In this document: one piece after another, positions 1 to 64,000 of the stretch
Position numbering within the stretch: position 1 is the stretch's first letter
How the letters are laid out: the number at the start of each line of letters is the position of its first letter
Sequence record: NC_027395.1
DNA length: 64,000 nt
Reading direction: 5' to 3' (one strand)
Source of the DNA: Escherichia phage vB_EcoP_SU10
Translations under genes and position numbers: made by a program
Notes under the pieces: generated by a model
What the model was told of the DNA's origin: nothing
The model's input: the letters and a program-made list of their open reading frames with translations, nothing else
Database searches by the model: none

Positions 1-1
1 T

Positions 2-1042
2 CCAGTGGGGGCTGGAGGTAAATACATATCCACAAACTTTGACGCATCGCGTTCCAGTCCTATTTATGGTCGCTCCACTGATGAGATTCTGACCCGTAAC
101 TTTGTTGGTGTTTGGACTATCCGTGCTCATGGTGGTTTTGTAGCAGCTAATACTTCTTGGTCTGTTATCAACAGGGACAGCGCAGCTCCGGCTTTAAACA
201 CTTCTGTAGTTGGTGGTAAGGTGGAATCTAAATACACTAACCCAACCTCCTCTCAATATGCTCGTATGTATATTTCCTCTTCTTGGGGGAGTGTTTGTTC
301 TGCCGTGATTGAAGCACAAGGTACAAGTACTCACGCTTATAAGTTTTATGAGGATGGCACTGTTGATTTTAGGCAGTCTGGTAAGACAAACCCATTCCGC
401 ATGTACACACCAACTGGAATTTGGACTGGACTGACGGATGCGGGGCCAAACAATTTAACCACCAATGGAATGGATAGGGTGGCGATTTCTAGTGGCTCTG
501 ACACAGTGGTGCGTGGGTACTCTATTGGAGGATCTAAACCTAATGGTTATCCAACCAAGGTTGGGCATCATATGTATTTGCCGGGAAATGACGCCTTCGG
601 TATCGCCTGTACAACTATTGGAGGAGACAACGGAAGGTTCTGTCGATATTTTTACGACATAGACGGGCAGATGTATGGCTCAACTGATTATGGAAACTTT
701 AGCTATACAAAGAGTGGTGTCTCGGATGAAAACCTGAAACATAACATTGTTGATATTGATGCAGAAAGAGCTATTGAAGTAATAAAAGGACTGAAGTTCA
801 AATCCTTTGTTTACAACGATGATGAGAAGAATCGATCTCGTCGTGGTATCATTGCACAGCAGGCAGAGACGGTAGAACCTCTGTATGTTAAGACTCGCAA
901 ATACCCAGGAATGGAGAAAGGCTCTCCAGAAATTGAGCAGAAAGAGCTAGACACTACTCCAATGCTCCTTGACACTATGCAAGTAGTTCAAGATCTTCTG
1001 AAGCGTATTGAAGTTCTGGAATCGAAGTTAGCAGAGAAGTAA
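2..1042 (+). CDS. tail fibre/tailspike protein, C-terminal part with intramolecular chaperone (peptidase S74-like) domain; gene starts upstream of window
   Basis: Frame open from window edge (track 5..1042); C-terminal SDENLKHNIVDIDAERAIEV...RRGIIAQQAETVEPLYV resembles self-cleaving chaperone domains of endosialidases and phage tail fibres. Confidence 0.6.
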   Translation, partial: PVGAGGKYISTNFDASRSSPIYGRSTDEILTRNFVGVWTIRAHGGFVAANTSWSVINRDSAAPALNTSVVGGKVESKYTNPTSSQYARMYISSSWGSVCSAVIEAQGTSTHAYKFYEDGTVDFRQSGKTNPFRMYTPTGIWTGLTDAGPNNLTTNGMDRVAISSGSDTVVRGYSIGGSKPNGYPTKVGHHMYLPGNDAFGIACTTIGGDNGRFCRYFYDIDGQMYGSTDYGNFSYTKSGVSDENLKHNIVDIDAERAIEVIKGLKFKSFVYNDDEKNRSRRGIIAQQAETVEPLYVKTRKYPGMEKGSPEIEQKELDTTPMLLDTMQVVQDLLKRIEVLESKLAEK

Positions 1043-1045
1043 GAT

Positions 1046-1063
1046 AAGCCCCTTCGGGGGCTT
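1046..1063 (+). terminator. stem-loop after tail fibre gene (possible terminator or RNA-stabilising hairpin)
   Basis: AAGCCCC-TTCG-GGGGCTT perfect 7-bp stem directly after stop codon; weak T tract. Confidence 0.4.
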
Positions 1064-1134
1064 TAGTAGTAAGTACCCTTAGTAAGTAATGAAACTAATA
1101 TATCCCAAGAGGTTAATATATAGGAGACACTCAA

Positions 1135-1353
1135 ATGAAAATGATGAAACAAGCTGCATATGGTTTAATATGTTTAGGCGCAGGTGTTGTGGTATCCACC
1201 GCAGTTCCTGTAGGCGCAGTTCATCCATTAGTAACTGTCCCTGCTCCAGTAGAGAAGCTCAGCTCTCAATGTAAGCAGAGAACAATTCAAAATAACTTAG
1301 TTGTTATTTGCCCTGATGCTGAATCTAACGCTCTGAGAAAGATACTACCTTAA
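1135..1353 (+). CDS. small membrane protein, holin candidate
   Basis: 72 aa, one hydrophobic segment (AAYGLICLGAGVVVSTAVPVGAV), AGGAGA RBS, immediately upstream of endolysin. Confidence 0.4.
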   Translation: MKMMKQAAYGLICLGAGVVVSTAVPVGAVHPLVTVPAPVEKLSSQCKQRTIQNNLVVICPDAESNALRKILP

Positions 1354-1382
1354 TTTAAAGGGACTACAAAAGGAGGTTAGAA

Positions 1383-1874
1383 ATGGATAACGTCGCATTG
1401 CCACCTGTACAACTAAACTTAAGCCCAGCTGGAATGGAATTCATCATGAAGCATGAGGGTATGAGAACAAAGGCTTATAAAGATTCCGCAGGTATCTGGA
1501 CGATATGTGTAGGGGCTACGCGCGATATGAATGGTTATCCGGTTAGACAAGGATTAACGTATTCTATAGAGGATTGTCTAGCTCTGCTAGATAGAGACAC
1601 ACAAGACTCTGTTCGTGCTACTCAGAAGAACATAAAGGTTCCTTTACTAGTTCATGAGTTTGATGCACTCACTTCTTTCAACTTCAATGTTGGCAGTGGG
1701 GCTTTGAGCACATCTAAGTTAAGGAAGGTTATCAATGGAGAAGTGAAAGGGGATGTTTATTCCGAATTTCTTCGTTGGGATAAAATAACGGTCAGGGGAG
1801 AAAAGCAGAGAAGTCAGGGTCTTCATAACAGAAGGGTTGCAGAAGCTGATCTTTACACTGAAGGTAAATATTAA
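1383..1874 (+). CDS. endolysin, GH24-type phage lysozyme
   Basis: HEGMRTKAYKDSAGIWTICVGAT matches the catalytic Glu/beta-hairpin region of T4/P22-type lysozymes; strong RBS AAAGGAGG. Confidence 0.75.
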   Translation: MDNVALPPVQLNLSPAGMEFIMKHEGMRTKAYKDSAGIWTICVGATRDMNGYPVRQGLTYSIEDCLALLDRDTQDSVRATQKNIKVPLLVHEFDALTSFNFNVGSGALSTSKLRKVINGEVKGDVYSEFLRWDKITVRGEKQRSQGLHNRRVAEADLYTEGKY

Positions 1875-1886
1875 TGGAGGTGCCTT

Positions 1887-2690
1887 TTGGCTATCGAAAC
1901 TAATGCGGTAGTTATTACCGACTTAAACCCGCTCTATCCTAGAGACAGGGATTACATCTACGAAGGGGCGGCTCAAATCCGCCTCATTAAGCAAACGTTA
2001 CAGAACACATTCCCCAATGTTACAGAACCGGTTGATATAGATTCTGACACCTTTAAGATTATGTCAGAGAAGCTCAAGTTTACTGGTGATGCAATGGATG
2101 TTGGTGGTCTTATGATCAAGAACGTTACTCCGGGAACTGGTGACAAGGATGTTGTTACTAAAGGCCAGATGGAAGCGTTCATGAAGAACTGGATGGAGAA
2201 TAAGCTCTATCGAATTGGTTCTTACTACATCACTGAAGAAGATATTAACCCCGGTGATTCCATCTCCTTAGGGTTTGGCTCTTGGGCTAAAGTGACTGGT
2301 GTTATCATGGGTACTGGTGTAGTAAACCCTGATGGTTCTGTCCCTAATGCTCAGAGAGTTGAGTTCCAAGCAGGTGGTACTGGTGGTCGTGTCTTCAATA
2401 CTATTCGAACTGAGAACGTACCTTTGATGACAGTTAATGGCTCCAGCTTCTCTCTATCCAGTAATACTCATAGTCACAATATGGTGTTTGGTCGTGGAGA
2501 TGCTAGTGGTCATAACAGCTCACCAAACTGGTATAGTCCGGGTGGTGGTTACAGCCAGAGAACTGATAATGACACACATACTCATACAATCTCTGGTAGT
2601 GTAAGTCTTGGTCGTGATGATATTTCTCGTCAACCTATTAACACTTTGCCACCATTCAGAGCAGCTCACATTTGGAGACGTATTAGCTAA
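1887..2690 (+). CDS. virion structural protein, function unknown
   Basis: 267-aa ORF with TTG start 6 nt after GGAGG, inside the structural gene block. Confidence 0.5.
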   Translation: MAIETNAVVITDLNPLYPRDRDYIYEGAAQIRLIKQTLQNTFPNVTEPVDIDSDTFKIMSEKLKFTGDAMDVGGLMIKNVTPGTGDKDVVTKGQMEAFMKNWMENKLYRIGSYYITEEDINPGDSISLGFGSWAKVTGVIMGTGVVNPDGSVPNAQRVEFQAGGTGGRVFNTIRTENVPLMTVNGSSFSLSSNTHSHNMVFGRGDASGHNSSPNWYSPGGGYSQRTDNDTHTHTISGSVSLGRDDISRQPINTLPPFRAAHIWRRIS

Positions 2691-2699
2691 GGAGGAATT

Positions 2700-5600
2700 A
2701 TGGCGCTGTATCCAATAAAGTCACTAGGTGCTGTAGGCGTTATCGCTGACCAAGCTCCGACAGACTTAGCTCCTAATGCTTTCACTAATGCTATAAATGC
2801 TCGATTTGTTGAGCAGAGAGTATTTAAGACGGGGGGCAATGCCCCTCTTTCTTATGTAGATGAAGATAAGGATTTAACCCCTCTGTCTTTCGTTTCTATG
2901 CCTTTCGATTATTATAGCGCAGGTAATAGCTTTCTTGTTGTAGGTACTAATAAGAAGTTATATAAACTGACAGATGAAAGCTTGACTGATATTAGCCGTA
3001 AGGTTGCTACAGTCACTAAGAAGGCTTCTGCCTCAATTAAGATTTATCCAGTTGTTTCTCAGATCGTTCCTAAAGAATCAACTATCTCAATGAACTTCAA
3101 TCAGACCAAGAATCTAGAGGTTTCTCTTCTCCCTGCTGATGCTAACAATACCAATCTTATTTGGGAGGTTAGTAACTCATCCTATGGAAGTATTACGGTA
3201 GACCCTAGTGACTCTAAACTTGCTACTCTAACATCTTTTGAGAAAGAGGGTAATCTTGTAGTAACTATCTCTACTGCCAATGAATCCGTAGTGGCTCAGA
3301 TTGCTGTTAATATCATCGATGGTGATTCAGGCATCTTCTTGAGTCAAGATACTGTTACAATTCGTAAAGGAGGGACTACTACTCTCACGGCTGTTACTGG
3401 TAAAACTCCTGTAACTTGGTCCAGCAATAATGCTTCTATTGTATCCGTAACCCCTAACGCCAACTCTTTAACTGCTGTCATTACAGCGAACGGAGAAGGT
3501 AATGTAACAATCACTGCTGATAACGGGACTAAGACTGCTTCTTGTGAGATTGTTTCTATCCCTCAGATTGATAGTATCTCTTTAAGCCAGTCAGATGTTA
3601 CTGTGAGTAGAGGTTCTCAGTATATTTTAACTGCCACCCTTTCTCCTGCTAACGCCCCTAATCAAAATATTACTTGGACCTCTTCTAACCCAAATATTGC
3701 AACAGTATCAGGGACTAGCACACAAGGGACGATCAACGCTCTGCTTGCTGGTTTTACTGAGATTACAGCTACCACTGAAGAAGGTAACAGAGTTGCTGTC
3801 TGTACTGTACGTGTGGATTTAGCTGGAAGGACAATGAGAACAAGTGCTATGGCATTTGCCGCTCCTGTGTCAGAGTCAGTAGAAACTCAAGAGGAAGAAG
3901 TAGTAACTCCTCCTGAAAGTGAAGAGACGGTTTATTTTGCTGAGCCTACATCCGGTATTGATACGTCAGGGATGTATGAAGGTAACAACTTCTATGACTA
4001 CTCTAACGTGAATGATATTGAAGGTTTTGCAAGAGCTTCTTTACTGGCAACCCCTTTGTCATCTGTAACCTTAGATATTGTCAGCGCTTCTCTTGATGTT
4101 GGTGAAGAGATTGTCATTACAGCCACAGCTTCTCCAGAAGGTGAGTACTCTTATCAGTGGTCTGTTGATAAAACTGGTTATGTTTCTACAACTTCAGTTA
4201 CTGGTAAATCTATCAAACTGGTTGCTCTTCGTAAAGGAGAGATTAACGTAACATGTACTGTCAGTCAGATGACTCAGAAAGATTACGATGCTTTTGATGA
4301 CTATCCTTGGTATCACGCTGTTATCTCTAACTGTGCAGTTGCTACAACTCACTATGAAACTCCTCAGGTAAAAGAATTCGAATCAGAATACTTTGTAGAC
4401 CTTCCGGGGTGGGGTGAGCAAACAGTTGTTGATAACGATGGAAACCCTTCAGTCAAGAAGTTTAACTGGAAATGTGAAAGAGTAAGATCTTTTAACAACC
4501 GTCTTTTTGCTCTGAATATGAGAGAAGCTAATGCTTCTGGTGTTACCACTAACTATCCGCTTCGTCTTCGTTGGTCTAACTTTGCCAATGAGAACAAGGC
4601 TCCTACACTGTGGGATGACTTTGCCTATGATCGAGTTGTGTCTTCGGACTTAGCTTCTAACATCGTAGGGCAGACTCAGGCTCTAGAGAATGGGTATGCT
4701 GGTTACATTGACTTAGCAGATTCTAATGGTAGCTTGATTGATATCCTACCTCTTAAGGATTACTTGTTCGTTTATACAGAGTTTGAAACGTATATTGGTT
4801 CTCCGACTAATAACACGTACCAACCTCTAATGTTCAAGAAGCTCTTTAACGACTCTGGTATCCTTGCTCCCGAGTGTGTGGTTGAAGTAGAAGGTAGTCA
4901 CTTCGTAGTTACTCAGAACGATGTAATCTTACACAATGGTGCAACCAAGAAATCAATTGCATCTAACCGTGTTAAGAATATGTTGATTAATGAGGTGTGT
5001 CTGGTTAACCCTCTAGCAACTCGAGTACACTTGCATCAGGATAAGAAAGAAGTTTGGGTTCTGTACGTAGGTCCGGGAGAACCAAAAGAAAGCTTCGCTT
5101 GTACTAAAGCTGCTGTATGGAATTATGAGTTTGATACTTGGTCTTTCCGTACTATTCCATATGCTCAGTGTATCGGTCTTGTTGATCCTCCTGTTTTAGA
5201 AAGAGGTCCAATCTGGTCTGACTTCCAAGAAATCACTTGGGATGACCCATCTATTAAAGAACTCGTTTGGAGAAAGGATGCAACAAACTTTAGACAGAGG
5301 GTTACGATAGTAGGTTCATTCTTGAAGGGATTCTATCAAGTGGATGTAGGTGCTCTTGATTATTTCTATGACAGGCTAAACGATGTTGTTATAGAGAAGC
5401 CTCTGGAAATGAGGTTGGAGAGGACTGGTATAGATTTTGATAATGTGACTAATGAGTGGAATCAGAAGCATATTAACAGGTTCCGGCCTCAGACAACCGG
5501 TTCAGGTACTTACATATTTGAAGCTGGTGGTAGTCAATTCTCAAATGAATATGGACACCCACACACATCGAAGACTTATACAATTGGTGTTGACAGGCAT

Positions 5601-5717
5601 GTCTCGGTGAGACTGAACCATCCATACCTTTTCTATAATGTTATAGATAATGATGTTAACAGTAATGCTGCTATCAATGGTTTAACGATAGAGTTTGCTG
5701 TTGGCGGGCGGAGATAA
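2700..5717 (+). CDS. large tail-associated protein with tandem Ig-like (Big_2-type) domains
   Basis: 1005 aa; repeated ~80-aa segments ending ...VTISTANESVVAQIAV / VTITADNGTKTASCEIV / TEITATTEEGNRVAVCTV typical of bacterial Ig-like domains; RBS AAGGAGG. Confidence 0.55.
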   Translation: MALYPIKSLGAVGVIADQAPTDLAPNAFTNAINARFVEQRVFKTGGNAPLSYVDEDKDLTPLSFVSMPFDYYSAGNSFLVVGTNKKLYKLTDESLTDISRKVATVTKKASASIKIYPVVSQIVPKESTISMNFNQTKNLEVSLLPADANNTNLIWEVSNSSYGSITVDPSDSKLATLTSFEKEGNLVVTISTANESVVAQIAVNIIDGDSGIFLSQDTVTIRKGGTTTLTAVTGKTPVTWSSNNASIVSVTPNANSLTAVITANGEGNVTITADNGTKTASCEIVSIPQIDSISLSQSDVTVSRGSQYILTATLSPANAPNQNITWTSSNPNIATVSGTSTQGTINALLAGFTEITATTEEGNRVAVCTVRVDLAGRTMRTSAMAFAAPVSESVETQEEEVVTPPESEETVYFAEPTSGIDTSGMYEGNNFYDYSNVNDIEGFARASLLATPLSSVTLDIVSASLDVGEEIVITATASPEGEYSYQWSVDKTGYVSTTSVTGKSIKLVALRKGEINVTCTVSQMTQKDYDAFDDYPWYHAVISNCAVATTHYETPQVKEFESEYFVDLPGWGEQTVVDNDGNPSVKKFNWKCERVRSFNNRLFALNMREANASGVTTNYPLRLRWSNFANENKAPTLWDDFAYDRVVSSDLASNIVGQTQALENGYAGYIDLADSNGSLIDILPLKDYLFVYTEFETYIGSPTNNTYQPLMFKKLFNDSGILAPECVVEVEGSHFVVTQNDVILHNGATKKSIASNRVKNMLINEVCLVNPLATRVHLHQDKKEVWVLYVGPGEPKESFACTKAAVWNYEFDTWSFRTIPYAQCIGLVDPPVLERGPIWSDFQEITWDDPSIKELVWRKDATNFRQRVTIVGSFLKGFYQVDVGALDYFYDRLNDVVIEKPLEMRLERTGIDFDNVTNEWNQKHINRFRPQTTGSGTYIFEAGGSQFSNEYGHPHTSKTYTIGVDRHVSVRLNHPYLFYNVIDNDVNSNAAINGLTIEFAVGGRR

Positions 5718-5721
5718 CAAC

Positions 5722-5750
5722 AAGGGGCTTCGTGCCCCTTTTATTGTTTT
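5722..5750 (+). terminator. intrinsic terminator
   Basis: AAGGGGC-TTCGT-GCCCCTT hairpin followed by TTATTGTTTT, directly after stop of 2700..5717. Confidence 0.55.
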
Positions 5751-5760
5751 GGAGGAACTT

Positions 5761-6729
5761 ATGGGTGCAGGTGGTTTTCGTAAGAATACTGGTCGCAACA
5801 ACACCACACTCCCGTACAACGTTGGGTTTCTCAATAATGTACAGGACACAGAAACATATAACGTAGCCGTGTATGATGAATTACAAAAAGTTAGCACAGC
5901 TACTAACCAAATGTTCCAAGCTATAGATGAAATTCACGAAGAGATTGATGTTCGTATTAAAGCTCTTAATGCAATGAATCTACAATTTGATGAGCTTGAG
6001 AATAGAATTACTACAGAGATAGAAACAGCTATTGCAGATATCCAAACCCAGATGGGGAACCTGTCCACTGAGGACATTTGGGATAACTCTGTTCAACCTC
6101 CTGTAAAACTAGAAAGCACTGTATCTGGTTTTAAGACTAGCATCGAAGGCAACACAACTAAGATTCAGACAGTAGAAGGTATTGTTAATGATCAAGGTCA
6201 AGAGATTGCTCTTGTTCAGACAGAACTACAAAATATCAACGGAAGCCTCTCTCAGTATATGAAACTCTCTGAGTATGAAGCTACGTGGGGTGTTAACTCT
6301 ACAGTCAACGGAAGGTATGCTGGGGTCAAGTTAACTAACAATGGAACAAACAGTCAATTCCAAGTAACAGCTAACAAGTTTATTGTTGGTGATGGCAGCT
6401 CTGGTAACACACCTTTTGTGTTTGAGGGTGGTAGGGCTAGGATGGAATTCGCTGACATAAAGAACGTCAATATCACAACAGCTCAGATTGCTAACGCTAG
6501 AATCCAATGGGCACAGATCGATAACGTATCCATCTCCAATGCTCAGATTCAGAACTTGTCAGCGGATAAGATTACTGCTGGCTCTATGTGGGGTTCTAAC
6601 TGGAGACTTACTGTTGGTGGGGACTTTGTTATGGGTGGCACAGGTGGGGCACAATTGTGGATGAATGGTAACAGAATAGACTTCTACGATGGAAGCGGTG
6701 CTCTGAGAATCAGGATAGGGAGTTGGTAA
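5761..6729 (+). CDS. tail fibre protein
   Basis: Start at MGAGGFRKN with GGAGGA RBS (track start 5695 overlaps the terminator); coiled-coil N-half and repeats NVNITTAQIANARIQWAQIDNVSISNAQIQNLSADKI. Confidence 0.55.
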   Translation: MGAGGFRKNTGRNNTTLPYNVGFLNNVQDTETYNVAVYDELQKVSTATNQMFQAIDEIHEEIDVRIKALNAMNLQFDELENRITTEIETAIADIQTQMGNLSTEDIWDNSVQPPVKLESTVSGFKTSIEGNTTKIQTVEGIVNDQGQEIALVQTELQNINGSLSQYMKLSEYEATWGVNSTVNGRYAGVKLTNNGTNSQFQVTANKFIVGDGSSGNTPFVFEGGRARMEFADIKNVNITTAQIANARIQWAQIDNVSISNAQIQNLSADKITAGSMWGSNWRLTVGGDFVMGGTGGAQLWMNGNRIDFYDGSGALRIRIGSW

Positions 6730-6730
6730 T

Positions 6731-7762
6731 ATGGCATACGGAATATGGACACAACCAGTAGGGCCGGGGCCAGCAATCCCCGCTCCCTTATTTATTGATA
6801 GCGGAAGCACTTTCCCTCAGTTCAAGAATAGTATAAGAGGGAGTTTTAACTTTAATGGGGCTGGGAGATCTTTCCCTATTAGTGGATGGGATGGCAGTGG
6901 TCAGATAGTTATTGTTCCTACCGGTTCTTTATGCTGGCAATGGGAAGTCCCTCCTAACCTAGTTCCTGATGTTTATTGTGTGAATAATATCTACGTAGAA
7001 AACAGTTCCTCTTTTAGAGTTACTCTGAATCAGAACCCCGGCAGGAACCCCTTATTTGACTGTGGGTTCAACGTATATCAAATATGGCCTAGAGCGGATA
7101 GGAATTACGGAATTACCTTTTCTAATACAGCAGACTACTTCTCGATATCTGATAGTGGGGTCGTCGGTCAATGTATTTGGGCTTGGCAGGGGACCATAAA
7201 CAATGCCCTTCAGATACCAAATATCGGTGGGTTCAATATGACCAATGCTGTTGTGTTTGCTAATTGGTCTGATGGAGGGATAGGACTATCTTATACCTCT
7301 GATGACAGGGTTATTCGTGTTTATCAGAACAGACCTTACATAAACGGCAACACTAACGAGGGTGGTTCTGTGTTTGCTAGAGTTGCAGTATTCTGCAATG
7401 GAGCAGGAGTTCCGGAACATAATGGAGGTTTGAATATTTATTCTCCGGGTACCACGCAATGTGTCTTCTCTACTAACAGAACACCTTTCACTGTGGATAC
7501 TTTTATAGGCTCAGGAGGTGGTAACACTGGAATGACATACCCTATGATACCTCTTACCTCTGGAATAGGTGCGATAAAAGGCCGAGGCAGTGGATGGAGA
7601 TATCAGCAAATGAGATCTCACACCATGAGTGGTTCTACGATAGGAACGGGCTATGGAAGGTATTTATTTCAGTGGAATCAGAATTACGACCTAGGAGCTG
7701 ATACTGTAGTTAATTTATCAGTTCCTGTAATAAATGCAGCTAAGGTTTTTGCTGGACTATAA
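6731..7762 (+). CDS. tail fibre / receptor-binding protein candidate
   Basis: 343-aa Gly/Asn/Ser/Thr-rich ORF directly following tail fibre gene. Confidence 0.4.
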   Translation: MAYGIWTQPVGPGPAIPAPLFIDSGSTFPQFKNSIRGSFNFNGAGRSFPISGWDGSGQIVIVPTGSLCWQWEVPPNLVPDVYCVNNIYVENSSSFRVTLNQNPGRNPLFDCGFNVYQIWPRADRNYGITFSNTADYFSISDSGVVGQCIWAWQGTINNALQIPNIGGFNMTNAVVFANWSDGGIGLSYTSDDRVIRVYQNRPYINGNTNEGGSVFARVAVFCNGAGVPEHNGGLNIYSPGTTQCVFSTNRTPFTVDTFIGSGGGNTGMTYPMIPLTSGIGAIKGRGSGWRYQQMRSHTMSGSTIGTGYGRYLFQWNQNYDLGADTVVNLSVPVINAAKVFAGL

Positions 7763-7774
7763 CAAGGAGATATT

Positions 7775-8557
7775 ATGGCAATTAATATGGGTATTGAAGA
7801 ACTAGACCCAATGGTTCAACAGGCTTCAAAGAAGTATGGGATTCCTGCTGCTTTGATTCATGCTGTAATCCAAAGAGAGTCTAGTGGTCGTCCTACAGTA
7901 GCCTCTGGAACTGGTCCTGTAGGTTTAATGCAGATCAGTAAAGGGTTGGCTAAAGACTACGGTTACAAACTAGAAGACAGACTTGACCCAGCAAAGAATA
8001 TTGATATGGGTGCTCGTTATATTCGAGATAACTTAAAGGCTTTTAATGGTGATGTTAAGAAAGCAATGGTTGGTTATTCAGAAGGTATTGGTGGAGCTAA
8101 GCAAATGTTCGCTGGTAAAAAGGGATTTACACCTCAAGCCCTTGACTCAATGAACAACAAACACTTTCTTCCTTTCTATGGTGATGCAGCTTCTCAGATT
8201 GCTAACCCTGTTGGAGCTTTGCAAGCTGTTCAACCAGTCAACCAGTTTAGTTCTGACTTACTAGACAGAGAGAAAGCCGCACAAGCTCCAACTCAGGCAG
8301 AGATTGCTGCTTCTAAGACAGGTGCTTTAGGCGGAAATCCAGTAGAGTTTTACTCTGATGAAGTGCAGGAAGGCGAAAACCAGAAACCTCAACAGAACTT
8401 TGGTAATGCAGTATTAGGGGTAGCTGCTATGCTTGCTGGTAAACCTCCCACTTCTCAAACAGTTCAGAGGGCAAGTGCACCACATGCAGCAGGTTCTCAG
8501 TACAGTCCACAAACACAAGCAGTGCTCAGACGTTTGGCTAGCATTGGTGTAAAGTAA
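7775..8557 (+). CDS. virion-associated lytic transglycosylase (SLT domain)
   Basis: QRESSGRPTVASGTGPVGLMQIS matches the catalytic E-S ... GLMQ motif of soluble lytic transglycosylases; RBS AAGGAGA. Confidence 0.7.
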   Translation: MAINMGIEELDPMVQQASKKYGIPAALIHAVIQRESSGRPTVASGTGPVGLMQISKGLAKDYGYKLEDRLDPAKNIDMGARYIRDNLKAFNGDVKKAMVGYSEGIGGAKQMFAGKKGFTPQALDSMNNKHFLPFYGDAASQIANPVGALQAVQPVNQFSSDLLDREKAAQAPTQAEIAASKTGALGGNPVEFYSDEVQEGENQKPQQNFGNAVLGVAAMLAGKPPTSQTVQRASAPHAAGSQYSPQTQAVLRRLASIGVK

Positions 8558-8576
8558 TAATCTTTAAGGAGGACTT

Positions 8577-9629
8577 ATGTCTTTATTTGGAAAATCAGCT
8601 TCTAGCAAAACCACAGTGGCCCCTTCCTCTCAGGTTGATGCCCTGCTGAAGCAGATTGTTGCTAATGCTCAGAATATGCAGAACAACGATCCGGGATTCA
8701 TCTCCCAACAGCTGGCTGGGTTTAATGGCAACCAACAAGGTGCTCTGAACAACTTAGCAGCTTCTACTACTCAGAAGAAACTAGATGATATGTATACACC
8801 ACGTACACAGCAAGGGTTGGACCAATTAAACGCTCTTGCCCAGCAGTATCAGAATATTGTTAATGGTGGTGGAGTAACAGCTGAAGGGGTTAATAACTTT
8901 AGTAAAGGTTTGAATAACTCAGCCCTTGCACAAGCTACTATCAAAGCAGCTTCTAACATCTCTCTTGGCAATGGTTCTGACTCTGGCTCTCTCCGTAGGG
9001 CTGCGGCTCAAGGGGCTGCTTTGAATGGCGCTAACACTAACCTGTCTCGTACTATCAGTGGTAAGAATATGGGTGTAAGTGCTCTGCAACAAGATCAGAA
9101 CTTCCAGAGAGGGTTGCTTGGTGCTCAGTCTGGTTTAGCTGGACAGAACCTCAATCTTGGTGCTCAAGGCGTTCAGGCAACTCAACAAGCTATTCAGAAT
9201 CAGCTGATGGCTGGTAATCTGCAACAGCAACAAGCTCAAGCTCAAGCTGATATTAATTGGCAGAACGCTATTGGCTCTCAGCAGTATGGGTGGAATCAGC
9301 TTAACAACCAACTTAATGTATTAAATAGTGTAAGCCCAATGGCTGGGTATACAATTAAGAATGCTGCTCCGGGGGTTAATACTGGACAACAGCTCCTAGG
9401 TGCTGGTATCACTGGTTTAGGTATTGCAGGTCGTATGGGTGCTTTCTCTCCTAACCAACAGACTCAGAATGCTTGGAGTTCCTATAACAACTCAGGTGGG
9501 CAATCTGGAATGGCTGGTCCTATGATTGGAGGTTCTAATCTTTCTCAACAGAGAGGTCAGTCTAACTGGTTATCCACAGCAGGTAGTAATATCTTAGGTG
9601 GTGTCTTAGGGGCATTTGGAGCAAACTAA
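8577..9629 (+). CDS. Gln/Asn/Gly-rich virion protein (paralog A), internal/ejection protein candidate
   Basis: Low-complexity Q/N/G-rich 350 aa; N-terminus MSLFGKSASSKTT and GFNGNQQGALNNLAAS parallel the next gene. Confidence 0.5.
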   Translation: MSLFGKSASSKTTVAPSSQVDALLKQIVANAQNMQNNDPGFISQQLAGFNGNQQGALNNLAASTTQKKLDDMYTPRTQQGLDQLNALAQQYQNIVNGGGVTAEGVNNFSKGLNNSALAQATIKAASNISLGNGSDSGSLRRAAAQGAALNGANTNLSRTISGKNMGVSALQQDQNFQRGLLGAQSGLAGQNLNLGAQGVQATQQAIQNQLMAGNLQQQQAQAQADINWQNAIGSQQYGWNQLNNQLNVLNSVSPMAGYTIKNAAPGVNTGQQLLGAGITGLGIAGRMGAFSPNQQTQNAWSSYNNSGGQSGMAGPMIGGSNLSQQRGQSNWLSTAGSNILGGVLGAFGAN

Positions 9630-9641
9630 AGGAGATTTGAT

Positions 9642-10610
9642 ATGGGACTTTTCGGAGGCGGGGGTAGTAAAACTACTTCCCAAATGATTCGCCCTGAATA
9701 CATTCAACAGTATATTGACCAGCTTAACCAACAGATTGGTAATACTAGTTCAGGAGATTATGTCTATCGTGACAATGTAGGGTTTAATAATAATCAGACA
9801 GAGGCACTTAATAACCTAGCACAATCTGGCGCTTTGGGCACTCTCTCACAGCAATACATGGATGCAGCAGGTCAAGGGTTAGGGTATCTGGATAATGCCT
9901 ATAAAGGCTATCAGAGCCTTTCTGGACAAGGTGGGATTACTGGAGAACAGATTGGTGCTCTCGCTGGTCAACTGTATGATGATGACGCTGTGCAAGCAGC
10001 CATTACAGCTAATAATGAACAGGTTCAACAGAACTTGGCACGTAATGCTCTTCCTCAGTTAGCTCAACAGTTTGCTGGTCAACAAGGTTCAGGTGCTCGT
10101 ATGGCTAAGTCTTTTGCCCAAGGCGATGCTCTGAATCAGATGCAGGGCCAAGCAACAGATATCACCAATAGTGCCTATAACTCGGCTATTAGCCAAGCTG
10201 AAAGCATCCTCTCTGGTAATAGACAGAATCAGGCAGCTGCTCTCTCTGGTCTTTCTAATATTGGTTCTAACCTTTCTAACCTAGGTCAGCAGGGTGCTAA
10301 TTTGTCTCAACAGCAAATAATGAATCAATGGAATGCAGGGTTGCAGCAACAACAGCAACAACAGAATGAATATGATAATGCCTACCAGAATGCTCAGAAC
10401 GCAGCTAATTGGGGATGGCAAGATATCAATAACCAACTCGGTGCAGCAGGTGTACTTAACGGTGCTCTCGGACAAACTACAACTACTAAAACATCTGGTG
10501 GCAAAGGTGGTTTCCTTGGTGGAGCTATGAGTGGTGCAGCAGCTGGCTCTTCCTTTGGACCTTGGGGTGCATTAGCTGGGGGTGTAATCGGTGGGTTGGC
10601 TAGTACTTAA
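9642..10610 (+). CDS. Gln/Asn/Gly-rich virion protein (paralog B)
   Basis: MGLFGGGGSKTTS ... GFNNNQTEALNNLAQS; tandem paralog of 8577..9629. Confidence 0.5.
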   Translation: MGLFGGGGSKTTSQMIRPEYIQQYIDQLNQQIGNTSSGDYVYRDNVGFNNNQTEALNNLAQSGALGTLSQQYMDAAGQGLGYLDNAYKGYQSLSGQGGITGEQIGALAGQLYDDDAVQAAITANNEQVQQNLARNALPQLAQQFAGQQGSGARMAKSFAQGDALNQMQGQATDITNSAYNSAISQAESILSGNRQNQAAALSGLSNIGSNLSNLGQQGANLSQQQIMNQWNAGLQQQQQQQNEYDNAYQNAQNAANWGWQDINNQLGAAGVLNGALGQTTTTKTSGGKGGFLGGAMSGAAAGSSFGPWGALAGGVIGGLAST

Positions 10611-10623
10611 TTAGGAGATAAAT

Positions 10624-12279
10624 ATGCAACAGACAACTTACGCTCAGGTCAGAAGTCGTGACCCGAGAAATACTTTCTATGGTGTTAATCCGGGAGCGGC
10701 TTCGGCCTCTCCTTATATGGCTAGACCAACTCAGACAGCAGATATTTCTATGTATCAACGTCCTGCTGTACCTTCATCTCTTGCGGGTCTTGTCTCTCAG
10801 GCAGAAGAAGATCAGAATGCTATGATTAATCCGGGATTCCAGCAACGTCTTATGGAACAGCAGAATCAAGGAACTCCTACCAGTCTTCAGGGTATTGATA
10901 TTGGAGCACCGGCCCCTGTATCAGCTAATCCTAACCTATCCACTGATCAAGGTTTACAGGATGCTGGGCTTATGCCTAGTGACCCTCTTCCGGTAACACC
11001 TCCTCCTAAACCACTAGAAGCTGGTCCTATGGAGTTTACTCCTTCTCAGGTGGAACAGGCACAAGGTGTGATTAATACTCTTGCTCAAGGACAAGACGCT
11101 GGTGATGGAATGACTGCTGCTACTCGTGCTAAAGATCAGGAACGCGTCAACAACGATATCTTGCAAGTTGCGAAAGCTAAAGACCCTTCGGAAGCTTGGA
11201 ACAAACTACAGAAAGAACCATTCTATCAGAACTCTAGTTTCTACACAGGTTTGATGGGTGTAGGTCTTTCCATTATGTCAGGTAAGTCTCCTATTGAAGC
11301 TTTCCAGATTGGTCAGGGAATGGCTAATCAAGATGAGACTAAGAAGCAACTGGAAGCTAACCGTGATGCTCTGATTGAACAAGGCTTCTCTCAAGACTCG
11401 ATCGCAGCTGCTATTGCTAACGGAGACCCATCTCTTCTGAAGATGAAAGCTGTAGACCCTGCTCAGAAAGAAGCTCTGTATGCTGCTCGTGAAGAACGTC
11501 AGAATGCTGAATGGGATAGACGTCAACAGATTCAAGAGCAGGCTATGCGTGAACGTGCCGAGGAAACTCGTCGTGCTGCTGAAAAAAGAACTGATATGAA
11601 CTTTGAACGTCAGAAAGAGTTGATTGGCTATCGTGATAAAATTAAGGCTGAACGTGCTGAACAAGTTGCTCAAAGTTTCAACTTCCCCACGAAAGAAATT
11701 CGTAACGCTCAGAATACAGCTGAAGGTACTATCGCTAAGCAGTGGGCAGAGAAAGGTGGCCTGTTTAATCAGTCTAATAAAGACTTGGACTTGGCTGATA
11801 AAGCTGTTAAGGACAAAGACTATCAGACGGCCCGTTCTGCTTACATGCAGGCTATCATGAACTCCGCAAGGGCTGAAATTGGTTCTACTCGTTCTCTCAC
11901 TGAAGAAGATTTGGGGCATTTTGCAGAAGACCCATCAATCATTATCCGTGTAGGTAACAAGTTTGCTCTGAAGTCTGGATGGCGTCCTACTGATGCTGCT
12001 CTTGCTTATGCTCGTAAACAGGCTAACGTCGGTCACACCTCTGCTATGAAAGGTGTTGCTGATGCTAAGAGAGATACTATCAACGCTTATATTGGTTCTG
12101 GTATGGATAAGAAGAGAGCTACTGCATTGGTTAACCGTGCAATTCCTTCTGGTGGTTTCTATGACCCTCTTGGTGCTTTCTCTGAAGAAGCAGAGGAGGC
12201 AGTTGGTGGTGCAGCAACTAATCCTAAACTGAACGGTGCTTTATCGGCTGTCGAAGACACTAGCTGGTTCACGCAATAA
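10624..12279 (+). CDS. internal virion protein candidate
   Basis: 551 aa, Pro/Gln-rich N-half and charged helical C-half; RBS TAGGAGA. Confidence 0.45.
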   Translation: MQQTTYAQVRSRDPRNTFYGVNPGAASASPYMARPTQTADISMYQRPAVPSSLAGLVSQAEEDQNAMINPGFQQRLMEQQNQGTPTSLQGIDIGAPAPVSANPNLSTDQGLQDAGLMPSDPLPVTPPPKPLEAGPMEFTPSQVEQAQGVINTLAQGQDAGDGMTAATRAKDQERVNNDILQVAKAKDPSEAWNKLQKEPFYQNSSFYTGLMGVGLSIMSGKSPIEAFQIGQGMANQDETKKQLEANRDALIEQGFSQDSIAAAIANGDPSLLKMKAVDPAQKEALYAAREERQNAEWDRRQQIQEQAMRERAEETRRAAEKRTDMNFERQKELIGYRDKIKAERAEQVAQSFNFPTKEIRNAQNTAEGTIAKQWAEKGGLFNQSNKDLDLADKAVKDKDYQTARSAYMQAIMNSARAEIGSTRSLTEEDLGHFAEDPSIIIRVGNKFALKSGWRPTDAALAYARKQANVGHTSAMKGVADAKRDTINAYIGSGMDKKRATALVNRAIPSGGFYDPLGAFSEEAEEAVGGAATNPKLNGALSAVEDTSWFTQ

Positions 12280-12299
12280 GACCTAAGTCCTGCCTTCTA

Positions 12300-12308
12300 T
12301 AATGTATA
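12300..12308 (+). promoter_or_regulatory. TAATGTATA promoter-like nonamer upstream of the large virion protein gene
   Basis: Exact TAATGTATA 38 nt upstream of ATG 12347; the same nonamer recurs upstream of other genes in this window. Confidence 0.5.
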
Positions 12309-12346
12309 TAGGGGGTAGGACATTTTTATTTATAAAAGGAGACGTT

Positions 12347-15300
12347 ATGGCTAACATTAAACCGTGGGAAGAAGCTTCCAAAGCTCCTGCGTATCTGAAT
12401 GCCTCTCCGGAGCAACAAGCTCAAATGAGAGAACAATATAAGGCAGCAGGTGGCTCTATTCCTGAGGAACAACCAGTAGCACAACCACAACAAGAAGAAC
12501 GTGGTGCTATAGGCGAGTTTGCTCAAGGTGTGTCAAATGCTCTTCAATCTGGTGGTGCAAATATTGCAGCTAGTGCTGCTAAAGGTATTGGTGGTTTAGT
12601 TGAGATTGGTGAGAATCTAGCTGGAGCACAGACTAGTTATGGTAAGCGTATCCAAGAGAACTCTCAGAACCTTCTGAAAGAACGTATGGATAAGATTGAG
12701 GATGGGATTGGCAAAACTGTTGGTCAGTATGCTGGCGTTGCTGGTGATATTGGTATGACTGTTGCTAACCCATTGGCTGCTGCTGCTATCATCGCAGGTC
12801 GTGAGACGGGTCGTGCATATGCAGACCAAACCCCTGAAGAGGGAGAAGATAAGTCTATTCTAGATGCAGCCTTAGTTGGTGGTGCTAACTATGCGGCCCA
12901 GAGAATCCTTCCGGGTGCTGTCGGCACAGCTGAGTCCACACTTGGACGTATTGGTCAGAACGTTGCCAGTAACGCAGTGGCTGGTGCTAAAGGTGGTGCT
13001 CTTGTTGGTGCTGCTGAAGTTCAGAACAAGTATGGGGATGACAATGATCTAGCTAAGACATTGGAAGGTGTTATCGAAGAGGGGGCTATGGGTGCTGCAT
13101 TTGGTGGTGCAGTTGGTGGGGTTCATGGTTTGATTAGCCGTCCGGATTCTGTTGTTTTCAAGAATACTCCAGAGTATGCGAAGACTGATATTGCTGCTGA
13201 TGACGAACTGATTCGTAGTGCTAAGAATGTTGATGAACTGAAAGAGGCTTACTCTAAAGCTGAAACTGCTAACGCTGCTTCTGCTCTGAACCTCCTCGAT
13301 GAGAATGGGTTCCGTATTACAGATGCTGTTGCTGTAGATTCTCCTGCTGCTCAGCGTATTCTTAACACTGACCAAGCTCGTGCTGAGAAAGCTGCTTCTG
13401 TTCAGAAAGAACACTCCAACATTCCGGGCCTTAATCCTTTAGCTTCTCCTGCTAAGACTCGTGGTAAAGCTTTCGCTGATAACGAGCACAACCAGAAACA
13501 GGCTGTTGCTATGAAGGATGCGATGGCTGACTATACCAAGGATAACACTAAAGCTCTTACAGATGTTTTAGATAACCTAGACCGTGAATTAACCTCTCTC
13601 CGAGCTTCTGGTGATTTTACTGGTAGTCCGATTGATATTAAGAATCGCACACAAGCTGACCGTGACTTCATTGATGCTTACAAGACTTTCTACAATGAAG
13701 CAAATCGATTCAAAGCTCGTGAAGGTGAAGACTTCAATAACTTTGTAGAGAAAGCTGCTGAACTACAGAAGATGGCTGATAATGTTTCTCCAGAGATGAA
13801 GAAAGCTATTGGCGGGTTGAAGAAACTGAAGGGTATGCCTGAAGGTTTTAATCCTATCCAAGATGCTTACACTCTGAACAATACAGCTAAATTTATGAGT
13901 AACCAAGATCGCGGTTGGACTTCCCTGACTGATGATGGTTTCCGTGAAGCTTCTTCTCCTAGCCTGGTAATGAACACTCTCGGTGCTGCTAAGTATGCTC
14001 TGAATCGCTTCTCTTCTCAGCGTGCTCGTTCTCAACGTGTTAAGCAACAAGAGTCTAACAGTGAAGCTATCCGCTCTCTGGCTCGTGGTGATTTGGAAGT
14101 TGCTCGTGCTAAATCTACTGCTAATGAAGCTCGTGCTAAGATGGAAGAAGAACCAGCTGTTGATGACATTAAATTTAAGACGCAAAATGATGTAGAAACC
14201 GAACCGGTTCGGGAGCCTTCTTCTAGTACTGTGACGGAAGAAAATCTTCCTTCTTCTGCTCCTCAAGAAACCCCTCTTACAGCTCGTGATTTAGTTGCGC
14301 AAAGACGTGCTATCCGTCAGGCTGAACAGCGTCGCGCTGAAGAAGAGGCAGCTGCTGCTCAAGAAGTTCCGGTTGAACAAGCTCCACAGGCTGAACCTCT
14401 CCCTGCTCGTAATCCTTTAGAGGAACGTCGTGCAATGGAACAGCAACGTGCTCAAGAAGAGGCCTCACAAGCTCCAGAACCAACCGTAGAGGAACCAACG
14501 GTCAAAGCTGAGCCATTACCTGCCCGTGCTCCTAAAGCTCCTAAGGAAGCTGTACAGGACGTTAAACCGGCAAGTGGTGTAGAACGTTTAGCTGCTATGT
14601 CTAGTGCTGCTCGTCAGGCTACTAAAGATCGTGCAGAACGCTTTGCTCGTTCTCTGTATTCTAAGGCTGCTAAGGCTAAAGCTACTGCTGAAAACTTCTT
14701 GGCTTATAAGGGCGATCCTAAGGAATTGATGCGTCGTATTCGTCAGGAAGATAATGCTATCAACACTGAACGTCATGAAGAAATGGCTCGTAACCAGCTG
14801 GCTTCTCAGCAAGGTATTGCTACTGCTAAGAACAACACTGTACGAACTAGTTTTGCTGAATGGGTTAAGGAACGTGGTCTGCCAGAAGACATTGCTACTA
14901 AGGCATTACGTGCTGAAGAGAAAGGTTTAGGTGGGAACGTAACTAACTTGGATAGTCTGAAACGTCGTGCTGAAAGGTTGTATCAGAAGCAGCGTGAGGA
15001 TGAGTTTGATAGATTATATCAACAAGCTCTAGAAGAGAACAAAGCTTTCGATAAGAAGGATGCTCCTAAACTGGTTGACCAGAAGAAAGAGCTTCAGTCT
15101 GAGATTGATGCTTTGATTGATTCAGAACCTTTACGTCCTGCTCAGAAAGATGCTATGCGTAAGCTGATGAATGATTTTGTAGATGGGAAGTTTAAATCTT
15201 CAGAGAAGGCTGGTAGGGAAGAGGCTTTGGAAGTTGGTCAGATGAAGGATATTTGGGATGGGTTTATTAACACCTATAACAGAGAAGTAAATGCCTTCAA

Positions 15301-16768
15301 CAAAGCTAACAAGAACTCTCAGTACGAAGCTGCTGCTAAGCATTTACAGGCTCGTGAAGAACGTCTTGCTACCCTCAGGAAAAAGGCTCAGGCTCGTTCG
15401 GATGCTAAGGCTGCTGTTGAGAATGAACGTAAAACTCTAGAGGCTATTGCAGCTCAGAAGAGTGAGATTGAGAAGATGATGGAAGGTTTACCTAAACCTG
15501 TTCGTGAGGCTCAGGAATCTCGTACTCTGAAACAGTTGGCTGCTCACCACGATAAGAACTCTCCAGTTCCTCCAGAGAAGTTCCGTAGTTATATTGAACG
15601 TATCCACAATGCCGAGTCAGATTACCTTGATCGTCAGCGTCGTTTAACTGATGCAGAGGAAGATGCTCGTCAGGCTAAGTGGAACAAGATGTATGAGCAA
15701 GCGGAAGAGATGAACCGTAAGTTTGATGTGGACAAGAGAGTTAAGCGCAGTGAAGAGCTTAAAGCGGCCCAAGAGCGTGAGAATGATCTTATGGCAGTAC
15801 AACGTCAACGTGATGACATTCATCGCCGCCTGATGCGTACTATGGAAGATAAGGGCATATCTAGAGAGGATGCTGAAGCGTTTGCCGGCTCCTATATGGA
15901 TAACCGTTATGCACTTCTTGAGAAACCTATGACTCCGACTGAACATCAGAATGCTCGTTCTCGTATCGAAGCTGATGTTGAGAAATTCGCTAAGAAGTAT
16001 GAATCAATGACTCCTATTGAGAAAGAGATTGTTAAGGTTACTGGAGATACTGAAGGTAAGCTTGATAACTTGGATGCGGATACTAGGAAGGCTATTGAGG
16101 AGGCTCAGAAGGTTGACTCTGATATTAAGAAACTGCAAGAGGAAGAATTGGAGATGGAGAAGATTCGTTCTGCTCTGCCTGATGATGAAAAATCTCAAGC
16201 AAATTCTGATATCTTGGAAAGCATTAAACAACAGGAAGAGGTCTTTGCTGATAAAGTAGAGAAAGCTTTCTTGAGTGGGAAAAGCTTGGATGAGTTGGCT
16301 AGTGTGGCTGAAGTTTTAGACAGGGTTCATGGTGCAGATAAGGCTGGTAACAACCGTCGCTTTGTACGTGCATTGCAGACTGCTGCTGAAAACAAGAAGA
16401 AGTATGGTGATAATCCAGTAGCTTGGTTTAGTGCTGATGATTACTCTGCCATTGCTAAACTTGGTGCTTCTTCCGCAGGTGGTAACAAATCCAGAGCACT
16501 GGAGAAGATCTTTGGTTCTACAGCTGAACAGGCTAAGAGTAAGTTGCTTGGTAGGGATGATGTAGCGAAGATGAGACGTGTGATTGAAGAGAACCCTGAT
16601 ATTAAGATTCCTTCTTACAAGACAACGAATCGTACTGAGTACTTGCAATTCTTGGAGAAGTTTAATGACGAAGGGAAGCCGAAGATTAAACGTGGCTCAT
16701 TGTCAGAGAAGCTTGAACGAAGTAAGCGTCAATCGAGACTCCGTGTAAGAGTTCGACCTAAGGAGTGA
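12347..16768 (+). CDS. large coiled-coil virion protein (internal core/ejection or tape-measure-like)
   Basis: 1474 aa from MANIKPWEEA with RBS AAAGGAGA; Ala/Glu/Lys/Arg-rich heptad-like sequence throughout; last gene of + module. Confidence 0.5.
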   Translation: MANIKPWEEASKAPAYLNASPEQQAQMREQYKAAGGSIPEEQPVAQPQQEERGAIGEFAQGVSNALQSGGANIAASAAKGIGGLVEIGENLAGAQTSYGKRIQENSQNLLKERMDKIEDGIGKTVGQYAGVAGDIGMTVANPLAAAAIIAGRETGRAYADQTPEEGEDKSILDAALVGGANYAAQRILPGAVGTAESTLGRIGQNVASNAVAGAKGGALVGAAEVQNKYGDDNDLAKTLEGVIEEGAMGAAFGGAVGGVHGLISRPDSVVFKNTPEYAKTDIAADDELIRSAKNVDELKEAYSKAETANAASALNLLDENGFRITDAVAVDSPAAQRILNTDQARAEKAASVQKEHSNIPGLNPLASPAKTRGKAFADNEHNQKQAVAMKDAMADYTKDNTKALTDVLDNLDRELTSLRASGDFTGSPIDIKNRTQADRDFIDAYKTFYNEANRFKAREGEDFNNFVEKAAELQKMADNVSPEMKKAIGGLKKLKGMPEGFNPIQDAYTLNNTAKFMSNQDRGWTSLTDDGFREASSPSLVMNTLGAAKYALNRFSSQRARSQRVKQQESNSEAIRSLARGDLEVARAKSTANEARAKMEEEPAVDDIKFKTQNDVETEPVREPSSSTVTEENLPSSAPQETPLTARDLVAQRRAIRQAEQRRAEEEAAAAQEVPVEQAPQAEPLPARNPLEERRAMEQQRAQEEASQAPEPTVEEPTVKAEPLPARAPKAPKEAVQDVKPASGVERLAAMSSAARQATKDRAERFARSLYSKAAKAKATAENFLAYKGDPKELMRRIRQEDNAINTERHEEMARNQLASQQGIATAKNNTVRTSFAEWVKERGLPEDIATKALRAEEKGLGGNVTNLDSLKRRAERLYQKQREDEFDRLYQQALEENKAFDKKDAPKLVDQKKELQSEIDALIDSEPLRPAQKDAMRKLMNDFVDGKFKSSEKAGREEALEVGQMKDIWDGFINTYNREVNAFNKANKNSQYEAAAKHLQAREERLATLRKKAQARSDAKAAVENERKTLEAIAAQKSEIEKMMEGLPKPVREAQESRTLKQLAAHHDKNSPVPPEKFRSYIERIHNAESDYLDRQRRLTDAEEDARQAKWNKMYEQAEEMNRKFDVDKRVKRSEELKAAQERENDLMAVQRQRDDIHRRLMRTMEDKGISREDAEAFAGSYMDNRYALLEKPMTPTEHQNARSRIEADVEKFAKKYESMTPIEKEIVKVTGDTEGKLDNLDADTRKAIEEAQKVDSDIKKLQEEELEMEKIRSALPDDEKSQANSDILESIKQQEEVFADKVEKAFLSGKSLDELASVAEVLDRVHGADKAGNNRRFVRALQTAAENKKKYGDNPVAWFSADDYSAIAKLGASSAGGNKSRALEKIFGSTAEQAKSKLLGRDDVAKMRRVIEENPDIKIPSYKTTNRTEYLQFLEKFNDEGKPKIKRGSLSEKLERSKRQSRLRVRVRPKE

Positions 16769-16776
16769 TAAAAGAA

Positions 16777-16808
16777 AAGCCCTCGAGGAGAAATCCAAGA
16801 GGGCTTTA
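16777..16808. terminator. bidirectional terminator at the junction of convergent modules
   Basis: AAAGCCCTC ... GAGGGCTTT inverted repeat flanked by A tract on one side and T tract on the other. Confidence 0.5.
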
Positions 16809-17131
16809 TTTGTTTCTAAGTTTTAAAAACCATCAAATTCGTCATACATCCCAATTTTCTTCAGAAGTCTGGATGTTCATCTTCAAAACATCCTGAGATG
16901 CCTCCGTAGAACCAATCTGATTTACTGCCAAGAATAACAACTTCTTCATTCATATAATCTCCTAGATTGTGTTTATAAAATTAATAAGTTTCTCTTCACT
17001 TTCATCAAAAGCTTTTCCAGCTGCTTCCATCTCCCAAGTATTGGCATTGTCAATAAAGCTCTGAGCTTCTAATAGATCGTGGATTAAGTCGAAGAGTTTA
17101 TTTTTATCTGTTTGTGTGATCATATCAGTTC

Positions 17132-17359
17132 CTAGATTAAATCGTAATACTGAATAATGTCAGAGAGTTTGAACTCTCGAATCTCATCTTTCTCTATATC
17201 TATCGCTGTCATAATCCAACAAGGTTTGCCACCGTTATGAAAACGGGAGCTAGCAACGGAGGTTCGGAGTGGAATAACGGACCGGTCAGCAATCTCGCCT
17301 CTCCAATTGCGATAGCGAAAGCGAAGCACTTGTTGCGTAGATTTTTGATCATCACTCAT
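17132..17359 (-). CDS. hypothetical protein
   Basis: C-terminal part of track ORF 17132..17500 not overlapped by the HNH gene; start chosen at internal Met. Confidence 0.3.
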   Translation of the reverse strand: MSDDQKSTQQVLRFRYRNWRGEIADRSVIPLRTSVASSRFHNGGKPCWIMTAIDIEKDEIREFKLSDIIQYYDLI

Positions 17360-17753
17360 TTCCTTTTTTGAATTGTTTTCTTGCATCATTCTCTTCTTTT
17401 GTTTTAATCTTATGACAAGGGTCTTTACACAGAACCTGAAACCCTTCTTTCTCACACAGGGCACGAGAGATGATTTCATCCCAAGTTGCTTCATGGTCAA
17501 GAGGAACTATAGGCTCTATGTGGTCAATAGCCATATCCTTTATAGGGTGGTCAGAACCACACATGGCACACTTAAAGTGCATTGCCAGTCTACCTGTCTT
17601 TGGATTAATCTTCTGCTCTGTCTTGGCGTCTGCTAGTGCATCGAACATGGGCTTCCACTTTCTAGTCAGAGAACGAATCCCTGACTTGATGAAAGAGTTG
17701 TAACGAGCTTCAGTCCACATTCCACTACAGCGAGTCTTCTCAGACTTCGCCAT
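17352..17753 (-). CDS. HNH endonuclease
   Basis: CAMCGSDHPIKDMAIDHIEPI ... LCKDPCH = C-x2-C / DH / C-x2-CH HNH signature. Confidence 0.6.
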   Translation of the reverse strand: MAKSEKTRCSGMWTEARYNSFIKSGIRSLTRKWKPMFDALADAKTEQKINPKTGRLAMHFKCAMCGSDHPIKDMAIDHIEPIVPLDHEATWDEIISRALCEKEGFQVLCKDPCHKIKTKEENDARKQFKKGNE

Positions 17754-17932
17754 AATCAGCTTCTTCCCAAACTCGTTTGTTTACACGATGACTCACTTTA
17801 CCCTCACGAGGAATACGACCAGTTCGCTGATCAAACAGTTGATGTTTAATCTTTTGGTCTTTACGAGATTCACGATTGGAGGAGTTTTCATCATATGAAC
17901 GATAATCAAATTTACCCATTATAATATCCTTA

Positions 17933-18751
17933 TTACCAAGATTTATCTAACCATGTCCAGTCGAACAGGTCTTCCGGAGTCTGACCAACAAAGAGAAGCC
18001 GAGCATTCTCAAGCATCTTCTCTTCATCTTCAGTATCGAACTTCTTATAATATTCCATTCGTACTATATGATACATGGTCCACTTGTCTGTAACACCAGC
18101 CAACAACTTAGCTGCTGCTTTCTTCCCTATTCCTTGACGTCGAAGCTGAAGCTTACCTCCCCACATAACTTCTTTACGTTCTCCACATCCGGGGATATTA
18201 TCTGTACCATCTCCAACCAACATCTGATAGAAGAAGTTTTGCCATGAAACTAAATCAGATACGTAGTGAGGAGGAACCTCTTTTTGTCTTTCTCCACAAG
18301 CCCAACGGTAATGCCATCCGGGAGTTATCAACAAATCCTTGTCTCTCGTACAGATGATAGTGTTCTTATCTCTACGTTGCCTTTCAGCTAATGCATCATC
18401 AGCCTCTCTCCCAAATACATCTATGTATTCATATTTACCTTTAATATAATCACCAACATTTTGCCAGTGAAAAGGTCTTTCTCCGGGAGGTCTATTTGCT
18501 TTGTAGTCTTGCTGTTTAGCAACATCAAAACGGAAGTTACCACCTTCGCTGAAGTAGAACACAACCTTGCTACAACCCGAGCGAGCTATGATTGTATCGA
18601 TCTTGTACTGAAGTCGTTCAATCATGAAATTGTAATCAACTGGAACACGTCCTGTGTCAAGGAAGGGATGCTCCTGAGTAAGAGCACCTACTTCATACCG
18701 AAGAACGTCAGCGTCCACTATAGCAACTTCAGGGAGCTTAACCTCTTCCAT
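17933..18751 (-). CDS. 5'-3' exonuclease / flap endonuclease
   Basis: GREADDALA, TRDKDLL and GDGTDNIPG motifs of the FEN / Pol I 5'-nuclease family. Confidence 0.65.
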   Translation of the reverse strand: MEEVKLPEVAIVDADVLRYEVGALTQEHPFLDTGRVPVDYNFMIERLQYKIDTIIARSGCSKVVFYFSEGGNFRFDVAKQQDYKANRPPGERPFHWQNVGDYIKGKYEYIDVFGREADDALAERQRRDKNTIICTRDKDLLITPGWHYRWACGERQKEVPPHYVSDLVSWQNFFYQMLVGDGTDNIPGCGERKEVMWGGKLQLRRQGIGKKAAAKLLAGVTDKWTMYHIVRMEYYKKFDTEDEEKMLENARLLFVGQTPEDLFDWTWLDKSW

Positions 18752-19627
18752 AAATATCATCCTGAGCTTGAGCAATAATCCAATCTAGATCTGATACTGC
18801 TGATTCAATAGTTGAGTCATTAAATAGTAGATATGTTTTTCTCTGCTCTCCTTCAATATATGAGCGAGAGTCTCCATCAAAAGAGCAACCATCTCTAAGA
18901 ACTTGGACAACTTGGACATGGAAATTCTTTTCTAGTTCTCGTACCTCTGCATCAAAACCTCCGTCAGTAAACATGACAATATCATCCTGACCTAACCCTT
19001 CTTGTTTGATGCTTTTTACAGCAAGATTCCCCATATGGTTGTTGCCAAACATAGGTTTTAAGAAGTCTTCACTTGTAGAAATCATCAAATCTCTTACAGA
19101 CTTCCCTCCCCATTCTGGTCTAGGTTTTTCTTTCCATTCACGGTCTTCATAGCGTGCTAGAAAGTTTTCTAGAGGTATGCCTAGTGCAGCAGCAGCTACC
19201 TTGTACATTGGCTCCTTGAAGGATTTGGTTGAATAATTGTGATGGTATGAATGGGCATTGACCCAAGCATTGGCTATCGTATCTTTACCACAACCCGGAG
19301 GCCCATTAAGAATTACTACTAAAGGCTTATAATGGGAATCTACCACCATGTTGGTCAGTGCTGGATTGCCTTGAGATTCCATTTCTAATTGCTCCGTGTG
19401 GTCATGTGAGTAGTCTACTGGAGAAGTTTTGTTACCAGTAACTTTAGGTAAAATCGCTCTAGTTGTTTCTACGTATTTACCGCCATCAATATTGATTTGA
19501 AACTCTACAAGCTCATTCTGTAACTCATATCCTGATAAGTTGGATAGCTCCTCCAACTCATCTCTGATGAAATTTAAATGTTTGATTTTAATTGCAAGAG
19601 CTTTCTTTAAAGCTTTTACCTCTTCAC

Positions 19628-19637
<10 letters not shown>
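18738..19637 (-). CDS. P-loop nucleotide kinase-like protein with N-terminal coiled coil
   Basis: Walker A VILNGPPGCGKDT similar to phage dNMP kinases; substrate not determinable. Confidence 0.45.
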
Positions 19638-21123
<1,486 letters not shown>

Positions 21124-21124
<1 letters not shown>

Positions 21125-21384
21125 TATTCTATTCCACGTTCTTTCAGAGCTTCTAACAATCCGTTGTGATTGGCAGCACATTCTGTGTACTGGTCCTGAT
21201 ACCACTCCAACGTAGTGGCTAGTGCTTTTCCTTGAGCACTCTCTAAAAGAGGTAGGTCAACCCTACATTCAGCTTTTAGGTTTGTTGGTAAGGGCATTGA
21301 TTGCCTGCTGTTGTCGCTCGTTGAACAAGCTGACATACTCATCACTAGCGCAGACATTATAAAAAACTGGTTTAGTTTTCTCAT
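21124..21384 (-). CDS. o-spanin candidate (outer-membrane lipoprotein)
   Basis: MRKLNQFFIMSALVMSMSAC signal peptide with lipobox-like Cys; overlaps 3' end of the i-spanin gene in another frame. Confidence 0.4.
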
Positions 21385-21619
21385 AATGCATCTCTTTATA
21401 AACGGTTTCCGTGTTCTTCTTCCAGTTAGATAAACCGGTAAGAACTCTCTGAGCAACTTCATCAGCTGCTCTATTTCTTTCAATCTCTAACTCTTGCTGG
21501 TGCTTCTCTTTGTCCAGATTACTGCTGTCTGTTTGATATTCGTTAAACTTCATACCACCAAAGAATACAAGAGCTGAGAAAACGATAAACCCTAAGTTAT
21601 CACTTAACGTGTTTTGCAT
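21269..21619 (-). CDS. i-spanin candidate
   Basis: N-terminal TM LGFIVFSALVFFGG then charged coiled-coil periplasmic domain; RBS GGAGA; classic overlapped Rz/Rz1-like layout. Confidence 0.5.
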   Translation of the reverse strand: MQNTLSDNLGFIVFSALVFFGGMKFNEYQTDSSNLDKEKHQQELEIERNRAADEVAQRVLTGLSNWKKNTETVYKEMHYEKTKPVFYNVCASDEYVSLFNERQQQAINALTNKPKS

Positions 21620-21631
21620 GTTGTCTCCAAC

Positions 21632-21655
21632 GAAAAAAGCCACCCGGAGGTGGCT
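21632..21655 (-). terminator. intrinsic terminator
   Basis: AGCCACC-TCCG-GGTGGCT hairpin followed by TTTTTT on - strand, after HNH gene. Confidence 0.55.
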
Positions 21656-21677
21656 AAGCTATAACAAGGAGAGTTAT

Positions 21678-22091
21678 TTATATGAATTTCTGCATACCTT
21701 TGATACGAGGGTTATCATCACCAACTCTCGATTTACAGTAAGCGATAAAAGATTCAGTATTGAGGTTATCTTTTTGGGAACCCCACTGAAGGTTGTCTGC
21801 TCTATTGTTGCTCGGATTATCATCCAGATGCATAACAACAGCGTTAGGAAAAGGTTTCTCACCGTGAAAAGTCTCACACACTAAGATATGAATCCTTTTC
21901 TTAAACTTTCTTTTCTTGTTTACAAACACCATTCTTCCATCTTTCTCTCTATATCCGCTATATGGTTTTCCTACGAAAAGCCTAACTCCACCATTATTCA
22001 TTATGGCTGTGAAAGGCTTAATCTTAACTCTACCAAAAGATGATACGGAAAGGAAATCATAATAGGGGTGATCTTTCCAGACTTCTTCCAC
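21678..22091 (-). CDS. HNH homing endonuclease
   Basis: HILVCETFHG ... HLDDNPSNNRADNLQWGSQKDN classic HNH_3 motif. Confidence 0.7.
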   Translation of the reverse strand: MEEVWKDHPYYDFLSVSSFGRVKIKPFTAIMNNGGVRLFVGKPYSGYREKDGRMVFVNKKRKFKKRIHILVCETFHGEKPFPNAVVMHLDDNPSNNRADNLQWGSQKDNLNTESFIAYCKSRVGDDNPRIKGMQKFI

Positions 22092-22100
22092 TATTTATCC

Positions 22101-22847
22101 TCAAAATGGGCTATCGTTGTCGTCTTCGTAAGTAGAAGCAGGCTCTTTATCAATCGTAGGGATTGAAGGGGTAGCTTCTTTCTGTTCTGTTTCAGAAGCA
22201 CGAGTAATTTCACGACCAGCCAGAGGCATGTTCTTAGCGTCATTAGCTTGAGTAAGCAGGTTGCGCTGGAACGGGAACATCAGTTGATAGGATGCTACGT
22301 TCTCATCGGTTTCAGCATATGGTTCGAAGAATACCATAGGACTACGAGCTTCACCAACTGCTGCACGATATTTGGTTGGGATTGGAGAAATGGTCTTGAT
22401 GGAGTTTTTAACTTCACCAGCTTTGTTAGTGTAAGAGTTAACCAGAATGTTAACAGGCTGACCTAACAGCACATCCTTGAACCAAGACAGATCACCTTTC
22501 AGTGCTTGAATACTTGGGTCAATCATCTTGCAAAGATCAAGAATACCAGAGTTCTTAGCTCGTGGGTTTACATCATAACTCTTGAACTGGCAAGCCGGAC
22601 GTGGTTCTAATGCCTTACCATCGGAATCTTTACCAGTAGCATCAACACCAATCAGCTCGAAAGCTAAATCCATACGGAAAGTCGGATTCTTAGGAGTTAC
22701 TGCTTTGGTCTTCGGGTCAATCCAAGGGTCACGATTGTGAACACCCAAACCTACTACACGAACGATACGTGCTTCGTACTCACCATCAGGGATTACATCG
22801 TAGTTGGATTTACGGGAAGCAGTTGCGATAGTTGGAATCATAGACAT
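22101..22847 (-). CDS. single-stranded DNA-binding protein candidate (T7 gp2.5-like)
   Basis: 248 aa with acidic C-terminal tail ending ...YEDDNDSPF (acidic tail with terminal Phe as in gp2.5); position beside replication genes. Confidence 0.45.
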   Translation of the reverse strand: MSMIPTIATASRKSNYDVIPDGEYEARIVRVVGLGVHNRDPWIDPKTKAVTPKNPTFRMDLAFELIGVDATGKDSDGKALEPRPACQFKSYDVNPRAKNSGILDLCKMIDPSIQALKGDLSWFKDVLLGQPVNILVNSYTNKAGEVKNSIKTISPIPTKYRAAVGEARSPMVFFEPYAETDENVASYQLMFPFQRNLLTQANDAKNMPLAGREITRASETEQKEATPSIPTIDKEPASTYEDDNDSPF

Positions 22848-22906
22848 ATTTTAATTTCCTTATTTAATTTGAAAGATTGTTGCTCTCTTTGAGCGGTTAT
22901 GTATAG

Positions 22907-22915
22907 TATACATTA
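22907..22915 (-). promoter_or_regulatory. TAATGTATA promoter-like nonamer upstream of SSB gene
   Basis: Exact nonamer on - strand 59 nt upstream of ATG 22847. Confidence 0.45.
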
Positions 22916-22978
22916 CGCTTATACCGATAAGAGTACTATATAATATAAGTATCTTTGGTAGTAGATATAACACACTAG

Positions 22979-22987
22979 TAATGTATA
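22979..22987 (+). promoter_or_regulatory. TAATGTATA nonamer in opposite orientation (divergent, no + gene downstream)
   Basis: Exact nonamer on + strand inside 410-bp AT-rich intergenic region. Confidence 0.3.
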
Positions 22988-23393
22988 TATTGTATAGCTG
23001 ATAAAGTTATTGCAGGCTTGTATATTGGGCAATTCACAGAATCCCTTGCAAGTACCGAAGGGCAGGAGACACCTGCGAGATAAAAATAGAGAATTAAGGA
23101 ATCCTTGATTTAGGTTGTAGGGACTCCTAGGGACTTTGATTCTCTATTTAAAAGAATATTAATTACTTATTACCTAAATAATTAACTAACTTACTTAAAC
23201 CAAATTCAATAAGAATAGATAAAAAGATTATTCCTAAGAAAGCTAAGAAGTAAACAATATAAGTTACCATTCAAGTAAACCTTTAAAGTTAGATTGTTCT
23301 ACTATCCTCTGATAACGAAGATTAGAATCAGCTTGTTTCTTTAACATCTCATTATATTGATCTCTGATAGAGTCTTTATGTACTACAGGTTCT

Positions 23394-23897
23394 TTAAATA
23401 ACGAGATCTTGTTCTTTTCTTCTTTCATCAAAGACCTTCCTAATCTCTTGCAGAGAAACAGCTTTATAGTTAATTTGCTCCATTGATGTACAGAAATATC
23501 TCCAATCATCAATTACATGGTTGTGTGTATGAGCATAAATGTTAAACTTTCCTCTCATCTCATCAGTGTGAATAGGGATATGAGTTACCCAAAACTCTTT
23601 ATATTTATAATCACCAGAGATTCTACGGAAGACTTTCATCATATCAGGGAGAAGTTCTAACCTGTCATGGTTCCCTAAGACTAGATGCTTCTCTCCTTTT
23701 ACTTCAGCGATGATATCAAGGGCATACTTTTCAAACACCCAATCACCGGTAAAGAAGATTTTGTCTCGCTTAGTTACATGATCAAATGCAGCTAGAATTG
23801 CTTTGTCATGTTCTTCGATGGTTTTAAATTGCTTACGAAAACTACAGATGTTGCGATGACCTAAGTGACCATCTCCTGCAAAATAAACTTCAGCCAT
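23394..23897 (-). CDS. metallophosphoesterase (calcineurin-like phosphatase)
   Basis: GDGHLGH, FFTGDWV, LGNHD, HTH metal-binding motifs. Confidence 0.7.
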   Translation of the reverse strand: MAEVYFAGDGHLGHRNICSFRKQFKTIEEHDKAILAAFDHVTKRDKIFFTGDWVFEKYALDIIAEVKGEKHLVLGNHDRLELLPDMMKVFRRISGDYKYKEFWVTHIPIHTDEMRGKFNIYAHTHNHVIDDWRYFCTSMEQINYKAVSLQEIRKVFDERRKEQDLVI

Positions 23898-23906
23898 AAA
23901 GACCTC

Positions 23907-24122
23907 TTAGATAGTACACCCATCACAAGTTAAGTCACCTAGCAGGGACAGGGAAAGTAATCTGGATTGCTCATCGCTGTATAGTTGATCAATCTCTTCT
24001 TTAAGTTTTGCCAACTCCATAAAGTTAATGAGCTGACCATGTTCGAGGCAGTCTGTTTTTAGTACGAACAAAACTTCAGCGTCTGTTGAATCTTCACTTG
24101 AATATTTATCAATGTATTCCAT
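23907..24122 (-). CDS. hypothetical protein
   Basis: 71-aa ORF tightly packed with neighbours. Confidence 0.35.
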   Translation of the reverse strand: MEYIDKYSSEDSTDAEVLFVLKTDCLEHGQLINFMELAKLKEEIDQLYSDEQSRLLSLSLLGDLTCDGCTI

Positions 24123-24614
24123 TTTTACTCCTATTAATTATGACCAAGATTTAACTTTTACTTCGACGTATGTTTTAACTTCACCTTTCAAGACTTCCTG
24201 AGAAGCATTTGCACTTTCCTCAGAGTGGTGTACAACGGTGATCTCTTTCTTTCCAATCTTATAAGTGTGAATCCAAATCATACTTCTTCCTCATATTCCC
24301 AATTTCTTTCATAATATCCAGAGTTATAGTTTAGGGCGCACTTCTCGGCCTCTTCTATGTCGTCAGTGTTTAGGATATTTACCCATCCTCCAACTTCATC
24401 AAAACCTTCTTCTACTTCGTTAAACCATACACTATACTTTTTCATCGAGAGGTTCTTCCCCAATCTTTTACATAGCATCGACCGTTAACCCACTTCGTCT
24501 CTGATTTAAACTCTTGAGACAATCTCATTTCACAGTCTTCTCTACTGGCATCTCCTCCGATATCAATCAGATATAGGAATAGAGCTATACCTAAAGCCCA
24601 AAGAATTATCTTCT

Positions 24615-25025
24615 TCATCGAATCACCAAAGGCTCTTCAGAGTACACAGGAGCGGCTATTTCTACAGGAGGTGCTGCCCTAAGGTCATTAAGTCTTACAC
24701 CCTTCAGCATCCCATCTAGGTGGTCTTTCTTAGGGATTCCAACAGGGAAGTCGTCAATCCAGATATCTACAAAGAAACCTAACTGGCGACATACGTCATC
24801 TTTCTGAACACCATTACAAAAGATGACAGGGATTTGCAGAGTCTCTGCATCATAGAGGATATCCACGTTATCATAACCATTAGGCTCTGAGAAACGGAAA
24901 GTCACGAATCTTACATCATGTCCATACCCTTTCATCAAACCTATCACATCTCTCCACAGTCGTCTGTCTGCTGTGTAAGTGTCATCATAATCTAAACCAA
25001 TATTCATGTCAAATCCTTTAGACAA
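24615..25025 (-). CDS. HAD-like phosphatase candidate
   Basis: N-terminal IGLDYDDT fits the DxDxT motif I of HAD hydrolases. Confidence 0.4.
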   Translation of the reverse strand: MSKGFDMNIGLDYDDTYTADRRLWRDVIGLMKGYGHDVRFVTFRFSEPNGYDNVDILYDAETLQIPVIFCNGVQKDDVCRQLGFFVDIWIDDFPVGIPKKDHLDGMLKGVRLNDLRAAPPVEIAAPVYSEEPLVIR

Positions 25026-25047
25026 GAAAAGCCGCCCGAAGGCAGCT
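25024..25047 (-). terminator. intrinsic terminator (strand-specific, G-U pair)
   Basis: - strand AGCTGCC-TTCG-GGCGGCT then TTTTCTT; C-A mismatch on + strand. Confidence 0.5.
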
Positions 25048-25239
25048 TCTTATTTAACTATTTACTTTAGCTTCAAGTGTTTCGTTTTCAATACTCAAGT
25101 CAATCACTACACCAGTAAGCCCAACGACTGCTTGGCGAAGGGCGTCTTTACCCATAGAGTGTACTTGAGATAAGAAGAAAGCTTTACCTTCTTCAGTGGA
25201 TAGGGTTTCTTTTAATTCAGAAGCAGTCATTGATATTCC

Positions 25240-25434
25240 TTATGTTATGTTATAAATTCGCATGATTGTACCACCATTGGCTTCAATAGCAGCAACCATT
25301 TGGTTTCGTTCTTCATCCGTGTAAACTAACACACTTCTAAACTCGCCTGTTGCATCAGTATAAAGGATGTTATATTTTGGAGGCGGTTTACGGTAAATAC
25401 CTTCCATCACTCTTTCTCCTCTCGTTCTTTCCAC
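25240..25434 (-). CDS. hypothetical protein
   Basis: 64-aa ORF. Confidence 0.35.
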   Translation of the reverse strand: MERTRGERVMEGIYRKPPPKYNILYTDATGEFRSVLVYTDEERNQMVAAIEANGGTIMRIYNIT

Positions 25435-25590
25435 AGTTCGGCTAGCTCTAGATAGAACTCAGCCTCATCAGGACGACCTTGTTCATTACAGATGGCGCTC
25501 TGACGATAACACCAATCCGATGGCATCTCTTCCACTTCAATCTCCTTGTTACGAACCAATCAATAAGAATAGTTCATTCGTCTTATTTAT

Positions 25591-25785
25591 TCACTCTACC
25601 AATGCAGGTACTTCTATCCGTTTAACTGTGAATGTCTTGTTTGGAAACTTTCGAACTAGCTCTGCTGCTTTGGTTATTGCTAAGTTCTCTGTCTCAAAGA
25701 TACACAGTTGACCATTTAATGCTACGAGAGTGGAGCCACCACTGAAGACGGCCCAAGATTCATAATAACCACGAACACTCATCAC
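25591..25785 (-). CDS. hypothetical protein
   Basis: 64-aa ORF. Confidence 0.35.
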   Translation of the reverse strand: MMSVRGYYESWAVFSGGSTLVALNGQLCIFETENLAITKAAELVRKFPNKTFTVKRIEVPALVE

Positions 25786-26150
25786 TCAACCTCAATACTA
25801 TATAGAGTTTTCAGTGTATCTTTAATCCAAGCCCGTCGTTTTGGATTCTTATGATGTGCCCCGTTTTCCCTATCTCTAAAATATTGATCACATCCGAATG
25901 GGTATGTTGGGTCCAAAAACTTTTCTTGATTAAACATATTCTTCATGTCGTCAATATCTAAATGCTTTGTGAAATAGTAATACCTCTTATAACAGCGAAA
26001 GTTGAAGCATAATCCGTGATCTTCACTAAACCATTTTGGATAAATTCCAGTCTTAGTTATTTCATAATATTGGAGGAGGAAATCCTCCATCCCCCTCTCT
26101 TTAGCTAAACATCTCAATGTTCTGTAGATGATATTGGTTTCTTTCATCAC
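25782..26150 (-). CDS. hypothetical protein
   Basis: 122-aa ORF immediately downstream of polymerase gene. Confidence 0.4.
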   Translation of the reverse strand: MMKETNIIYRTLRCLAKERGMEDFLLQYYEITKTGIYPKWFSEDHGLCFNFRCYKRYYYFTKHLDIDDMKNMFNQEKFLDPTYPFGCDQYFRDRENGAHHKNPKRRAWIKDTLKTLYSIEVE

Positions 26151-26155
26151 TCACC

Positions 26156-28000
26156 TTAGTGTGTATGCATCCAGTTAAGTCCAATCTGACAATCAGATGC
26201 CAGAGGACATTCCATGTTCAGATACTCGCCAGCTTTCTTAACACAAAGCTCAGTGTGCTCTTTGAGTTTCTGTACATCATTACGGTTTACTGAGAATTGA
26301 CCTTCATCGTGCATATCAATTACCTTAGCACAACGAACCTTATCTTTCTCAATCCACTTGTTAAGGAACATCATAGCATATTTCATAACAACAGCACCAG
26401 CACATTGCAGGAGTGTGTTAAGGGCTTTATGAACCATAACCTTACCAGTGGCATCCCGTCTCATTGTAATCTTACGACCATCAACTCCAATCAAGTATCC
26501 TTGAGCAGCTTTCTCTGTCATACGATCAATGAGGATTGCAATACATGGGTTCTCTGCTAAGAAACGTGCTCGCATCACTGAACCTTCGTCAGCCCCACCA
26601 CCTACAATTGAACCAAGCTTAGCATCGCCAGCACCGTAGTTGAATGCATAGATAAACGTTTTAGCGTTGTCACGAGTAGGAAGACCAGCAAGTTTCTGGT
26701 TATGGGAGTGGATATCACCTTCAAGGAGAATATCACGATACATAATAGCAGAAGCTAAACCACGTTCTGCCAGAGCTTTCTTAGCTGGGTTGTTCTCTTC
26801 TATTGCCTCAGCAAGCATATCCCTACACTCTTTAATGAGGTAGTGAGCTAGCATACGAAGTTCAAGTCCAGAACCATCATACCCTAAGAACACTTCTTTA
26901 CCAGCGGGTATGTAATATTTGTAAGCACCTATAGGTTTGTCTTTCTTCCCCGGCTTACCTTTCTCGTAAATTACGTTAGTACCTTTTCGTATATAACAAC
27001 CATCAGGAACAACGTTAGTAATAACGAAAGGACGAGAGTGATCACTGTCTGAGTTATAGTCAGACTCAAACAAACTGCGACACTCGTGACCAAACAGACC
27101 ACGGGAGGGAATATTAACCACGATACGATGTTTGAATCGAAAAGTCGGCGTAGCGCAGCTGTTAGCTTCTGCCGAAAGTTTACCATCTTCGCGTTCCTTT
27201 GCTATAAGTCCACTGATAAGACCTAGCCTGTGAGCCGCTACAACGCGTCTCTTAAGCAAACTTCCGACACTCCCTAGCTCACCCCCTAACCCTTCTTCAA
27301 GAGTCTCCTCGAGGTTTGTAGGAGCTGTAGGCCACTTGTTTGATGTGGCTAGTGCTTTCTTAATCTCATCAAACGTTACAGGATTACGGCGATTAGGGTT
27401 CAACCCCAAACCAAATACGTAAGCCTTCATGTAATTCTTAGTCTTAAACCTGAAATGCTTTTCTAAGAACTTCTTAATATCAGCGTCAACCATCTCGGCT
27501 GTCTGCTTCTGCTTAGCATTGCCTCGCATCCAAGCAGTATACCATGCTTGGTATGTTCCATACTTTCTCATATCTTTCTTAATTTCGAAAGTATTCCAAG
27601 GCTTCTTAGACACGTTAAACTCTGGAGGAAGAAAGCCCTCATCCATAAGAGCTTCTTTAACTCGTGCATCTTTCGATGGGTCAAAGTCTACGTATTCAAC
27701 ACAGGTGAAAGCTCCACCAATATCTTCTCTCTTCAGCCCAACCCTATCACAATAGGCTTGAGGCCACTTCTGTAAAGCTCCAGACTTCTTAAACGGCTTC
27801 ATGTAAGTAGAGCCGTCTAATCTCATCTTAGGTAAGAGAGGAATCAACTCTCTGTCAATATTAACAATAATCTCTTTAAGGAGGTGAACATACCACCGAG
27901 CATTTCTTCGGTTGAAACTCACTCCGTGCTTTGCTTGCTTAGAGATTATATCAGCGACAGTCATCTCTGTCAAAAATGGAAGAGCGTCCGGGTTGCTCAC
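26156..28000 (-). CDS. DNA polymerase (family A, T7 gp5-like), polymerase-domain ORF
   Basis: KTFIYAFNYGAGDAKLG matches T7 KTFIYGFLYGAGDEKIG; C-terminal HDEGQF; N-terminus aligns to the region just after the T7 exonuclease domain. Confidence 0.85.
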   Translation of the reverse strand: MSNPDALPFLTEMTVADIISKQAKHGVSFNRRNARWYVHLLKEIIVNIDRELIPLLPKMRLDGSTYMKPFKKSGALQKWPQAYCDRVGLKREDIGGAFTCVEYVDFDPSKDARVKEALMDEGFLPPEFNVSKKPWNTFEIKKDMRKYGTYQAWYTAWMRGNAKQKQTAEMVDADIKKFLEKHFRFKTKNYMKAYVFGLGLNPNRRNPVTFDEIKKALATSNKWPTAPTNLEETLEEGLGGELGSVGSLLKRRVVAAHRLGLISGLIAKEREDGKLSAEANSCATPTFRFKHRIVVNIPSRGLFGHECRSLFESDYNSDSDHSRPFVITNVVPDGCYIRKGTNVIYEKGKPGKKDKPIGAYKYYIPAGKEVFLGYDGSGLELRMLAHYLIKECRDMLAEAIEENNPAKKALAERGLASAIMYRDILLEGDIHSHNQKLAGLPTRDNAKTFIYAFNYGAGDAKLGSIVGGGADEGSVMRARFLAENPCIAILIDRMTEKAAQGYLIGVDGRKITMRRDATGKVMVHKALNTLLQCAGAVVMKYAMMFLNKWIEKDKVRCAKVIDMHDEGQFSVNRNDVQKLKEHTELCVKKAGEYLNMECPLASDCQIGLNWMHTH

Positions 28001-28016
28001 TTTATACTCCTTTAAA

Positions 28017-28430
28017 TTATTGGTAAAGTAAATCTGTAAATGCTTGGTTATCTTCTACTACATCCAATGATGTGGAATCAACAGCATATGACCTCATTGC
28101 TGCATTTGTTTGTGCCCAAGTAGATGGAGAATAAGAAGACCTAATCTCACGAGGCTGCTCTCGTACCAGATGGGCCACAACCCTCTGATTAGCAACTTCT
28201 TCTCTTTCTCTGATAGCTCTCTGAATGTAGGCCAGCTTCATGCCCCAAGCTTCTTCAAACTCTTGAGGGTGTTTATCACTGATAACCACATATTGACGTT
28301 CAGGAATACCAGAGCGAATTTCTGACAATAATTCATGGAACAAATCCAGTTCGTGCTCAGTGAGATTCATTTCGATATCATCCCACTTGAGAACTAAGAA
28401 ACGGTTTTGGTGTCTAGCTGGTAATGGCAT
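28017..28430 (-). CDS. hypothetical protein
   Basis: 137-aa ORF. Confidence 0.4.
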   Translation of the reverse strand: MPLPARHQNRFLVLKWDDIEMNLTEHELDLFHELLSEIRSGIPERQYVVISDKHPQEFEEAWGMKLAYIQRAIREREEVANQRVVAHLVREQPREIRSSYSPSTWAQTNAAMRSYAVDSTSLDVVEDNQAFTDLLYQ

Positions 28431-28433
28431 AAC

Positions 28434-28718
28434 TCAACCTCTTGGGAATGGCATCAAAAATTCCACAGCAGATTTAATTTCATTATTGATTCTTGAATCA
28501 CGATAAGAGATAAACTTACCTTTGCTATCACGTAACATCACATTAGTTCTGGCTGTTTTGTGAGGGAGTAATGTGACACTAGTTGGAATAGCATCAACCC
28601 CTACAGCGTATTTGTCAATAGTCTTACTTTCAGCCAACAGATAAGACCAAGTACGCGGTTTCTGCTCCGGGCGGTTAGGGTATGTGTCCCGAATCTGAAC
28701 CATAGCTAACTTATTCAT
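28434..28718 (-). CDS. hypothetical protein, paralog pair member
   Basis: Shares TARTNVMLRDSKGKFISY ... PFPRG with the next gene. Confidence 0.45.
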   Translation of the reverse strand: MNKLAMVQIRDTYPNRPEQKPRTWSYLLAESKTIDKYAVGVDAIPTSVTLLPHKTARTNVMLRDSKGKFISYRDSRINNEIKSAVEFLMPFPRG

Positions 28719-28719
28719 A

Positions 28720-28974
28720 TTAAACTCCTTTAGGGAATGGGATGAGATTTTCTACTGCAACACGGAAAGATTTTTCTACGTTCTTATTCTTATAAGAGAT
28801 AAATTTTCCATCAGCTCCTCGAAGGAGTACGTTAGTGCGAGCTGTATTTGGGGTTTGTTGAATCATAGAACGAATGATGTTCTCTGAACCTCTATGCTTA
28901 TTGGTGAATTTCCAACTGATAGTTTTACCGGTACGAGATACATCAATAATATTTACAATTTTTACAATAGACAT
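28720..28974 (-). CDS. hypothetical protein, paralog pair member
   Basis: TARTNVLLRGADGKFISY ... PFPKG. Confidence 0.45.
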   Translation of the reverse strand: MSIVKIVNIIDVSRTGKTISWKFTNKHRGSENIIRSMIQQTPNTARTNVLLRGADGKFISYKNKNVEKSFRVAVENLIPFPKGV

Positions 28975-29007
28975 ATTTATTACCTAAGAAATTTAATTTG
29001 GTTTATA

Positions 29008-29040
29008 TAAAAGAAAAGGCCACCTGATTAGGCAGCCTTT
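29008..29040 (-). terminator. intrinsic terminator (strand-specific)
   Basis: - strand AAAGGCTGCC-TAATCA-GGTGGCCTTT with two G-U pairs, then TTTTCTT. Confidence 0.5.
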
Positions 29041-29043
29041 GTT

Positions 29044-29337
29044 CTAGAGACGAAGCCAAGTTTGATAGTCAGCTTCAGTGTAATGGTTGTTTCGAGAGTT
29101 GTTTTTCATTTCCTTGAGAGTAGCTCTCAGGTCAATGTTATGCTCTCTCCTTGTTCTATTCGGGTCTGTATCTTCTAATAGATGTGAGTGATCACTACAA
29201 GAGTAGTGCTTATAGTGGTCCCTGTATCCTCTACTTGGAGAATACTTGGTCATTAAAGTTGCAACTCTTTTTACACCCTCTGCTTTACAGAATTTACAAT
29301 AAGTGTGAATTGTACATCTTTTTGTTTCTGCTGACAC
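29044..29337 (-). CDS. Cys/His-rich protein (zinc-binding candidate)
   Basis: 97 aa with C-x2-C and multiple His/Cys clusters. Confidence 0.4.
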   Translation of the reverse strand: MSAETKRCTIHTYCKFCKAEGVKRVATLMTKYSPSRGYRDHYKHYSCSDHSHLLEDTDPNRTRREHNIDLRATLKEMKNNSRNNHYTEADYQTWLRL

Positions 29338-29347
29338 TATAACCTCT

Positions 29348-29662
29348 TTATGAGCTTAAAGCTCCTTTGCGTGCTCCAGCTGCTTTTCCAGCTCGATCAC
29401 CACTTTTGCCGCCGTTTGAACGGTTTGAGCTGACTGATTCAACACGTAAGTTGCTTGACGCATTAGAGCCTCCAGACTTGACAGCTCGTTTGTGTCCAAC
29501 GTCTTTACCTCTGACAGCAGCTTTTCCATCGCGCTTTTCAACGATGCGACGTGCACGGTGGCGCTGAGCATCTCCGCTCTTGCTCCCAACGCCTGTCTCA
29601 CCACGGGCAATTGCGGTACGTCTTTCTTGTGCATAATCTCTCTTTCCTACATGATCTGCCAT
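29348..29662 (-). CDS. highly basic low-complexity protein
   Basis: Strong RBS AAGGAG 5 nt before ATG; Arg/Lys/Gly/Ser-rich; TAATGTATA nonamer 36 nt upstream. Confidence 0.45.
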   Translation of the reverse strand: MADHVGKRDYAQERRTAIARGETGVGSKSGDAQRHRARRIVEKRDGKAAVRGKDVGHKRAVKSGGSNASSNLRVESVSSNRSNGGKSGDRAGKAAGARKGALSS

Positions 29663-29698
29663 TTAAAACTCCTTAATATATCAGTGTACACTAAGGAG

Positions 29699-29707
29699 TA
29701 TACATTA
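29699..29707 (-). promoter_or_regulatory. TAATGTATA promoter-like nonamer
   Basis: Exact nonamer on - strand upstream of 29348..29662. Confidence 0.45.
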
Positions 29708-29718
29708 TAAGTTACTGT

Positions 29719-30456
29719 TTAAGCTTTCTTTTCCATTGCTTTAACAATCGCCTTACAGAAACCAGAACGAACAATGTCATCCGATTCTCCGTCTACAATC
29801 TCAGCGAACTCATACAGATCATGTTCATCAATAAAGTTAGTAGCCCAAGTAAGACCACTCTCACGACCACGCATATCATGCTGGTTTGTATCACCCATAC
29901 AGAACAATTGAGAGGTTTCTCCCAATCGAGTCATGATGGAGAAGGCTTCATCCTTAGTTGTGTTCTGGAACTCATCTACGATAACAATGGCATCATTGAA
30001 AGAGCGACCACGGAGATATTCCAGAGGTACAAATTCAATGTTACCATTTCCGATTTGGCATTCATAGAATCCCTTACCATATCGCTGAGTAATAACATCA
30101 ATGATAGGCATCAGGTAAGGTTCAAACTTCTCACGCATTCCTCCCGGAAGTAACCCAAGAGAGTTTCCCATGCCAACCGAAGGGCGACTCAGAATGATCT
30201 TCTGAATCTTACCACTTTTCAGTGCATCGATAACCGTGGAAGTGATTACAAAGGTCTTACCACAGCCCGCAGGAGCGTCTGTGAACACAACTTGTTTAGT
30301 CTTAATAGCATTGAGTAGCTCAGACTGAAACTGGTTCTGAGGGACTACAGGCTTTGCTAAAACCACCTCTTCATACTCTCGCTTACCCTTACGAGTAACA
30401 AGTGCTTCCCGACGAAGGTCTTTCCGTGATTCTTTCCGTGATTGACGACGACTCAT
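29719..30456 (-). CDS. phoH: PhoH-like ATPase
   Basis: Walker A DAPAGCGKTF and typical PhoH-like core (ILSRPSV ... IVIVDEFQN). Confidence 0.8.
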   Translation of the reverse strand: MSRRQSRKESRKDLRREALVTRKGKREYEEVVLAKPVVPQNQFQSELLNAIKTKQVVFTDAPAGCGKTFVITSTVIDALKSGKIQKIILSRPSVGMGNSLGLLPGGMREKFEPYLMPIIDVITQRYGKGFYECQIGNGNIEFVPLEYLRGRSFNDAIVIVDEFQNTTKDEAFSIMTRLGETSQLFCMGDTNQHDMRGRESGLTWATNFIDEHDLYEFAEIVDGESDDIVRSGFCKAIVKAMEKKA

Positions 30457-30638
30457 TTACGCTCTCCAATTTCTTCGTAATGACACTCAGTAGTTAAACA
30501 GTCTTTACAGATTGCTGTATAAACCCTGACGTTAGTAAATCGTTTGTTCTTCCCTTTGGTTGGAGAGCCTTTGGCAAGCTCTCTGATAATCTTGTTACTT
30601 AAATGAAGGTTTGTTCCTTCGCATTTAGAGCACTTCAT
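30453..30638 (-). CDS. zinc-ribbon protein
   Basis: 61 aa with CSKCEG ... CKDC. Confidence 0.4.
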   Translation of the reverse strand: MKCSKCEGTNLHLSNKIIRELAKGSPTKGKNKRFTNVRVYTAICKDCLTTECHYEEIGERK

Positions 30639-30954
30639 GGTTCATATCTTTATGAATCCTGTAAACAGCTGTCGCCATACAAGCAACAGCCTCATTGTGT
30701 GGGAGATGCATTCCTGTAGAACCATCCCAATCTTTGAACTCATTGTCAAAGACTCCGGTAGGCTCTGGATACAGAGCTTGCAGCTCCACTAGATCATTAG
30801 CAACTTGTTGCCATTTATCATCAGACCAGATAGGGTCATCCAACCAGTAATACAAATAGGAATGGATGATCAATTGCCTTCTATGCCGATTGATTACTTC
30901 AGCGGGACTTATTTCACTTCCATTTGAAGTCCTAAATGTATTACTGTCAATCAT
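30625..30954 (-). CDS. protein resembling domain Ia of NAD-dependent DNA ligase
   Basis: HSYLYYWLDDPIWSDDKWQQVANDLVELQALYPEP parallels LigA N-terminal [34 protein letters not shown]. Confidence 0.3.
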   Translation of the reverse strand: MIDSNTFRTSNGSEISPAEVINRHRRQLIIHSYLYYWLDDPIWSDDKWQQVANDLVELQALYPEPTGVFDNEFKDWDGSTGMHLPHNEAVACMATAVYRIHKDMNHEVL

Positions 30955-31136
30955 TTCACAACCTTAAATTTGAATGTTGTTGGGTGATAATAATGCAATC
31001 TATTGATAGTGTGTTTTGTTTCAAGATATATCCTGCAAGAGTGGCACATGACATGGGTCAGACCAGTTACAGGATTAGGTTTAAAGTTGGCGACAGTCTT
31101 CTCTTTATTACAGAAGCTACAGACTTTCTTTTCCAT
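30951..31136 (-). CDS. zinc-finger protein
   Basis: Start MEKKVCSFCNKEK with GGAGA RBS; C-x2-C ... C-x-S-C. Confidence 0.35.
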   Translation of the reverse strand: MEKKVCSFCNKEKTVANFKPNPVTGLTHVMCHSCRIYLETKHTINRLHYYHPTTFKFKVVK

Positions 31137-31350
31137 CTTTTCTCCAGTGGTCAACGAATTGCTGAAACACTTTACGATCAAATGTGAAATTACGAGCAAT
31201 TCCGCATTCTCTAAAAGTGGCAGGCATATAATCTACATCACCTTCAGATGTATGACCATAGACTTGAATAAGCTTCTTAATCTTATCTTTCTCTCTTCGA
31301 GGAAGCATTCTAAATGCCTCCTGAATATCTGTAATATGTTTTATCTTCAT
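31117..31350 (-). CDS. hypothetical protein
   Basis: 77-aa ORF. Confidence 0.35.
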   Translation of the reverse strand: MKIKHITDIQEAFRMLPRREKDKIKKLIQVYGHTSEGDVDYMPATFRECGIARNFTFDRKVFQQFVDHWRKDGKESL

Positions 31351-31496
31351 AAGGAATTCCTGCTAATCCTCTGAGTTGTGGGAACAGCAATATTCACATA
31401 CTCCGCAACATGGACAAATTTCTACACTTGGGTCATATGCATCATCAACTGTCATCCCACACTTGGTGCAGAACACATCGTCATCTTCTTCCAACA

Positions 31497-40316: not shown

Positions 40317-41519
40317 TTAGTAGTTTACAACAGTGCCATCATTCAGGGTAAGGCTGTTAATCTGCAACACACGACCAAGCTGGCGATCACTAATCGGTGC
40401 GTTCCACCCAGAGCGGTAGAAGTTACGACCACAGAAGAACAAGATCACATTACTTGCTACAGTTGAACCATTCTCAGGATGCTTGATATTAGCGATATAA
40501 TAACCACGACGTAAAGTACGACGGGTTACCGGGTTGATTTCTAATCCTTGTTCTTCAACCTGCATTGTTTCAGGAACAGGTTCCGATGATTCTTCAACAA
40601 CCGGCTCAGAGCTTTCCGCTGATAGTGCGAAATTCTCATCATCTGCTGATTCAGCAAACTCTTCCACTTCTTCAATAGGCAGTTCGTAAGCAACGCGGTA
40701 GTCAGGATCAACACCAGAGAAACTCTTAACAAACTCAACGATGTTGTGAGTGTAAGTTTCCAGAGTTGTTCCAGTCAGGCCCGGAGCTGTATTAACTTCC
40801 AGAACCCAAGCGTTAGTACCTTTGCTAATCAGGTCAACAGCACCGAAGTTCAAACCCAGAGCAGATACAGCTTTGTGGGCTTGAATCAGAACCTGATCAG
40901 GTGGCGCATCTTGGAAGTTTGAGGAATAAACCCAACCAGTATGATGGTTTCGAACGTCTTCACGATAGGAAGGATCTTCACGATAACCATTACGGCGAAT
41001 CTTTTTCTGAACATAGGTGATAACACCTTCAAACACATGAACACGCCATTCACGACGTGGGCCTAGAATGCCACGGGTATAGAGAGGGGCGGGAGCTACA
41101 CCTTCACCCTGAAGACGAACAGTGATACCTTCTCCAGAATGACCATTCAGAATAGCACGTTCATAAACAACACTATCCAGAGTCCACTCTGAAGCCTGAG
41201 CAGCACTGTCTGTGTATTCTACAGTATGTACCCCAGCAGCTTCCAAAGTTTGAAATGCTGTCATTTTGTTAGCGGCTCGGTTCAAGGCAACCACAGAGTT
41301 CAATACAGTTGCACCGCCAAAGAAAGCATCATTATATCGACGGTTTCCATAGTTGACAACAATATCACCAACTCGAGAACGATAACGAGAGCCTTCTGAT
41401 ACCAGAGACATTACGTTAGCATTTAAGCGAAGTTCCTGAATCTTAGTGTCAATTGCAGAAGTAAGTTCACGAACTGAATCAGAAGGGCCATAAGGAAGAA
41501 CACGGATACGAGTAGTCAT
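40317..41519 (-). CDS. ATP-grasp ligase
   Basis: WVLEVNTAPGLTG matches the E-x-N-x-x-P-G motif of ATP-grasp enzymes (RimK, D-Ala-D-Ala ligase). Confidence 0.65.
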   Translation of the reverse strand: MTTRIRVLPYGPSDSVRELTSAIDTKIQELRLNANVMSLVSEGSRYRSRVGDIVVNYGNRRYNDAFFGGATVLNSVVALNRAANKMTAFQTLEAAGVHTVEYTDSAAQASEWTLDSVVYERAILNGHSGEGITVRLQGEGVAPAPLYTRGILGPRREWRVHVFEGVITYVQKKIRRNGYREDPSYREDVRNHHTGWVYSSNFQDAPPDQVLIQAHKAVSALGLNFGAVDLISKGTNAWVLEVNTAPGLTGTTLETYTHNIVEFVKSFSGVDPDYRVAYELPIEEVEEFAESADDENFALSAESSEPVVEESSEPVPETMQVEEQGLEINPVTRRTLRRGYYIANIKHPENGSTVASNVILFFCGRNFYRSGWNAPISDRQLGRVLQINSLTLNDGTVVNY

Positions 41520-41521
41520 TG

Positions 41522-41746
41522 TTAGATACCTTTAAGTTTAAGAATTTCGTTACGAGTTTTTTGAATCTGAGCTTCAATTTCGAAGTAGTCGTTGAACGCA
41601 TCGTTCTCTACTTCATCGGATGGTGCATCAATCAGACCGAAAGCGAACGGATACAGCTTTCGCTGCTCCGTTACTAGTTCGATATGAACTCCTATGTAAT
41701 ACTGTAGGAGAGTAATCTTCGGTTTCTTAGGAACCAGATTTGACAT
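41522..41746 (-). CDS. small protein between ATP-grasp and amidotransferase genes
   Basis: 74 aa; start 2 nt after upstream stop. Confidence 0.4.
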   Translation of the reverse strand: MSNLVPKKPKITLLQYYIGVHIELVTEQRKLYPFAFGLIDAPSDEVENDAFNDYFEIEAQIQKTRNEILKLKGI

Positions 41747-41960
41747 GAGGTTCTACCTTAATGCCTTTGATTTTTACATAATCAGCAAGCACGTTGTTGA
41801 TCACCGTTGGGAAAGGAACCTCAACCTGTGTTTCAAGTACTTGACCAATACCAGCTTGCATCCACTTTTGGATTGCACGAAGGTTATCACATCCTGTGCT
41901 CGTCATCGGGATACGTCGAGTAGTTACAACGTTATCCAGCATCATCTTACGAATTTCCAT
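41727..41960 (-). CDS. small protein between ATP-grasp and amidotransferase genes
   Basis: 77 aa; start 2 nt after amidotransferase stop (TAA-GT-ATG). Confidence 0.4.
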   Translation of the reverse strand: MEIRKMMLDNVVTTRRIPMTSTGCDNLRAIQKWMQAGIGQVLETQVEVPFPTVINNVLADYVKIKGIKVEPHVKSGS

Positions 41961-41962
41961 AC

Positions 41963-43993
41963 TTAACCTCTATTCAATGAACATTTAGGGGAATTACAAT
42001 AAACTTGATTCATAGAACCAAGCGTACAACTTTCAGCATCGCGCCACGGAATCTGCTTAAAACACTCTGAGCAGTAGCCGAGGGTTGACCACATGGCTTT
42101 GGTGAAGTCAGTGCTTCGGTTTCCGTCGAAGCTGACAACAGTTTTGCGGAGAGTTGTTCGTGATTCAGGAAACACACCTGCTTTCTCAGCAGGTTCCTCC
42201 TTTTTTGGCTTAGTTGAGATTGCAAAAATACTGTTGCTACGTTTCTCAACATAAGCATCAACAACATCCTCCAGAGTGATGCCTGTCTGTTTCGCTGAGG
42301 AAGGTAATACAGTCATACGACCGATCATATCTTCAGTTACACGTAAAGCAAATTCAGGACGACGGGCGTTTGTTGTATCTGTTGCTTTAATCCAGATATA
42401 ACCATCTTTGATCGTAGCATTAGATACTTTCTTCTTTACTTCTACAGCGCAGACTTTACAGATATCTTCACCACGAAGACGACTGAGTTCCTCATCAAAC
42501 TCATTCTCTGTTTTAACTTCACCACAGATTTCACAAACACCAATAGGAGTCTCCTCCTCTTCTTCCTCTTTAGGTTTAGTCAAACCTTCCAGACATTCAG
42601 GATGCCAGTAGCACTGATATGCGAAGACTGCTTTAGGTGCATCCTTCCAATCAATGTGCTTATCACAACCACCACAATCGCCATGAGAGTGTGCTTCCCA
42701 GAATTTACGAGTGATAGTAACACCATTCTTGTTGACGAAACTATCATTCATATCAAAAGGGATATCATCATCAAAGTCAGCAGTAGTAGACTCAGGCTCC
42801 TTTTTCTCCAGAGATGGGTCAACAAAACGACCTGCTGTGATCACTAAGCGAACCATAGCATTAACTTCGGAGATGCAGGATACTGTCCCACGGTAAACAA
42901 TTTTAGGGTCTTTCAGGGCATCCTGATAAGCCTTAATGTCTACGTTATGAACATCACCTTCGATATACTCTTGAGACTTCTCATCGTAGATATAACCAAT
43001 CATCTTACCACGAGAAGGAACAGCACCAGCAGTTGCATAAGGAACAAACTCATGCGGAGTGATTTCCACAGTCATATCTCGGCGAATGTCAATGTTTCGA
43101 TCGCTTGCGATTTTGTTTTGACTTACCACTGCGTTTCTTCGACGAACGTCTGCCGCTGTCACTCCCGGCTTCGTGTCGTAAGGATTGCTTGTATTGCTTT
43201 TTGAGGAACTTTGATAGTTGCTTTGGCTGTAGTTGTTCGAGTAATAACTGCCCCAACGATTGGCTACCGTAAAAACCGGAAGCTCGTGGGCGACCTCTTC
43301 AACCAGAGTCATGCTGTTGTTTGACATATCAAAGATATATTCTGTACCAACTTTACATTCAAAATGCTCATCAATACGGTTCTTGTGAGATCTAGAACGC
43401 TTCAGAATCCACATCAACATGTCTTCTTCAGAAGCACCAAACCAATCTCTGTTACAACGTGCGAGGTGGAATGGACGCTCTTCGTTACGGATGATATGAA
43501 GACGGTTATCAGAAGCATCATGCCAGATTAAGGTGAAAGCACCATCCAGCTTTTGAATAGTCTCTGCTGCACCAATAGTGTTAATAGAGTGGCAGATGTT
43601 CTCACTGTCTACCTCGAAGTTTTTGCTGTCAGGTAACAGATCTTGGTCCATCAAGGTTCCATTATGAACCAGAGTGATGTTACCATGTTGGAAAGGATGG
43701 GCGTTCTTGGCGTTAACTGCACCTTTCGTTGCATGACGACTGTGACCAACAATCCATGAAGGTGCTACAGTGTAAGCTGTTTCACCAGTGGTGTGCTTCT
43801 TGTACTCATCTTGTAGGATGAATGCGAAAGAAGGAAGAGCTTCTTTATAAGTGAAGACTTCCTTAGTACTTTTACGCTGACCAAAGATACCGGAGGAATG
43901 TTGTCCTCGGAATACTCCAGCATAAAAGAGTTGGTTAAATACGTCTAAATCAGTGCTTGACAGATTACCGCCAGCTAATACGATGCCACAAAT
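41963..43993 (-). CDS. class II (Ntn) glutamine amidotransferase fused to a Cys-rich C-terminal domain; apparent non-canonical (ATT) start
   Basis: Hand translation upstream of track start gives (I)CGIVLAGGNL...FRGQHSSGIFG ... HATKGAVNAKNAHPFQHGNITLVHNGTL, like PurF/GlmS N-termini; C-terminus has several CxxC pairs. Confidence 0.7.
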   Translation of the reverse strand: MCGIVLAGGNLSSTDLDVFNQLFYAGVFRGQHSSGIFGQRKSTKEVFTYKEALPSFAFILQDEYKKHTTGETAYTVAPSWIVGHSRHATKGAVNAKNAHPFQHGNITLVHNGTLMDQDLLPDSKNFEVDSENICHSINTIGAAETIQKLDGAFTLIWHDASDNRLHIIRNEERPFHLARCNRDWFGASEEDMLMWILKRSRSHKNRIDEHFECKVGTEYIFDMSNNSMTLVEEVAHELPVFTVANRWGSYYSNNYSQSNYQSSSKSNTSNPYDTKPGVTAADVRRRNAVVSQNKIASDRNIDIRRDMTVEITPHEFVPYATAGAVPSRGKMIGYIYDEKSQEYIEGDVHNVDIKAYQDALKDPKIVYRGTVSCISEVNAMVRLVITAGRFVDPSLEKKEPESTTADFDDDIPFDMNDSFVNKNGVTITRKFWEAHSHGDCGGCDKHIDWKDAPKAVFAYQCYWHPECLEGLTKPKEEEEEETPIGVCEICGEVKTENEFDEELSRLRGEDICKVCAVEVKKKVSNATIKDGYIWIKATDTTNARRPEFALRVTEDMIGRMTVLPSSAKQTGITLEDVVDAYVEKRSNSIFAISTKPKKEEPAEKAGVFPESRTTLRKTVVSFDGNRSTDFTKAMWSTLGYCSECFKQIPWRDAESCTLGSMNQVYCNSPKCSLNRG

Positions 43994-44072
43994 TTTCTAA
44001 TCCACCTGAAGGGTAAACCCTTTCATCTAATTAACCTTTAAATTGTGCCCCTTTGTCAGAGGCACCCATTGA

Positions 44073-45176
44073 TTACAGCGCTTGCTCTAACTGATTTTCC
44101 AGATGGTCTGGAATGTACCCTGTGATATTGCTATCACTGTGACCAGACTCACGTAGTAAGTCAAAAATAGCACGAATACGTTGTTCTGGAGCGTGTCTTA
44201 CTTGAGATAGGTCTGCTGTACGAAGCATAACCAAAATCTCTTGATACAAGTTGTTAGCGTTCCCTCGAACATATCCAAGGAATCCATAGAAGTCTGACAT
44301 AAGACGTAAGTCAACAAGAACCTCTCCGTTGGAGTTGGTTCGACGTAAACGAATACGACCAGACTGTTCTACTTCATGAGAACGGCAATACAAAACATCA
44401 CGGGCCATACAATAACCTGAATGCAAATCAGATTCATCCAGATTGTAATCCAGAGGAAGGTAAGGAAGCATTGGGGCAAATCGTACAGTATTTAAATGCT
44501 CAATAAACTGATCATTGCTCATCTCTGCGTTATCTAAAGCCAGCTTCTTCAACATCAAGAAGCGGTTAACCAGATTGAGAAGTTGACCACGTTTCCACTT
44601 AGGCTCACTGATACGGAACTCAATTGAACCGTATTGGGCAAGTGGCAGAAGGTTCAGAGATGTATATTTATCCCATGAACGAACCAGACGGTTGAAGAAT
44701 TCTTCACCATCGTAGTTAAATGCGTCAGAGGCATTCATTACCTGTGCTTGTACCACTGCAAACGCAGGGCAGAAATTGCTACGGTAACGATGGTAGCCTG
44801 AACACTTGAACAGCATCTTTTCATAGAAGGTCCAAGCAAGGATGGTCTTCTTGAGGATATTACTATCAGCATCCCTCATATCCATATGAACGTGAGTAGA
44901 GCAACGCCAAGTCCCCTCGGCGTGCGATTCAGCTACTGCTTCACTCAGGTTGTTGATAGCGTCTAACAACTCCTGTCCGTTGTAAGGTCGTGAACATACC
45001 ATTTCACAACCATTACGCAGGGAACCATCCTCTGTGCAATCCCACATATCTGCTTCGATATGTTCAGAACCTTCGAGTTCAAGTTCAATACCGACACCGC
45101 ACTGAAGTGCAATTGAACTATGCGCCTCAGTTAAACGACCTTCTCGATATCCAAAAGTTTGCGCTACAGTTGTCAT
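44073..45176 (-). CDS. glutamine-synthetase-like amidoligase (carboxylate-amine ligase)
   Basis: GVGIELELEG near N-terminus and WRCSTHVHMD; resembles GCS2/amidoligase E-x-E and HVH motifs. Confidence 0.55.
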   Translation of the reverse strand: MTTVAQTFGYREGRLTEAHSSIALQCGVGIELELEGSEHIEADMWDCTEDGSLRNGCEMVCSRPYNGQELLDAINNLSEAVAESHAEGTWRCSTHVHMDMRDADSNILKKTILAWTFYEKMLFKCSGYHRYRSNFCPAFAVVQAQVMNASDAFNYDGEEFFNRLVRSWDKYTSLNLLPLAQYGSIEFRISEPKWKRGQLLNLVNRFLMLKKLALDNAEMSNDQFIEHLNTVRFAPMLPYLPLDYNLDESDLHSGYCMARDVLYCRSHEVEQSGRIRLRRTNSNGEVLVDLRLMSDFYGFLGYVRGNANNLYQEILVMLRTADLSQVRHAPEQRIRAIFDLLRESGHSDSNITGYIPDHLENQLEQAL

Positions 45177-45790
45177 AACGAATCCACCAACGTAATATTA
45201 TAATTGCTAAGGTTTTCAGAAATGTGATGAAAGTGTTCCAGAAGTCGCATCGGTTGCTGACCGTAAGAGTCACGAGGTGCTTCCAGATCTACTTGTCCTA
45301 CCAGTGCACCTTTATAATGCACTTTACCATCTGTAGGATTGATGTAAATATAACGAGTAACCAATCCATCAAATTCAGGATTGAACAGACTGTAAACCAT
45401 TTCACCAGAGATCGAACGACCAATCCCCGGAGCGTTTCGAATCTTGTTACCCATCAAACCCTTCGCTCTCTGACGAACAGGATTGATATGAGTCCAGCTT
45501 ACAGTGTTACCGTTATGGAACAGATAACCAACATCAGGCGATTCAAGAATCAAGGTTGGGTCGAACACTGGAATATTCATCGTAGTGTTTCGGAGATTCC
45601 CATGCTCGTTCTTGTACCACTGCTCTACAACAAAATACAGAGCCTGTTCTGCTTCATGCGAGAAGTCATCGCTGCGGAAGTTACCGCTCTGCTCAACACC
45701 AATCACAAAACACGGAAGGTTGATATTGCCTGCTCGTTTAGCAATCCATGTACCATTATAGTAATGAGAAAAATCAGCTACTAAGCTCAC
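45173..45790 (-). CDS. hypothetical protein in amidoligase operon
   Basis: 205 aa, overlaps neighbours by 4 nt. Confidence 0.5.
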   Translation of the reverse strand: MSLVADFSHYYNGTWIAKRAGNINLPCFVIGVEQSGNFRSDDFSHEAEQALYFVVEQWYKNEHGNLRNTTMNIPVFDPTLILESPDVGYLFHNGNTVSWTHINPVRQRAKGLMGNKIRNAPGIGRSISGEMVYSLFNPEFDGLVTRYIYINPTDGKVHYKGALVGQVDLEAPRDSYGQQPMRLLEHFHHISENLSNYNITLVDSL

Positions 45791-45799
45791 GATAACCTC

Positions 45800-46606
45800 T
45801 TATGCTACCTGAAGGAGTTTGATCTGCTGGTCAGCTTCTTTAACGTTGTTCCCGTTAATGATTTCATGAAGCTTCTCAATCGGAAGGCGAGAGTGCAATG
45901 CCATCAGAGTGGACATATCACACTGCTGAACAACCTTGTCAACCTGATCGTAAACAAACTTACGGTTTTCACGATCACTAATCCAGAAGTTAGACAGAGA
46001 ACGGTATTCAATACCATAGTCTTTATAACGGATTGCAGATGCTTTACCGTAGAGTTCTTTACGGCGAGTATCTTTGTCCATAATCACTGCTGGGAGAGAC
46101 AGGAAGTAGTCACACAGCACACCCAGCATCATCTGAGTTTGCAGAGTGATATCCAAAGCACCAACTACGCCAAGATGTACGTGACCACCGGCAGTACGAA
46201 GTCCCTTATTCTGAGAAGTCGGGGATGGGTTTTTCTGACCAGTGAAGGCGTTGAAATCAGGAGTGCACCCGAAGATGAACGCTGATTCATTAAAGGTCTT
46301 CATCTCTTCTTCAGTGAAGATGTGAGAGCTAACACCCGGAGCTGTTTCCATGTCCAGTTTGTTCAGGACATTATTGGTGAGATCGATACCACGTTGCATG
46401 TTATCGTTAAACGCTTCAAAACCGCTCTGTGGGTCAATATCAAACTCAGCCAGTACGTTGTCCTCTTGGAGACGAACATCCTTAGCCAGAGCGATCTTAT
46501 CGTCCTTAGAGCAGCCTAATAAACCGGCTACAGAAGTGATGATACCATTTCTAGTACGAACAAACATTTCAGGGTCAGAGCCGATAAGGAATTTGCGCTT
46601 AGTCAT
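45800..46606 (-). CDS. second amidoligase-like protein
   Basis: KFLIGSDPEMF N-terminal acidic motif and TAGGHVHLGVVG, same motif arrangement as 44073..45176. Confidence 0.45.
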   Translation of the reverse strand: MTKRKFLIGSDPEMFVRTRNGIITSVAGLLGCSKDDKIALAKDVRLQEDNVLAEFDIDPQSGFEAFNDNMQRGIDLTNNVLNKLDMETAPGVSSHIFTEEEMKTFNESAFIFGCTPDFNAFTGQKNPSPTSQNKGLRTAGGHVHLGVVGALDITLQTQMMLGVLCDYFLSLPAVIMDKDTRRKELYGKASAIRYKDYGIEYRSLSNFWISDRENRKFVYDQVDKVVQQCDMSTLMALHSRLPIEKLHEIINGNNVKEADQQIKLLQVA

Positions 46607-47570
46607 TGTAATACTCCACTAGTTCAGAAAAGAGAGATGAGATTGTGTTACCAACTTCTTCAAGAGTAAGACCGGAATCTGCTCCAGTTCTTTGAATCAG
46701 TCGGGCTGTAAAGTTTTGTACTGTAATGTTTCCCAACTTGTCGTCTATTGCTTCACGTTTGTGACCATAACAGTTGGACCAGAGTCTTAACCACTCTGAC
46801 ATTGTTTCATACTCGTCCGGGTCTTGATCTTTAGCACGAGCAAATCTTCGTAAGGCACCTTGGTTATGGTTACGAACATAACCATTCTCGTTGTCGCCAA
46901 CACCGAAGGGGTTTTGAACCCATACTTGCTTCGTGTATTCATCAGAGTCTACAACCAAAGGAAGGAATGCTGCTGCTGACATATTGTTGTTAATAACAAT
47001 AGAGGTGCTCTCACTACTCCCATTGGCTCTTCCTCGTTGAGACCATCCACCGAAGAAGTCACGACCCAACCCAGCTAACACTAGAGCGATTCCGATGCGT
47101 TTACGCTTCAGCCACTCTTCCCTGTCTTCAATTCCTTCTGCTAGGAAATCCATTCCACGATATTGCCCTTCCAGAATACTACGAAAGAGCATAAGTCCTG
47201 TGAAGATCTGATCTGCTGGATGCTCACGAAGGTTGACAGCAACACTATTCGCTGAAGTGATCGTAAATACGTCACGATAGCAAGACATGGAGTTCATAAT
47301 GTCTGCTGTTTCAACCAAGTTCTTTTCAATATCAGATGCAACATGACCATGAAAAGAGTGAGTCCAGTAATTCAACATCTCCAGTTGCAAGTTGATATCA
47401 CGGTTGAAGCGACGATAGCGCCCCTCTTCCGTGATAACTTCACCATTAATGTCATTTACACACTGGCCTTGCATGTAGTTGTGGATACCGAAGCACCCAC
47501 GACCTAAGAACTTCTGTTCCCCTAAATCCTGTTGAAGATTAAGAGGTACGATCGTTGTGGAGATTGACAT
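46599..47570 (-). CDS. hypothetical protein in amidoligase operon
   Basis: 323 aa. Confidence 0.5.
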   Translation of the reverse strand: MSISTTIVPLNLQQDLGEQKFLGRGCFGIHNYMQGQCVNDINGEVITEEGRYRRFNRDINLQLEMLNYWTHSFHGHVASDIEKNLVETADIMNSMSCYRDVFTITSANSVAVNLREHPADQIFTGLMLFRSILEGQYRGMDFLAEGIEDREEWLKRKRIGIALVLAGLGRDFFGGWSQRGRANGSSESTSIVINNNMSAAAFLPLVVDSDEYTKQVWVQNPFGVGDNENGYVRNHNQGALRRFARAKDQDPDEYETMSEWLRLWSNCYGHKREAIDDKLGNITVQNFTARLIQRTGADSGLTLEEVGNTISSLFSELVEYYND

Positions 47571-47580
47571 AACTAACCTT

Positions 47581-48780
47581 TTATTTTCCTAAAAACAATC
47601 CGCTCATAATACCATCCCACTCAGAGGATGGAATCACTGAATACTCCGAACTTTGGTCCAGAGTCCCACTACTGAATCGCTGAACAATATTATAAATATT
47701 GAAAAAATCCTTAGTCTCAGCGCGATAAGCGTAGACTAATTTGTCAGCCGTTCTTTCATCTTTAGAAACTCGACGAGCAAAGGTAACCAGAAGATTGTCA
47801 CCTTTGAGCATTTCTGACCCATCTTTTACTAAATCAGGGTGCATCACTGGCAAGAACATTGAGTTGTTCACTCGTAATTCTGCTGTTTCATCATTCTCAT
47901 AATGAATCCACTTAAAATCTTCATCACGAAAGTGACCGCACCCATCTCTGTATGACTGTTGACGCCAAGGCACTTGAAATGCTTCAGCGTATTTATCAGC
48001 CATGCCGACTGTAAATAGCGACGCTGGAAAGATACAAGCATCCCAATCATTACCAACCAGAGTTGCTTTCGTTTCGCCCAAGAGGTTAGTGTAAGTGCTA
48101 ACCATTCGTGAGTAAACATAAGCCTGAAGGATTGTCCAGCCTTCAACCAACCATTTATGGAGGAAGGTTTCAACTTGACTCTCTTCATCTTCATAATAGA
48201 AGGTTCGGTCTAACATCAAATAGAACAGACAACGATCAGCAGGGATATTCTCAGTTGCTACCCCCATAAAACCTTTATCGTGCCAGCGTAAACAGGAGGG
48301 ACGATCTTTGTCCACAAATGCTTCCATAGCTTCCAGTACAGCACGAGGTGTGGTTCGATGTTCAGGGTTTTTGTCGTTCCAACGTTCGATGTTATTCTTG
48401 GGAGGTGTGTCTTCATCTTCATACGAACACCAACTTAAAGCTTCAGCTACATGCTTTTCATCACGCCAACGTCTAAAACCTAACATCTTCATATGAGTTC
48501 CGGAGTTCCAGATATGCTTGATTTTACACATATCCATCTCTCGGCTTAACAAGAATTCTTCCCCGTCAGCACTACGAACGTTGGCTTCTTCATGCCACAC
48601 TCGAACGTGCATATTCCATCCATGAGTTGCCTCATACATGTTAGGGTCGAAGTAGTCATCATCTTCATCGTCGTTTTCATCAACGCCGCCATTATAGTTG
48701 CGAAGTTGAAGGAACCCATAACAAGGGGGGTTGACCGTTAAAACATTACCTTCAGTATCTTCTAATGTTACTGGAAACAT
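47581..48780 (-). CDS. hypothetical protein in amidoligase operon
   Basis: 399 aa with acidic stretch DENDDEDDDYFD. Confidence 0.5.
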   Translation of the reverse strand: MFPVTLEDTEGNVLTVNPPCYGFLQLRNYNGGVDENDDEDDDYFDPNMYEATHGWNMHVRVWHEEANVRSADGEEFLLSREMDMCKIKHIWNSGTHMKMLGFRRWRDEKHVAEALSWCSYEDEDTPPKNNIERWNDKNPEHRTTPRAVLEAMEAFVDKDRPSCLRWHDKGFMGVATENIPADRCLFYLMLDRTFYYEDEESQVETFLHKWLVEGWTILQAYVYSRMVSTYTNLLGETKATLVGNDWDACIFPASLFTVGMADKYAEAFQVPWRQQSYRDGCGHFRDEDFKWIHYENDETAELRVNNSMFLPVMHPDLVKDGSEMLKGDNLLVTFARRVSKDERTADKLVYAYRAETKDFFNIYNIVQRFSSGTLDQSSEYSVIPSSEWDGIMSGLFLGK

Positions 48781-48791
48781 TATACCAACCT

Positions 48792-49154
48792 CTATTGGTT
48801 TTTAATCAACTCAATCGATTTACGAATATAAAGAATATCTCGGAAGTTTCGATAGTTGTTCATAAATTGATGCTTCTGGAAAGTAGCTTCTTCCAGAGCT
48901 TTCTTTGCGTCTGCGTAGCTTTTACGGGCAAGATGTACAACCCGTTCTGGTAACATGTTTGCATGACGGATGACATACTTGTGAGCTTTCATGTTGCTTT
49001 GCTCACGAGCAATCTTACCTTTAGCAACTTTGATACCATTTGCAATCCAAGCAAGTTCTTGCTCAAGCTCATCGTTGGACATTCCACCGAGGTTTGATGC
49101 AACCTTGTTCAGAGTTTCAATATTAACGTTGCCCTTGATGGGACGTGTATTCAT
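48792..49154 (-). CDS. hypothetical protein, first large ORF of operon
   Basis: 120 aa. Confidence 0.45.
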   Translation of the reverse strand: MNTRPIKGNVNIETLNKVASNLGGMSNDELEQELAWIANGIKVAKGKIAREQSNMKAHKYVIRHANMLPERVVHLARKSYADAKKALEEATFQKHQFMNNYRNFRDILYIRKSIELIKNQ

Positions 49155-49326
49155 ACTTACTCCTGTTGTTTACACTCGTCAATAACCCACTGATAAGTGG
49201 ATTGCCCAGAAAAGAAACACTGAATAAATCCAGATGTTCTCTGCGTTACTAGTGCTAGTGAACAAATCACTACCGCTGCTGCTAGCAGTTTTAAATCTAA
49301 TTTAGACATATTTCCTCTCTTTGAAT

Positions 49327-49353
49327 TTAAAAAAGGACTCTCCGAAAAGAGTC
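49327..49353 (-). terminator. intrinsic terminator or attenuator upstream of the amidoligase operon
   Basis: - strand GACTCTT-TTCG-GAGAGTC then CTTTTTT, ~25 nt before the RBS of a small leader ORF. Confidence 0.5.
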
Positions 49354-49535
49354 AAGCTTTAAATACAAAAAGATATTACCCAATATCTGTGGATAACCTG
49401 CTCTTAAAATATCTATCCGACGGATGTTCGAGGAATATTCCTCTCCCTAGCATCGGCCCCATACGGGAAATATATTAAGATTAGGTTAGTTGAGTCAGAA
49501 TAACTCACATAGCCCTCCGAAGAAGGCTATAGATG

Positions 49536-50003
49536 TTACTCTATCTTAACTGAAGGACAATACTTCTCTTTCTTGCTGCGATACATAACAACAATCCAGT
49601 TTGAATCACGACGCTCTTTCTTACGTCGTTTCTTTTCAGCACGAGTTTCATATGTGCTAGTTCGGTGGTCACGATATATTCCACGAAGTTCATAAAATGC
49701 CCAACCACCACCAAACACTACACCAGCCAAAGCAGCCAAAGATGAGGCACCAAGAGCAGGGGCAGCGAACCATGTCCACCAGTAAAAGGTTGACACGTCG
49801 TTGTGCCCGAGAAGTGTCCCACCTACTCCAGTAAGTGCCGCACATATAACAGATAAGAATCCAGACAGTATAACAAAACGCAAAACTGTTCGCCAGAAGT
49901 ATTCACAAAAGTTAGTCATGTTGTCCCAATAGGAATCAGAGAGACTTGACGTAGCTTTGTTGAATCTGTGCAACCATCCGTTCTTATTAACCTTAATCAT
50001 CAT
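49536..50003 (-). CDS. membrane protein
   Basis: Several hydrophobic helices and basic C-terminal tail. Confidence 0.45.
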   Translation of the reverse strand: MMIKVNKNGWLHRFNKATSSLSDSYWDNMTNFCEYFWRTVLRFVILSGFLSVICAALTGVGGTLLGHNDVSTFYWWTWFAAPALGASSLAALAGVVFGGGWAFYELRGIYRDHRTSTYETRAEKKRRKKERRDSNWIVVMYRSKKEKYCPSVKIE

Positions 50004-50233
50004 TCGCCTTTCTTAGCACGATCTTTGGCAGTTTTACCGGTGCGAATGCGATGGGAAACGTTAACCAGAGTGCCACCATCAACTACGGTAACGCTCTTGT
50101 TTTTAGCCAGATCGAACACAGTTTTCTCCGTGCCACCCAAGCGAATTTGCTTAGGCTCACTGAAGGTTTGGGTTGATTTGGATTGGAACTGGAACGGTTG
50201 ACGGATTGCATCAATTGCACTTACTTTAGACAT
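50000..50233 (-). CDS. hypothetical protein
   Basis: 77-aa ORF. Confidence 0.35.
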   Translation of the reverse strand: MSKVSAIDAIRQPFQFQSKSTQTFSEPKQIRLGGTEKTVFDLAKNKSVTVVDGGTLVNVSHRIRTGKTAKDRAKKGE

Positions 50234-50452
50234 AGGGGAAATTCCTTAAAAAGTCATGGCTGCGTAGAGGGAATTCCCTACGCAAATTGGGCCGCCCACA
50301 GAGAGGCGTCATAGTACTAAAAGGAGGAGAGAAGAGGGCTTATTTAGCTACCTTTTTCTGTCCGTTTACGAACCAGATAATTGAACCGTCAGGCTGTCGT
50401 TGACCGAAGCCTTTCTGGTTAATCATATCGTCATAAGAATATGCTTTACGTC

Positions 50453-50713
50453 TCATTTGTTTTCCTGTGGAGTTAAGATAATTTCAGCTTTACTAAACTT
50501 CTCACCAACAACCATATCACCAGAGATGACACGCAGTTCTCCAGTGCCTAAGTTAACAGCTCCAGCAGGTTGACAGCCCCTGCTCTTAGCTGTAAGCATA
50601 TAAATCTTTTGATCCTTACATTCTTGGAGTGTGAATACGTCAGCCATGCTTAGGTCTTTAACATGGAGGATTATTTCCTCCTTGCTTTTAACTTTAATGT
50701 GAATAGTGCTCAT
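50453..50713 (-). CDS. small early protein, GDVF-motif paralog family
   Basis: LHVKDLSMADVFTL ... AVNLGTGEL. Confidence 0.45.
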   Translation of the reverse strand: MSTIHIKVKSKEEIILHVKDLSMADVFTLQECKDQKIYMLTAKSRGCQPAGAVNLGTGELRVISGDMVVGEKFSKAEIILTPQENK

Positions 50714-50715
50714 GA

Positions 50716-50961
50716 TTACTCCTGAACCACTGACATACGAATCACTTCAACTGGGGCATCACTTTTCATAACACCTAATACACCAGTAAGAAGATTAACT
50801 GTCGTAATCCAACCATCTTCTACAGAGATTTTGTTGGACACATTATTGACACGGATGTAATACTGAGGGGATGCCGTTCCTCTCTGAATTACGAAAGGGT
50901 TTCCGGGAATAATTGTAGCCAGTGAAACCGTGTTATCTTTAATCTTTGGGATGATCTTCAT
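50716..50961 (-). CDS. small early protein, GDVF-motif paralog family
   Basis: IIPGNPFVIQ ... TVNLLTG. Confidence 0.4.
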   Translation of the reverse strand: MKIIPKIKDNTVSLATIIPGNPFVIQRGTASPQYYIRVNNVSNKISVEDGWITTVNLLTGVLGVMKSDAPVEVIRMSVVQE

Positions 50962-51212
50962 TTAGAGTCCTTAATAACGTTAGCTTCAACCTTAACAGGA
51001 ATAACAGAGATACCCTCAACAGGACCACTCAAACTTCCATCTTCCAGCCTGACACACACGACTCGATCTCGTGCAACTTCCACCCAATTAGTAGATGCCG
51101 CAGTACAAACCATGTGGATTGGACCATTCTCTTCCAGTCGGAAGGTATCACCCTTCTTCAGAGTGTGGAGCTTTGCTGTCTTGATTGTTTTGTTCAACTC
51201 ATTGACTTTCAT
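50958..51212 (-). CDS. small early protein, GDVF-motif paralog family
   Basis: LHTLKKGDTFRLEENGPIHMVC. Confidence 0.45.
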   Translation of the reverse strand: MKVNELNKTIKTAKLHTLKKGDTFRLEENGPIHMVCTAASTNWVEVARDRVVCVRLEDGSLSGPVEGISVIPVKVEANVIKDSK

Positions 51213-51220
51213 ATTGATTC

Positions 51221-51532
51221 CTATTTAAGTTTGAGGCTAATATTAAGGTGCATACATGCCCTGTTCTGTACAGCAGCATAACTTCTACCAAGCATGTCAG
51301 CCATTCTCTGAATAGACATGAACCCAGCATTACGGATAAGGAACTGGTCTTCTTCTTTAGACCACTTAACTCGGATTGAAGCTCTTGATATTCCGAATTT
51401 AGTGCAAGCTGTGTTAACTGCATTCTCCGTTACATTCATAATCTGAGCAACTTCTTGAACCGAGTACTCTTTGATTAGTCTCCGAAGATTTTCAATCTGT
51501 ATAGGAGTCCATATAGTTCTTCGTGCTTTCAT
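51221..51532 (-). CDS. DNA-binding regulator with duplicated helix-turn-helix
   Basis: Internal repeat SVQEVAQIMNVTENAVNTA / SIQRMADMLGRSYAAVQNRA. Confidence 0.5.
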   Translation of the reverse strand: MKARRTIWTPIQIENLRRLIKEYSVQEVAQIMNVTENAVNTACTKFGISRASIRVKWSKEEDQFLIRNAGFMSIQRMADMLGRSYAAVQNRACMHLNISLKLK

Positions 51533-52027
51533 ACATCCTCCAGTTAATTGTTAAAATTATCAGGGGAGTACACTAGCTCTGGGCCACGCTGTAGATATCG
51601 GCCTACCTTCCACAGCTAATCAGCTAATGTACTCTCCTAATAGTTTATGAATAGGGGGAGGGGACGAATCCTCCCTTATCCTATTAATTAATATTGCATG
51701 TAAGATCTAACAATCGGTTGCCTTTGTAGGAATAGGTGTAAAGCCAATCCAGCACTAAACTCCCGCCCCCTTAGTGGGCTGGGTTATTAAAGGGTAACGC
51801 CCTTATGGGCTAGTTACATGAATGTTAGTTTGATAGGAGATCTGAAGTCCTATCTCAAAGGACTCTCGTAAGAATCCTTCACGATATTACTTATTCATTT
51901 TTCGTCGGCTATCTCTCCAAGCCAACCAAGTGTAGGTTTTCAACTCTTCTAAACTTTCTGGAGTGAATAGGTATTCTTTGAAGGTGTCACTAAACCACTC
52001 TAAAAATTCTTCAGTCATAATAACATC

Positions 52028-52273
52028 TCATTTCTTAGGTAGAATAATATCCCACAGCCATGCCCACAAAATAAGTGATATAAAAATCACAGCAATGATG
52101 GGCCATAGAAAAACTATAATTGCTATCTTTGATAAGTTTGGTTCGTTATCCCACCCTCTGAACTCGATACTGCCCTTTACATCAAGATATCTTACCAGAG
52201 CTGAAACTATCACAATACCTATCAGGTAAACAATCAAGACACTAACAGGACTGATCACAAGGTTGATCTCCAC
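52028..52273 (-). CDS. small membrane protein
   Basis: 81 aa, two long hydrophobic helices. Confidence 0.4.
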   Translation of the reverse strand: MEINLVISPVSVLIVYLIGIVIVSALVRYLDVKGSIEFRGWDNEPNLSKIAIIVFLWPIIAVIFISLILWAWLWDIILPKK

Positions 52274-52427
52274 ATGTTTTACAAATCACTGGTGAATAAC
52301 TACAGGCAGGATATACTGACACACCATCAAACGTTTCACACCCACAATCAGGGCACTCACCATTGGATTCCATGTCATCATCATCATCATACACTTCTCC
52401 ACCACCATAACAGCTCATATGAACTCC

Positions 52428-52649
52428 TTAGTAAACTAAACCTATAGCCTTTGCATCAGGCTGAGGGACTACTTTTGCACTAGGGCGATAGCCATCCACT
52501 GAGCCATTCCAAAGATTGACACAGGTGATATACCCATCGTTCAAGTAGTCTGTTTTAATCCAGAAGTGTTTATCATGACCAAAAATACTTCCGTTTGGCA
52601 GAGTGGACAGCTCAACGGTTTTAAGCGACTGCTTAGAGTCTAGTTTCAT
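52428..52649 (-). CDS. small early protein, GDVF-motif paralog family
   Basis: LSTLPNGSIFGHDKHFWIKTDYLNDGYITCVNLWNG. Confidence 0.45.
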   Translation of the reverse strand: MKLDSKQSLKTVELSTLPNGSIFGHDKHFWIKTDYLNDGYITCVNLWNGSVDGYRPSAKVVPQPDAKAIGLVY

Positions 52650-52656
52650 AATAACC

Positions 52657-52905
52657 TCAATTATCGTAGCATGTATTCCAATACATGTAGTTAACGTACG
52701 TTCTCGGTTTGATTCCGTACATGATGAAGTGAGTCTTCTTAATCCTTTCCTTCAGCGTGTAATAAAGGCCATCACTGAAGTTACCAATCTTTACTTGGAA
52801 GCGTAAGGAGCGAGCATCCATTCGAAGCATAGAGATTAGCTGTACCCTACTACCTCCAGCCATCTCTTCAAGAAGCTTCTTTGTATTCCAATAATGAGCT
52901 GTCAT
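52657..52905 (-). CDS. hypothetical protein
   Basis: 82-aa ORF. Confidence 0.3.
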   Translation of the reverse strand: MTAHYWNTKKLLEEMAGGSRVQLISMLRMDARSLRFQVKIGNFSDGLYYTLKERIKKTHFIMYGIKPRTYVNYMYWNTCYDN

Positions 52906-52906
52906 A

Positions 52907-53188
52907 TTACCACTCCTTACCGGTTGTTGTTACAGAACCACCACACCACTGCGCATCGGATAAGGTTTTAGTCTTCTCATCTACTGCTGCACCATTCAGG
53001 CATGAGATACCACTGTAACGCATATCAATTTCACCAGAAGGAACCTTCTCGCCCTTATGCCAGCGAGAAACACAAACACCTTCCACTGCTACTGCACACC
53101 ATCCATCAGGACGGCTCTGTACGCAGCCTGTAAGGGCCACACAGACAAGGAAGATACAGATTAAGGATATTACACCACCCCAACTCAT
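52907..53188 (-). CDS. Cys-rich lipoprotein candidate
   Basis: Hydrophobic leader ending in lipobox LTGC; n-region lacks basic residues. Confidence 0.4.
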   Translation of the reverse strand: MSWGGVISLICIFLVCVALTGCVQSRPDGWCAVAVEGVCVSRWHKGEKVPSGEIDMRYSGISCLNGAAVDEKTKTLSDAQWCGGSVTTTGKEW

Positions 53189-53328
53189 AACTACCTCCTA
53201 TTTGATTTGGTGGACTATCTGGAATCGAACCAGAAGCTCACTAAGAAAGTAATTCCCACTGTTATAAAAGCACTTGCCTCAACAGGGATACACTAACTCT
53301 GGTGCCGCACCCATACTAGCCCTAAATG

Positions 53329-53404
53329 TGGTGCGCCCTACAGGACTCGAACCTGTAACCAATAGCTTAGAAGGCTACTGCTCTATCCATTGAGCTAAGA
53401 GCGC
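53329..53404 (-). tRNA. tRNA-Arg (anticodon UCU)
   Basis: Hand-folded cloverleaf: acceptor GCGCTCT/AGGGCGC, D-arm GCTC-AATGGATA-GAGC, anticodon loop CTTCTAA, T-arm ACAGG-TTCGAGT-CCTGT, encoded CCA. Confidence 0.8.
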
Positions 53405-53411
53405 AGAAGAT

Positions 53412-53636
53412 TTAGATCATATCTCGTTTGGTGATATGACCACATGCTTTACATCGAAGTATATAACGAGTCCCTGTATCTTCTAGTTTACCGAACTCAT
53501 CATACACATTTAAACGAATCTCTTTTACAGTTTCCCATTCATGGAGATGGAAGAGATATTTAAACCACTTGAACATAATAACCTCAAGCACAAGCAGGGA
53601 GTGTGATGATTTTATACTGACCTTCAAACTCTCCAA
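53412..53636 (-). CDS. hypothetical protein
   Basis: 74-aa ORF; possible C-x2-C near C-terminus. Confidence 0.3.
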   Translation of the reverse strand: MESLKVSIKSSHSLLVLEVIMFKWFKYLFHLHEWETVKEIRLNVYDEFGKLEDTGTRYILRCKACGHITKRDMI

Positions 53637-53835
53637 ATAAACCTAAGAATGTAGGACTGTACGTACCAGTACAAACAAACTCATCAAACAATGCGTTATA
53701 GCTAGGCTTAATCTTCCAAGCCCATACATAACCCATCTTGTCAATTGCAATGTAACGAGTGTTCAGAGGAACAGTCATCATCACATCATCAACTTCAATC
53801 ACTTTAGTTATTGGTGCAGCTTGAAAGTTTTTCAT
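53584..53835 (-). CDS. hypothetical protein
   Basis: Start at MKNFQAAP. Confidence 0.3.
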   Translation of the reverse strand: MKNFQAAPITKVIEVDDVMMTVPLNTRYIAIDKMGYVWAWKIKPSYNALFDEFVCTGTYSPTFLGLFGEFEGQYKIITLPACA

Positions 53836-54056
53836 CCTACTCTCCTGACGTTTAGGGTAGCTTGATAAAATTTGACAGGACAACTTCTGTCAAACGTAAA
53901 TCTTGTTTCAGGGTTATTTATACAGATAGCATGTCTGTGCATAACCTTCATATATAAAGGAGGTTTTGTATCCCCATCTATCTCTAGAGAGAACACATCA
54001 CCATTACGGAGGCTGCCAAAAGTGTTATCTTTAGGCTCAGAGCGAACGATAATCAT
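53832..54056 (-). CDS. small early protein, GDVF-motif paralog family
   Basis: FGSLRNGDVFSLEIDG ... YMKV ... ICINN. Confidence 0.45.
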   Translation of the reverse strand: MIIVRSEPKDNTFGSLRNGDVFSLEIDGDTKPPLYMKVMHRHAICINNPETRFTFDRSCPVKFYQATLNVRRVG

Positions 54057-54273
54057 ACTTTACCTTTGATAAAAATATCATTACCACAGACACAGCATGA
54101 ACGAACAACAGTAGCGCCACGCTGAACGATACGAACCTCTTCTTTAACCAGATTGACACGAGCACCACAACAAGGAGAGTTAACATAAGAGTAACCAGCT
54201 TGTGTATTCTTGATTGTTTGCTTAGACATTTGAGCTTCCTCTTGTTAGTTTAAGTAAGAGCTGACCCTTAATT

Positions 54274-54302
54274 AAAACAACAAAGGCCGCCCGAAGGCAG
54301 CC
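54274..54302 (-). terminator. intrinsic terminator (strand-specific, UUCG loop)
   Basis: - strand GGCTGCC-TTCG-GGCGGCC then TTTGTTGTTTT. Confidence 0.55.
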
Positions 54303-54307
54303 TCTCT

Positions 54308-54559
54308 TTATTGACTAACACCACGAATCAGATGATTCTGTAGCATTTCATCTTCTGCATTATACAGGAATGCAAACATCAACTCCTTAGCCACATCTCT
54401 TGAGCAATTAAGACACTTAGAGATTTGCGTTAGTTGCATGTTGCGTTCTGTGTGTTCCATCAAGGCAATGCGAATGATCTCTCGCATACCTATCACATGG
54501 GTTGTCTTAACCGGCATAGGTCCAATTGCCTTGTTTGTTACGGATGGCTGACATTGCAT
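54308..54559 (-). CDS. hypothetical protein
   Basis: 83-aa ORF. Confidence 0.35.
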   Translation of the reverse strand: MQCQPSVTNKAIGPMPVKTTHVIGMREIIRIALMEHTERNMQLTQISKCLNCSRDVAKELMFAFLYNAEDEMLQNHLIRGVSQ

Positions 54560-55005
54560 GAATCCAGAAGCCTTCCAGTTTCAGAGCACCATTAGCTACT
54601 GCATCCATACGTTCAGGGCGGTTCATACGTTTGGTTGATACTTTCATACCTATCTCTCTTTGTTAGTGGAGGCATTATTGCCAGTTGATATAAGGGATAG
54701 CCCTAGTCAGTAGGCTAATCCTGACCGCGTACTCATTGCCGACCTTCTCTGCCTAAGAGTTCAGGTTCTAGAGCTATCTCTTATTCCAACTGGTGAAGAC
54801 TCCCTACCCCTAGGAAGTCTCCTGAATCCCAAACCAATATGTACCCCTACATATTAGAAAGTCTTTCGAAAATTAACAGGTTTTAGTCTAGCACCGGATG
54901 TTCGAGCAAGCTCTCCCTAGCGGTGTGGCATATGCCTGAATTAATAAGTTAATGAGGAACACCCTCACATAGCCCTCTGATAAACACAAGGGCTATAAGT
55001 CGGTG

Positions 55006-55224
55006 TTACTTTTGGGATAAACACAGATCAGGACGTGGCATAACAGTGGTTGATAAACCGAAGACTTCAACAGAACCACTGTTCAGATCGGCGGCCTTAC
55101 ACAAACCGTCAGGAGTTTTATCTTCTAACATCAGCCAGAAACGTCTATCGTAAGAGAAAACATCACCACTTTTAACATCTTCTGCATTTGCATATTTAGG
55201 ATAATCAACTACTTTAATTTCCAT
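55006..55224 (-). CDS. small early protein, GDVF-motif paralog family
   Basis: VKSGDVFSYDRRFWLMLEDKTPDGLCKAADLNSG. Confidence 0.45.
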   Translation of the reverse strand: MEIKVVDYPKYANAEDVKSGDVFSYDRRFWLMLEDKTPDGLCKAADLNSGSVEVFGLSTTVMPRPDLCLSQK

Positions 55225-55482
55225 TCACTTACCCTTGTTGGTAATAACAACATCGTGAAGAAGAACAACCTTGCTTTTCGAGCTAAGCTTAAGGACTTGC
55301 TTATTTGTTAGACTAAGGACGACACAACCACCATCGGAAGGCTTGGTCTCTTCAATCTGTGGGGTAAATAGCTGAACAACCATGTAGAAATCTGCTCGTG
55401 TTTCCCTGATTTGGAATACATCTCCAAGTTTGAGATCACCAACACACAAAGACGGTTCATTTACTTCAAGATTAATCTTCAT
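55225..55482 (-). CDS. small early protein, GDVF-motif paralog family
   Basis: LKLGDVFQIRETRADFYMVV. Confidence 0.45.
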   Translation of the reverse strand: MKINLEVNEPSLCVGDLKLGDVFQIRETRADFYMVVQLFTPQIEETKPSDGGCVVLSLTNKQVLKLSSKSKVVLLHDVVITNKGK

Positions 55483-55708
55483 CTTTAGCCTCTATATTGG
55501 TTATGTGGAGATCACTGCGTACTTGGCAGACTTCATCCCGTTTAAAAGGCATGAGCTTTCCAGTTACCACATCAACACAGTTGACATAATTGTCTGCGTA
55601 CAATGTGTCGGTTCTAATGTAAAGAGAATCTTTACGCTCAAATAGAATCCCCGGCTTCATGTTATTCAAGCGGAGCATCGTACGATCGGATTTAATATTA
55701 ACTTTCAC
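55472..55708 (-). CDS. small early protein, GDVF-motif paralog family
   Basis: MKPGILFERKDSLYIRTD ... CVDVVTG. Confidence 0.45.
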   Translation of the reverse strand: MKVNIKSDRTMLRLNNMKPGILFERKDSLYIRTDTLYADNYVNCVDVVTGKLMPFKRDEVCQVRSDLHITNIEAKDED

Positions 55709-55710
55709 TG

Positions 55711-55935
55711 TTAATCCACCTTATTAGTAAGTCGGGCATTGCTGATCTTCTTGATGACCGTATTACTCTCATCCGTTGCTATAACGCCACAGGAAAGGTT
55801 GATATAGCTCCTCTTGTCTGTTGTCCCAAACTTCTGACTGGATAACATATAATAATTCTCTCCATCTAGAGGGAACTGGAACACATCACCTGATTCTAAA
55901 TCCCCAAGAGTTAAAACCTTTGGGGAGTTGTTCAT
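55711..55935 (-). CDS. small early protein, GDVF-motif paralog family
   Basis: Start at MNNSPKV; LESGDVFQFPLDGENYYML. Confidence 0.45.
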   Translation of the reverse strand: MNNSPKVLTLGDLESGDVFQFPLDGENYYMLSSQKFGTTDKRSYINLSCGVIATDESNTVIKKISNARLTNKVD

Positions 55936-55936
55936 A

Positions 55937-56233
55937 TCAATTATCACTGTTAATCTCCTGCTGCTTAGCAATAGCCACTCGCAAGTCTTCATTAGCACGA
56001 GCAAGGCGCAACACTTCATGATTGAGGTTCTGAAGACGTTTGTTTCTGTCTTCAACTTGCATAATAAGATCGTTGAGTGTTACTTTAACTTTCTCATTAT
56101 ACATCTCATCCACTCGGACTAGAGATTTATACATTCTTTCCCAGCTTGCTGCTTTGTTTCTTAGGACAATAAATCCTAGAACGCTGATAGTTAAACAGCT
56201 TACAAAAAGGAATTTATATATTTCTAAAGTCAT
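55937..56233 (-). CDS. membrane-anchored coiled-coil protein
   Basis: N-terminal TM FLFVSCLTISVLGFIVL then heptad-like helix. Confidence 0.4.
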   Translation of the reverse strand: MTLEIYKFLFVSCLTISVLGFIVLRNKAASWERMYKSLVRVDEMYNEKVKVTLNDLIMQVEDRNKRLQNLNHEVLRLARANEDLRVAIAKQQEINSDN

Positions 56234-56432
56234 ATTATTTACCCTTTATCAGAGATTAAAAGTAATATTATTTAAGTAAGTTATGTTTAGTAAACTTATT
56301 TTCTAAGAAATTTTCAAAGGGTCTATATACAGAGCATTACCCATAGTTCCAGAATACTACCATCTTTTTCAATAAATTTACTAAGTGATTGGTTTATAAA
56401 GGAATTTAGTTTGTCAAATCTGGCACTAGTGA

Positions 56433-56822
56433 TTATTCCCTAGAGCTATTATCGAACACTAAATCACCACAATACATAGGATTGGCATACCATTTTGGCA
56501 CCCCTTCGCTCTTACTCTGAAAGTAAGTCCCACTGTACAGCGGAACATAATTCTTCTTAAGGGCACGTTTAGCCAGCCGCTCGCTTTCTCCAATAGCTTG
56601 CTTAGTCATCGGATTTTTATCACGAATCAGCTTTACATAACGTTTATAAGGTTTCTCCTGTTTTAATAGTACCGGAATCCACTCAAACTGGTTCTTTTGT
56701 CTTATCACCTGTTCAGCGGTCAGTTTTCGTTGGGCCATTCTATTTATCACGGTATCCGCAACTAAAGCCTTACATGCGGTTGGCTGATTCCCTGCCTCAT
56801 AATAAATAGTCAATGTCAACAT
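56433..56822 (-). CDS. cell-wall hydrolase-like protein (SleB-type domain)
   Basis: IYYEAGNQPTACKALVADTVINRMA resembles the YAEARGE ... VA-VV-NR motif of SleB-type hydrolases. Confidence 0.45.
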   Translation of the reverse strand: MLTLTIYYEAGNQPTACKALVADTVINRMAQRKLTAEQVIRQKNQFEWIPVLLKQEKPYKRYVKLIRDKNPMTKQAIGESERLAKRALKKNYVPLYSGTYFQSKSEGVPKWYANPMYCGDLVFDNSSRE

Positions 56823-56871
56823 TAGCTGGGCCGTTGTTATCAGAACTTGCTACCTCCTGTTTTACGGGCAT

Positions 56872-56897
56872 AAAAAAGCCCCAGCCGTAGCCGGGGC
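56872..56897 (-). terminator. intrinsic terminator
   Basis: GCCCC ... GGGGC hairpin then TTTTTT on - strand. Confidence 0.45.
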
Positions 56898-56958
56898 AAA
56901 CCTGAAAGCAACACATGACCGTTGCTATAAATACACTCGCAAATGCACTTATAGCAAC

Positions 56959-56981
56959 GCAAAAAGCCGCTCAAAGGCGGC
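56959..56981 (-). terminator. intrinsic terminator
   Basis: AGCCGC-CTTTGA-GCGGCT then TTTTG on - strand. Confidence 0.45.
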
Positions 56982-57063
56982 TATGCGGAAGCTTCAAATG
57001 GGGAGAGGGCACGACGCTACAGAAAGAGCGTCATAGTACTAAAAGAGGGGGGCTATATTCCTA

Positions 57064-57507
57064 CTACTTAACCCTTGCCTCTTTGATGGGGTCAATGTAT
57101 TTTTCAACGCCCCACTTGTGTTTACTATCTGCGTAGAAAACATCAGGTGCACACTGGCTTGTCTTAGGGAAAGCCTGCGGGTCTTTCGTGCTACCCTTAA
57201 ACTTCTGTTTACCACGGGTGCGACCATTACAGAAGATTTCTAACTTCTTCTCTTCTTCTGTTTTAGCGCCCCCGCTCTGTAACAAAGAACGTTTATGATC
57301 AGCTAACAACAACGCATCAGCACGATGGACACGATGACCTACACGTTTTGCCACACTGGAAGGGACATGGGATTCAGCCTCAGCTTTTGCAGCACGACGT
57401 TTTAAACTACGCTTACTGACGTGATTAGTTGCCTTCGGCTTCTCTTTCTCCAGTTCAGAGATAGAAAAACAACGCCCGCCCTTCATGCTGATTTTAGATT
57501 TAGCCAC
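57064..57507 (-). CDS. basic early protein
   Basis: 147 aa, Lys/Arg-rich. Confidence 0.45.
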   Translation of the reverse strand: MAKSKISMKGGRCFSISELEKEKPKATNHVSKRSLKRRAAKAEAESHVPSSVAKRVGHRVHRADALLLADHKRSLLQSGGAKTEEEKKLEIFCNGRTRGKQKFKGSTKDPQAFPKTSQCAPDVFYADSKHKWGVEKYIDPIKEARVK

Positions 57508-57576
57508 AATCTTATTCCTTTTAGTGATAAGTTATATCGGGCAAGCCCATCAAGGTGATAGGCTTGAACAAACAAC

Positions 57577-57786
57577 TTAATCAAGTAAACCGAATGACTT
57601 CCAACTGCGTAGCAGGGTTGTACCATCATCCATAGTTACACATAATTTTAGTAGTTTCTTATTGGCACTACTCACCGTTGTAATTCGTCCGGTTGTACAT
57701 TTACCTTTATTGCTATAAAGATACACTACACGACGACCTAACAAACGAGAGGGAGCTTTCTTAAACTCTGAAATATTAGTGATCAT
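57577..57786 (-). CDS. hypothetical protein
   Basis: 69-aa ORF. Confidence 0.35.
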   Translation of the reverse strand: MITNISEFKKAPSRLLGRRVVYLYSNKGKCTTGRITTVSSANKKLLKLCVTMDDGTTLLRSWKSFGLLD

Positions 57787-58007
57787 AATGCTTGATACCT
57801 TTGAATATGTTCAATACGGGTGGATTGAGCAAATGACGCTTTAACAGCCATTTTCCTAACTTCTTCTTTACGTTGGTTAGTGTGTACAGTATCCCAATGA
57901 CTGTTATCACGTTGGCGCTGTAATATCTTACTACATTTGCGATGGTTTCCCGTGCTGCGATGTTTCTCACAAATAGGACATTTGCCAAAATTATTACTGA
58001 ATATCAT
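57783..58007 (-). CDS. zinc-finger-like small protein
   Basis: GKCPICEKH ... H ... C. Confidence 0.35.
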   Translation of the reverse strand: MIFSNNFGKCPICEKHRSTGNHRKCSKILQRQRDNSHWDTVHTNQRKEEVRKMAVKASFAQSTRIEHIQRYQAL

Positions 58008-58231
58008 TTTCTCAATCCCAACTTTCTTAAGATACGGCCTAACGTTGTTTCTTGCGTGATAATATAGCTGATCGCTTCACGTTCCGATGTTTCAATCTTC
58101 ATTGGTGACGGATACCATTCACCGGTAATAACACATTTACATTCAACGCCATACTTTTTAGATAGGCGGTAATGTTGACCGTTGACAAGATTCCTATAAA
58201 TCGTGGTATGCGTAATTAACATGATCATCAC
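58004..58231 (-). CDS. hypothetical protein
   Basis: 75-aa ORF. Confidence 0.35.
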   Translation of the reverse strand: MMIMLITHTTIYRNLVNGQHYRLSKKYGVECKCVITGEWYPSPMKIETSEREAISYIITQETTLGRILRKLGLRK

Positions 58232-58333
58232 CTTTGATTAAATTCTTTGATTAATGCACTGAATCAATGCACTGATAAAAGAAAAGGCGCTACCCATTAA
58301 GATAGCGCCTTATGTTTATTCAAATTGTCTTAC

Positions 58334-59242
58334 TTATGCTGCCTGACGTGCTGCCATAATCTCAGCCGCTTTACGCAATACTTCTTCTTCTTCTGCTTTC
58401 GCCGCTTGTTCGGTACGGGTAGCAACCGTTGAAGAGATACGACCGCGCAGACTTTCTAACTTCTCCTGCATAGCTGCAACAGTCTTTTCCATTTCATCAG
58501 CGTATGAATCGAGTGATTCTAATTCCTTGCTTGATGCGTTCATCAGGTAGTTATCAGAGATCGCTACCGTTGAGGCCGTGACTTTCTTGATGAGTGAATC
58601 AAAGGACTTTTTAACCTTGCCTACTTCTTCACTTAAGGCAATGGTGTTATCACTAGTTGCGCCGTTGCGCTCATCAGCCAGTAATTTGGCTTCAATACGG
58701 ATTGCATTCAAGCGTTCAACCAAAGCGTAAATATCTTGGTTAAAATCTTCCTTGTTTTTCGCCGGAATTTGCAGGTGTGCCGCCACGTTGTCATTACAAC
58801 CCTTGTAAAAGTTAGGATTATCGACTTCAATTTCACGGCCTAAAGCAAAGTTTTCGAAAGCGTTTGACCAGCGAGCGCGGTTTTGTTCCATTTTGGTTTT
58901 AATTTGCGCTTCTTTCGCGTCTTCTTTAGCTTTCGCCTCACCTTCCAGATTAATCCACTTTTTACGACCATTTGCCGCATCGGTGTTAAACTTGATAGGA
59001 GTTAAGAAAGTGATCGAGGTAGCAATAACATCCATATCACGGAAACGTTCGGTTAACAGGAAGTCAACCGCCGCCTGCAATACATCTAACTTCTTACCAT
59101 TACTGCGGAAGTGCTGTAAGTGCCCTAACAGGAAATTAGAAACATCTTGTTTGATCGCCGCGTTATTGCTACGAATGTTGTTAGCCAGTGCATTAAAACC
59201 AGATTCGTTAACCAGAGTAAAAACTTTAGCCATGATATTCAC
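58334..59242 (-). CDS. early protein, unknown function
   Basis: 302 aa, first gene downstream of three sigma70-like promoters; RBS AAGGTGA. Confidence 0.5.
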   Translation of the reverse strand: MNIMAKVFTLVNESGFNALANNIRSNNAAIKQDVSNFLLGHLQHFRSNGKKLDVLQAAVDFLLTERFRDMDVIATSITFLTPIKFNTDAANGRKKWINLEGEAKAKEDAKEAQIKTKMEQNRARWSNAFENFALGREIEVDNPNFYKGCNDNVAAHLQIPAKNKEDFNQDIYALVERLNAIRIEAKLLADERNGATSDNTIALSEEVGKVKKSFDSLIKKVTASTVAISDNYLMNASSKELESLDSYADEMEKTVAAMQEKLESLRGRISSTVATRTEQAAKAEEEEVLRKAAEIMAARQAA

Positions 59243-60155
59243 CTTTCAATTGTAAGGGCGCTATTGCCCCGCTCTCTATGAGCTTGTTTAAGTCACTATT
59301 AACTTATCTCTAACCACTCACTTTTTAAGTAGTTACAGGTAAGCGAGGCGGTCTTATCAGGAGTTAACCTTGCCGCCTCCTTATCCGTGATGTTTCATCT
59401 GGTATCTTTAATTAGTCGCTATAAACGAAGCCGACCTGATAGCGATGATCAATCATCACAATAAGGCAGTGCGTCCGACTCTAATTAGTTACGTTTATTG
59501 TAACCGTCGGCAATATCGTCTACTTTGCTTTCGCTCTCGCCTATCCTTTTGTATCAACTCTCAATCACTAGCCATCGCCCACAACGGGATGCTATTGTGA
59601 AAGAGTCATTGACCGTCTAATGTTCTGACGTTTTATATCTTTCGGCAAGTTTACTACATAAACCGACTATGTACTTTCATCTTGTGATGAATCTCAAGCC
59701 GTTCACATCGTAAACGTTCACACTAAACCTTATTGTTAAATAGCAATTTGCCACTTTTTAACCACTCCCCGCCGCTCTCAATTGAGCGTTAATTCTTCGG
59801 GCTTGCCTACCCTGATTAACTTCTTTCACTGTAGCGCCTTGTTAGCGATGACCGCCGCTACCCTTAACCGTGGGCGATTAGCTTAAGTCTTTGCGTACAC
59901 TCAATGAATCCGTTTATCAGTGGTGACGTTTCCAGCAAGGGATTGTAAGATTGTTTTCTCTGATAGTTTAGAGAATCTTACACCGTTTTATCTGGTATGT
60001 TATCTGATGGTTATTATCATCTAACATATTCAACCGATATAGGAGAATGTTTAAATTATTAAAGAGCGGTAAATCTGTCAGTGTGCTTTCTCACACTACG
60101 CAACTGTTAGCCGTTGTTACGCTTTCCTTAAGCGGTGATTTGCTTAAGTGTGCTC

Positions 60156-60184
60156 ATTATGAATCATGTTGTTTTCGCTGTCAA
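60156..60184 (-). promoter_or_regulatory. sigma70-type early promoter
   Basis: - strand TTGACA, 17-nt spacer, CATAAT, with upstream A tract. Confidence 0.55.
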
Positions 60185-60313
60185 CCACTTTTTAATCTTT
60201 TTTCGTCGTTCCCGCTATTGGGAGGATATATCAATCAGCTTTATTTGATTGAAGACTAAGCGGTGATGCTTATCTTATGATTCATATTGTTAAAGAGCGG
60301 TTACTACATTTAC

Positions 60314-60341
60314 AGCTTAACACATCGTGTTAGCTTGTCAA
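60314..60341 (-). promoter_or_regulatory. sigma70-type promoter candidate (weak -10)
   Basis: - strand TTGACA, 16 nt, TAAGCT. Confidence 0.3.
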
Positions 60342-60639
60342 CTCTTTTTATCATCTTCTTTTAATTCCTTTCCCTTATCTCGCGTGAATCTATGCGAAAG
60401 GGCAAGATGATAAGTCTGATTTGTCTTTTAGGAATCTAGTGCGCTTTCAAGCATTGACCATTTGAAAGTATCGAACAAATGAGGCTTATTTTGTTGCTCA
60501 TCGTCCGCCTGTTCACGTATGAATCAGGAATCAATTCTAGTGGTCAACTAAGCGCCTTATAGTAATGACGTTCCCGCCACCTGTAAGACAAATCATATTT
60601 TTAAAGAGCTGGATGTTTCACGTCATCGCTGACTATGCT

Positions 60640-60668
60640 CACTATATATCAGGCTGTTTTCGGTGTCA
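60640..60668 (-). promoter_or_regulatory. sigma70-type early promoter
   Basis: - strand TTGACA, 17-nt spacer, TATAGT, upstream AAAAAGAG. Confidence 0.6.
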
Positions 60669-61074
60669 ATACTCTTTTTAAGAATATTTTCACTTTCTAG
60701 CCTGATTTTTAAAGAGCGTAGCACTTTCATTGTGCGTCTTACCGTCGGTATTCCTACCGCTCCCCGTTGAAGCCTTTTACCGTGATGCTAATCACCTATC
60801 GAGGAGTTTTTACTACTTGTTGTTACTTACTGCTTACTACGGGATTCATATTACTATACAGGAAAACCCTGTCAATACCCTTTTTTCAAATTATTTTATA
60901 TCTCACTGTTTTATAAAGGAATTTATTTTAGAGATGACAGGAACTACAAAGAAATCAGAAGAGAGAGGAACGGGAGCGCGTGATACATCATAGGAAACAG
61001 CCTGTAAAGCAATAATAAGCGGCCTATAACGCATCACAACGAGCTAAAAGGGAGTAAGGTATACAATCACCTTA

Positions 61075-61102
61075 GAAAAGAAAAAAGCCTCATAGTGAGG
61101 CT
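61075..61102 (-). terminator. intrinsic terminator
   Basis: AGCCTCA-CTA-TGAGGCT then TTTTTTCTTTT on - strand. Confidence 0.55.
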
Positions 61103-61179
61103 TATAGGAAGGATTTAAAGCATTAGATACATTATGACCATAGGCATGACTACGGCACAATACAGGAGAAAGATTAAGC

Positions 61180-61545
61180 CTATGGATTTACACATTGCCC
61201 TAAACCGGATGCTATTTCGTTCATAGATTCATCAAAGAGTGTTAACGATGAGCGCATCAAGTGATCGATCGTGATTTGTTTACCAGTGGTTTCATTCACC
61301 AACAGAATAGTTTTATCATATGATTGTACATGATCGAAATCGTTTACATGTAAAATAATAACTTTAGGTGACTTTTTACCAGTTTCATAGTCTTCTATAA
61401 GATAGGTACACTGTAAGCCGTCAATCGTAGCAGGGGAAAACGTTGCAGCCTTTACGCTACCCATAGATGACAACAGGACACCTAACAGAAGAACGACCAG
61501 AAAGAAGCCTACGAACACTTTTACCACAAATTTGATAATACCCAT
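61180..61545 (-). CDS. secreted/membrane protein
   Basis: N-terminal hydrophobic leader FVGFFLVVLLLGVLL. Confidence 0.4.
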   Translation of the reverse strand: MGIIKFVVKVFVGFFLVVLLLGVLLSSMGSVKAATFSPATIDGLQCTYLIEDYETGKKSPKVIILHVNDFDHVQSYDKTILLVNETTGKQITIDHLMRSSLTLFDESMNEIASGLGQCVNP

Positions 61546-61641
61546 GAAAATAACACCTATAGTCAGAGAATGTAAGAATAAAGCATATCAGCGACGAATA
61601 ACGCCACTGTAACAACGAACAAGCAACGCCAGAAATAATCA

Positions 61642-61920
61642 TTAATCATCATTGCTATCCTCGCCAAAGAATGCTACGCTAATTTGTTCCACTTCTTCCA
61701 GTGACAGAAGAATCCCACGCTGGGCTAAATACTTCCCAACAGTTAGATAATCTTGCACTAAGCAGACAATAGGAAAGCGTATATTTTGTATCTCACCTTT
61801 GGAAAGAAAAGACAAATAGCCAACGTCGATTGATTCATCAAAGGATAGTGTAACGCCACCGTAATTATGCGTATCAATTAACGCAATAGTTTCATTTCCC
61901 ATAACGTTTCCAATCCTCAT
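61642..61920 (-). CDS. hypothetical early protein
   Basis: 92-aa ORF. Confidence 0.35.
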   Translation of the reverse strand: MRIGNVMGNETIALIDTHNYGGVTLSFDESIDVGYLSFLSKGEIQNIRFPIVCLVQDYLTVGKYLAQRGILLSLEEVEQISVAFFGEDSNDD

Positions 61921-62122
61921 AATGATTAACTAGTGCCTGATAATCGTCAGATGATAACTCACCGCCTAAATAGGCAACGGTTATGCGTGCTTTGTATTCT
62001 GACAAACTGCATAGCGCGGAAGCGGATAACCTGCTTTCGCCATAACATCCTAGCACTTCAACGATACAACCGTTTAAAGATACTGATTTATTAATCACGA
62101 TATGGTTAGCCATTAATATCAT
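61892..62122 (-). CDS. hypothetical early protein
   Basis: 76-aa ORF. Confidence 0.3.
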   Translation of the reverse strand: MILMANHIVINKSVSLNGCIVEVLGCYGESRLSASALCSLSEYKARITVAYLGGELSSDDYQALVNHYEDWKRYGK

Positions 62123-62369
62123 CCTTAATTAGCCCATGATTGAGCAGGTTAGCCAGTGATAAGCCACCGTCAAAATAAACAGAACGAAAATCAGCGCGGG
62201 TAATTTCAAGGCCAGCAAACTTCAACCAGTTTTTGGCTGATTGAAAATCCATTTTGCAAAAAGTAATGATAGGAACAGTAAGCTGACCATCGAGCGTATT
62301 AAACATGATAGCGGTATCGCCAATAAAACAAGAAAAGCCACTAGATAATCTAATTTCTTTAATAGCCAT
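62106..62369 (-). CDS. hypothetical early protein
   Basis: 87-aa ORF. Confidence 0.35.
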   Translation of the reverse strand: MAIKEIRLSSGFSCFIGDTAIMFNTLDGQLTVPIITFCKMDFQSAKNWLKFAGLEITRADFRSVYFDGGLSLANLLNHGLIKDDING

Positions 62370-62405
62370 TATTTATACTCCCAAAAGATTGGCAAATTAA
62401 TTTAT

Positions 62406-63278
62406 TCACTTACTAGCCTTAATACAGTTGGCTAAATTAACGTGAACGGTATAAACAGCATTATCCGCGTTATTGTAAACAGTCGTGGCGATCATCGACT
62501 CATTGATCGGGCCATAGCTAACAAGGTTAGTAACGGCTTTAACGTCTTCATAACGTTGTACAGTGCCGAAAGTCACCATATCCGCATCGTTATCAGTACG
62601 CTTAAGCACTAAATCACTGTTAGGCTGATTATCTAACGTTTTAGATTGAAAGAGAACGCCATCATTAGTAACGTTGCTAAATTTCATCTTTAGCACGATA
62701 TTATTGCCGTCACTATCCGCACCGTTGCAAATCATCCAACCCTTATTGATGGAACTAGCGAAAACATCAGCGGCATCAGTTGCAGGAGTAGGACTAGCGA
62801 TAGCCTTATCAGAAAGAGATGTGACCAGTGCACTAACACCAATAGCTGCAACCAGTGCATAACTTGCCAGATTAACAGACTTCATAATCTTACTTGCAAC
62901 AGTAGGCTTGATTGGCTGTTTCTTGTTTTTCTTATTCCATGCTTCAACCATGACAGACAAGCGGGATAATTCAGCTTTCACATCGCGGCATGACTCAGGC
63001 CAATCCTTCTGATTCCAGCTATCTAAATTTGCTTGAATGTAGCAATTAATAGCGTCCTGCATATCGGTAAAACCGTTCTCTTTGAACGTGCTTTCATCTT
63101 CACACTGTAAAGCGTTCGCAGTAGAGTTAATGATCAAGCAAGCCAGCATTACAGAGTTTTTGAATCCTTTACGTGCACTTTCGTTTTCCATCCACGCATC
63201 AGGACTACCAACGGTTAAGCCTAAAGAGGAAAGGCTTTCGTTTGCTTTGTTCAAGTGGTTAATTGCTACTTTAGACAT
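62406..63278 (-). CDS. early membrane protein
   Basis: 290 aa, central TM helix; sigma70-like promoter ~50 nt upstream. Confidence 0.45.
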   Translation of the reverse strand: MSKVAINHLNKANESLSSLGLTVGSPDAWMENESARKGFKNSVMLACLIINSTANALQCEDESTFKENGFTDMQDAINCYIQANLDSWNQKDWPESCRDVKAELSRLSVMVEAWNKKNKKQPIKPTVASKIMKSVNLASYALVAAIGVSALVTSLSDKAIASPTPATDAADVFASSINKGWMICNGADSDGNNIVLKMKFSNVTNDGVLFQSKTLDNQPNSDLVLKRTDNDADMVTFGTVQRYEDVKAVTNLVSYGPINESMIATTVYNNADNAVYTVHVNLANCIKASK

Positions 63279-63322
63279 TTGATATTCCTTCTGGTTGATG
63301 AAAACTACAAACTACACTCGCA

Positions 63323-63350
63323 ACTATATATTAAAGGAAAAGGCTGTCAA
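63323..63350 (-). promoter_or_regulatory. sigma70-type early promoter
   Basis: - strand TTGACA, 16 nt, TATAGT. Confidence 0.5.
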
Positions 63351-64000
63351 CCATTTATTTTCTAACTTTCTTGCATCCTACTGAAAACTAAAGGAATTTA
63401 ATTTACTAAACTTTCTATACTCAGGGTATCAGCTTACTAGCTATTGTTACTTTATAACACCAATTCTACGGGCAGCAGACCAACAGACCAGGACACGGGG
63501 AGCATACAACCGCAGGACAGACCACGGGGAAATATAGCAAGATAGTGCGGTAATAATATACCACTTAAATAATTGTATAACTCAAACATCAAAGACGTTC
63601 GTACTTCGTACTCACAAAGGCACGCTGAAAAAGAAAGTAATAAAAGAAACAATTAAAAGAAATACAATCATCCACTTAATTAATACATATATCATTATTG
63701 CACTCATAATCATTACTATTGAAACTATTATCAACGTAACTATGGAGAGCTGAACGGTAACAATACGGTATTATTAGACCTGTTATTATCACGCCTTAAC
63801 AGAGTATAGCCTTTCTCTCACTCTTTAAAGGGGTACTAAATAAACGGGTAGTTAATGAATAGGATGGTATACACGGGGAAATAACTACGGGGAGTAGGCA
63901 CGGGGAAAGGTGGAACGTTGAAAGGGAAGGTAAAGGCATTGCCAATAACCCTTTTTTAAATGAGGACTCCCCTTTTTTAGGAAACACGCGGGAAGCGGCT

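Follow-up and report, generated by a model that had tools for sequence, protein, structure and literature searches.

A probable overlapped two-component spanin pair in the middle-gene block of a phiEco32-like coliphage

The closest described counterparts of the gene pair analyzed here are those of phages phiEco32 and Paul. Kongari et al. (2018; PMC6139136) list the phiEco32 pair as "ovl" in their Table S4, with the i-spanin at 35417-35768 and the o-spanin at 35272-35533 (116 and 86 aa; overlap 116); the i-spanin is placed in the JH2 family, together with Felix O1-like phages, and the o-spanin is grouped as NJ01/ECBP2/KBNP1711/PhiEco32. The record of Escherichia phage Paul (MN045231) annotates both an i-spanin and an o-spanin; the genome announcement of this phage does not mention lysis genes. 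More widely studied systems illustrate different gene layouts: P2 LysB/LysC is the overlapped prototype, lambda Rz1 is wholly embedded in Rz, and the genes for T4 PseT.3/PseT.2 are separated. The T4 pair is unlinked from holin and endolysin and complements lambda Rz/Rz1, and unlinked spanin genes are already known from T4-like phages and from the podophage Privateer. Layout can also change between relatives, as in T5 versus Shivani/phiR201, where a GIY-YIG homing endonuclease gene turned an overlapped pair into a separated one (Kongari et al. 2018, PMC6139136). A common feature is the presence of at least one periplasmic Cys for intermolecular disulfides, found in 507 of the 528 catalogued spanin pairs.

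The window analyzed here, 64,000 nucleotides of Escherichia phage vB_EcoP_SU10 (NC_027395.1), represents a phiEco32-like podophage (Kuravirus) and is 97-98% identical to vB_EcoP-CHD5UKE1 and phiEco32. Two ORFs overlap on its minus strand with exactly the end points of the original prediction (21124-21619). The i-spanin gene (21269..21619) encodes a 116-aa homolog of phiEco32 gp39; the o-spanin gene (21124..21384) encodes the gp38 homolog with a corrected start, an 86-aa precursor that would give a mature protein of 67 aa. The two share a dual-coding stretch of 116 nt (21269..21384), in which the o-spanin frame is +1 relative to that of the i-spanin. Because the o-spanin gene continues for 145 nt beyond the i-spanin stop, the layout is overlapped, like P2 lysB/lysC, and not embedded; the "classic Rz/Rz1 layout" proposed earlier, with the o-spanin contained in the i-spanin gene, therefore does not describe this locus. 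Protein lengths, overlap, strand and neighbors (gene 40 upstream; macro-domain and sigma-factor genes downstream) are the same as for phiEco32 gp39/gp38 and for Paul. Unlike phiEco32, the window carries an additional HNH endonuclease gene, placed between the terminator and gene 40; the spanin genes themselves are no different. We are highly confident that the pair is the two-component spanin of a phiEco32-like coliphage in overlapped architecture; the spanin reading agrees with both the 2018 catalogue and the curated Paul record.

Comparison with the prototypes shows both shared and divergent features. As in P2 LysB/LysC, the o-spanin gene begins within that of the i-spanin, in a different frame, and extends beyond its stop codon, and a type II inner-membrane protein would likewise be paired with an outer-membrane lipoprotein; no sequence similarity was detected to the P2 pair, which lies in a lysis cassette, whereas the pair here is 19 kb from holin and endolysin. 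The mechanism presumed for lambda Rz/Rz1 (a periplasm-spanning complex, periplasmic Cys and membrane fusion after murein degradation) is presumed here as well. However, lambda Rz1 is proline-rich and unstructured, with 40 aa in its mature form, whereas the o-spanin here has 67 and few prolines. Two coiled coils are predicted for Rz and none for the i-spanin here, and there is no sequence homology. The embedded gene and proline-rich Rz1 that define the lambda family are both absent from this pair. T4 PseT.3/PseT.2 resembles it in being unlinked from holin and endolysin, in protein size (117 and 83 aa) and in the two periplasmic Cys of the o-spanin, but its genes are separated rather than overlapped, its i-spanin lacks a periplasmic Cys and its proteins belong to different sequence families.

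The start codon of the 116-aa i-spanin candidate is preceded by a GGAG Shine-Dalgarno sequence (21625..21628, minus strand). The protein shows 100% identity to the phiEco32 copy (L009), differs by one residue from the Paul i-spanin and matches phrog_1152, "Rz-like spanin" (E 1.8e-37; residues 3-116 covered). It has a single N-terminal hydrophobic stretch followed by ~92 polar or charged residues. Hydropathy places the transmembrane segment at residues ~8-23 (LGFIVFSALVFFGGM; 21551..21598, minus strand; best 19-residue window with a mean Kyte-Doolittle value of 1.55), and a TMpred transmembrane domain at 8-23 is annotated on the near-identical Paul protein. The flanking charges are about 0 on the N-terminal and about -2 on the C-terminal side; by the charge-difference rule this would favor an N-in/C-out topology, on a weak difference, since the N-terminal tail contains no Lys or Arg. 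A net negative N terminus was flagged for the NJ01 ortholog (Kongari et al. 2018, PMC6139136). In distant homologs, an Arg precedes the transmembrane domain in contig L013, and an N-in/C-out topology is annotated in phage Sergei.

The original prediction described this protein as a coiled-coil membrane protein. Its membrane segment is borne out by hydropathy and by TMpred on Paul; its coiled coil is not, since Pepcoil detects 0 segments in the i-spanin of phiEco32 (Kongari et al. 2018 Table S3, PMC6139136) and the heptad-register score compared with 500 shuffles yields p of about 0.08. More than 120 accepted i-spanins likewise lack a coiled-coil prediction (Kongari et al. 2018, PMC6139136). 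The periplasmic domain is predicted to be helical: a Jpred helix content of 61% is reported for the i-spanin (Kongari et al. 2018 Table S2, PMC6139136), and an AlphaFold single-sequence model is all-helix at low confidence (pLDDT 57.7). This domain carries one Cys (NVCASD).

The o-spanin is 100% identical to that of Paul and 98.8% identical to the phiEco32 copy. It matches phrog_2425 (E 3.7e-27) and, weakly, phrog_456, "Rz-like spanin" (E 1.1e-3); a Pfam scan returned no family for i-spanin and o-spanin alike. The predicted lipoprotein signal peptide (MRKLNQFFIMSALVMSMSA; 21325..21384, minus strand) ends in the lipobox M-S-A-C, with cleavage before Cys20. The PROSITE-type lipoprotein pattern is matched by MRKLNQFFIMSALVMSMSAC; the +2 residue is Ser, and therefore the Asp inner-membrane retention signal is absent. 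The Paul record gives a LipoP SPII score of 18.03 with cleavage at 19/20 for the identical protein. These results uphold the earlier claim of a small lipoprotein ORF in another frame. The mature protein contains two Cys (AECRV and TECAANH) and few prolines. These two Cys and the one i-spanin Cys are conserved in L013, Sergei and YenM324; Cys conservation extends from Kuravirus to Sashavirus and Peduoviridae.

Both proteins have distant homologs at 28-40% identity. Using tblastn, the i-spanin was matched to Felix O1, wV8 and UAB_Phi87 (31-33% identity over about 89% of its length; E about 1e-7), and homologs carry a spanin annotation in Felixounavirus and phiEa21-4-like phages. Homologs of both subunits occur in Salmonella phage Sergei (Sashavirus) in the order holin-endolysin-holin-i-spanin-o-spanin, and in Yersinia phage YenM324 (Peduoviridae, P2-like) in the order holin-endolysin-Rz-like-o-spanin. 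By sequence similarity, both subunits are thus shown to be homologous to spanin pairs in the holin-endolysin-spanin cassettes of other phages. A function in lysis is the most likely role of the pair given this homology, its architecture and its context.

The lysis genes of the window itself lie elsewhere. A putative holin (1135..1353, plus strand; phrog_11161 holin, E 2.8e-50), assigned from annotation only, is followed in the late module by an endolysin (1383..1874, plus strand), a T4-lysozyme-type muramidase with no SAR-like N terminus (Pfam Phage_lysozyme, E 5.8e-32; phrog_7). The spanin pair is 19.25 kb away on the opposite strand, in keeping with the ~20 kb originally estimated. Its placement in the minus-strand middle-gene block also proved correct, the class being assigned from secondary descriptions (PMC8948821, PMC9965538). 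In this block, the gene-40 homolog (22101..22847, minus strand) is the first gene of the presumed P40 operon and is followed by an HNH homing endonuclease gene (21678..22091, minus strand) that is absent from phiEco32 and ShigP1. Downstream of the spanins lie the macro-domain (Appr-1-p processing) gene (20684..21124, minus strand), whose ATG overlaps the o-spanin TAA (TAATG), and the gene for the phage sigma factor, a gp36 homolog (20017..20664, minus strand).

Promoters dependent on gp36 have been described upstream of genes 6, 13, 26, 40, 58 and 68, with the consensus tAATGTAtA (PMC8948821). P40 itself has been mapped in phiEco32. Upstream of the gene-40 homolog, TAATGTATA (22907..22915, minus strand) matches the promoter consensus of the phiEco32 gp36 sigma factor exactly; it is likely the middle promoter P40, feeding an operon that includes the spanins. 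A terminator-like hairpin followed by a T-run (21632..21655, minus strand; centroid -13.7 kcal/mol, z -2.9) precedes the i-spanin Shine-Dalgarno sequence by a few bases. The element is annotated "terminator" in Paul. Of the 19 phiEco32-group loci, 18 have it (the window itself and, by pattern search, all 17 fetched phiEco32-like loci); only L013 lacks it. The spanin genes would probably share their transcription with the macro-domain and sigma-factor genes, from the gp36-dependent promoter that precedes gene 40 and by read-through from upstream across this conserved, leaky terminator. That the placement behind a leaky terminator, in a middle operon with the sigma-factor gene and not with the late lysis genes, is itself functional, with read-through setting dosage and the envelope being pre-loaded well ahead of lysis, or with the pair having a second, pre-lysis role, we consider doubtful.

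The same location is what would favor a different function altogether, namely that the pair forms a membrane-spanning envelope complex with a non-lysis role such as superinfection exclusion or middle-phase envelope remodeling. Such a role would explain both the separation from holin and endolysin, 19 kb away on the other strand, and the presumed co-transcription with a sigma factor; phage lipoproteins with exclusion roles exist, Cor and Llp among them. However, both subunits have homologs immediately behind the holin and endolysin genes of Sashavirus and Peduoviridae. Unlinked spanin genes are the normal state in T4-like phages, where the pair complements lambda Rz/Rz1, and also occur in the related podophage Privateer; no other spanin candidate was found beside the endolysin or elsewhere in the window. 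We regard a non-lysis role as improbable and retain the spanin reading.

Less probable still is that there is no spanin pair because the downstream gene encodes a 57-aa cytoplasmic protein starting at Met30 (MPLPTN...), the lipobox-bearing extension being a chance open frame. This is how the gene is annotated, as a 174-nt CDS, in phiEco32, ShigP1, XT73, MLP3, 101114UKE3 and others. The long, 86-aa form has only a weak Shine-Dalgarno sequence (AGAG), and the lipobox pattern alone is not above chance (4 occurrences in the window; 20 shuffles gave 2.55 on average); we therefore took significance from the family matches, the conservation across 19 loci and the codon-position variability, and not from the pattern. 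Against the short form, all relatives keep the extension open and retain its hydrophobic core and [AS]C, even where i-spanin identity falls to 48%. Distant o-spanin homologs align from residue 1 and begin with a signal and lipobox, and wrong o-spanin starts are a common annotation error, documented 64 times (Kongari et al. 2018, PMC6139136). The correct o-spanin start is the ATG at 21384.

The pattern of substitution across the locus bears on the same question. Among 13 distinct relatives, 24 of 113 sites are variable in the overlap, compared with 90/234 in the i-spanin-only part and 65/142 in the o-spanin-only part; the variability of the overlap is thus about half that of its flanks, which argues against a chance frame. 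In the i-spanin-only part, read in its own frame, codon position 3 is variable at 51 of 78 sites and position 2 at 13 of 78; in the o-spanin-only part the corresponding values are 39/48 and 5/47. Both reading frames are conserved coding sequence under selection. Both ORFs and the lipobox Cys are kept in all 19 phiEco32-group loci examined, 15 of which have the overlapped layout (the window, L001, L002, L004, L008-L012, L014, L016-L019 and L013). The i-spanin of the distant contig L013 is only 48% identical, and the overlapped pair and lipobox are still kept.

The pair is split by an HNH cassette in three loci (L006, L007 and L015), in which a rebuilt lipobox is present. In phages E20-1, SU7 and Bas86 the HNH gene separates the i-spanin gene from that of the o-spanin; the cassette is inserted exactly at the lipobox, the C terminus of the i-spanin diverges, and the signal peptide and lipobox are re-created from unrelated sequence. 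The cassette carries surrogate ends for both genes: the 3' end of the i-spanin is recoded, and the o-spanin is given a new start with signal peptide. That the replacement of the o-spanin 5' end supplies a new start, signal peptide and lipobox also argues against the 57-aa form. The cassette would be a mobile element that repairs both of the overlapping genes it interrupts. The event is of the same kind as in T5 versus Shivani/phiR201, found in these relatives and not in the window, and with HNH instead of GIY-YIG. Bas86 annotates a two-piece i-spanin, and an Rfam search of the split relatives (gathering thresholds) detected no group I intron; the HNH gene is most plausibly free-standing, and the "join" in the Bas86 annotation an error.

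Spanin function from a separated pair in the early region, where the original prediction had mentioned a lipoprotein (52907..53188) and a transmembrane protein (55937..56233) beside the overlapped pair, is very improbable. The former does have an LTGC lipobox (Pfam PF24052, Phage_lipoprotein), and in the latter a hydrophobic N-terminal segment precedes charged sequence of helix-like character, but 2.7 kb with several genes and a tRNA separate the two. PF24052 homologs stand alone as lipoproteins in siphophages (T1-like, Dhillonvirus and Rogue1-like) equipped with spanins of their own; HK578, for one, belongs to the Jersey spanin family (Kongari et al. 2018, PMC6139136). The transmembrane protein is confined to Kuravirus-like phages and matches no spanin family. 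The gene distance, the distribution of PF24052 and the lack of a spanin match speak against a second spanin pair there, and we take both proteins to be unrelated to spanins.

A mechanism for the overlapped pair can be proposed from the paradigm of lambda Rz/Rz1 and T4 PseT.3/PseT.2. The 116-aa subunit would have its anchor in the inner membrane, in N-in/C-out orientation, and its periplasmic domain of ~90 aa would be mostly helical, and the 67-aa mature lipoprotein, acylated at Cys20 and with Ser at +2, would be sorted to the outer membrane. The two would bind via their periplasmic domains, stabilized by disulfides, to form a complex that threads the peptidoglycan meshwork and is restrained by it. 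As the genes would be transcribed with the middle-gene block, we propose that spanins reach the envelope before the late lysis genes are expressed; under the spanin model such early loading would be harmless. Once the murein is gone, destroyed by the late holin and endolysin, the complexes would collapse and fuse the inner and outer membranes, completing lysis. The literature searched yielded no experimental test (complementation, deletion or lipid labeling) of any member of this spanin family.

The pair is confirmed as real, but it was catalogued in 2018 and is ordinary. As a discovery it carries little weight: it appears both in a published spanin catalogue and in curated GenBank entries, and unlinked spanin genes are known. 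For the annotation of the family, the majority of Kuravirus genomes on deposit, the phiEco32 RefSeq among them, give the o-spanin as a 57-aa "hypothetical protein" without its signal peptide. For the engineering of therapeutic coliphages, the lysis system of these phages would be split between a late module (holin and endolysin) and a middle block (spanins).

Two overlapping genes occupy positions 21124..21619 on the minus strand, the exact interval in which the original prediction had placed a spanin-like pair. The i-spanin open reading frame (ORF) runs from an ATG at 21619 to 21269 and encodes 116 residues beginning MQNTLSDNLGFIVFSALVFFGGMKFNEYQ, with GGAG located six bases 5' of the start codon; the protein has a single hydrophobic segment close to its N terminus (residues ~8 through 23), and the remainder is polar and charged. 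The o-spanin ORF lies in the +1 frame (ATG at 21384, end at 21124; minus strand) and encodes 86 residues beginning MRKLNQFFIMSALVMSMSACSTSDNS. It fits a PROSITE-type lipoprotein pattern (Cys20, Ser at +2), in keeping with the lipoprotein proposed for this frame. The overlap between the genes measures 116 nt (21269..21384), with the o-spanin continuing 145 nt beyond the i-spanin stop; the pair is thus overlapped, as predicted, but does not have the embedded layout of lambda Rz/Rz1 that had been invoked for it.

By itself, the lipobox match does not exceed chance (four lipoprotein-pattern ORFs in the window versus a shuffle mean of 2.55), so three other lines of evidence carry the case for the pair: similarity to known families, conservation across relatives, and variability by codon position. 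PHROG 1152 ("Rz-like spanin") is the i-spanin match (E 1.8e-37), and the o-spanin matches PHROG 2425 (E 3.7e-27) and, weakly, PHROG 456 ("Rz-like spanin"); a Pfam search returned no family for either protein. Both ORFs and the lipobox, as MSAC, MSSC, LSAC, TSAC, or LMAC, are kept in 19/19 phiEco32-group loci examined. The pair is overlapped in 15 loci of this group (window included), among them an IMG/VR contig with a 48%-identical i-spanin, and is split by an HNH cassette in three, all with a reconstructed signal peptide and lipobox. When 13 distinct sequences are aligned, variable sites at codon positions 1/2/3 number 26/13/51 of 78 in the i-only part and 21/5/39 of about 47 in the o-only part, the latter counted in the o frame. 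Within the overlap, 24 of 113 sites vary, chiefly i-frame third positions, which are second positions of the tolerant o-spanin signal peptide. This pattern is characteristic of two genuine genes on shared DNA.

Searches with tblastn found i-spanin homologues in 411 phage records and o-spanin homologues in 252. At 28 to 40% identity, homologous pairs sit in lysis cassettes of Salmonella phage Sergei (Sashavirus; order holin-endolysin-holin-i-spanin-o-spanin) and Yersinia phage YenM324 (Peduoviridae; holin-endolysin-Rz-like spanin-o-spanin), and pairs in Felixounavirus and phiEa21-4-like phages are annotated as spanins. Conserved cores are shared across groups (PVF.N.C..[DP]EY..L[FY]NE in the i-spanin; K.C...LP.L.G and Y..CA..HN.L in the o-spanin), as are periplasmic cysteines, one in the i-spanin and two in the o-spanin, which fit the disulfide theme of spanins. 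In the literature searched, no member of this family was reported as experimentally tested. The gene pair is confirmed, and these cassette-borne homologues add to the evidence supporting its interpretation as spanins.

The pair is an already known feature. The window region shares 97% identity with Escherichia phage vB_EcoP-CHD5UKE1 and 98% with phiEco32 (Kuravirus, Gordonclarkvirinae), and phiEco32 is among the 528 two-component spanins catalogued by Kongari et al. 2018 (PMC6139136). Their Table S4 lists it as "ovl" on strand -1 (i-spanin 35417-35768, o-spanin 35272-35533, overlap 116; 116 and 86 residues, mature o-spanin 67), assigning the i-spanin to family JH2, which includes Felix O1-like phages, and the o-spanin to the NJ01/ECBP2/KBNP1711/PhiEco32 group. 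The curated record of Escherichia phage Paul (MN045231) gives the i-spanin a TMpred transmembrane segment at 8-23 and the o-spanin, 100% identical to that of the window, a LipoP SPII score of 18.03 with cleavage at 19/20. Most other records, phiEco32 RefSeq included, shorten the o-spanin to a 174-nt "hypothetical protein" from Met30, a wrong-start class of error described in PMC6139136; the corrected start is 21384.

The plus-strand late module reaches about 16.8 kb, and from about 17.9 kb all genes are on the minus strand. A putative holin (1135..1353, plus; PHROG 11161, E 2.8e-50, this annotation being its sole basis) and an endolysin (1383..1874, plus; Pfam Phage_lysozyme, E 5.8e-32) are located among tail genes, an arrangement described for Kuravirus-like phages. 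The spanin pair lies 19.25 kb away on the opposite strand, bearing out the predicted separation. The putative holin apparently has a single clear hydrophobic segment, and its N terminus (MKMMKQ), with a Met-Lys-Met motif, resembles the dual start of lambda S (holin/antiholin). In the early region, a 129-residue protein (56433..56822, minus) weakly matches Pfam Hydrolase_2 (SleB-type cell-wall hydrolase, E 1.7e-7) and could possibly be a second murein hydrolase, far from the lysis genes.

The original prediction had also named two early-region proteins. The lipoprotein at 52907..53188 (minus-strand region; LTGC lipobox; Pfam PF24052, E 2.6e-36) has stand-alone homologues in T1-like, Dhillonvirus, and Rogue1-like siphophages, and the 98-residue transmembrane protein at 55937..56233 (minus) is confined to Kuravirus-like phages. 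They were rejected as a spanin pair; 2.7 kb separates them, and several genes and a tRNA lie in that interval. A tRNA gene (53332..53404, minus; Rfam RF00005, 72.4 bits) lies just 5' of the lipoprotein gene in transcription order. Many records, as well as PHROG 12154, label the 55937..56233 product "DNA helicase", which looks like a propagated misannotation. Small paralogous minus-strand genes of this region (~70-85 residues; 52428..52649, 55006..55224, 55225..55482, 55472..55708, and 55711..56055) share the N-terminal motif (L/S)GD(V/I)F ... (Y/F)(M/I/W).

The minus-strand order around the pair is gene-40 homologue (22101..22847), HNH gene, spanin pair, macro-domain gene (its ATG overlapping the stop codon of the o-spanin), and gp36 sigma-factor homologue. 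An exact gp36 promoter consensus, TAATGTATA, lies 5' of gene 40 (22907..22915, minus); in phiEco32, gp36-dependent promoters matching it have been mapped 5' of genes 6, 13, 26, 40, 58, and 68, and the block holding the spanin homologues is of the middle class. Just 5' of the i-spanin Shine-Dalgarno is a terminator-like hairpin (GCCACC-TCCG-GGTGGC followed by T6; 21632..21655, minus; centroid -13.7 kcal/mol, z -2.9), kept in the window and 17/17 fetched phiEco32-like loci and absent only from the distant IMG/VR contig; the Paul record annotates a terminator 5' of its pair. The space after the hairpin is too small for a promoter, so the spanin, macro, and sigma genes are probably reached by read-through, and since the sigma-factor gene lies downstream, the hairpin would have to be leaky or else be an RNA processing or stability element. 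A second exact TAATGTATA copy (22979..22987, plus) is divergent from the first, about 72 nt away, within the 315 nt that separate the homologues of genes 41 and 40. This arrangement is kept in every related locus with a long enough flank; the plus-strand copy corresponds to none of the six promoters mapped in phiEco32 and would drive transcription antisense to early genes.

The sequences establish that two conserved genes overlap, that one product has a predicted transmembrane anchor and the other a lipobox, and that both are homologous to spanins encoded in lysis cassettes. By analogy with Rz/Rz1 and PseT.3/PseT.2, the i-spanin would be anchored in the inner membrane (N-in/C-out) and the o-spanin lipidated and then sorted to the outer membrane; disulfide-stabilized complexes would bridge the periplasm, held back by murein, and fuse the two membranes once the holin-triggered endolysin has acted. 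Middle-phase expression is compatible with this model, as the complexes would be inert until the wall is degraded. Spanin genes unlinked from lysis genes have precedent in T4-like phages and the related C3 podophage Privateer. The N-in topology is based on a small charge difference, and Kongari et al. (PMC6139136) flag a net negative N terminus in the NJ01 orthologue, for which they note holin as gene 26 and o-spanin as gene 47. No coiled coil is predicted in the i-spanin, contrary to the original description, and its AlphaFold single-sequence model is helical with low confidence.

In phages E20-1, SU7, and Bas86, a ~545-nt cassette with an HNH endonuclease gene (L006, 1030-1560; L007, 1030-1525; and L015, 1834-2330, respectively) is inserted exactly in the lipobox codons (junction ...GTGATGAGTATGT, insert, CAGCTTGTTCAACG...). 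The i-spanin gains a recoded C terminus (GLFNERQQQAAEALKLKN followed by a stop) from the 5' end of the cassette. The 3' end, overlapping the end of the HNH gene, gives the o-spanin a new start and a signal peptide of unrelated sequence (MLTKKKQKSCLVIFLASSLM-AC or ...KKKLLSCTGILLAFSLS-AC), fused in frame to the original Cys and mature portion. The case mirrors that of T5/Shivani (Kongari et al., PMC6139136). An Rfam search at the split loci found no intron, though in the Bas86 record the i-spanin is annotated as a join of two pieces. In the window, an HNH/NUMOD4 homing endonuclease gene (21678..22091, minus) lies between the gene-40 homologue and the hairpin; phiEco32 and ShigP1 lack it and CHD5UKE1, 1-6af, and FH3 have it, so the locus has a second, independent endonuclease insertion site. 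The small results that remain for a known pair are the corrected o-spanin start and this cassette, which, as read from the sequence, converts an overlapped pair to a separated one with both gene ends rebuilt. The re-creation of a lipoprotein signal from a different sequence provides strong evidence that lipidation is the selected property.

Follow-up and report, generated by a model that had tools for sequence, protein, structure and literature searches.

The genome of Escherichia phage vB_EcoP_SU10 (sequence record NC_027395.1) holds a gap, set among minus-strand genes, in which the same promoter-like nonamer occurs on both strands, and the plus-strand copy points into genes that are read in the opposite direction. 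What such a promoter might serve is the question that this locus raises. A preliminary description had offered two answers, an origin of replication similar to the transcription-activated origins of T7-like phages or an antisense RNA, and we have followed up both in the stretch of 64,000 nt that constitutes the window analysed here (all positions are those of the window).

The gap upstream of gene 40

The region from 22000 to 24500 matches 97 phage records in total and shares 96–98% identity with some 50 completely sequenced phiEco32-like coliphages (Kuravirus, Gordonclarkvirinae). This similarity identifies the window as DNA of a Kuravirus (phiEco32-like), in which the gap is the homologue of the one between phi32_40 and phi32_41 of phiEco32. 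The preliminary description had put an AT-rich intergenic region of 410 bp at this place. Nowhere in the middle-gene block (17.5–49 kb) is a longer stretch free of minus-strand ORFs of 50 aa or more, but the true non-coding gap is shorter, extending over 315 bp from 22848 to 23162, because the last 108 bp (23163–23270, minus strand) encode a 35-aa homologue of phi32_41. The richness in AT likewise holds for the region taken as a whole (GC content of 0.297 for 22850–23263 vs 0.419 for the window) but not for each of its parts, the GC content being 0.26 in the promoter region, 0.40 in the part predicted to be transcribed from the plus strand and 0.20 in the stretch that follows the long hairpin described below.

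On its left the gap is bounded by the homologue of gene 40 (22101–22847, minus strand), the first gene of the operon served by promoter P40, whose product of 248 aa is 99% identical to phi32_40. This homologue is annotated as an ssDNA-binding protein in the records of Ptacy1532 and SeKF_80, no match to its product was found by sequence in Pfam or PDB, and the protein ends in an acidic tail, ...YEDDNDSPF, which we take to be an SSB-like C-terminus; an ssDNA-binding protein (SSB) is thus its probable product. On the right lies the homologue of gene 41 (phrog_24970), encoding a hydrophobic peptide predicted to form a single helix, which overlaps the stop codon of gene 42, lacks a separate promoter and is therefore part of a polycistronic middle operon. 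Comparisons across relatives were made with 19 phages picked for diversity from Kuravirus, Suseptimavirus and Nieuwekanaalvirus, in which intergenic identity goes down to 75%; gene 41 is missing from seven of them. A scan of the window for tRNA and tmRNA genes found only a tRNA-Arg gene (53329–53404).

P40 and a candidate seventh gp36 promoter

The sequence tAATGTAtA is the consensus of six mapped phiEco32 promoters, located upstream of genes 6, 13, 26, 40, 58 and 68, that are recognized by E. coli RNA polymerase with the phage sigma factor gp36, and transcription starts 6–8 bp downstream of it (PMC8948821; PMC4281155; PMC4331800; for the list of promoters also the supplement to PMC8948821). 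In the open complex at P68, solved by cryo-EM, the N-terminal domain of gp36 reads -14A, -13A, -12T and -11G while its C-terminal domain reads -37G and -34A, and mutation of the contacted bases abolishes transcription (PMC12276001).

The window contains four exact copies of the nonamer TAATGTATA, against 0.70 expected from shuffled sequences, with 1 of 100 shuffles reaching four. Two of these lie in the gap on opposite strands, just as the preliminary description had it, at 22907–22915 (minus) and 22979–22987 (plus) with 63 nt between them; the remaining exact copies are P26 (12300, plus strand) and P58 (29699, minus strand), and P68 is present as AAATGTATA at 33868 (minus strand). The suggestion that the two nonamers of the gap are divergent promoters is borne out, as both match the gp36 consensus and the minus-strand copy coincides with P40. 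T7-type promoters, by comparison, are ruled out by the identity of TAATGTATA with the published gp36 promoter consensus.

The minus-strand copy is P40, a known gp36-dependent middle promoter: its -10-like element (22907–22915) is an exact consensus, occupies the position of P40 in phiEco32 and is listed both in PMC4331800 and in the supplement to PMC8948821. When AATG is set at -14 to -11, following the numbering of P68, the start of P40 falls at 22900. The predicted 5' UTR of gene 40 (22848–22900, minus strand) then comprises a small hairpin (GCUC/GAGC, 22882–22894) and a ribosome-binding site, and this block is conserved in the 19 relatives.

The plus-strand copy, here called Pas, forms part of a -10-like element, TAATGTATATA (22979–22989), that matches the extended consensus tAATGTATAtA exactly. 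It is preceded by an upstream (-35) block, GGTAGTAGATA (22957–22967, plus strand), which offers the bases contacted upstream in P68, since in P68 numbering (AATG again at -14 to -11) G22957 is at -37 and A22960 at -34. The 11-mer GGTAGTAGATA is found only twice in the window, at Pas and at P68 (33888–33898, minus strand), and its spacing from AATG is identical at the two promoters (23 nt, GG to AATG). In all 19 relatives GGTAGTA and AATGTATATA are invariant and the spacer that separates them is always 16 nt long, its sequence being variable; such a combination of invariant elements with a drifting spacer is, as far as a sequence comparison can indicate, the classical footprint of a working promoter. 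Each of five Kuravirus genomes from IMG/VR contains the composite promoter pattern exactly twice, at Pas and at P68, and beyond Kuravirus a scan of IMG/VR with this pattern gave only chance matches inside genes of unrelated contigs. Two further plus-strand motifs close to the consensus, TTATGTATA (22897) and TATTGTATA (22988), show no conservation in the SU7 group and are probably not promoters.

The six promoters on the transcription map of phiEco32 all serve genes. Pas alone among the consensus gp36 promoters of the window has no gene to serve: no conserved plus-strand ORF lies downstream of it and the neighbouring genes are all on the minus strand, a feature to which the preliminary description had also drawn attention. 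A small protein encoded on the plus strand is ruled out, all plus-strand reading frames being disrupted by indels; a 32-codon ORF with a TTG start (23010–23108) is frame-shifted in this way in some relatives and replaced outright in others, where a different module (version B, see below) takes the place of the sequence. Pas appears in none of the published lists of gp36 promoters, which hold six promoters, and an earlier mention is possible. One promoter study scanned only the strand of the downstream gene (PMC4331800), and a plus-strand copy at 22979 would be missed by a scan limited in this way. Taken together, these features make it credible that Pas is a seventh gp36 promoter, apparently unreported, which is arranged back-to-back with P40 and directed against all surrounding genes.

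The predicted Pas RNA

Transcription from Pas is predicted, from the numbering of P68, to start at A22994, which is the first base of a 6-bp stem-loop that we refer to as hairpin 1 (AUAGCU-GAUAA-AGUUAU, 22994–23010, plus strand). Five haplotypes of this hairpin occur, and all of them pair (AUAGCU/AGCUAU, AUAGCU/AGUUAU, AUAGAU/UUCUAU, AGAGUU/AACUCU and AUAGUU/AACUAU). Across 14 distinct sequences hairpin 1 is 100% paired, with standard pairs in 70 of 70 cells; two of the pairs show compensatory double changes and one alternates between G-C and G-U. Its covariation score of 0.459 was reached by none of 500 shuffles, a control that ignores the relatedness of the sequences, and slid controls scored 0–0.04. 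The G-U pairs, present in 5 of the 14 sequences, would be A-C mismatches if the hairpin were read on the minus strand.

Hairpin 1 is followed by a variable middle module, which in the window is of version A (23011–23053, plus strand) and in MN05, ECBP2, ES17 and EcM-vB1 is replaced by a longer version B, unrelated to version A in sequence and found only in 12 Escherichia phage records. The predicted fold of the module is inconsistent between variants. Beyond it lies a nearly invariant 3' domain of 97 nt (23054–23150, plus strand) made up of a small hairpin (GCAGG-AGACA-CCUGC, 23062–23076), an A-rich linker and a long hairpin of 66 nt (23084–23149). The mean pairwise identity of this domain across the 19 relatives is 0.979, compared with 0.929, 0.963 and 0.753 at codon positions 1, 2 and 3 of the first 480 nt of gene 40. 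The long hairpin holds both copies of the direct repeat to which the preliminary description had pointed, TAGGGACT at 23118–23125 and 23128–23135 (10 nt from start to start); six relatives have copies that are each one G shorter, at a spacing of 9.

Those positions of the 3' domain that do vary among the 19 relatives are in loops or bulges, or are changes that give G-U on the plus strand. Thus, A alternates with C in the loop of the small hairpin, a bulge may carry an extra A, A alternates with G in the apical region, and in the long stem an A-to-G change converts A-U to G-U, with pairing kept only on the plus strand. In a deletion variant the bases lost are exactly the two that bulge from an alternative helix, UCCUUGAU/GUUG(U)A(G)GGA, together with one G of the second repeat; the exception to the general pattern is a metagenome singleton (L034) in which the closing U of the UAGG stem is changed. 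A reading of the GGA and CUCCU motifs as a CsrA sponge or an anti-Shine-Dalgarno sequence was rejected, the context of the motifs being lost in the deletion variants. When 176 nt were folded, the predicted energy was -47 kcal/mol for the plus strand vs -35 kcal/mol for the minus strand (z-scores of -2.9 vs -2.1), and for the long hairpin alone it was -23.5 vs -18.2 kcal/mol. Covariation is confined to hairpin 1, the rest of the element being too invariant for a test of structure. Recombination, in a region that is visibly mosaic, could contribute to the near-identity of the 3' domain, as could a site that acts at the level of DNA.

The long hairpin has a terminator-like appearance on the minus strand, where an 11-bp outer stem and an inner stem are followed by UUUUUAU (23079–23149), and transcripts of the upstream middle operon (gene 41, gene 42 and the phosphoesterase gene) probably end there. 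On the plus strand it is followed only by UAUUUAAAA, and because this U-tract is weak the 3' end of a plus-strand RNA is uncertain. A consensus terminator scan flagged the hairpin on neither strand, because its loop is long and its G-C pairs are few.

A plausible terminator with a run of five U residues on the minus strand invites the simpler explanation that Pas is silent, the region consisting of the operon terminator and of sequence upstream of P40, with the plus-strand consensus a by-product, for example the relic of a duplication of P68, and with conservation resulting from recombination between mosaic genomes. The relatives are indeed mosaic, since the type of hairpin 1, the module (A or B) and the presence of gene 41 are reshuffled from phage to phage, and most of the proposed RNA is so invariant that its structure is beyond test. 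We nevertheless regard a silent Pas as very unlikely. In a relic, the two promoter elements would not be expected to stay unchanged and precisely spaced across 19 relatives around a spacer that drifts. Phages of the ES17 type carry about 150 bp of inserted DNA, including a small ORF, between P40 and Pas, and there too both promoters and the RNA are intact. Moreover, a terminator does not need 97 nt that are conserved above the level of second codon positions, with the loops and 30 nt past the U-tract included, and hairpin 1 covaries although it lies past the minus-strand terminator. Both hairpin 1 and 23054–23083 are beyond that terminator, so that an RNA from the minus strand leaves their conservation unexplained.

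The position of the long hairpin, shared between an operon that ends with gene 41 and a Pas RNA that would run towards it, also recalls type I toxin-antitoxin systems, in which case Pas RNA would be an antisense regulator of gene 41 acting through the shared terminator, as in par of pAD1 (Fst, RNA I/RNA II) or txpA/RatA. The gene 41 product, with 35 aa, a single helix and a hydrophobic composition, would suit the part of the toxin, and its mRNA and Pas RNA, transcribed towards each other, would share the 66 nt of the terminator hairpin. Against this, the seven relatives that lack gene 41 retain Pas and the RNA domain unchanged, conservation reaches well outside the overlap, and gene 41, being without its own promoter and overlapping the gene 42 stop, behaves as one member of the polycistronic middle operon. 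We therefore consider that a toxin-antitoxin function is extremely improbable.

With regard to its distribution, the 3' domain is present in one copy per genome in 97 related Escherichia/Shigella phage records, and no annotated feature lies under it among the matches listed. A search of the window and four variant loci against Rfam 15, with E values of up to 10, gave nothing that overlaps the element on either strand; what it did return was weak hits to microRNA or snoRNA models that fell far short of the gathering scores. The RNA resembled nothing in 5,426 E. coli genomes, and the conserved core had no exact match in 185,579 species genomes (one per species). A blastn-short search of the window for a second copy or a target gave chance-level matches only, the best being 16 nt at 30060 inside the PhoH-like gene. 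Phages 7-11 and GAP52 and those of Proteus, Aeromonas and Vibrio, in which the gap upstream of the gene 40 homologue measures 0–243 bp, show no sign of the element, DNA searches having returned the phiEco32 subgroup only; in phage contigs from soil metagenomes with 66–69% identity in gp40 the element is absent and an unrelated conserved block is found instead. The element is confined to the phiEco32 subgroup in these searches and would therefore be an invention of that subgroup, tied to the gp36 type of promoter.

Possible roles of Pas and comparison with known systems

Our current working hypothesis is that two promoters diverge from this gap, P40 leading leftward to the probable SSB gene and Pas rightward to a non-coding RNA, and that Pas would be active from the middle phase of infection, when host RNA polymerase carries gp36. 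The RNA would start at A22994 with the 5' stem-loop, continue through the exchangeable middle module into the nearly invariant 97-nt domain and mostly stop near 23150 at the long hairpin, giving a product of some 157 nt in this phage and some 185 nt in phages with version B. The same hairpin on the opposite strand would terminate the upstream middle operon. Some read-through may occur, and the extended transcript would be antisense to genes 41 and 42 and the phosphoesterase gene. We hypothesize that Pas RNA acts as RNA in the manner of lambda OOP, as a short convergent transcript, overlapping the 3' end of the mRNA of the upstream operon (the terminator hairpin, 66 nt) and any read-through transcript; its single-stranded conserved loops, rich in GGA and GGG, may in addition bind a protein or another RNA. 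An RNA-level role is preferred because a 5' stem-loop, a conserved body and a 3' hairpin together make up the architecture of a released, stable small RNA. On balance, Pas probably drives a conserved structured non-coding RNA from mid infection, with a role exerted at the RNA level for which an OOP-like function is our best guess. The antisense or non-coding RNA half of the preliminary proposal thereby gains in substance through the P68-like -35 block, the covarying hairpin at the predicted start and the conserved domain downstream.

The other half of that proposal was an origin. If replication were activated by transcription at this locus, the Pas transcript or an R-loop would prime leading-strand synthesis or open the AT-rich DNA for the primase-helicase, and the conserved domain would determine where the primer ends on its 3' side or serve as a binding site for replication proteins. 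Several observations are in keeping with such a role. Pas, as the one consensus gp36 promoter of the window that serves no gene, lies in the replication block and adjoins the gene for the probable SSB; by annotation, the replisome genes resemble those of T7 (primase-helicase, family A polymerase, exonuclease); and Pas, being built like the middle promoter P68, would fire while the replication genes are expressed. The most AT-rich 300 nt of the 64-kb window begin at 23151, directly after the long hairpin, and the tract that starts there (23151–23270, unstranded; GC content of 0.20), which includes gene 41, has counterparts of 120–200 nt at 17–31% GC in 19 of 19 relatives, whether gene 41 is present or not. 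A promoter and an AT-rich tract, the two parts of a T7-type origin, are thus both present, with a segment of 157 nt and a GC content of 0.40 between them and with the tract being in part the coding sequence of gene 41.

Other observations weigh against an origin. GC skew in the window tracks the direction of transcription and has no informative switch at the gap. An origin of the T7 type needs no structured RNA of invariant sequence, and the discrete end at a hairpin suggests a small RNA that is released. Iterons typically number at least three direct repeats of 17–22 bp, and the gap has only two 8-mers, 10 nt apart and within a hairpin, which do not amount to an iteron array. Phages 7-11 and GAP52, the Proteus, Aeromonas and Vibrio phages and the soil contigs share the replication genes without any sign of the element, and no origin has been reported in the literature for phages of this group. 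We accordingly rate a transcription-activated origin as unlikely. It is similarly doubtful that Pas RNA would be the primer or R-loop transcript of an origin switched on by host RNA polymerase that has been reprogrammed by the phage sigma factor. A version in which the RNA would end at the edge of the AT-rich unwinding region, held there by the structured 97-nt domain with its G-rich repeats, also has a low probability in our estimation; it would be a hybrid of the T7 mode, a promoter with AT-rich DNA, and that of ColE1 or mitochondria, a structured primer RNA. Between a role as primer or origin and one as an OOP-like antisense or regulatory RNA, we lean slightly towards the latter.

P40 and the nonamer motif are known biology, and the elements from which the proposal is built are of kinds already known, namely gp36 promoters and phage-encoded small or antisense RNAs. 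The new part would be Pas and its conserved non-coding RNA, a credible and apparently unreported addition on the evidence of the comparisons made here. The phage phiEco32 is the model system in which host RNA polymerase is redirected by a phage-encoded sigma factor, gp36, and the co-factor gp79; to its transcription map, made up of gene-serving promoters, Pas RNA would add a new output and the family's first candidate regulatory or priming RNA. A priming role, if the RNA proved to have one, would show where replication begins in this family, whose members are being isolated against pathogenic and multidrug-resistant E. coli. The proposal is readily testable, as the promoter, start and product size are predicted to the base and purified gp36/gp79 transcription systems exist.

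Among known promoters Pas most resembles P68 (PMC12276001), with which it shares the GGTAGTAGATA block, the distance of this block from xAATGTATA and a predicted -1/+1 context of T then A, conserved at both promoters across the subgroup. P68, however, has AAATGTATA and drives gene 68, whereas Pas, as a predicted promoter, has a perfect TAATGTATATA with no ORF after it and points against the gene cluster. Among structured non-coding RNAs, ColE1 RNA II is about 550 nt long and is processed by RNase H, and RNA I and RNA II of pAD1 par, a system that requires its toxin, share a bidirectional terminator. Pas RNA would be like ColE1 RNA II and par RNA II in being a structured non-coding RNA whose folding matters, and a shared terminator such as that of par is proposed here as well; it differs in having no sequence or Rfam similarity to them and in that gene 41 is dispensable.

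The primary origin of T7 consists of the promoters phi1.1A and phi1.1B and an AT-rich region directly after them, is served by the single-subunit phage RNA polymerase, and has promoters that point with the genes and also serve the genes downstream. The likeness of the present locus to it lies in a phage-specific promoter followed by very AT-rich DNA and in a T7-like set of replisome genes; the difference is that a structured and conserved segment of 157 nt stands here between the promoter and the AT-rich DNA. A parallel in the proposed mode of action is the OOP RNA of lambda, a transcript of 77 nt made from promoter pO by the host sigma-70 holoenzyme, which overlaps the coding 3' end of cII and had also first been proposed as a replication primer (OOP RNA was reportedly studied by Krinke and Wulff in 1987 and 1990). 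Like OOP, Pas RNA would be short and non-coding, would be transcribed in the replication region against the surrounding operon, and would terminate in a hairpin, overlapping the convergent mRNA from upstream at its 3' end. Unlike OOP, it would be longer and would overlap only the 3' UTR and terminator of that mRNA, and the approximately 90 nt that lie outside the overlap are still invariant.

5' ends of gp36 transcripts and the surroundings of P40

The transcript from P68, one of the middle promoters read by host RNA polymerase with the phage sigma factor gp36, would carry a small stem, ACAA...UUGU, at +1 (33860-33900, minus strand), and a GCUC/GAGC hairpin lies close to the 5' end of the P40 leader. 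Such 5'-proximal hairpins may be a general trait of gp36 transcripts. P40 is itself enclosed by an imperfect 21-bp palindrome, GTTATGTATAGTATACATTAC (22896-22916), in Kuravirus genomes, and because the promoter lies within this palindrome a near-consensus TTATGTATA is found on the plus strand; the palindrome is not retained in the SU7 and EK010 group. In ES17-type phages, namely ES17 (locus L017:500-960) and EcM-vB1 (locus L019:500-962), approximately 150 bp are inserted between P40 and Pas, the proposed plus-strand gp36 promoter. A 47-aa ORF lies within the insertion on the minus strand, for which no obvious promoter of its own was seen at the two loci; both phages also have version B of the RNA middle module.

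Gene 41 and the early region

Gene 41 (23163-23270, minus strand) encodes a hydrophobic peptide of 35 aa. Of the 19 relatives compared, 12 have the gene and seven lack it cleanly; in the seven relatives without it the phosphoesterase gene is annotated as a longer ORF (639 versus 504 nt). The early region contains a 1.9-kb stretch that lacks any minus-strand ORF of 50 aa or more (59243-61179), together with several further such stretches of 200-500 bp (51533-52027, 54560-55005 and around 56050-56450). A second very AT-rich spot of the window (GC 0.27 at about 56150) is also located there; a tRNA-Arg(TCT) gene lies at 53329-53404.

Sequences preceding gene 40 in soil-metagenome contigs

Three soil-metagenome phage contigs of 82-90 kb (loci L038, L039 and L041) encode a gp40 with 66-69% identity. 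Sequence comparison revealed that a 60-nt block, TGGAAGCATCTAGCAAAGCTAGCATATCAAAGCTAAGCTAAGCTATATGCTTTATCCATT, precedes the gene 40 homologue in these contigs (1860-2000, minus strand of each locus) and is identical in all three; the sequences flanking it are not alike. AAGCT units recur within the block, which is different from the sequence upstream of gene 40 in the window, and a 5' UTR hairpin close by contains a compensatory change (GUCCA/UGGAC versus GUUCA/UGAAC). The block may be a control element analogous, not homologous, to that of the phiEco32 type.

Gene 40 and its product

A consensus terminator scan of 21.5-25.5 kb flagged two sites, the only one on the minus strand being a terminator-like hairpin of canonical form (AGCCACC-TCCG-GGTGGCT, then TTTTTT; 21638-21655), located downstream of gene 40 within the middle operon. 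The product, gp40 (22101-22847, minus strand), had no match in Pfam, named PHROGs or PDB sequences, and is labelled ‘ssDNA-binding protein’ in only two records. Its C-terminus is an acidic tail with an aromatic end (...YEDDNDSPF), similar to that of T7 gp2.5 and of E. coli SSB, and this feature of the predicted protein supports the label.

What the first reader, a model, noticed from the sequence alone, without database searches (positions are those of the whole stretch)
30625..30954. Standalone protein resembling domain Ia of NAD-dependent DNA ligase
A 109-aa ORF parallels the LigA N-terminal NMN-binding domain (YLYYWLDDPIWSDDKW...ELQALYPEP versus [19 protein letters not shown]...ELETKHPEL) with no adenylation domain attached. 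It could modulate host LigA or bind NAD/NMN.
Basis: inference. Interest (0 to 1): 0.35.

Follow-up and report, generated by a model that had tools for sequence, protein, structure and literature searches.

The report
Standalone ligase NAD-binding domain protein
This E. coli phage gene encodes only the small NAD-gripping front piece of bacterial DNA ligase and none of the enzyme itself; the protein family was already catalogued and published in 2022, its function is untested, and the clues gathered here tie it to the DNA-copying machinery.

Summary
Window 30625..30954 (minus strand) encodes a 109-aa protein that matches Pfam PF22745 "Nlig-Ia" (E=2e-35). Its AlphaFold model (pLDDT 91) has NAD+-dependent DNA ligases as its 28 best PDB matches, superposing on the ~47-residue domain Ia hairpin at 0.6-1.0 A. 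All five LigA NMN-contact positions are invariant in its clade (Y, Y, D, W, Q versus E. coli Y22, H23, D32, Y35, D36).

The window is a phiEco32-like Kuravirus with its own polymerase, exonucleases and primase-helicase but no ligase catalytic module. The common database label "NAD-dependent DNA ligase" is therefore wrong.

The finding is not new. Iyer et al. 2022 described solo Nlig-Ia proteins in 81 phages, using the 77%-identical, syntenic orthologue ECBP2_0056 as their example, and proposed an NAD+ sensor or shield.

What I add at family level:
- The gene sits in replication or nucleotide-metabolism modules in five unrelated phage lineages.
- Two clades carry beta-clamp-binding-type termini (C-terminal QxSLF; N-terminal MQKSLF in Dp-1, next to the clamp-loader genes).
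- Rhodococcus phages fuse the domain to a DNA helicase.

Best reading: a replisome-associated NAD+/NMN-binding module that probably supports nick sealing by host LigA. Function remains untested.

The parts
30625..30954 (-). CDS of the solo Nlig-Ia protein (109 aa plus stop)
   Evidence: ORF list. Pfam PF22745 E=2.1e-35. PHROG 6466 E=2e-43. 100% identical to phages myPSH2311 and EK5, 99.1% to phiEco32. 77% identical and syntenic to the published exemplar ECBP2_0056.
30757..30915 (-). LigA-like part: residues ~14-66, the domain Ia helical hairpin (helix 17-36, loop, helix 45-61)
   Evidence: The family profile aligns to E. coli LigA residues 2-53 only. Foldseek superposes ~47 columns on LigA structures at 0.6-1.0 A. 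Helices come from the AF2 model.
30847..30852 (-). Pocket residues Y35-Y36 (equivalent to E. coli LigA Y22-H23)
   Evidence: Invariant in 57 homologues. Residue map. The H23 position is also Y in the T. filiformis (1v9p/1dgs) and 8ak4 LigA chains.
30808..30822 (-). Pocket residues D45, W48, Q49 (equivalent to LigA D32, Y35, D36)
   Evidence: Invariant in the window's clade. Distant solo proteins keep the canonical Y/F-D at the last two positions.
30700..30738 (-). Family-specific signature F73-K-D-W-D-G-S-T-G-M-H-L-P85, absent from LigA by sequence
   Evidence: F73, W76, G78, T80, G81, H83, L84, P85 are invariant in alignment A1. The core F-[KR]-x-[FW]-x-x-x-T-G-x-x-[LF] is kept in distant Gram-positive phage proteins. 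It is not covered by the profile-LigA alignment.
30637..30693 (-). C-terminal helix (residues 88-106), a family-specific addition that probably packs on the hairpin
   Evidence: AF2 secondary structure, pLDDT 86-95 over this stretch. There is no LigA counterpart in the alignments. The packing is inference.
30951..31136 (-). Upstream small CxxC…CxxC protein (61 aa, phrog_15951); its stop overlaps the Ia start codon (ATGA). Context only, function unknown.
30453..30638 (-). Downstream small CxxC…CxxC protein (61 aa, phrog_14369); its start overlaps the Ia gene end by 14 nt. Context only, function unknown.
26156..28000 (-). Family A DNA polymerase (context: replication module on the same strand)
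   Evidence: Pfam DNA_pol_A E=2.5e-23.
37186..38976 (-). Primase-helicase (context: replication module on the same strand)
   Evidence: Pfam DnaB_C E=1e-10. Annotated DNA primase/helicase in the sister phage.

Best explanation
The gene encodes a standalone Nlig-Ia protein. It has the two-helix NMN-binding hairpin of bacterial NAD+-dependent DNA ligase (residues ~14-66), completed by a family-specific loop motif and a third helix (residues ~67-106) that stand in for the missing ligase body. It cannot ligate anything because it has no nucleotidyltransferase domain and no active-site lysine.

It most likely binds the nicotinamide-mononucleotide end of NAD+ (or free NMN) in a pocket built from Y35, Y36, D45, W48 and Q49. 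It lies in the cluster that phiEco32 papers class as middle genes, alongside the replication genes of a phage that has its own polymerase, exonucleases and primase-helicase but no ligase. That phage must therefore use host LigA to seal Okazaki fragments.

My preferred mechanism is that the protein acts at or near phage replication forks as an NAD+-handling accessory for host LigA. It would capture or present NAD+, or recruit NAD+-loaded LigA, so that nick sealing of phage DNA continues, especially when NAD+ is scarce.

Status of each step:
- Shown: identity, fold, pocket conservation, absence of a ligase, and the replisome links of relatives.
- Inferred: NAD+/NMN binding (probability ~0.7), action with the replisome or LigA (~0.4), and the direction of the effect (stimulation rather than inhibition).
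For: Identity and fold:
- Pfam Nlig-Ia E=2e-35.
- AF2 model pLDDT 91.
- PDB Foldseek ranks 1-28 are all LigA, about 47 columns at 0.6-1.0 A.
- The family profile hits E. coli LigA residues 2-53.

Pocket:
- The positions equivalent to LigA Y22/H23/D32/Y35/D36 are invariant Y/Y/D/W/Q in 57 homologues.
- Y at the H23 position also occurs in genuine LigAs.
- Distant solo proteins keep the canonical Y/F-D.
- The review PMC7470946 states that the nicotinamide stacks between a pair of tyrosines. Those two positions hold Y35 and W48 here.

No ligase in the phage:
- Pfam, PHROG and NCBIfam scans of 29 of the window's ORFs (most of the larger minus-strand ones) found no ligase nucleotidyltransferase domain.
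- No plausible K-x-D-G motif occurs in any reading frame of 150 aa or more.
- In the complete sister genome the only 'DNA ligase' is this Ia-only gene.
- Iyer et al. report the same for 80 of 81 phages.

Replication link:
- The gene lies between the DNA polymerase and the primase-helicase, in what the phiEco32 literature classes as the middle cluster.
- Homologues sit in replication or nucleotide modules in Arthrobacter Lizalica, Rhodococcus RGL3, Clostridium CS29 and Streptococcus Dp-1.
- 19 of 120 homologues, and 9 of 150 representatives clustered at 50% identity, end exactly in Qxx[LIM]F after variable linkers.
- The Dp-1 clade starts with a conserved Q[KN][ST][LI]F and lies between recA and the clamp-loader genes, near a phage dnaN.
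- The clamp-binding consensus is QL(S/D)LF or QxxL(x)F, and LigA itself binds the clamp (PMC4976356; PMC4549789).
- ReqiPepy6 gp102 is Nlig-Ia fused to a DNA helicase.
Against: - No binding or activity data exist for any family member.
- The window's own protein has neither a clamp motif nor a helicase fusion, so the replisome link is transferred from relatives.
- Kuraviruses use a T7-like replisome without a clamp.
- Three metagenomic neighbourhoods are plain early or accessory regions with no replication genes nearby. There is no conserved partner gene.
- LigA already has its own Ia domain in cis, so how a trans Ia would help is unclear.
- D36 is replaced by Q in this clade, which could change ligand preference.
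- A stoichiometric binder cannot buffer a millimolar NAD+ pool.
- The published interpretation is that the protein works independently of any ligase.
Confidence: 0.42

Rival explanations
1. It is a free NAD+ sensor or NAD+ shield, as Iyer et al. proposed in 2022. The protein would bind NAD+ in the cytoplasm, independently of any ligase. It would either report to the phage that host NADase defence effectors have fired, or protect a small NAD+ pool from them.
For: This is the published proposal for exactly this orthologue group. The pocket is conserved. The phage lacks a ligase. The same phage carries another NAD/ADP-ribose-network gene, a DarG-like macrodomain. Several homologues lie in early or accessory regions typical of counter-defence genes.
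Against: No output domain or conserved partner exists that could transmit a 'sensed' signal. Shielding by a ~100-aa stoichiometric binder is quantitatively implausible. The model does not explain the clamp-binding termini, the helicase fusion or the replication-module context.
Confidence: 0.28
2. It is an inhibitor or hijacker of host LigA. The free Ia module would dock on the LigA nucleotidyltransferase domain, or compete for the NMN end of bound NAD+, and block adenylylation. This would shut down host DNA repair and replication.
For: Domain Ia is the part of LigA that must close over the nucleotidyltransferase domain for step 1 (PMC7470946). A trans copy could compete with it. Clamp tethering in relatives would place it next to LigA.
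Against: These phages encode no ligase of their own. They have lagging-strand machinery, including a primase-helicase and a 5'-3' exonuclease. Blocking the only available ligase would therefore harm the phage. No precedent is known to me.
Confidence: 0.1
3. It binds a different ligand. The W48/Q49 variant pocket would recognise another nicotinamide- or ADP-ribose-derived molecule, such as an immune signalling nucleotide, nicotinate mononucleotide or ADP-ribose. The protein would act as a sponge, or would let a host enzyme use an alternative AMP donor.
For: The D36-to-Q and Y35-to-W substitutions are invariant in alignment A1, and WQ is the commonest pocket pair among cluster representatives (78 of 150). 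The loss of a carboxylate could suit an uncharged or anionic ligand. The invariant extra motif next to the pocket is unexplained.
Against: Distant solo proteins keep the canonical Y/F-D pocket and share the same C-terminal signature, so the family's core function probably involves the canonical NMN moiety. There is no association with known signalling-defence countermeasures.
Confidence: 0.1
4. It is a true but mis-sized DNA ligase, or a decaying remnant of one, as current GenBank annotations imply.
For: It is annotated 'DNA ligase' or 'NAD-dependent DNA ligase' in phiEco32, SkaterBoy, YF01, Dp-1 and many other phages.
Against: It has no nucleotidyltransferase, OB, zinc-finger, HhH or BRCT domains. 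It scores 15.9 bits against the NCBIfam LigA model, whose cutoff is 369. The family has 1,083 cluster representatives, almost all 60-190 aa, with invariant motifs. That indicates strong purifying selection on the short form, not decay.
Confidence: 0.01

Closest known systems
Solo Nlig-Ia proteins of phages (Pfam PF22745; Iyer, Burroughs, Anantharaman & Aravind 2022, Viruses 14:1977; exemplar ECBP2_0056)
   Same: It belongs to the same family and the same orthologue group. It is 77% identical to ECBP2_0056 and sits in the same position between phoH and thyX, downstream of the DNA polymerase. It is a solo ~100-aa protein in a ligase-less phage with a conserved ligand pocket.
   Different: The protein itself shows no substantive difference. 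My analysis adds features that the paper's Nlig-Ia section (read in full) does not describe; the word 'clamp' occurs nowhere in its main text and the shown 'helicase' passages are unrelated to Nlig-Ia. These are clamp-binding-type termini in two clades, a helicase fusion, the recurrent replication-module context, the family-wide C-terminal signature, and the W-Q versus Y-D pocket split.
Domain Ia of bacterial NAD+-dependent DNA ligase LigA (e.g. E. coli LigA residues 1-69; PDB 5tt5, 2owo, 1tae)
   Same: The two-helix hairpin fold superposes at 0.6-1.0 A over ~47 residues. The sequence aligns to LigA residues 2-53. Residues are kept at the five positions essential for reaction with NAD+: Y22=Y, H23->Y (also Y in some LigAs), D32=D, Y35->W, D36->Q. 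That these five are essential is my own knowledge of Sriskanda & Shuman 2002, cited.
   Different: It is not attached to a nucleotidyltransferase domain. It carries an extra ~45-residue C-terminal module with an invariant motif and a third helix that has no sequence counterpart in LigA. D36 is replaced by Q in this clade. It cannot catalyse any ligation step.
Short-motif beta-clamp clients (consensus QL[SD]LF / QxxL(x)F; e.g. Pol II, Pol IV, Hda, LigA)
   Same: Relatives of this protein carry a terminal Qxx[LIM]F pentapeptide after a variable Pro/Ala- or Lys-rich linker presumed disordered, the standard architecture of clamp clients.
   Different: The window's own protein has no such motif. 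Its N-terminus is folded (pLDDT 85) and lacks the Q. Clamp binding has not been tested for any member.

Membership tests
Solo Nlig-Ia (Pfam PF22745) | Match to the family profile above the curated cutoff | tested here: met
   121.7 bits against a gathering cutoff of 27, E=2.1e-35, covering profile positions 1-90 of 92.
Solo Nlig-Ia (Pfam PF22745) | Standalone protein of ~100 aa with no ligase catalytic module in the same polypeptide | tested here: met
   The ORF is 109 aa with overlapping neighbour genes. Homologues are 69-189 aa.
Solo Nlig-Ia (Pfam PF22745) | Domain Ia helical-hairpin fold | tested here: met
   AF2 model pLDDT 91. The top 28 PDB Foldseek hits are all LigA, rmsd 0.6-1.0 A over ~47 columns, although E-values are weak (0.08-1.7) because the domain is short.
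Solo Nlig-Ia (Pfam PF22745) | Conservation of the NMN/NAD+-contact positions | tested here: met
   All five positions are invariant in the clade. Two are identical to E. coli LigA, two are conservative (H->Y, Y->W) and one is changed (D->Q).
Solo Nlig-Ia (Pfam PF22745) | Host phage lacks NAD+- and ATP-dependent ligase catalytic modules (true of 80 of 81 phages in the defining paper) | tested here: met
   Domain scans of the window's ORFs, a motif I scan, and the full annotation of the 96%-identical sister genome.
Solo Nlig-Ia (Pfam PF22745) | Actual binding of NAD+ or NMN | not testable with these tools
   This needs ITC, thermal-shift assays or crystallography. No experimental paper was found.
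NAD+-dependent DNA ligase LigA (EC 6.5.1.2) | Nucleotidyltransferase domain with the motif I lysine (K-x-D-G) | tested here: not met
   The only above-cutoff Pfam match is Nlig-Ia; the single other hit, Imm41, is sub-threshold. The protein ends at residue 109. No K-x-D-G motif occurs in the sequence.
NAD+-dependent DNA ligase LigA (EC 6.5.1.2) | OB fold, Zn finger, HhH and BRCT domains; full-length match to the LigA equivalog model | tested here: not met
   NCBIfam NF005932 LigA scores 15.9 bits against a cutoff of 369 and matches only model positions 3-46 of 664.
NAD+-dependent DNA ligase LigA (EC 6.5.1.2) | N-terminal domain Ia | tested here: met
Beta-clamp-binding proteins (terminal QL[SD]LF-type motif) | Qxx[LIM]F pentapeptide at a presumably disordered terminus | tested here: not met
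   The motif is absent from the window protein. It is present in 19 of 120 homologues, in 10 of 150 representatives, and in the whole Dp-1 clade.

The most novel reading that the evidence does not exclude
Solo Nlig-Ia proteins are replisome-tethered, trans-acting cofactors that let ligase-less phages commandeer host LigA. Tethering would be by clamp motif, by helicase fusion, or by an unknown contact in Kuraviruses. The proteins would hold the NMN end of NAD+ and hand it, or NAD+-loaded LigA, to nicks in phage DNA, so that Okazaki-fragment sealing continues even when NADase defences (Thoeris, DSR/SIR2, TIR systems) drain the NAD+ pool. A bolder version is that the W-Q pocket lets LigA draw AMP from an alternative donor such as ADP-ribose.
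Probability: 0.25. Interest if true: 0.7.

Novelty: already known. Interest (0 to 1): 0.3.

Why it matters
The practical point is annotation. This gene is labelled "DNA ligase" or "NAD-dependent DNA ligase" in phiEco32, many Kuraviruses, Dp-1, and SEA-PHAGES Arthrobacter phages, and even a helicase fusion in Rhodococcus phages carries that label. Genome papers count it as the phage's ligase (e.g. YF01 gp57). It is not a ligase, and these phages are ligase-less.

The biological point is scale and context. The family is large: 1,083 cluster representatives at 50% identity, and 276 cultured-phage records. It is under strong selection and has never been tested experimentally. If it couples NAD+ to the phage replisome or to host LigA, it would be a new kind of accessory factor. 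It would sit at the intersection of replication and the NAD+-centred arms race between phages and bacterial defences. The clamp motifs and the helicase fusion give concrete experiments to run.

Tried and rejected
**Ideas tested and rejected**
- A true ligase: rejected, because there is no catalytic domain.
- A hidden ligase elsewhere in the window: none was found. The unassigned 475-aa "nucleotidyltransferase" (35263..36690) has a Pol-beta/CCA-adding-type GGAVRD…DID motif and no K-x-D-G. The only K-[hydrophobic]-D-G in a long frame lies in the glutamine amidotransferase ORF.
- Weak Pfam Imm41 hit (21.2 bits, below the 26.9 cutoff) and PDB STN1 hits (E 0.2-0.6): disregarded as chance helical similarity.
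- A clamp motif in the window protein's own N-terminus (DSNTF): rejected. It has no Q and no linker, and the segment is folded.
- His83 as a catalytic residue: rejected. It is D, G or N in distant members, and only T80-G81 and the aromatic/hydrophobic positions are family-wide.
- Homology of the C-terminal signature to LigA's conserved D-S-P-T-Q-R-V-G segment: not supported. The profile alignment stops at LigA residue 53.
- A conserved operon partner: none across 12 neighbourhoods.
- Other fusions: P0209 and P0230 carry a PHROG labelled "minor head protein"; the extensions of P0162, P0195, P0288, P0184 and P0194 have no family match. These were uninformative.

**Searches and calls that failed**
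- Literature searches for experimental work returned nothing relevant.
- The primary mutagenesis paper (PubMed 11781321) is not held.
- A tree-based test of how many times the clamp tail arose failed to run. I relied on linker diversity and on the 50%-identity representatives instead.
- Searches were technical errors and were repeated.
Full report
**1. The observation**

Window 30625..30954 holds an ATG-to-stop ORF of 109 aa on the minus strand. Its start codon overlaps the stop of the upstream small gene (ATGA). Its last 14 nt overlap the start of the next gene. It is therefore one cistron of a tightly packed minus-strand operon. The LigA string they compared it with is the real E. coli LigA N-terminus, as printed.

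**2. What the window is**

The region is 93-97% identical to Kuravirus-type (phiEco32-like) E. coli podophages of about 77 kb. The protein is 100% identical to those of phages myPSH2311 and EK5 and 99.1% identical to that of phiEco32. On the same strand lie:
- a family A DNA polymerase (26156..28000);
- PhoH (29719..30456);
- ThyX (31747..32403);
- a thioredoxin-like ORF (32419..32694), named from the sister-genome annotation;
- dCTP deaminase;
- a 3'-5' exonuclease;
- a primase-helicase (37186..38976);
- further along, a 5'-3' exonuclease.

In phiEco32 the polymerase and nucleotide-metabolism cluster belongs to the middle temporal class (PMC8948821). That this particular gene shares that timing is inference.

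**3. Is it really a domain Ia?**

Yes, on four independent tests:
- Pfam PF22745 "Nlig-Ia, DNA ligase-like N-terminal NAD+-binding domain" matches at E=2.1e-35, covering 90 of 92 profile positions. PHROG 6466 matches at E=2e-43.
- The single sequence already finds LigA N-termini weakly in the PDB (E 0.05-0.15). A profile of 57 homologues finds E. coli LigA best (5tt5, 4glx, 2owo; E 4-7e-4), aligning to LigA residues 2-53.
- An AlphaFold2 model built on that alignment is confident (pLDDT 91, pTM 0.82), with helices at 17-36, 45-61 and 88-106.
- Foldseek against the PDB returns only NAD+-dependent ligases at ranks 1-28. They superpose on 47-68 columns, about 47 of them at 0.6-1.0 A. Against viral models it returns other solo phage proteins first, then the N-termini of full-length viral NAD+ ligases.

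It is not met.

**4. Same as and different from LigA Ia**

The profile alignment gives this residue map:

| E. coli LigA | Window protein |
|---|---|
| Y22 | Y35 |
| H23 | Y36 |
| D32 | D45 |
| Y35 | W48 |
| D36 | Q49 |

These five LigA residues are the ones required for reaction with NAD+. That is my own knowledge of Sriskanda & Shuman 2002, which is cited but was not readable here. A review states that the nicotinamide stacks between a pair of tyrosines (PMC7470946).

All five positions are invariant in 57 homologues. Y at the H23 position also occurs in the T. filiformis and 8ak4 LigA chains. The W-Q pair is a variant of the clade that includes this proteobacterial-phage protein. Solo proteins of Gram-positive phages keep the canonical Y/F-D. 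Among 150 cluster representatives the pair is WQ in 78, WD in 14, FD in 12 and YD in 7.

Beyond residue ~66 the protein has no LigA counterpart. An invariant F-x-D-W-x-G-x-T-G-x-H-L-P motif (residues 73-85) and a third helix (88-106) form a family-specific module. Its core, F-[KR]-x-[FW]-x-x-x-T-G-x-x-[LF], is kept even in the most distant solo proteins.

**5. It is not a ligase, and the phage has none**

The protein scores 15.9 bits against NCBIfam's LigA model, whose cutoff is 369. Pfam, PHROG and NCBIfam scans of 29 of the window's ORFs (most of the larger minus-strand ones) found no ligase nucleotidyltransferase domain. The unassigned 475-aa "nucleotidyltransferase" carries a Pol-beta/CCA-adding-type GGAVRD…DID motif and no K-x-D-G motif. 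No reading frame of 150 aa or more has a plausible ligase motif I.

In the fully annotated sister genome SkaterBoy_Bas90 (131 features), the only "DNA ligase" is this Ia-only gene. A phage with a primase-helicase and a 5'-3' exonuclease makes Okazaki fragments. It must therefore borrow host LigA to join them. That is inference from established replication biology.

**6. Already known**

Iyer, Burroughs, Anantharaman and Aravind (Viruses 2022; PMC9503650) reported the Nlig-Ia domain as a solo protein in 81 phages. All but one of those phages lack any ligase catalytic module. The authors noted that the ligand-binding residues are conserved and proposed an NAD+ sensor or NAD+ shield.

Their named example, ECBP2_0056, is 77% identical to the window protein. 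It sits in the same place, downstream of the polymerase and between phoH and thyX. Pfam has since curated the family. I found no experimental study. Kuravirus genome papers still list the gene as the phage's NAD-dependent DNA ligase (PMC9965538).

**7. What I can add at family level**

*(a) Size.* A profile search of 1.84 billion cluster representatives finds 1,083 members at E≤1e-3 and 591 at E≤1e-10. Almost all are 60-190 aa. Some 276 cultured-phage records carry one: Escherichia, Arthrobacter, Clostridium, Enterococcus, Erwinia, Rhodococcus, Streptococcus and others.

*(b) Context.* In five unrelated lineages the gene lies inside the replication or nucleotide module:

| Phage | Gene order around the solo Ia gene |
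|---|---|
| Kuravirus (this window) | polymerase … PhoH – Ia – ThyX … primase-helicase |
| Arthrobacter Lizalica | primase/helicase – Pol I – x – Ia |
| Rhodococcus RGL3 | thymidylate synthase – Pol I – … – Ia – deaminase |
| Clostridium CS29 | DnaB – NrdD – Ia – NrdG – primase – dUTPase |
| Streptococcus Dp-1 | DnaN – RecB – RecU – dUTPase – RecA – Ia – DnaX – gamma/tau – HolA |

Three metagenomic loci and three poorly annotated phages show only small unknown ORFs nearby. No partner gene is conserved.

*(c) Clamp-type termini.*
- 19 of 120 close homologues end exactly in Q-x-x-L-F. Examples are QMSLF, QASLF, QLSLF and QMALF. The motif follows Pro/Ala-rich linkers of different lengths.
- In the 50%-identity representative set, 9 of 150 do so with quite different linkers, some of them Lys-rich. 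One more starts with MKQRSLF.
- In Dp-1 an ATG overlapping the recA stop codon (TAATG) gives gp16 the N-terminus MQKSLFG, followed by a basic/Pro linker.
- Across 27 Dp-1-clade proteins, down to 49% identity, Q2 is at least 90% conserved and F6 is invariant, while the linker varies.
- These termini match the beta-clamp-binding consensus QL(S/D)LF or QxxL(x)F, and LigA itself is a clamp client (PMC4976356; PMC4549789).
- One tail-bearing member lies in a lambda/P22-like temperate phage, the kind that replicates with the host replisome.
- The 2022 paper does not mention clamps.

*(d) Helicase fusion.* Rhodococcus phage ReqiPepy6 gp102 is annotated "DNA ligase". It is actually Nlig-Ia (E=1.6e-32) followed by a DNA helicase (PHROG 62, E=2.7e-63; weak DEAD/ResIII/Helicase_C hits). 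Its ReqiPoco6 sister aligned over 105 columns with my model.

*(e) Tandem repeats.* One representative (P0252) appears to carry three tandem Ia units by HMMER stretch count, of which Pfam confirms two.

**8. Mechanism**

Three features are hard to reconcile with a purely cytoplasmic sensor: the clamp motifs, the helicase fusion and the replication-module context. They are easy to reconcile with a module that works at replication forks. The phages concerned lack a ligase. The domain's only known role in cells is to orient the NMN leaving group of NAD+ on LigA.

My preferred reading is therefore an NAD+/NMN-binding accessory that supports nick sealing of phage DNA by host LigA. My probabilities for the successive steps are:
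- about 0.97 for identity;
- about 0.7 for NAD+/NMN binding;
- about 0.4 for replisome or LigA coupling.

Weaknesses:
- The window's own protein has no tether, and Kuraviruses use a clampless T7-like replisome.
- How a trans Ia would help an enzyme that already has one in cis is unknown.
- No biochemistry exists for any member.

The sensor/shield model of Iyer et al. remains a serious rival (about 0.28). A LigA-inhibitor role and an altered-ligand role each get about 0.1.

**9. Verdict**

The finding is real and correctly interpreted, but it re-discovers a published, Pfam-curated family in the very phage group used as that family's exemplar. Novelty is "already known". Interest is modest, at 0.3. 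What raises it above routine is the open function and the new, testable replisome link.

Noticed in passing
window 20684..21205 (-): A 173-aa Macro-domain protein (Pfam PF01661, E=1.3e-10). Its macro half matches the DarG antitoxin, a DNA ADP-ribosyl glycohydrolase, at E=7.9e-42 (NCBIfam NF048014). It is probably a phage counter-measure to DarT-type DNA ADP-ribosylation. It is labelled only 'phosphatase' in the sister genome. It is a second NAD/ADP-ribose-network gene in this phage, about 10 kb from the Ia gene.
   Followed up: partly
L015 25168..26796 (Rhodococcus phage ReqiPepy6 gp102; sister of ReqiPoco6 Gp102, D4P7X0): This 542-aa protein is annotated 'DNA ligase'. It is actually a solo-type Nlig-Ia domain fused to a superfamily-2 DNA helicase (PHROG 62, E=2.7e-63). 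It has no ligase catalytic domain.
   Followed up: yes
L008 3845..4258 (Streptococcus phage Dp-1 gp16): The annotated start (ATT at 3845) is probably wrong. An ATG at 3899 overlaps the recA stop codon (TAATG) and yields a 119-aa protein beginning MQKSLFG. This N-terminus is a clamp-binding-type motif conserved across the clade. The gene sits between recA and the clamp-loader genes.
   Followed up: yes
window 35263..36690 (-): A 475-aa 'nucleotidyltransferase' (phrog_12715) with no Pfam, NCBIfam or PDB sequence match. It has a GGAVRD…DID motif typical of Pol-beta/CCA-adding-type enzymes and a long C-terminal region that appears low in complexity. Its function in Kuraviruses is unknown.
   Followed up: partly
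window 40317..48780 (-): The phiEco32-type peptide-ligase cluster: a RimK-like ATP-grasp, a glutamine amidotransferase, an Amidoligase_2, a 'phiEco32-like COOH.NH2 ligase type 2', and two large proteins (323 and 399 aa) with no family assignment beyond Kuravirus-specific PHROGs.
   Followed up: no
window 30453..30638 (-) and 30951..31136 (-): Both genes flanking the Ia gene encode 61-aa proteins with CxxC…CxxC spacing, like zinc ribbons, and both are translationally coupled to it. One metagenomic homologue (P0010, 167 aa) has a CxxC…CxxC region fused to the C-terminus of its Ia domain. A functional link was not examined.
   Followed up: no
P0252 (321 aa, metagenomic representative): A protein that appears to be made of three tandem Nlig-Ia units (HMMER reports 3 stretches, Pfam confirms 2). 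P0209 and P0230 fuse the domain to a ~200-aa region matching phrog_13900 ('minor head protein').
   Followed up: partly
L014 4680..5282 (Erwinia jumbo phage AH06 gene 126): A 200-aa protein annotated 'DNA ligase, adenylation domain'. It is an Nlig-Ia domain (E=1.9e-17) with a ~100-aa N-terminal extension that matches only phrog_11329 (unknown function, E=1.8e-4). It lies next to the thymidine kinase and dihydrofolate reductase genes.
   Followed up: partly

Follow-up and report, generated by a model that had tools for sequence, protein, structure and literature searches.

Initiation at an AUU codon is well supported by sequence comparison for the class II (Ntn) glutamine amidotransferase gene of Escherichia phage vB_EcoP_SU10 (NC_027395.1). 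The window analyzed, 64,000 nucleotides in full, belongs to a phiEco32-like coliphage. The amidotransferase CDS lies at 41963..43993 on the - strand and comprises 676 codons from an ATT start. It has 98% nucleotide identity to phiEco32 and is the ortholog of phi32_83 there, a CDS with the identical 2031-nt extent and the same ATT start. AUU initiation is favored because orthologs begin with MCGIV, the 5′ region evolves as coding sequence, and ATT is kept in ~98 genomes. As a whole, the evidence is very likely explained by a start at AUU, removal of the initiator Met to give Cys1, and a junction left over from a homing-endonuclease cassette. The ATT start is already in public annotation; the invariance of the leader, the family-wide pattern of ATT and ATC starts, and the endonuclease link go beyond that annotation.

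Across the start site the - strand reads ATG AAA GGG TTT ACC CTT CAG GTG GAT TAG AAA ATT TGT GGC ATC GTA. The putative initiation codon ATT (43991..43993) is the sole near-cognate codon between an in-frame TAG (43997..43999) and TGT (43988..43990), which encodes the predicted catalytic residue, Cys1 after removal of the initiator Met. Family alignments show C1 and G2 to be invariant or almost invariant. A Shine-Dalgarno (SD) sequence, AGGTGG (44002..44007), is separated from ATT by the 8-nt spacer ATTAGAAA and forms a duplex of -7.0 kcal/mol with the 16S rRNA 3′ end. The TAG is one codon before ATT (stop + 3 nt + AUU) and ends a putative mini-ORF of 9 codons, MKGFTLQVD* (43997..44026; ATG at 44024-44026), whose 3′ end matches that of the endonuclease ORF in the family member L160. 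The first-pass annotation had named this ATT, 8 nt after AGGTGG, as the only candidate initiator before the Cys codon and had described a 9-codon mini-ORF ending in frame just upstream; both are present in the sequence as described. The neighboring gene on the 5′ side, also on the - strand, is an amidoligase (44073..45176; ortholog of phi32_84) with its stop 79 nt before ATT.

Between the upstream stop and the residues that must be translated, the frame has no canonical start (ATG, GTG, or TTG). The first one further down is TTG (43652..43654), codon 114 counting ATT as 1, followed by ATG at 43649-43651. These are misused as starts by ORF finders and several GenBank records, and the ORF listing for the window calls the gene as 41963..43654. 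The open frame upstream of TTG noticed earlier holds up, but its length of 112 codons needs adjusting, as AAA and ATT precede the 112 codons and bring it to 114. It is unmatched by any other real gene of the window, where the only other such open stretch is 42 codons long and belongs to an antisense shadow ORF. The first-pass annotation also placed the first canonical start beyond the whole glutaminase domain. The TTG instead lies mid-way in this ~235-residue domain, still 3′ of the codons for Cys1, Arg28, His83, and Asn110-Gly111.

By sequence and predicted fold, the gene product is a class II glutamine amidotransferase with predicted catalytic activity. Pfam assigns GATase_6 (E = 1.1e-14) and GATase_7, the latter over its cut-off, and the family profile matches PDB chains of GlmS, PurF, and AsnS. 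The AlphaFold model of the N-terminal 240 residues has a pLDDT of 93.5, and its first beta-strand (E2-7) directly follows Cys1. Best Foldseek matches to the model were 1xff (GlmS glutaminase domain), PurF, AsnS, and EgtC, with TM about 0.7. C1, R28, H83, N110-G111, and D128 are invariant in an alignment of nine phage orthologs, and the HNG motif aligns with His97-Asn98-Gly99 of GlmS. Fold, Cys1, and HNG motif are common to the SU10 protein and GlmS, PurF, and AsnB. The C-terminal 435 residues are Cys-rich, had no match in a Pfam search, and are unlike the synthase domains of these three enzymes. A protein search did not return a full-length close homolog; its top match was 71% identical.

Class II amidotransferases require Cys as the mature N-terminal residue. 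They are characterized by a four-layer Ntn fold in which the nucleophile opens the first beta-strand, and by a conserved Arg, an Asn-Gly oxyanion pair, and an Asp. GlmS, PurF, and AsnB of E. coli start with Met-Cys, and in Bacillus subtilis PurF, autocatalytic cleavage of an 11-residue propeptide exposes Cys1. Unlike GlmS, PurF, and AsnB, which use ATG, the SU10 amidotransferase has ATT as its putative initiator codon. A propeptide is not encodable in SU10 because the stop is one codon 5′ of ATT. No ORF running from a canonical start through a propeptide to Cys is found, and the orthologs are without a propeptide.

Orthologs in phages of Proteus, Salmonella, Cronobacter, Vibrio, and Aeromonas begin with ATG TGT GGN ATH GT (MCGIV), as do most metagenomic relatives, and the ATT of SU10 aligns with the ATG of the distant orthologs. 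Because these begin with Met-Cys, the N-terminus can be placed at the codon right before Cys. AUU in phiEco32-like phages is a lineage-specific replacement of the ATG kept by most orthologs. Over the 113 codons from ATT to TTG, one comparison, for example, counts 16/13/59 differences at the three codon positions. Comparison of the sequences shows that the region before the first canonical start evolves as coding sequence and that the ORF is under purifying selection.

Among phage records, 67 are 100% identical over the 65 nt surrounding the site. A further 31 records have one base different, a synonymous GGC to GGT change in the three of these that were read. The region is at least 98.5% identical in all phiEco32-like records, ~98 in total, and ATT is kept. 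ATT, the SD at 8 nt, and the in-frame stop one codon 5′ are fixed in all phiEco32-like genomes examined. A 56-nt leader block (43986..44041, - strand) is invariant among Kuravirus, Nieuwekanaalvirus, and Suseptimavirus in a four-genome alignment in which the adjacent coding DNA varies at most wobble sites.

Initiator tRNA would read AUU at 43991-43993, helped by the AGGUGG SD 8 nt 5′, and removal of the initiator Met would expose Cys1 as the nucleophile. We infer the use of AUU and the removal of Met by analogy with infC and pcnB and with the Met-Cys starts of PurF, GlmS, and AsnB. AUU is a poor start codon, with 1–2% of the activity of AUG in one reporter system and 6–8-fold lower activity in another. 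A strong SD and a neighboring hairpin may offset this weak codon.

In E. coli, AUU starts are confirmed for two genes, infC (IF3) and pcnB. At the thrS-infC junction (UAA GGU AUU), the thrS stop is 3 nt before AUU, and reinitiation and de novo initiation contribute about equal shares (PMC3592434). The SU10 site resembles infC in having an AUU start after an SD and a stop 3 nt before AUU (UAG AAA AUU). The infC AUU serves autoregulation via IF3 discrimination, whereas nothing ties the SU10 amidotransferase to IF3. The upstream ORF is a real gene, thrS, for infC and a 9-codon mini-ORF in SU10. The infC and pcnB starts are confirmed, whereas the SU10 AUU start is predicted from sequence comparison. 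Enterococcus faecalis ebpA is reported to have a rare ATT start that was mis-annotated from a downstream ATG and that attenuates expression (PMC4447247). The two genes are alike in that ATT was predicted in silico and masked by automatic annotation from a downstream ATG, and they differ in that ebpA is a bacterial pilus gene with its ATT verified experimentally. Also unlike the SU10 gene, ebpA is not linked to mobile elements and needs no N-terminal nucleophile.

Confirmed AUU starts are very rare, and this one phage amidotransferase family has ATT or ATC starts in 15 distinct leaders; GTG or TTG starts occur in three. An in-frame stop lies 0–10 codons 5′ of the start, with no canonical start between, in 13/13 ATT/ATC leaders checked of the 15. 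In lineages other than phiEco32-like phages, these stops are TAA, TGA, or TAG at varying distances. SDs are stronger in ATT/ATC leaders than in ATG leaders (group medians, -8.3 vs -6.8 kcal/mol; p = 0.004). A pattern of hairpin, SD, and ATT is found in 12/15 ATT/ATC leaders vs 6/109 ATG leaders. Enrichment of stop/start coupling in ATT lineages was considered and rejected, as such coupling is usual in ATG lineages too, with an ORF end within 4 nt of the start in 42/60 ATG-starting members.

AUU could instead be used mainly through termination and reinitiation, which is possible but rather unlikely. The mini-ORF (44026-43997) would be translated, melting the small hairpin next to the SD, and ribosomes would stop at UAG and restart at AUU 3 nt on. 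The mini-ORF would in that case be a functional coupling device that replaces the direct stop/start coupling of most family members. The stop + 3 nt + AUU geometry is the same as at thrS-infC (PMC3592434), and the ORF ends at most 4 nt from the start in those 42/60 ATG-starting members point the same way. AAAGG is located 9 nt 5′ of the mini-ORF ATG. The mini-ORF is kept in Aeromonas phage BUCT695, where its start, length, and stop are retained despite two amino-acid changes. However, a comparable mini-ORF is absent from other ATT lineages: in L179 a TTG opens only four codons, and L038 and L070 lack any in-frame mini-ORF. In the phiEco32-like leader the mini-ORF is invariant at its wobble positions as well, so selection is not on the peptide. 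The mini-ORF ATG also falls within TAGATGAAAGG, which is found in the ATG-starting phage GAP52 and overlaps the SD there.

The first-pass annotation left a choice between AUU initiation and stop-codon read-through with propeptide removal. Orthologs, fixation of ATT, coding selection, and existing annotation uphold the first, and the other lineages and L160 speak against the second. Read-through would start at the mini-ORF ATG, with TAG suppressed or recoded and a 12-residue propeptide removed autocatalytically to expose Cys1. This is very improbable, even though the mini-ORF is in frame with the amidotransferase, a frame retained in BUCT695, and the 12 residues before Cys come near the 11 of the PurF propeptide. 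The host, E. coli, uses the standard code, and the window's other genes are read normally. Orthologs begin directly with Met-Cys, and other ATT/ATC lineages have a stop 0–10 codons 5′ with no in-frame ATG, GTG, or TTG between. Read-through in L160 would join an endonuclease of 163 residues to the amidotransferase. A search of the leader for a read-through signal or known RNA family was negative, with Rfam returning sub-threshold noise only.

Existing records bear on a further alternative, a truncated product. The CDS is annotated from ATT in the GenBank and RefSeq records of phiEco32 and in BASEL phage Bas91. Most other records of phiEco32-like phages have a shortened gene, with downstream starts varying among codons 11, 46, and 115. 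Translation from TTG 43654, ATG 43651, or these other starts would yield a protein without the Cys nucleophile, with the upstream frame as a relic. Such starts are used by ORF finders and many GenBank records, and SU10 proteomics is compatible with the resulting 63.8-kDa model (PMC4281155). In cells infected with SU10, 9 peptides identified the amidotransferase (PMC4281155). These data are uninformative on the N-terminus because the truncated 63.8-kDa model was searched (PMC4281155). Truncation is as improbable as read-through: the 113 codons from ATT to TTG diverge mainly at third positions and retain every catalytic residue, the predicted fold requires residues 1-113, and the records disagree with each other, as automatic gene calling yields. 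A sequencing or assembly error at ATT, or a decaying pseudogene, has nothing in its favor beyond the rarity of ATT starts and is already refuted because so many independent genomes carry ATT (~98 independently sequenced genomes and several metagenome contigs), and the ORF is intact, under purifying selection, and its protein detected (PMC4281155).

With initiation at AUU, public records of phiEco32-like phages mostly omit the first 10 to 114 codons of a conserved early gene, the catalytic Cys included. The same N-terminal loss will recur with gene callers that disallow ATT, affecting function predictions for the family and protein databases.

The small hairpin, AAGGG-TTTA-CCCTT (44009..44022, - strand), abuts the SD and is unique in the window, where a search for its 14-mer found no second copy. 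Its stem is retained in BUCT695 with an altered loop, and the hairpin alone is thermodynamically unexceptional. A stable RNA switch in the leader was rejected, as 46–116 nt of the leader folded with energies no better than shuffles. Folding z-scores were -0.2 to +0.7 for short segments and -1.96 for 116 nt, the latter owed to the upstream hairpin. BUCT695 does not conserve an alternative hairpin whose pairing would mask the SD. A second predicted hairpin of 8 bp (44045..44065, - strand) is located just 3′ of the amidoligase stop and has no U tract. In ECBP2 and SU7 one of its U-A pairs is replaced by C-G, a compensatory change, and the structure may serve as an mRNA end or in mRNA processing; the terminator scan did not call it. 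A promoter and terminator scan at the site on the - strand found nothing. Grimontviridae relatives have the phage-sigma motif tAATGTAtA (PMC4281155), which is degenerate (AAAGGTTAA) in the SU10 window.

In intronless homing of the T4 seg/mob type, free-standing HNH homing-endonuclease genes are inserted between conserved genes of a phage. A similar arrangement is seen in four family members, L091, L044, L182, and L160, in which an HNH gene lies exactly between amidoligase and amidotransferase. In all four, the amidotransferase start codon is ATT or ATC. For L091 and L160, the only two with near-identical relatives in the data, siblings lacking the endonuclease have an ATG start, and in L160 substitutions are concentrated at the junction. 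The L091 and L044 endonucleases are HNH_3-type by Pfam, and that of L182 is HNH_3-type by resemblance to these genes. The L160 endonuclease matches phrog_374 (E = 5.6e-64). BUCT695 has a decayed HNH_3 gene fragment just 5′ of the same leader as SU10 (tblastn E = 5.6e-7).

The junction [C/A]AGGNGGATTAGAAAATTTGTGG is common to the SU10 window, BUCT695, L160, and L179, despite amidotransferases in L160 and L179 that are only 33–35% identical to the SU10 protein. One of these cassettes, that of L160, has a 3′ end identical to the junction of phiEco32. Unlike its endonuclease-bearing relatives, the SU10 window has no endonuclease gene and has the junction sequence alone in common with them; a search of the SU10 79-nt spacer for an endonuclease remnant gave no match. 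From these sequence matches, the SD, TAG, AAA, and ATT of SU10 are probably what remains of the 3′ end of a homing-endonuclease cassette once located between amidoligase and amidotransferase. This junction would now be retained as the amidotransferase translation start region. The 5′ half of the leader (TAGATGAAAGG) is present also in GAP52, which starts with ATG, and the leader may therefore be partly ancestral. A junction scan of bacterial genomes returned 14 chance matches and one phiEco32-like contig, and a type-B junction scan added only a chance match. Remnant types differ, with an HNH_3-type fragment in BUCT695 and a phrog_374-type gene in L160, which has the matching junction.

Extended to the whole family, ATT and ATC starts may, tentatively, be footprints of homing endonucleases: the cassette brings a start region, a codon change gives immunity, and the scar persists. 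Cassettes would target the conserved ATG-TGT-GGN-ATH-GT gene start, and the cassette 3′ end would supply a portable start region of hairpin, strong SD, 7–8 nt, and ATT. Replacement of the third base of the start codon, G, by T or C, with GTG or TTG almost never seen, would shield the invaded allele from cleavage. The endonuclease gene would then decay, leaving the scar as the sole start signal, under extreme purifying selection in phiEco32-like phages. A literature search found no account of an insertion swapping a downstream gene's ATG for ATT or ATC. If the endonuclease link is true, selfish elements are able to alter how translation of a neighboring, essential-looking gene starts, and the hairpin-SD-AUU module is a natural, transferable way to use a weak start codon.

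Cultivable E. coli phages with a member of this gene family include phiEco32 and BASEL phages Bas86-93. The two-piece match in myPSH1131 is a 76-nt internal duplication with no relation to the gene start.

The window belongs to a phiEco32-like E. coli podophage (Kuravirus, Gordonclarkvirinae), and a nucleotide search returned about 68 records 98-99% identical to the 2.3 kb surrounding the start site, along with more distant ones. The amidotransferase gene (41963-43993) and all features below lie on the minus strand. Upstream, a TAG is followed by a 9-codon mini-ORF, ATG AAA GGG TTT ACC CTT CAG GTG GAT TAG (44026-43997), and then by AAA ATT TGT GGC ATC GTA. The ATT (43991-43993) directly precedes the TGT of the catalytic cysteine (Cys1; 43988-43990). 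The in-frame TAG lies at 43997-43999, the Shine-Dalgarno (SD) sequence AGGTGG (44002-44007) is 8 nt upstream of the ATT, and a hairpin, AAGGG-TTTA-CCCTT, one of those found in ATT/ATC leaders, occupies 44009-44022. The first-pass annotation had claimed that no canonical start precedes the cysteine, and this was confirmed; the first canonical in-frame start is a TTG at codon 114 (43652-43654). That TTG is in frame as described, but it falls mid-domain and not after the whole glutaminase domain. Among all window ORFs of at least 100 codons, no real gene other than the amidotransferase has a frame that stays open for long ahead of its first canonical start.

Translation from AUU at the ATT position, as proposed in the first-pass annotation, is the best reading of the sequence comparisons and structural model. 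Orthologs from other phage families, including Proteus 3H10_20, Salmonella 7-11, Cronobacter GAP52, Vibrio Vp_R1, and Aeromonas LAh_9, open with ATG TGT GGN ATH GT (Met-Cys-Gly-Ile-Val). Since they begin Met-Cys, the N-terminus is placed at the codon immediately ahead of the Cys. Inter-genus differences over the 113 codons from ATT to TTG fall mainly at third positions (e.g., 16, 13, and 59 by codon position), with 44 synonymous and 22 non-synonymous codon changes, a coding-type divergence indicating that these codons are translated. A confident model of the N-terminal 240 residues (pLDDT 93.5) has a strand beginning immediately after Cys1, and its best structural matches were EgtC and the glutaminase domains of GlmS, PurF, and AsnS. 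C1, R28, H83, N110-G111, and D128 are invariant in the ortholog alignment, and the HNG motif aligns with His97-Asn98-Gly99 of GlmS. Initiator tRNA decodes AUU in E. coli infC and pcnB, and the AUU-plus-SD mechanism would be the same in the window gene. Removal of the initiator Met would then expose the Cys, as happens in the E. coli enzymes PurF, GlmS, and AsnB, all of which start Met-Cys. In SU10-infected cells, the amidotransferase was detected with 9 peptides matched against a truncated model (PMC4281155).

Across the 65 nt spanning the site, 67 records show no difference and 31 more differ by a single base (a synonymous GGC->GGT in the three of these that were read). Sequencing error is therefore excluded, and the assembly error considered earlier is rejected. 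The AUU start is already in public records, and the gene is a further case of a known type. In phiEco32 (EU330206, NC_010324), the phi32_83 CDS spans 2031 nt and opens with the ATT, and the CDS of BASEL phage Bas91 likewise begins there; a feature also covers the 5' end of the gene in other BASEL records. Most other GenBank/RefSeq phiEco32-like records use a downstream ATG, GTG, or TTG and thereby lose the catalytic Cys (ECBP2 and SU7, ATG at codon 11; KBNP1711, GTG at codon 46; Paul, ATG at codon 115), and many carry no feature at the 5' end. The protein search with the window's N-terminal domain yielded no close homolog of full length (best match, 71% identical), and gene callers truncating phiEco32-like proteins may account for this. 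The annotation history resembles that of E. faecalis ebpA. A 76-nt tandem duplication inside the amidotransferase CDS of Escherichia phage myPSH1131 (MG983840) would shift the frame and is either a genuine disruption or an assembly artefact. New here are the leader invariance, the repeated occurrence of ATT/ATC starts together with a hairpin-SD module, and their association with cassettes of homing endonucleases, patterns open to testing in cultivable phages.

The mini-ORF may be translated and feed ribosomes to the AUU through reinitiation. Its TAG lies 3 nt upstream of the ATT, and a stop lies 3 nt upstream of the infC AUU in the thrS-infC geometry (PMC3592434), but a comparable ORF is absent from other ATT lineages, and the mini-ORF wobble positions are no less invariant than the remaining leader. 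The first-pass annotation's other proposal, read-through of the TAG with removal of a PurF-like propeptide, draws on the mini-ORF being in frame with the amidotransferase, yet does not fit the family. All 13 ATT/ATC leaders checked have an in-frame TAA, TGA, or TAG 0-10 codons upstream and no in-frame canonical start after it, and in the ATT-starting relative L160 the in-frame ORF ahead of the TAG is a 163-residue endonuclease. The host has the standard code, neither a recoding signal nor an Rfam family was found at the start site, and recoding is rejected. Initiation farther downstream, giving a truncated product, is at odds with the third-position bias ahead of the TTG, the N-terminal model, and the invariant catalytic residues.

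The family survey covered 160 loci encoding relatives, gathered from IMG/VR and metagenomes, and a few more found through pattern and protein scans. Distinct leaders numbered 109 with ATG, 15 with ATT or ATC, two with TTG, and one with GTG. GTG and TTG together account for ~18% of start codons in bacterial annotations, where ATT is very rare (bioRxiv 063800); this family reverses that preference. ATT lineages are dispersed among ATG lineages in a rough neighbour-joining tree; L091 (ATT) and L082 (ATG) encode proteins 96% identical, and L160 differs from L164 (ATG) at 15 of 1200 nt. One relative (IMGVR_UViG_3300025276_000050, ~1495-1506) starts ATG TGC TGT GG (Met-Cys-Cys-Gly), with an additional Cys codon before the conserved Cys-Gly. 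SD sequences are somewhat stronger in ATT/ATC than in ATG leaders (median -8.3 vs -6.8 kcal/mol, p = 0.004). Hairpins of at least 5 bp abutting the SD, ending 11-22 nt ahead of the start, occur in 12/15 ATT/ATC vs 6/109 ATG leaders (Fisher p = 4.5e-10), or 4/41 ATG leaders when the spacer is at least 25 nt (p = 1e-6). Each ATT/ATC-leader hairpin has a different sequence.

The window leader was aligned with those of KBNP1711, ECBP2, and SU7, in which flanking coding DNA is ~77% identical. A 56-nt run from 44041 to 43986 has zero changes, and variation at wobble sites begins with codon 3. RNA structure was rejected as the cause of this invariance, as predicted energies are ordinary relative to shuffles. 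Aeromonas phage BUCT695, of a different family (protein ~53% identical), has the same leader architecture with three changes (loop TTAA, SD AGGCGG, and one additional upstream base). The 8-bp hairpin just upstream of the run, directly 3' of the amidoligase stop codon (44045-44065), does vary: ECBP2 and SU7 have a compensatory replacement of U-A by C-G. This hairpin has no U tract and was not called by a terminator scan; one related record annotates a terminator somewhere in the 2.3-kb match. Six Grimontviridae-type loci (L007, L008, L009, L018, L020, L021) carry TTTAAATGTAAA-like motifs ~25-35 nt ahead of the ATG of the amidotransferase gene. These motifs resemble tAATGTAtA, the core of the phage-sigma promoter of phiEco32 (PMC4281155); the window's sequence at the corresponding position is AAAGGTTAA.

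An HNH endonuclease gene lies immediately upstream of the amidotransferase in four loci, all starting with ATT or ATC: L091 (HNH_3-type, ATT), L044 (HNH_3-type, ATC), L182 (resembling both, ATT), and L160 (phrog_374, E = 5.6e-64, ATT). A limited screen by phmmer and by-eye classification found no upstream endonuclease gene in ATG-starting loci, where upstream genes encode amidoligases, GGACT-like proteins, class I GATase-like proteins, or an ATP-grasp enzyme. Alignment of L091 with L082 resolves the insertion exactly. At the left junction in L091 (IMGVR_UViG_3300020576_000333, ~998-1060), the old ATG TGT GG is kept as a 4-codon stub, ATG TGT GGT AGT TGA, followed by a promoter that matches the sigma-70 consensus perfectly (TTGACA-17 nt-TATAAT) and then by the HNH gene. 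At the right junction, C TAA A ATT TGT GGA ATC, the amidotransferase frame is restored with ATT. In L160 the ATG of the endonuclease gene overlaps the stop of the amidoligase gene, and the endonuclease stop yields TAG AAA ATT TGT. Four of the 15 differences from endonuclease-free L164 fall in the first 51 nt, a clustering expected from co-conversion or target-site immunity beside a homing site.

CAGGAGGATTAGAAAATTTGTGG at the L160 junction matches CAGGTGGATTAGAAAATTTGTGG in the window, and endonuclease-free L179 has AAGGAGGATTAGAAAATTTGTGG, despite L160 and L179 proteins sharing just 33-35% identity with the window protein. Another type of junction, GGAGATGAGAAAATT, is common to endonuclease-bearing L182 and endonuclease-free L038 and L070. 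BUCT695 (NC_070977, ~705-950), with its window-type leader, has a decayed HNH_3 gene directly upstream, consisting of an N-terminal fragment (tblastn E = 5.6e-7) and a frame-shifted helix-turn-helix-like C-terminal tail; this 246-nt spacer between the amidoligase-like and amidotransferase genes is unannotated. The comparisons require translation of the window gene from the ATT position, and they show that ATT/ATC junctions in relatives travel with, or remain from, endonuclease cassettes. The chances are about even that the window junction (SD, TAG, AAA, ATT, and perhaps the last mini-ORF codons) is likewise a cassette scar kept as a start region. Counting against a scar, the window's 79-nt spacer has no detectable endonuclease remnant, the BUCT695 remnant comes from another endonuclease family than the L160 gene, and the 5' part of the window's leader also occurs in ATG-starting GAP52. 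Start-codon changes always hit the third position, and GTG and TTG, although far more efficient, are almost never the outcome. This suggests a DNA-level cause, possibly that the change shields ATG-TGT-GG from cleavage, and not selection for weak translation.

Profile, fold, and catalytic residues place the enzyme among class II amidotransferases, and it is not of the PurF type with a propeptide. The gene is located in a conserved module with an amidoligase and an ATP-grasp enzyme, whose predicted role in cell-wall or metabolite modification is attributed to Iyer 2009 in a summary given by PMC10580990. The C-terminal 435 residues (41963 to ~43270), two-thirds of the protein, have no Pfam match and contain an acidic stretch and several CxxC pairs resembling zinc ribbons.

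Follow-up and report, generated by a model that had tools for sequence, protein, structure and literature searches.

A multi-helix RNA module at ORF ends in early transcripts of phiEco32-like coliphages and its possible connection with the host nrdD leader

INTRODUCTION

phiEco32 is a well-studied phage transcription model. In the genome of Escherichia phage vB_EcoP_SU10 (NC_027395.1), a phiEco32-like podophage (Kuravirus), two similar noncoding elements are found at the ends of ORFs. What are these elements, and what could they do for the phage? We analyzed a 64,000-nucleotide stretch of the SU10 sequence, referred to below as the window, together with the corresponding sequences of related phages and of the host.

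RESULTS

Two copies of a module are located at ORF ends

The flanks of copy 1 and copy 2 were 99% and 96 to 98% identical, respectively, to those in vB_EcoP-CHD5UKE1, Bas91, and others. All ORFs surrounding both copies are on the minus strand, and both copies fall in the leftward early/middle gene block of phiEco32 (PMC8948821). The neighboring ORFs are as follows.

49536-50003, minus strand: phi32_92-like ORF, upstream neighbor of copy 1, with its stop at 49536-49538
49157-49309, minus strand: phi32_90-like ORF downstream of copy 1; the copy 1 unit ends before the RBS of this ORF
55006-55224, minus strand: phi32_113-like ORF, upstream neighbor of copy 2, with its stop, UAA, at 55006-55008
54507-54647, minus strand: phi32_112-like ORF downstream of copy 2

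The module covers about 120 nt, from 49413 to 49540 in copy 1 and from 54892 to 55010 in copy 2. The original prediction had placed both elements at the right location, with spans slightly smaller than the true ones. It had also put both of them just after a gene stop, which is correct on the minus strand (stops at 49536-49538 and 55006-55008): in both copies, the module starts at, or at most 9 nt past, the stop codon that closes the ORF before it. The upstream ORF ends 5 to 9 nt earlier in phiEco32 and 7-11 than in SU10. The upstream ORF abutting the module differs between phages, and a 224-bp indel was found directly upstream of copy 1 among relatives.

No coding potential was found, and the ORFs across either copy were all of 33 codons or fewer. 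When ARAGORN and Rfam were run on the window, no tRNA- or tmRNA-like call was made at the copies; the sole tRNA was a tRNA-Arg(UCU) at 53329-53404. The middle/late promoter recognized by gp36, with the consensus tAATGTAtA (PMC8948821), had no match with one mismatch or fewer in or near either copy. A sigma-70-like site in copy 1 (CTGACT-18-TATATT) was rejected as a promoter, since ECBP2-type and 7-11-type copies do not conserve it.

Each copy folds into a leader helix and four hairpins

Three sequence blocks, CTCGAACATCCG, GCTAGGGAGAG, and AGGGCTATGTGAG in the minus-strand reading, were exact and collinear in the two copies, as had been claimed, and a pattern search of the 64-kb window found each of them at those two places only. 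The fold of each copy consisted of a short 5' helix, P1, and four hairpins, H1 to H4. Two hairpins had been named before, and both exist: ATAGCC...GGCTAT corresponds to H1, and GAGGAATATTCCTC / GAGCAAGCTC is the inner stem of H4. H2, H3, the outer stem of H4, and P1 had been missed, and the strand read had been the nonfunctional one. The parts of copy 1, including those that extend beyond the module, are listed below.

49329-49540, minus strand: whole copy 1 unit, ~210 nt, comprising the module, a tail with a double DnaA box, and an intrinsic terminator
49537-49540, minus strand: 5' arm of P1, AGUA (of AGUAAC), which overlaps the UAA stop and pairs with UAUU at 49499-49502
49509-49530, minus strand: H1, AUAGCCUUC-UUCG-GAGGGCUAU, with a cUUCGg tetraloop and one U·G pair
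49491-49507, minus strand: H2, UGAGU-UAUUCUG-ACUCA, from the fold; its fourth pair covaries
49468-49490, minus strand: linker, ACUAACCUAAUCUUAAUAUAUUU, pairing with the tail (UAACCU/AGGUUA and UCUUA/UAAGA)
49458-49467, minus strand: H3, CCC-GUAU-GGG, with GC-to-CG swaps
49417-49456, minus strand: H4, with the outer stem CCGAUG/CGUCGG and the loop strands CUAGGGA (49444-49450) and GAACAUC (49423-49429)
49430-49443, minus strand: inner hairpin of H4, enclosed by the 7x7 internal loop
49387-49408, minus strand: nrdD-type double DnaA box, tTTAAGAGCAggTTATCCACAg, antisense to the Escherichia coli nrdD 5' UTR
49329-49353, minus strand: intrinsic terminator, GACUCUUUUCGGAGAGUC followed by CUUUUUU, with a conserved and covarying 7-bp stem

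The corresponding parts of copy 2 are as follows.

54892-55010, minus strand: copy 2 module, scoring 103.9 bits with the covariance model described below
55003-55007, minus strand: 5' arm of P1, AACAC, which overlaps the UAA stop at 55006-55008
54969-54996 and 54953-54967, minus strand: H1 and H2, from the fold and the alignment
54937-54952 and 54927-54936, minus strand: linker and H3, from the fold and the alignment
54892-54925, minus strand: H4, with an internal loop identical to that of copy 1
54648-54891, minus strand: 3' extension specific to copy 2, noncoding, ~240 nt, with no ORF and no terminator

H1 is 9 to 11 bp long, with the base AUAGCC/GGCUAU and a variable top; in relatives, it is closed by UUCG, UACG, UCCG, CCCG, or the long loop of copy 2-type sequences. 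The four short loops are RNA-specific stable tetraloops. H2 (UGAGx...xCUCA) immediately adjoins H1 and is followed by the AU-rich linker. H3 was found as CCC-GUAU-GGG in copy 1, GGC-AUAU-GCC in copy 2, and GCC-GUAU-GGC in 7-11. H4 starts with 5 to 7 bp (CCGAUG/CGUCGG, CACCG/CGGUG, or UUCGGUG/CGCCGAA), continues with a symmetric and invariant 7x7 internal loop (CUAGGGA/GAACAUC), and ends with a small inner hairpin of 3 to 5 bp. Because of the outer stem of H4, two of the three shared blocks are the opposite strands of this internal loop.

In P1, the leader that immediately precedes H1 pairs with the region of the H2 loop. P1 holds or closely follows the ORF stop, so translation terminates right at the border of the fold. 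P1 and H2 can hardly coexist in copy 2, since all five loop nucleotides would pair, and the two may be alternative states.

Several known motifs were considered and rejected. By eye, the 7x7 loop did not fit the kink-turn or sarcin-ricin consensus. The likeness of H3 to CRISPR type I-E/I-F repeats was limited to the 3-bp stem, an attenuator-like pairing between H2 and the terminator showed no covariation, and a lambda-like boxA (UGCUCUUA) was present on the antisense (plus) strand only.

Compensatory changes support the helices

The covariation originally seen between the two copies was also found across relatives. The modeled pairs were formed in 99% of cases in alignments of 21 to 32 sequences, compared with 30 to 49% when the partners were slid. 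In alignment A2 (21 sequences), 99.8% of 451 cells paired, compared with 86.5% in shuffles and 33 to 46% with slid partners, and eight pairs had changed on both sides. The covariation score of A2 was 0.369 versus 0.138 and was reached by 0 of 500 shuffles, a count that is not a probability because the aligned sequences share kinship. In an independent, model-aligned set of 28 distinct sequences, including metagenomic contigs, 99.3% of the pairs were formed. The case for real helices rests on the slid-partner control and on how many distinct pair types were seen.

Changes on both sides were distributed over the whole module. H2, which is misaligned by MAFFT, was parsed directly in 30 distinct instances; its fourth pair was U-A, C-G, or G-C across lineages and copies. 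H3 showed GC-to-CG swaps at two of its three pairs over copies and clades, and three pairs of the H4 outer stem had changed on both sides. P1 in copy 1-type sequences was AGUA/UAUU, AGUG/UAUU (with G·U, in KBNP1711), or AGUG/CAUU (with G-C, in EP335). In copy 2-type sequences, it was AACAC/GUGUU (6 instances), AACAU/AUGUU (4 instances), or AACAU/GUGUU (4 instances), and the combination that would give C·A was found in none. A noncanonical covariation was observed at the H4 loop positions beside the inner stem, which were (A,G) in 16 sequences, (C,A) in 12, (A,A) in 2, and (C,G) in none. The (A,G) and (C,A) states were each present in all three clades. A·G, A·A, and C·A are near-isosteric sheared pairs, and a putative tandem G·A/A·G motif would stack on the H4 inner stem according to this model.

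The G·U pairs indicated which strand is functional. On the minus strand, they accounted for 34 of the 451 cells in alignment A2 and for 59 in alignment A3; the same pairs read on the plus strand are A·C mismatches. UNCG/YNCG tetraloops were likewise present on the minus strand only. Therefore, the minus strand is the functional strand, and the element is an RNA with the orientation of the surrounding genes.

Between Kuravirus and 7-11-like phages, the module was 72 to 74% identical, while only ~27 to 32% of the ORFs are in common. With so few ORFs common to both groups, the conserved noncoding stretch stands out. We conclude that the module is a conserved multi-helix RNA under purifying selection at ORF ends in early transcripts, and that copies 1 and 2 are paralogs of one structured RNA. 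Covariation across relatives thus strongly supports the structured RNA of the original prediction.

The module is confined to two phage groups

In a blastn search of 50,697 phage records, copy 1 was found in 102 and copy 2 in 97. The carriers were Kuravirus and allied E. coli/Shigella phages, and copy 1 was also found in Salmonella 7-11-like phages; about 100 Kuravirus genomes have two copies, and 7-11-like genomes have one. We built a covariance model from 21 sequences, with which true copies scored 98 to 138 bits. By this model, no copy was present in Cronobacter phage GAP52, another relative of 7-11. In IMG/VR, one strict and two loose pattern scans, followed by model screening of 73 loci, returned only Kuravirus and 7-11 contigs; the other pattern matches failed the covariance model and were due to chance. 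A metagenome scan found the same two phage groups only.

Searches against known families gave no counterpart. In the whole window, the tRNA alone passed the Rfam 15 gathering threshold. With permissive settings, the best E values were at least 1.3 for copy 1 and at least 2.5 for the copy 2 region, far below gathering scores. We found no paper in the literature that mentions the element. On the basis of these sequence searches, the module appears to be a previously undescribed phage RNA family in early transcripts of phiEco32-like coliphages.

A search for further copies, which found the module in relatives, gave only a weak third candidate in the window (51779-51884, minus strand), with a covariance model score of 15.6 bits and an E value of 0.27 over 142 kb. 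In a local search, the E value of this third region was 8e-4, and phiEco32 gave the same match. It is located at the start of a long intergenic stretch (51533-51886) that opens with stop codons. Its H1-like hairpin is capped by UACG and is followed by an H2-like hairpin, the linker ACUAAC, and GCCC-AUAA-GGGC, which resembles H3; the H4 loop is missing. This region is possibly a degenerate paralog. In the ECBP2 group, H1 of copy 1 is of the copy 2 type, which suggests an exchange between copies.

Copies 1 and 2 have different 3' extensions

Conservation of copy 1 runs 90 nt past H4, up to the intrinsic terminator, and the whole unit is kept end to end in Kuravirus and in the Salmonella 7-11-like phages. 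The homologous hairpin carries a terminator annotation in phage 7-11. According to RNAalifold, 13 full-length units formed 47 pairs, of which 11 had compensatory changes, and 99.3% of the cells paired. A long-range helix between the linker and the tail, of ~11 to 17 bp with a small internal loop, closes a junction that holds H3 and H4. Three pairs of this helix had changed on both sides, and U·G wobbles were found in the 7-11 group. The helix is absent from copy 2. The pairing of the linker with the tail in copy 1 accounts for the conservation of the linker in copy 1-type sequences and not in copy 2.

The extension of copy 2 contains two hairpins with UAGGGGUA loops (~54790-54860), whose stems showed compensatory changes among SU10, phiEco32, NJ01, and ECBP2. 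The copy 2 transcript continues into the next gene, and a terminator is found further on, at 54305-54282.

The tail of copy 1 matches the nrdD leader of the host

When the copy 1 unit was compared with 5,426 complete E. coli genomes by BLAST, 5,423 of them had a match, once each except for one genome with two places. The match was 34 to 42 nt long, with 86 to 91% identity, and was located in the 5' UTR of nrdD, the anaerobic ribonucleotide reductase gene, from -14 to -55 relative to the AUG, on the strand opposite to nrdD. With one gap allowed, the similarity reaches -10, adjoining the GGAG Shine-Dalgarno sequence. Copy 2 and the third region had no BLAST match in the host; matches below about 22 nt would escape this search.

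The site upstream of nrdD contains a double DnaA box, tTTAAGAACAggTTATCCACAg, that is bound by DnaA according to ChIP-seq and is grouped with sites of the datA, oriC R4, purH, and polA type (PMC11317965). The phage sequence tTTAAGAGCAggTTATCCACAg was identical to it at 21 of 22 bases, including the unusual 2-nt "gg" spacer. The boxes are TTAAGAGCA-gg-TTATCCACA in the phage (49388-49407) and TTAAGAACA-gg-TTATCCACA upstream of nrdD; the copy 1 tail thus has the sequence of a double DnaA box, that is, TTATCCACA with a weaker 9-mer 2 to 3 bp upstream in the same orientation. It differs from the nrdD site in being inverted relative to transcription and in lying inside a covarying RNA helix. The strong box, a perfect TTATCCACA, did not vary among the three phage clades. 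Around the weak box, the sequence differed between phages (AAGAGCAGG, GAGAAUAGG, AAGAACAGG, UAAGACAGG, and GAAGACUGG): Kuravirus kept the weak box and the "gg" spacer, the weak box was degenerate in the 7-11 group, and little was kept beyond the strong box in pSal-SNUABM-01.

In the host, the box CUGUGGAUAACCUGUU is conserved in the nrdD leaders of Enterobacterales. The flank CCCAAUUUCUGUGG is specific to E. coli, and its counterpart in Kuravirus is CCCAAUAUCUGUGG. The match therefore spans an E. coli-specific flank, CCCAAU.UCUGUGG, besides the Enterobacterales-wide box. The predicted duplex between the tail and the nrdD leader had an energy of -50 kcal/mol, compared with -21 ± 3 kcal/mol in 1,000 shuffles, so the complementarity of the copy 1 tail to mRNA near the ribosome-binding site was statistically significant. 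Departures from perfect antisense in Kuravirus and 7-11 were transitions that would give G·U with the target. Host specificity is weak, since the leaders of nrdD in many Enterobacteriaceae gave predicted duplexes of about the same quality. Within the copy 1 RNA itself, base pairing is predicted for most of the antisense stretch.

The same bases are part of an RNA helix with U·G wobbles, which argues that the tail is constrained at the RNA level. An antisense RNA and a DnaA site at the DNA level are not mutually exclusive, and both readings remain. The RNA reading is moderately favored, since an RNA helix constrains these bases and since host-specific flanks are also part of the match.

DISCUSSION

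Tentatively, we favor a reading of the sequence data in which the module is the scaffold of phage regulatory RNAs and copy 1 pairs with nrdD mRNA. The module would be the nuclease-resistant, factor-docking body of RNAs that the early polycistronic transcript leaves behind or that are excised from it. Copy 1 would form the body of a ~210-nt RNA ending at its own intrinsic terminator. Its 3' tail would be held in a helix by the linker, an internal mimic of the nrdD leader target, with UCCACAGAUAUUGGG left free as a toehold. The tail would then pair with ~40 nt of the nrdD 5' UTR (-10/-14 to -55), beside the Shine-Dalgarno sequence, and this pairing would alter the translation or the stability of nrdD mRNA, in either direction. 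Copy 2 would be the same body with another 3' extension and another putative partner. A stand-alone copy 2 RNA would need processing, since copy 2 lacks a terminator and continues into the gene that follows. All copies would share one partner, a protein or an RNA, that binds the invariant internal loop. A protein-binding site had been offered in the original prediction, and this loop is a plausible place for one.

Copy 1 resembles, in several respects, base-pairing small RNAs that derive from 3' UTRs or end at terminators and antisense RNAs of phages or prophages such as DicF, P1 C4, and P4 CI. It likewise ends at a 3' intrinsic terminator with a U tract and has a long complement to the translation-initiation region of an mRNA. 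It differs from them in its very large structured 5' body, in a seed sequestered by an internal target mimic, in its origin from a virulent phage, and in its target, a host DnaA-box leader. Rfam gave no C4 match for copy 1. There is also some likeness to the xrRNAs of flaviviruses, which are likewise compact modules that occur in duplicate, begin right behind a stop codon, and have their 5' end locked into a loop further downstream. They have no sequence similarity or established fold similarity to the module, so the likeness is an analogy only. To our knowledge, E. coli has no Xrn1-type exonuclease.

Several points speak against the regulatory RNA. The stretch that resembles the nrdD leader is also a double DnaA box, so selection could act at the DNA level instead. 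Copy 2 and the third region have no host match by BLAST, the antisense stretch of copy 1 is largely self-paired in the prediction, host specificity by duplex energy is weak, pSal-SNUABM-01 has kept little beyond the strong box, and the benefit to the phage of repressing nrdD is not obvious. An elaboration of the regulatory RNA, which we consider unlikely, would combine the two levels. The modules would form a pseudoknotted scaffold family with swappable 3' "warheads," in which copy 1 would be both a toehold-gated antisense RNA at the nrdD DnaA-box site and, as DNA, a DnaA sponge. The host would be unable to mutate the nrdD site, because DnaA must bind there, and the phage DNA amplified in replication would be a high-affinity sponge for DnaA. 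In this way, a single sequence of 40 bp would reprogram the nucleotide supply of the host at the level of RNA as well as DNA.

A cis-acting intercistronic processing or stability element is a somewhat unlikely alternative. RNase E would cut the AU-rich linker, or RNase III the linker-tail helix of copy 1; H1 and H2 would shield the upstream mRNA at its 3' end, and H3 and H4 the downstream one at its 5' end. In function, the module would then correspond to the early RNase III sites of T7, which are thought to define mRNA ends and stability. Several observations are consistent with this possibility: one long early operon carries the two or three paralogs at intervals, each right behind a stop codon; very stable UNCG-capped hairpins flank a single-stranded AU-rich linker; copy 2 runs on into the next gene; and copy 1 has a long-range helix of 11 to 17 bp. 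The T7 sites R0.3 to R1.3 are also repeated stem/internal-loop RNAs between early-operon genes of a podophage. However, they are single hairpins of ~20 bp, whereas the module consists of four short hairpins and a leader-loop helix, with no two-turn double-stranded RNA and a symmetric, invariant 7x7 internal loop. RNase III substrates, for example, the T7 early sites, have about two helical turns (~20 bp) of double-stranded RNA. With H1 at 9 to 11 bp and H4 interrupted by the 7x7 loop, the hairpins are too short for RNase III, and the RNase III site proposed in the original prediction is not supported for the two hairpins named there; at most, the enzyme could act on the long-range helix of copy 1. 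No coaxial double-stranded RNA of ~20 bp was found in the module, the linker-tail helix of copy 1 being the nearest to it. Processing also leaves unexplained the invariant 7x7 loop and the noncanonical covariation, as well as the nrdD match and the terminator right after copy 1, and copy 2 does not keep the sequence of the linker.

It is also conceivable, although we regard it as quite improbable, that the functional object in copy 1 is DNA, with the nrdD-type double DnaA box acting as a sponge, a roadblock, or part of an origin and the neighboring RNA structure being unrelated or accessory. The perfect strong box, invariant in three clades, the weak box and "gg" spacer kept in Kuravirus, and the enrichment of near-consensus DnaA boxes in the window (31 versus 18.5 expected) would fit such a role. 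However, the box accounts for ~22 bp of copy 1 and for none of copy 2 or H1 to H4. The 7-11 group has not kept the weak box, and these bases show the covariation of an RNA helix. GC skew showed no inflection at 49.4 kb, hence no origin signal, and a single box is not an origin.

Could the nascent module instead bind RNA polymerase and cause read-through of downstream terminators, like putL and putR of phage HK022? The put RNAs are also two paralogous, multi-hairpin early RNAs with covarying stems and conserved unpaired residues and with terminators downstream. Here, terminators are found downstream of both copies, at 49353-49336 (60 nt past copy 1) and at 54305-54282, and no promoter-like site was found between the terminator of copy 1 and the following genes. 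We nevertheless find this processive antitermination very doubtful. Sigma-70-like promoters were found at ~60.2 to 63.4 kb, and strong terminator-like hairpins at 61103, 58311, 56982, and 56897 precede copy 2. Therefore, the modules are not promoter-proximal, and they do not lie before the first terminators of the operon as put RNAs do. In addition, the module is larger than the two-hairpin put RNA and differently built, with four hairpins and P1, and has no demonstrable homology to it; antitermination has no sequence or Rfam support, and a single upstream copy should be enough. Finally, a selfish or recombination-boundary repeat (T4 PeSL-like or MITE-like) kept similar by gene conversion is hardly credible: the neighboring gene content does vary among relatives, including the 224-bp indel, and copy 1 of the ECBP2 group has a copy 2-type H1, but there are only two or three copies per genome, at fixed syntenic positions and with none outside the two phage groups, and the compensatory and noncanonical covariation indicates selection on the RNA fold.

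About 100 genomes contain the ~120- to 210-nt elements with no annotation or with a wrong one, as small ORFs. These elements rank among the best-conserved noncoding sequences common to Kuravirus and 7-11-like phages, two groups with otherwise almost no nucleotide similarity, which argues for an important early function at the RNA level. The invariant loop, with its covariation between A·G and C·A, gives a defined handle toward a binding partner. The novelty lies in a family of phage noncoding regulatory RNAs, as we read them, linked unexpectedly to a DnaA/nrdD regulatory site of the host. If copy 1 does act on nrdD or DnaA, it would be a rare case of a noncoding RNA or DNA decoy from a virulent coliphage, by which host dNTP synthesis or replication control would be reprogrammed by the phage. 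Such a role would matter for how phages grow in the anaerobic gut and for Kuraviruses used in therapy.

RNA structures beyond the two copies of the module

The structured sequence does not end with the module itself. Two intergenic stretches on the same strand carry further hairpins.

54648-54891, minus strand: non-coding 3' extension of copy 2 (240 nt), with two hairpins bearing UAGGGGUA loops
51533-51886, minus strand: third long intergenic region without ORFs in the early block, with the H1/H2/linker/H3 layout at its start

In the extension, the stems of both hairpins showed compensatory changes between phages, and the H1 5' arm of copy 2 is a possible pairing partner for a second AGGGCUAU at 54697-54704. 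In the third region, the module layout occupied the first ~105 nt (a weak covariance-model match, 15.6 bits), and a hairpin whose loop is G-rich (GGGGGCGGGAG) was found in the later part on the minus strand.

Small ORFs have been annotated over copy 2 or copy 1 in some deposits (Bas88_0103 at 7514-7681 of locus L182; Bas87_0109 at 1495-1662 of locus L021), and "hypothetical protein" calls lie beneath the match in several records. In view of how the sequence covaries, and since the window has no such ORFs, these calls are probably mis-annotations of the RNA element.

A DnaA-box sequence in the copy-1 tail

49368-49412, minus strand: tail of copy 1, closely matching the double DnaA box in the nrdD leader of E. 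coli

The double DnaA box of this tail is oriented antisense to nrdD. Of 5426 E. coli genomes, 5423 contain one match each to this tail, and the same DnaA box is conserved in nrdD leaders throughout Enterobacterales. Over the whole window, 31 DnaA boxes with at most one mismatch to the consensus were observed versus 18.5 ± 4.6 expected, a count matched by none of 100 shuffles. Besides the copy-1 box, the only perfect one lies at 9570-9578 (plus strand).

Early region and the 5' edge of copy 1

60156-63350, minus strand: near-consensus sigma-70 promoter cluster (TTGACA-16/17-TATAGT), probably the early promoters
56878-61103, minus strand: several strong terminator-like hairpins after this cluster, well upstream of copy 2
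56365-56412 and 60882-60929: AT-rich direct repeat in the early region (48 nt, 77% identity)
25017-25050 and 54272-54305: two near-identical terminator hairpins, GCCGCCCGAAGGCAGC, 29 kb apart
53329-53404, minus strand: single tRNA-Arg(UCU) between small ORFs inside the early operon

In Salmonella phage 7-11, two T-arm-like sequences, GGTTCGAATCC and GGTTCGACTCC, occur in an unannotated 700-nt gap after gp135 (L001 7700-7790, record 82.1-82.2 kb); they suggest tRNA genes omitted from the RefSeq annotation.

Clustered stop codons, e.g., UAAUAAGUAA and UAG..UAG..UGA, immediately precede the module. The gene upstream of copy 1 varies among relatives (window 49536-49545 versus 7773-7998 of L002): phi32_91 of phiEco32 (216 nt) is absent from vB_EcoP_SU10, corresponding to a 224-bp indel at the copy-1 5' edge, and Bas93, EP335, and ECBP2-type phages have different ORFs there. 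The module's 5' edge is therefore where recombination breakpoints lie.
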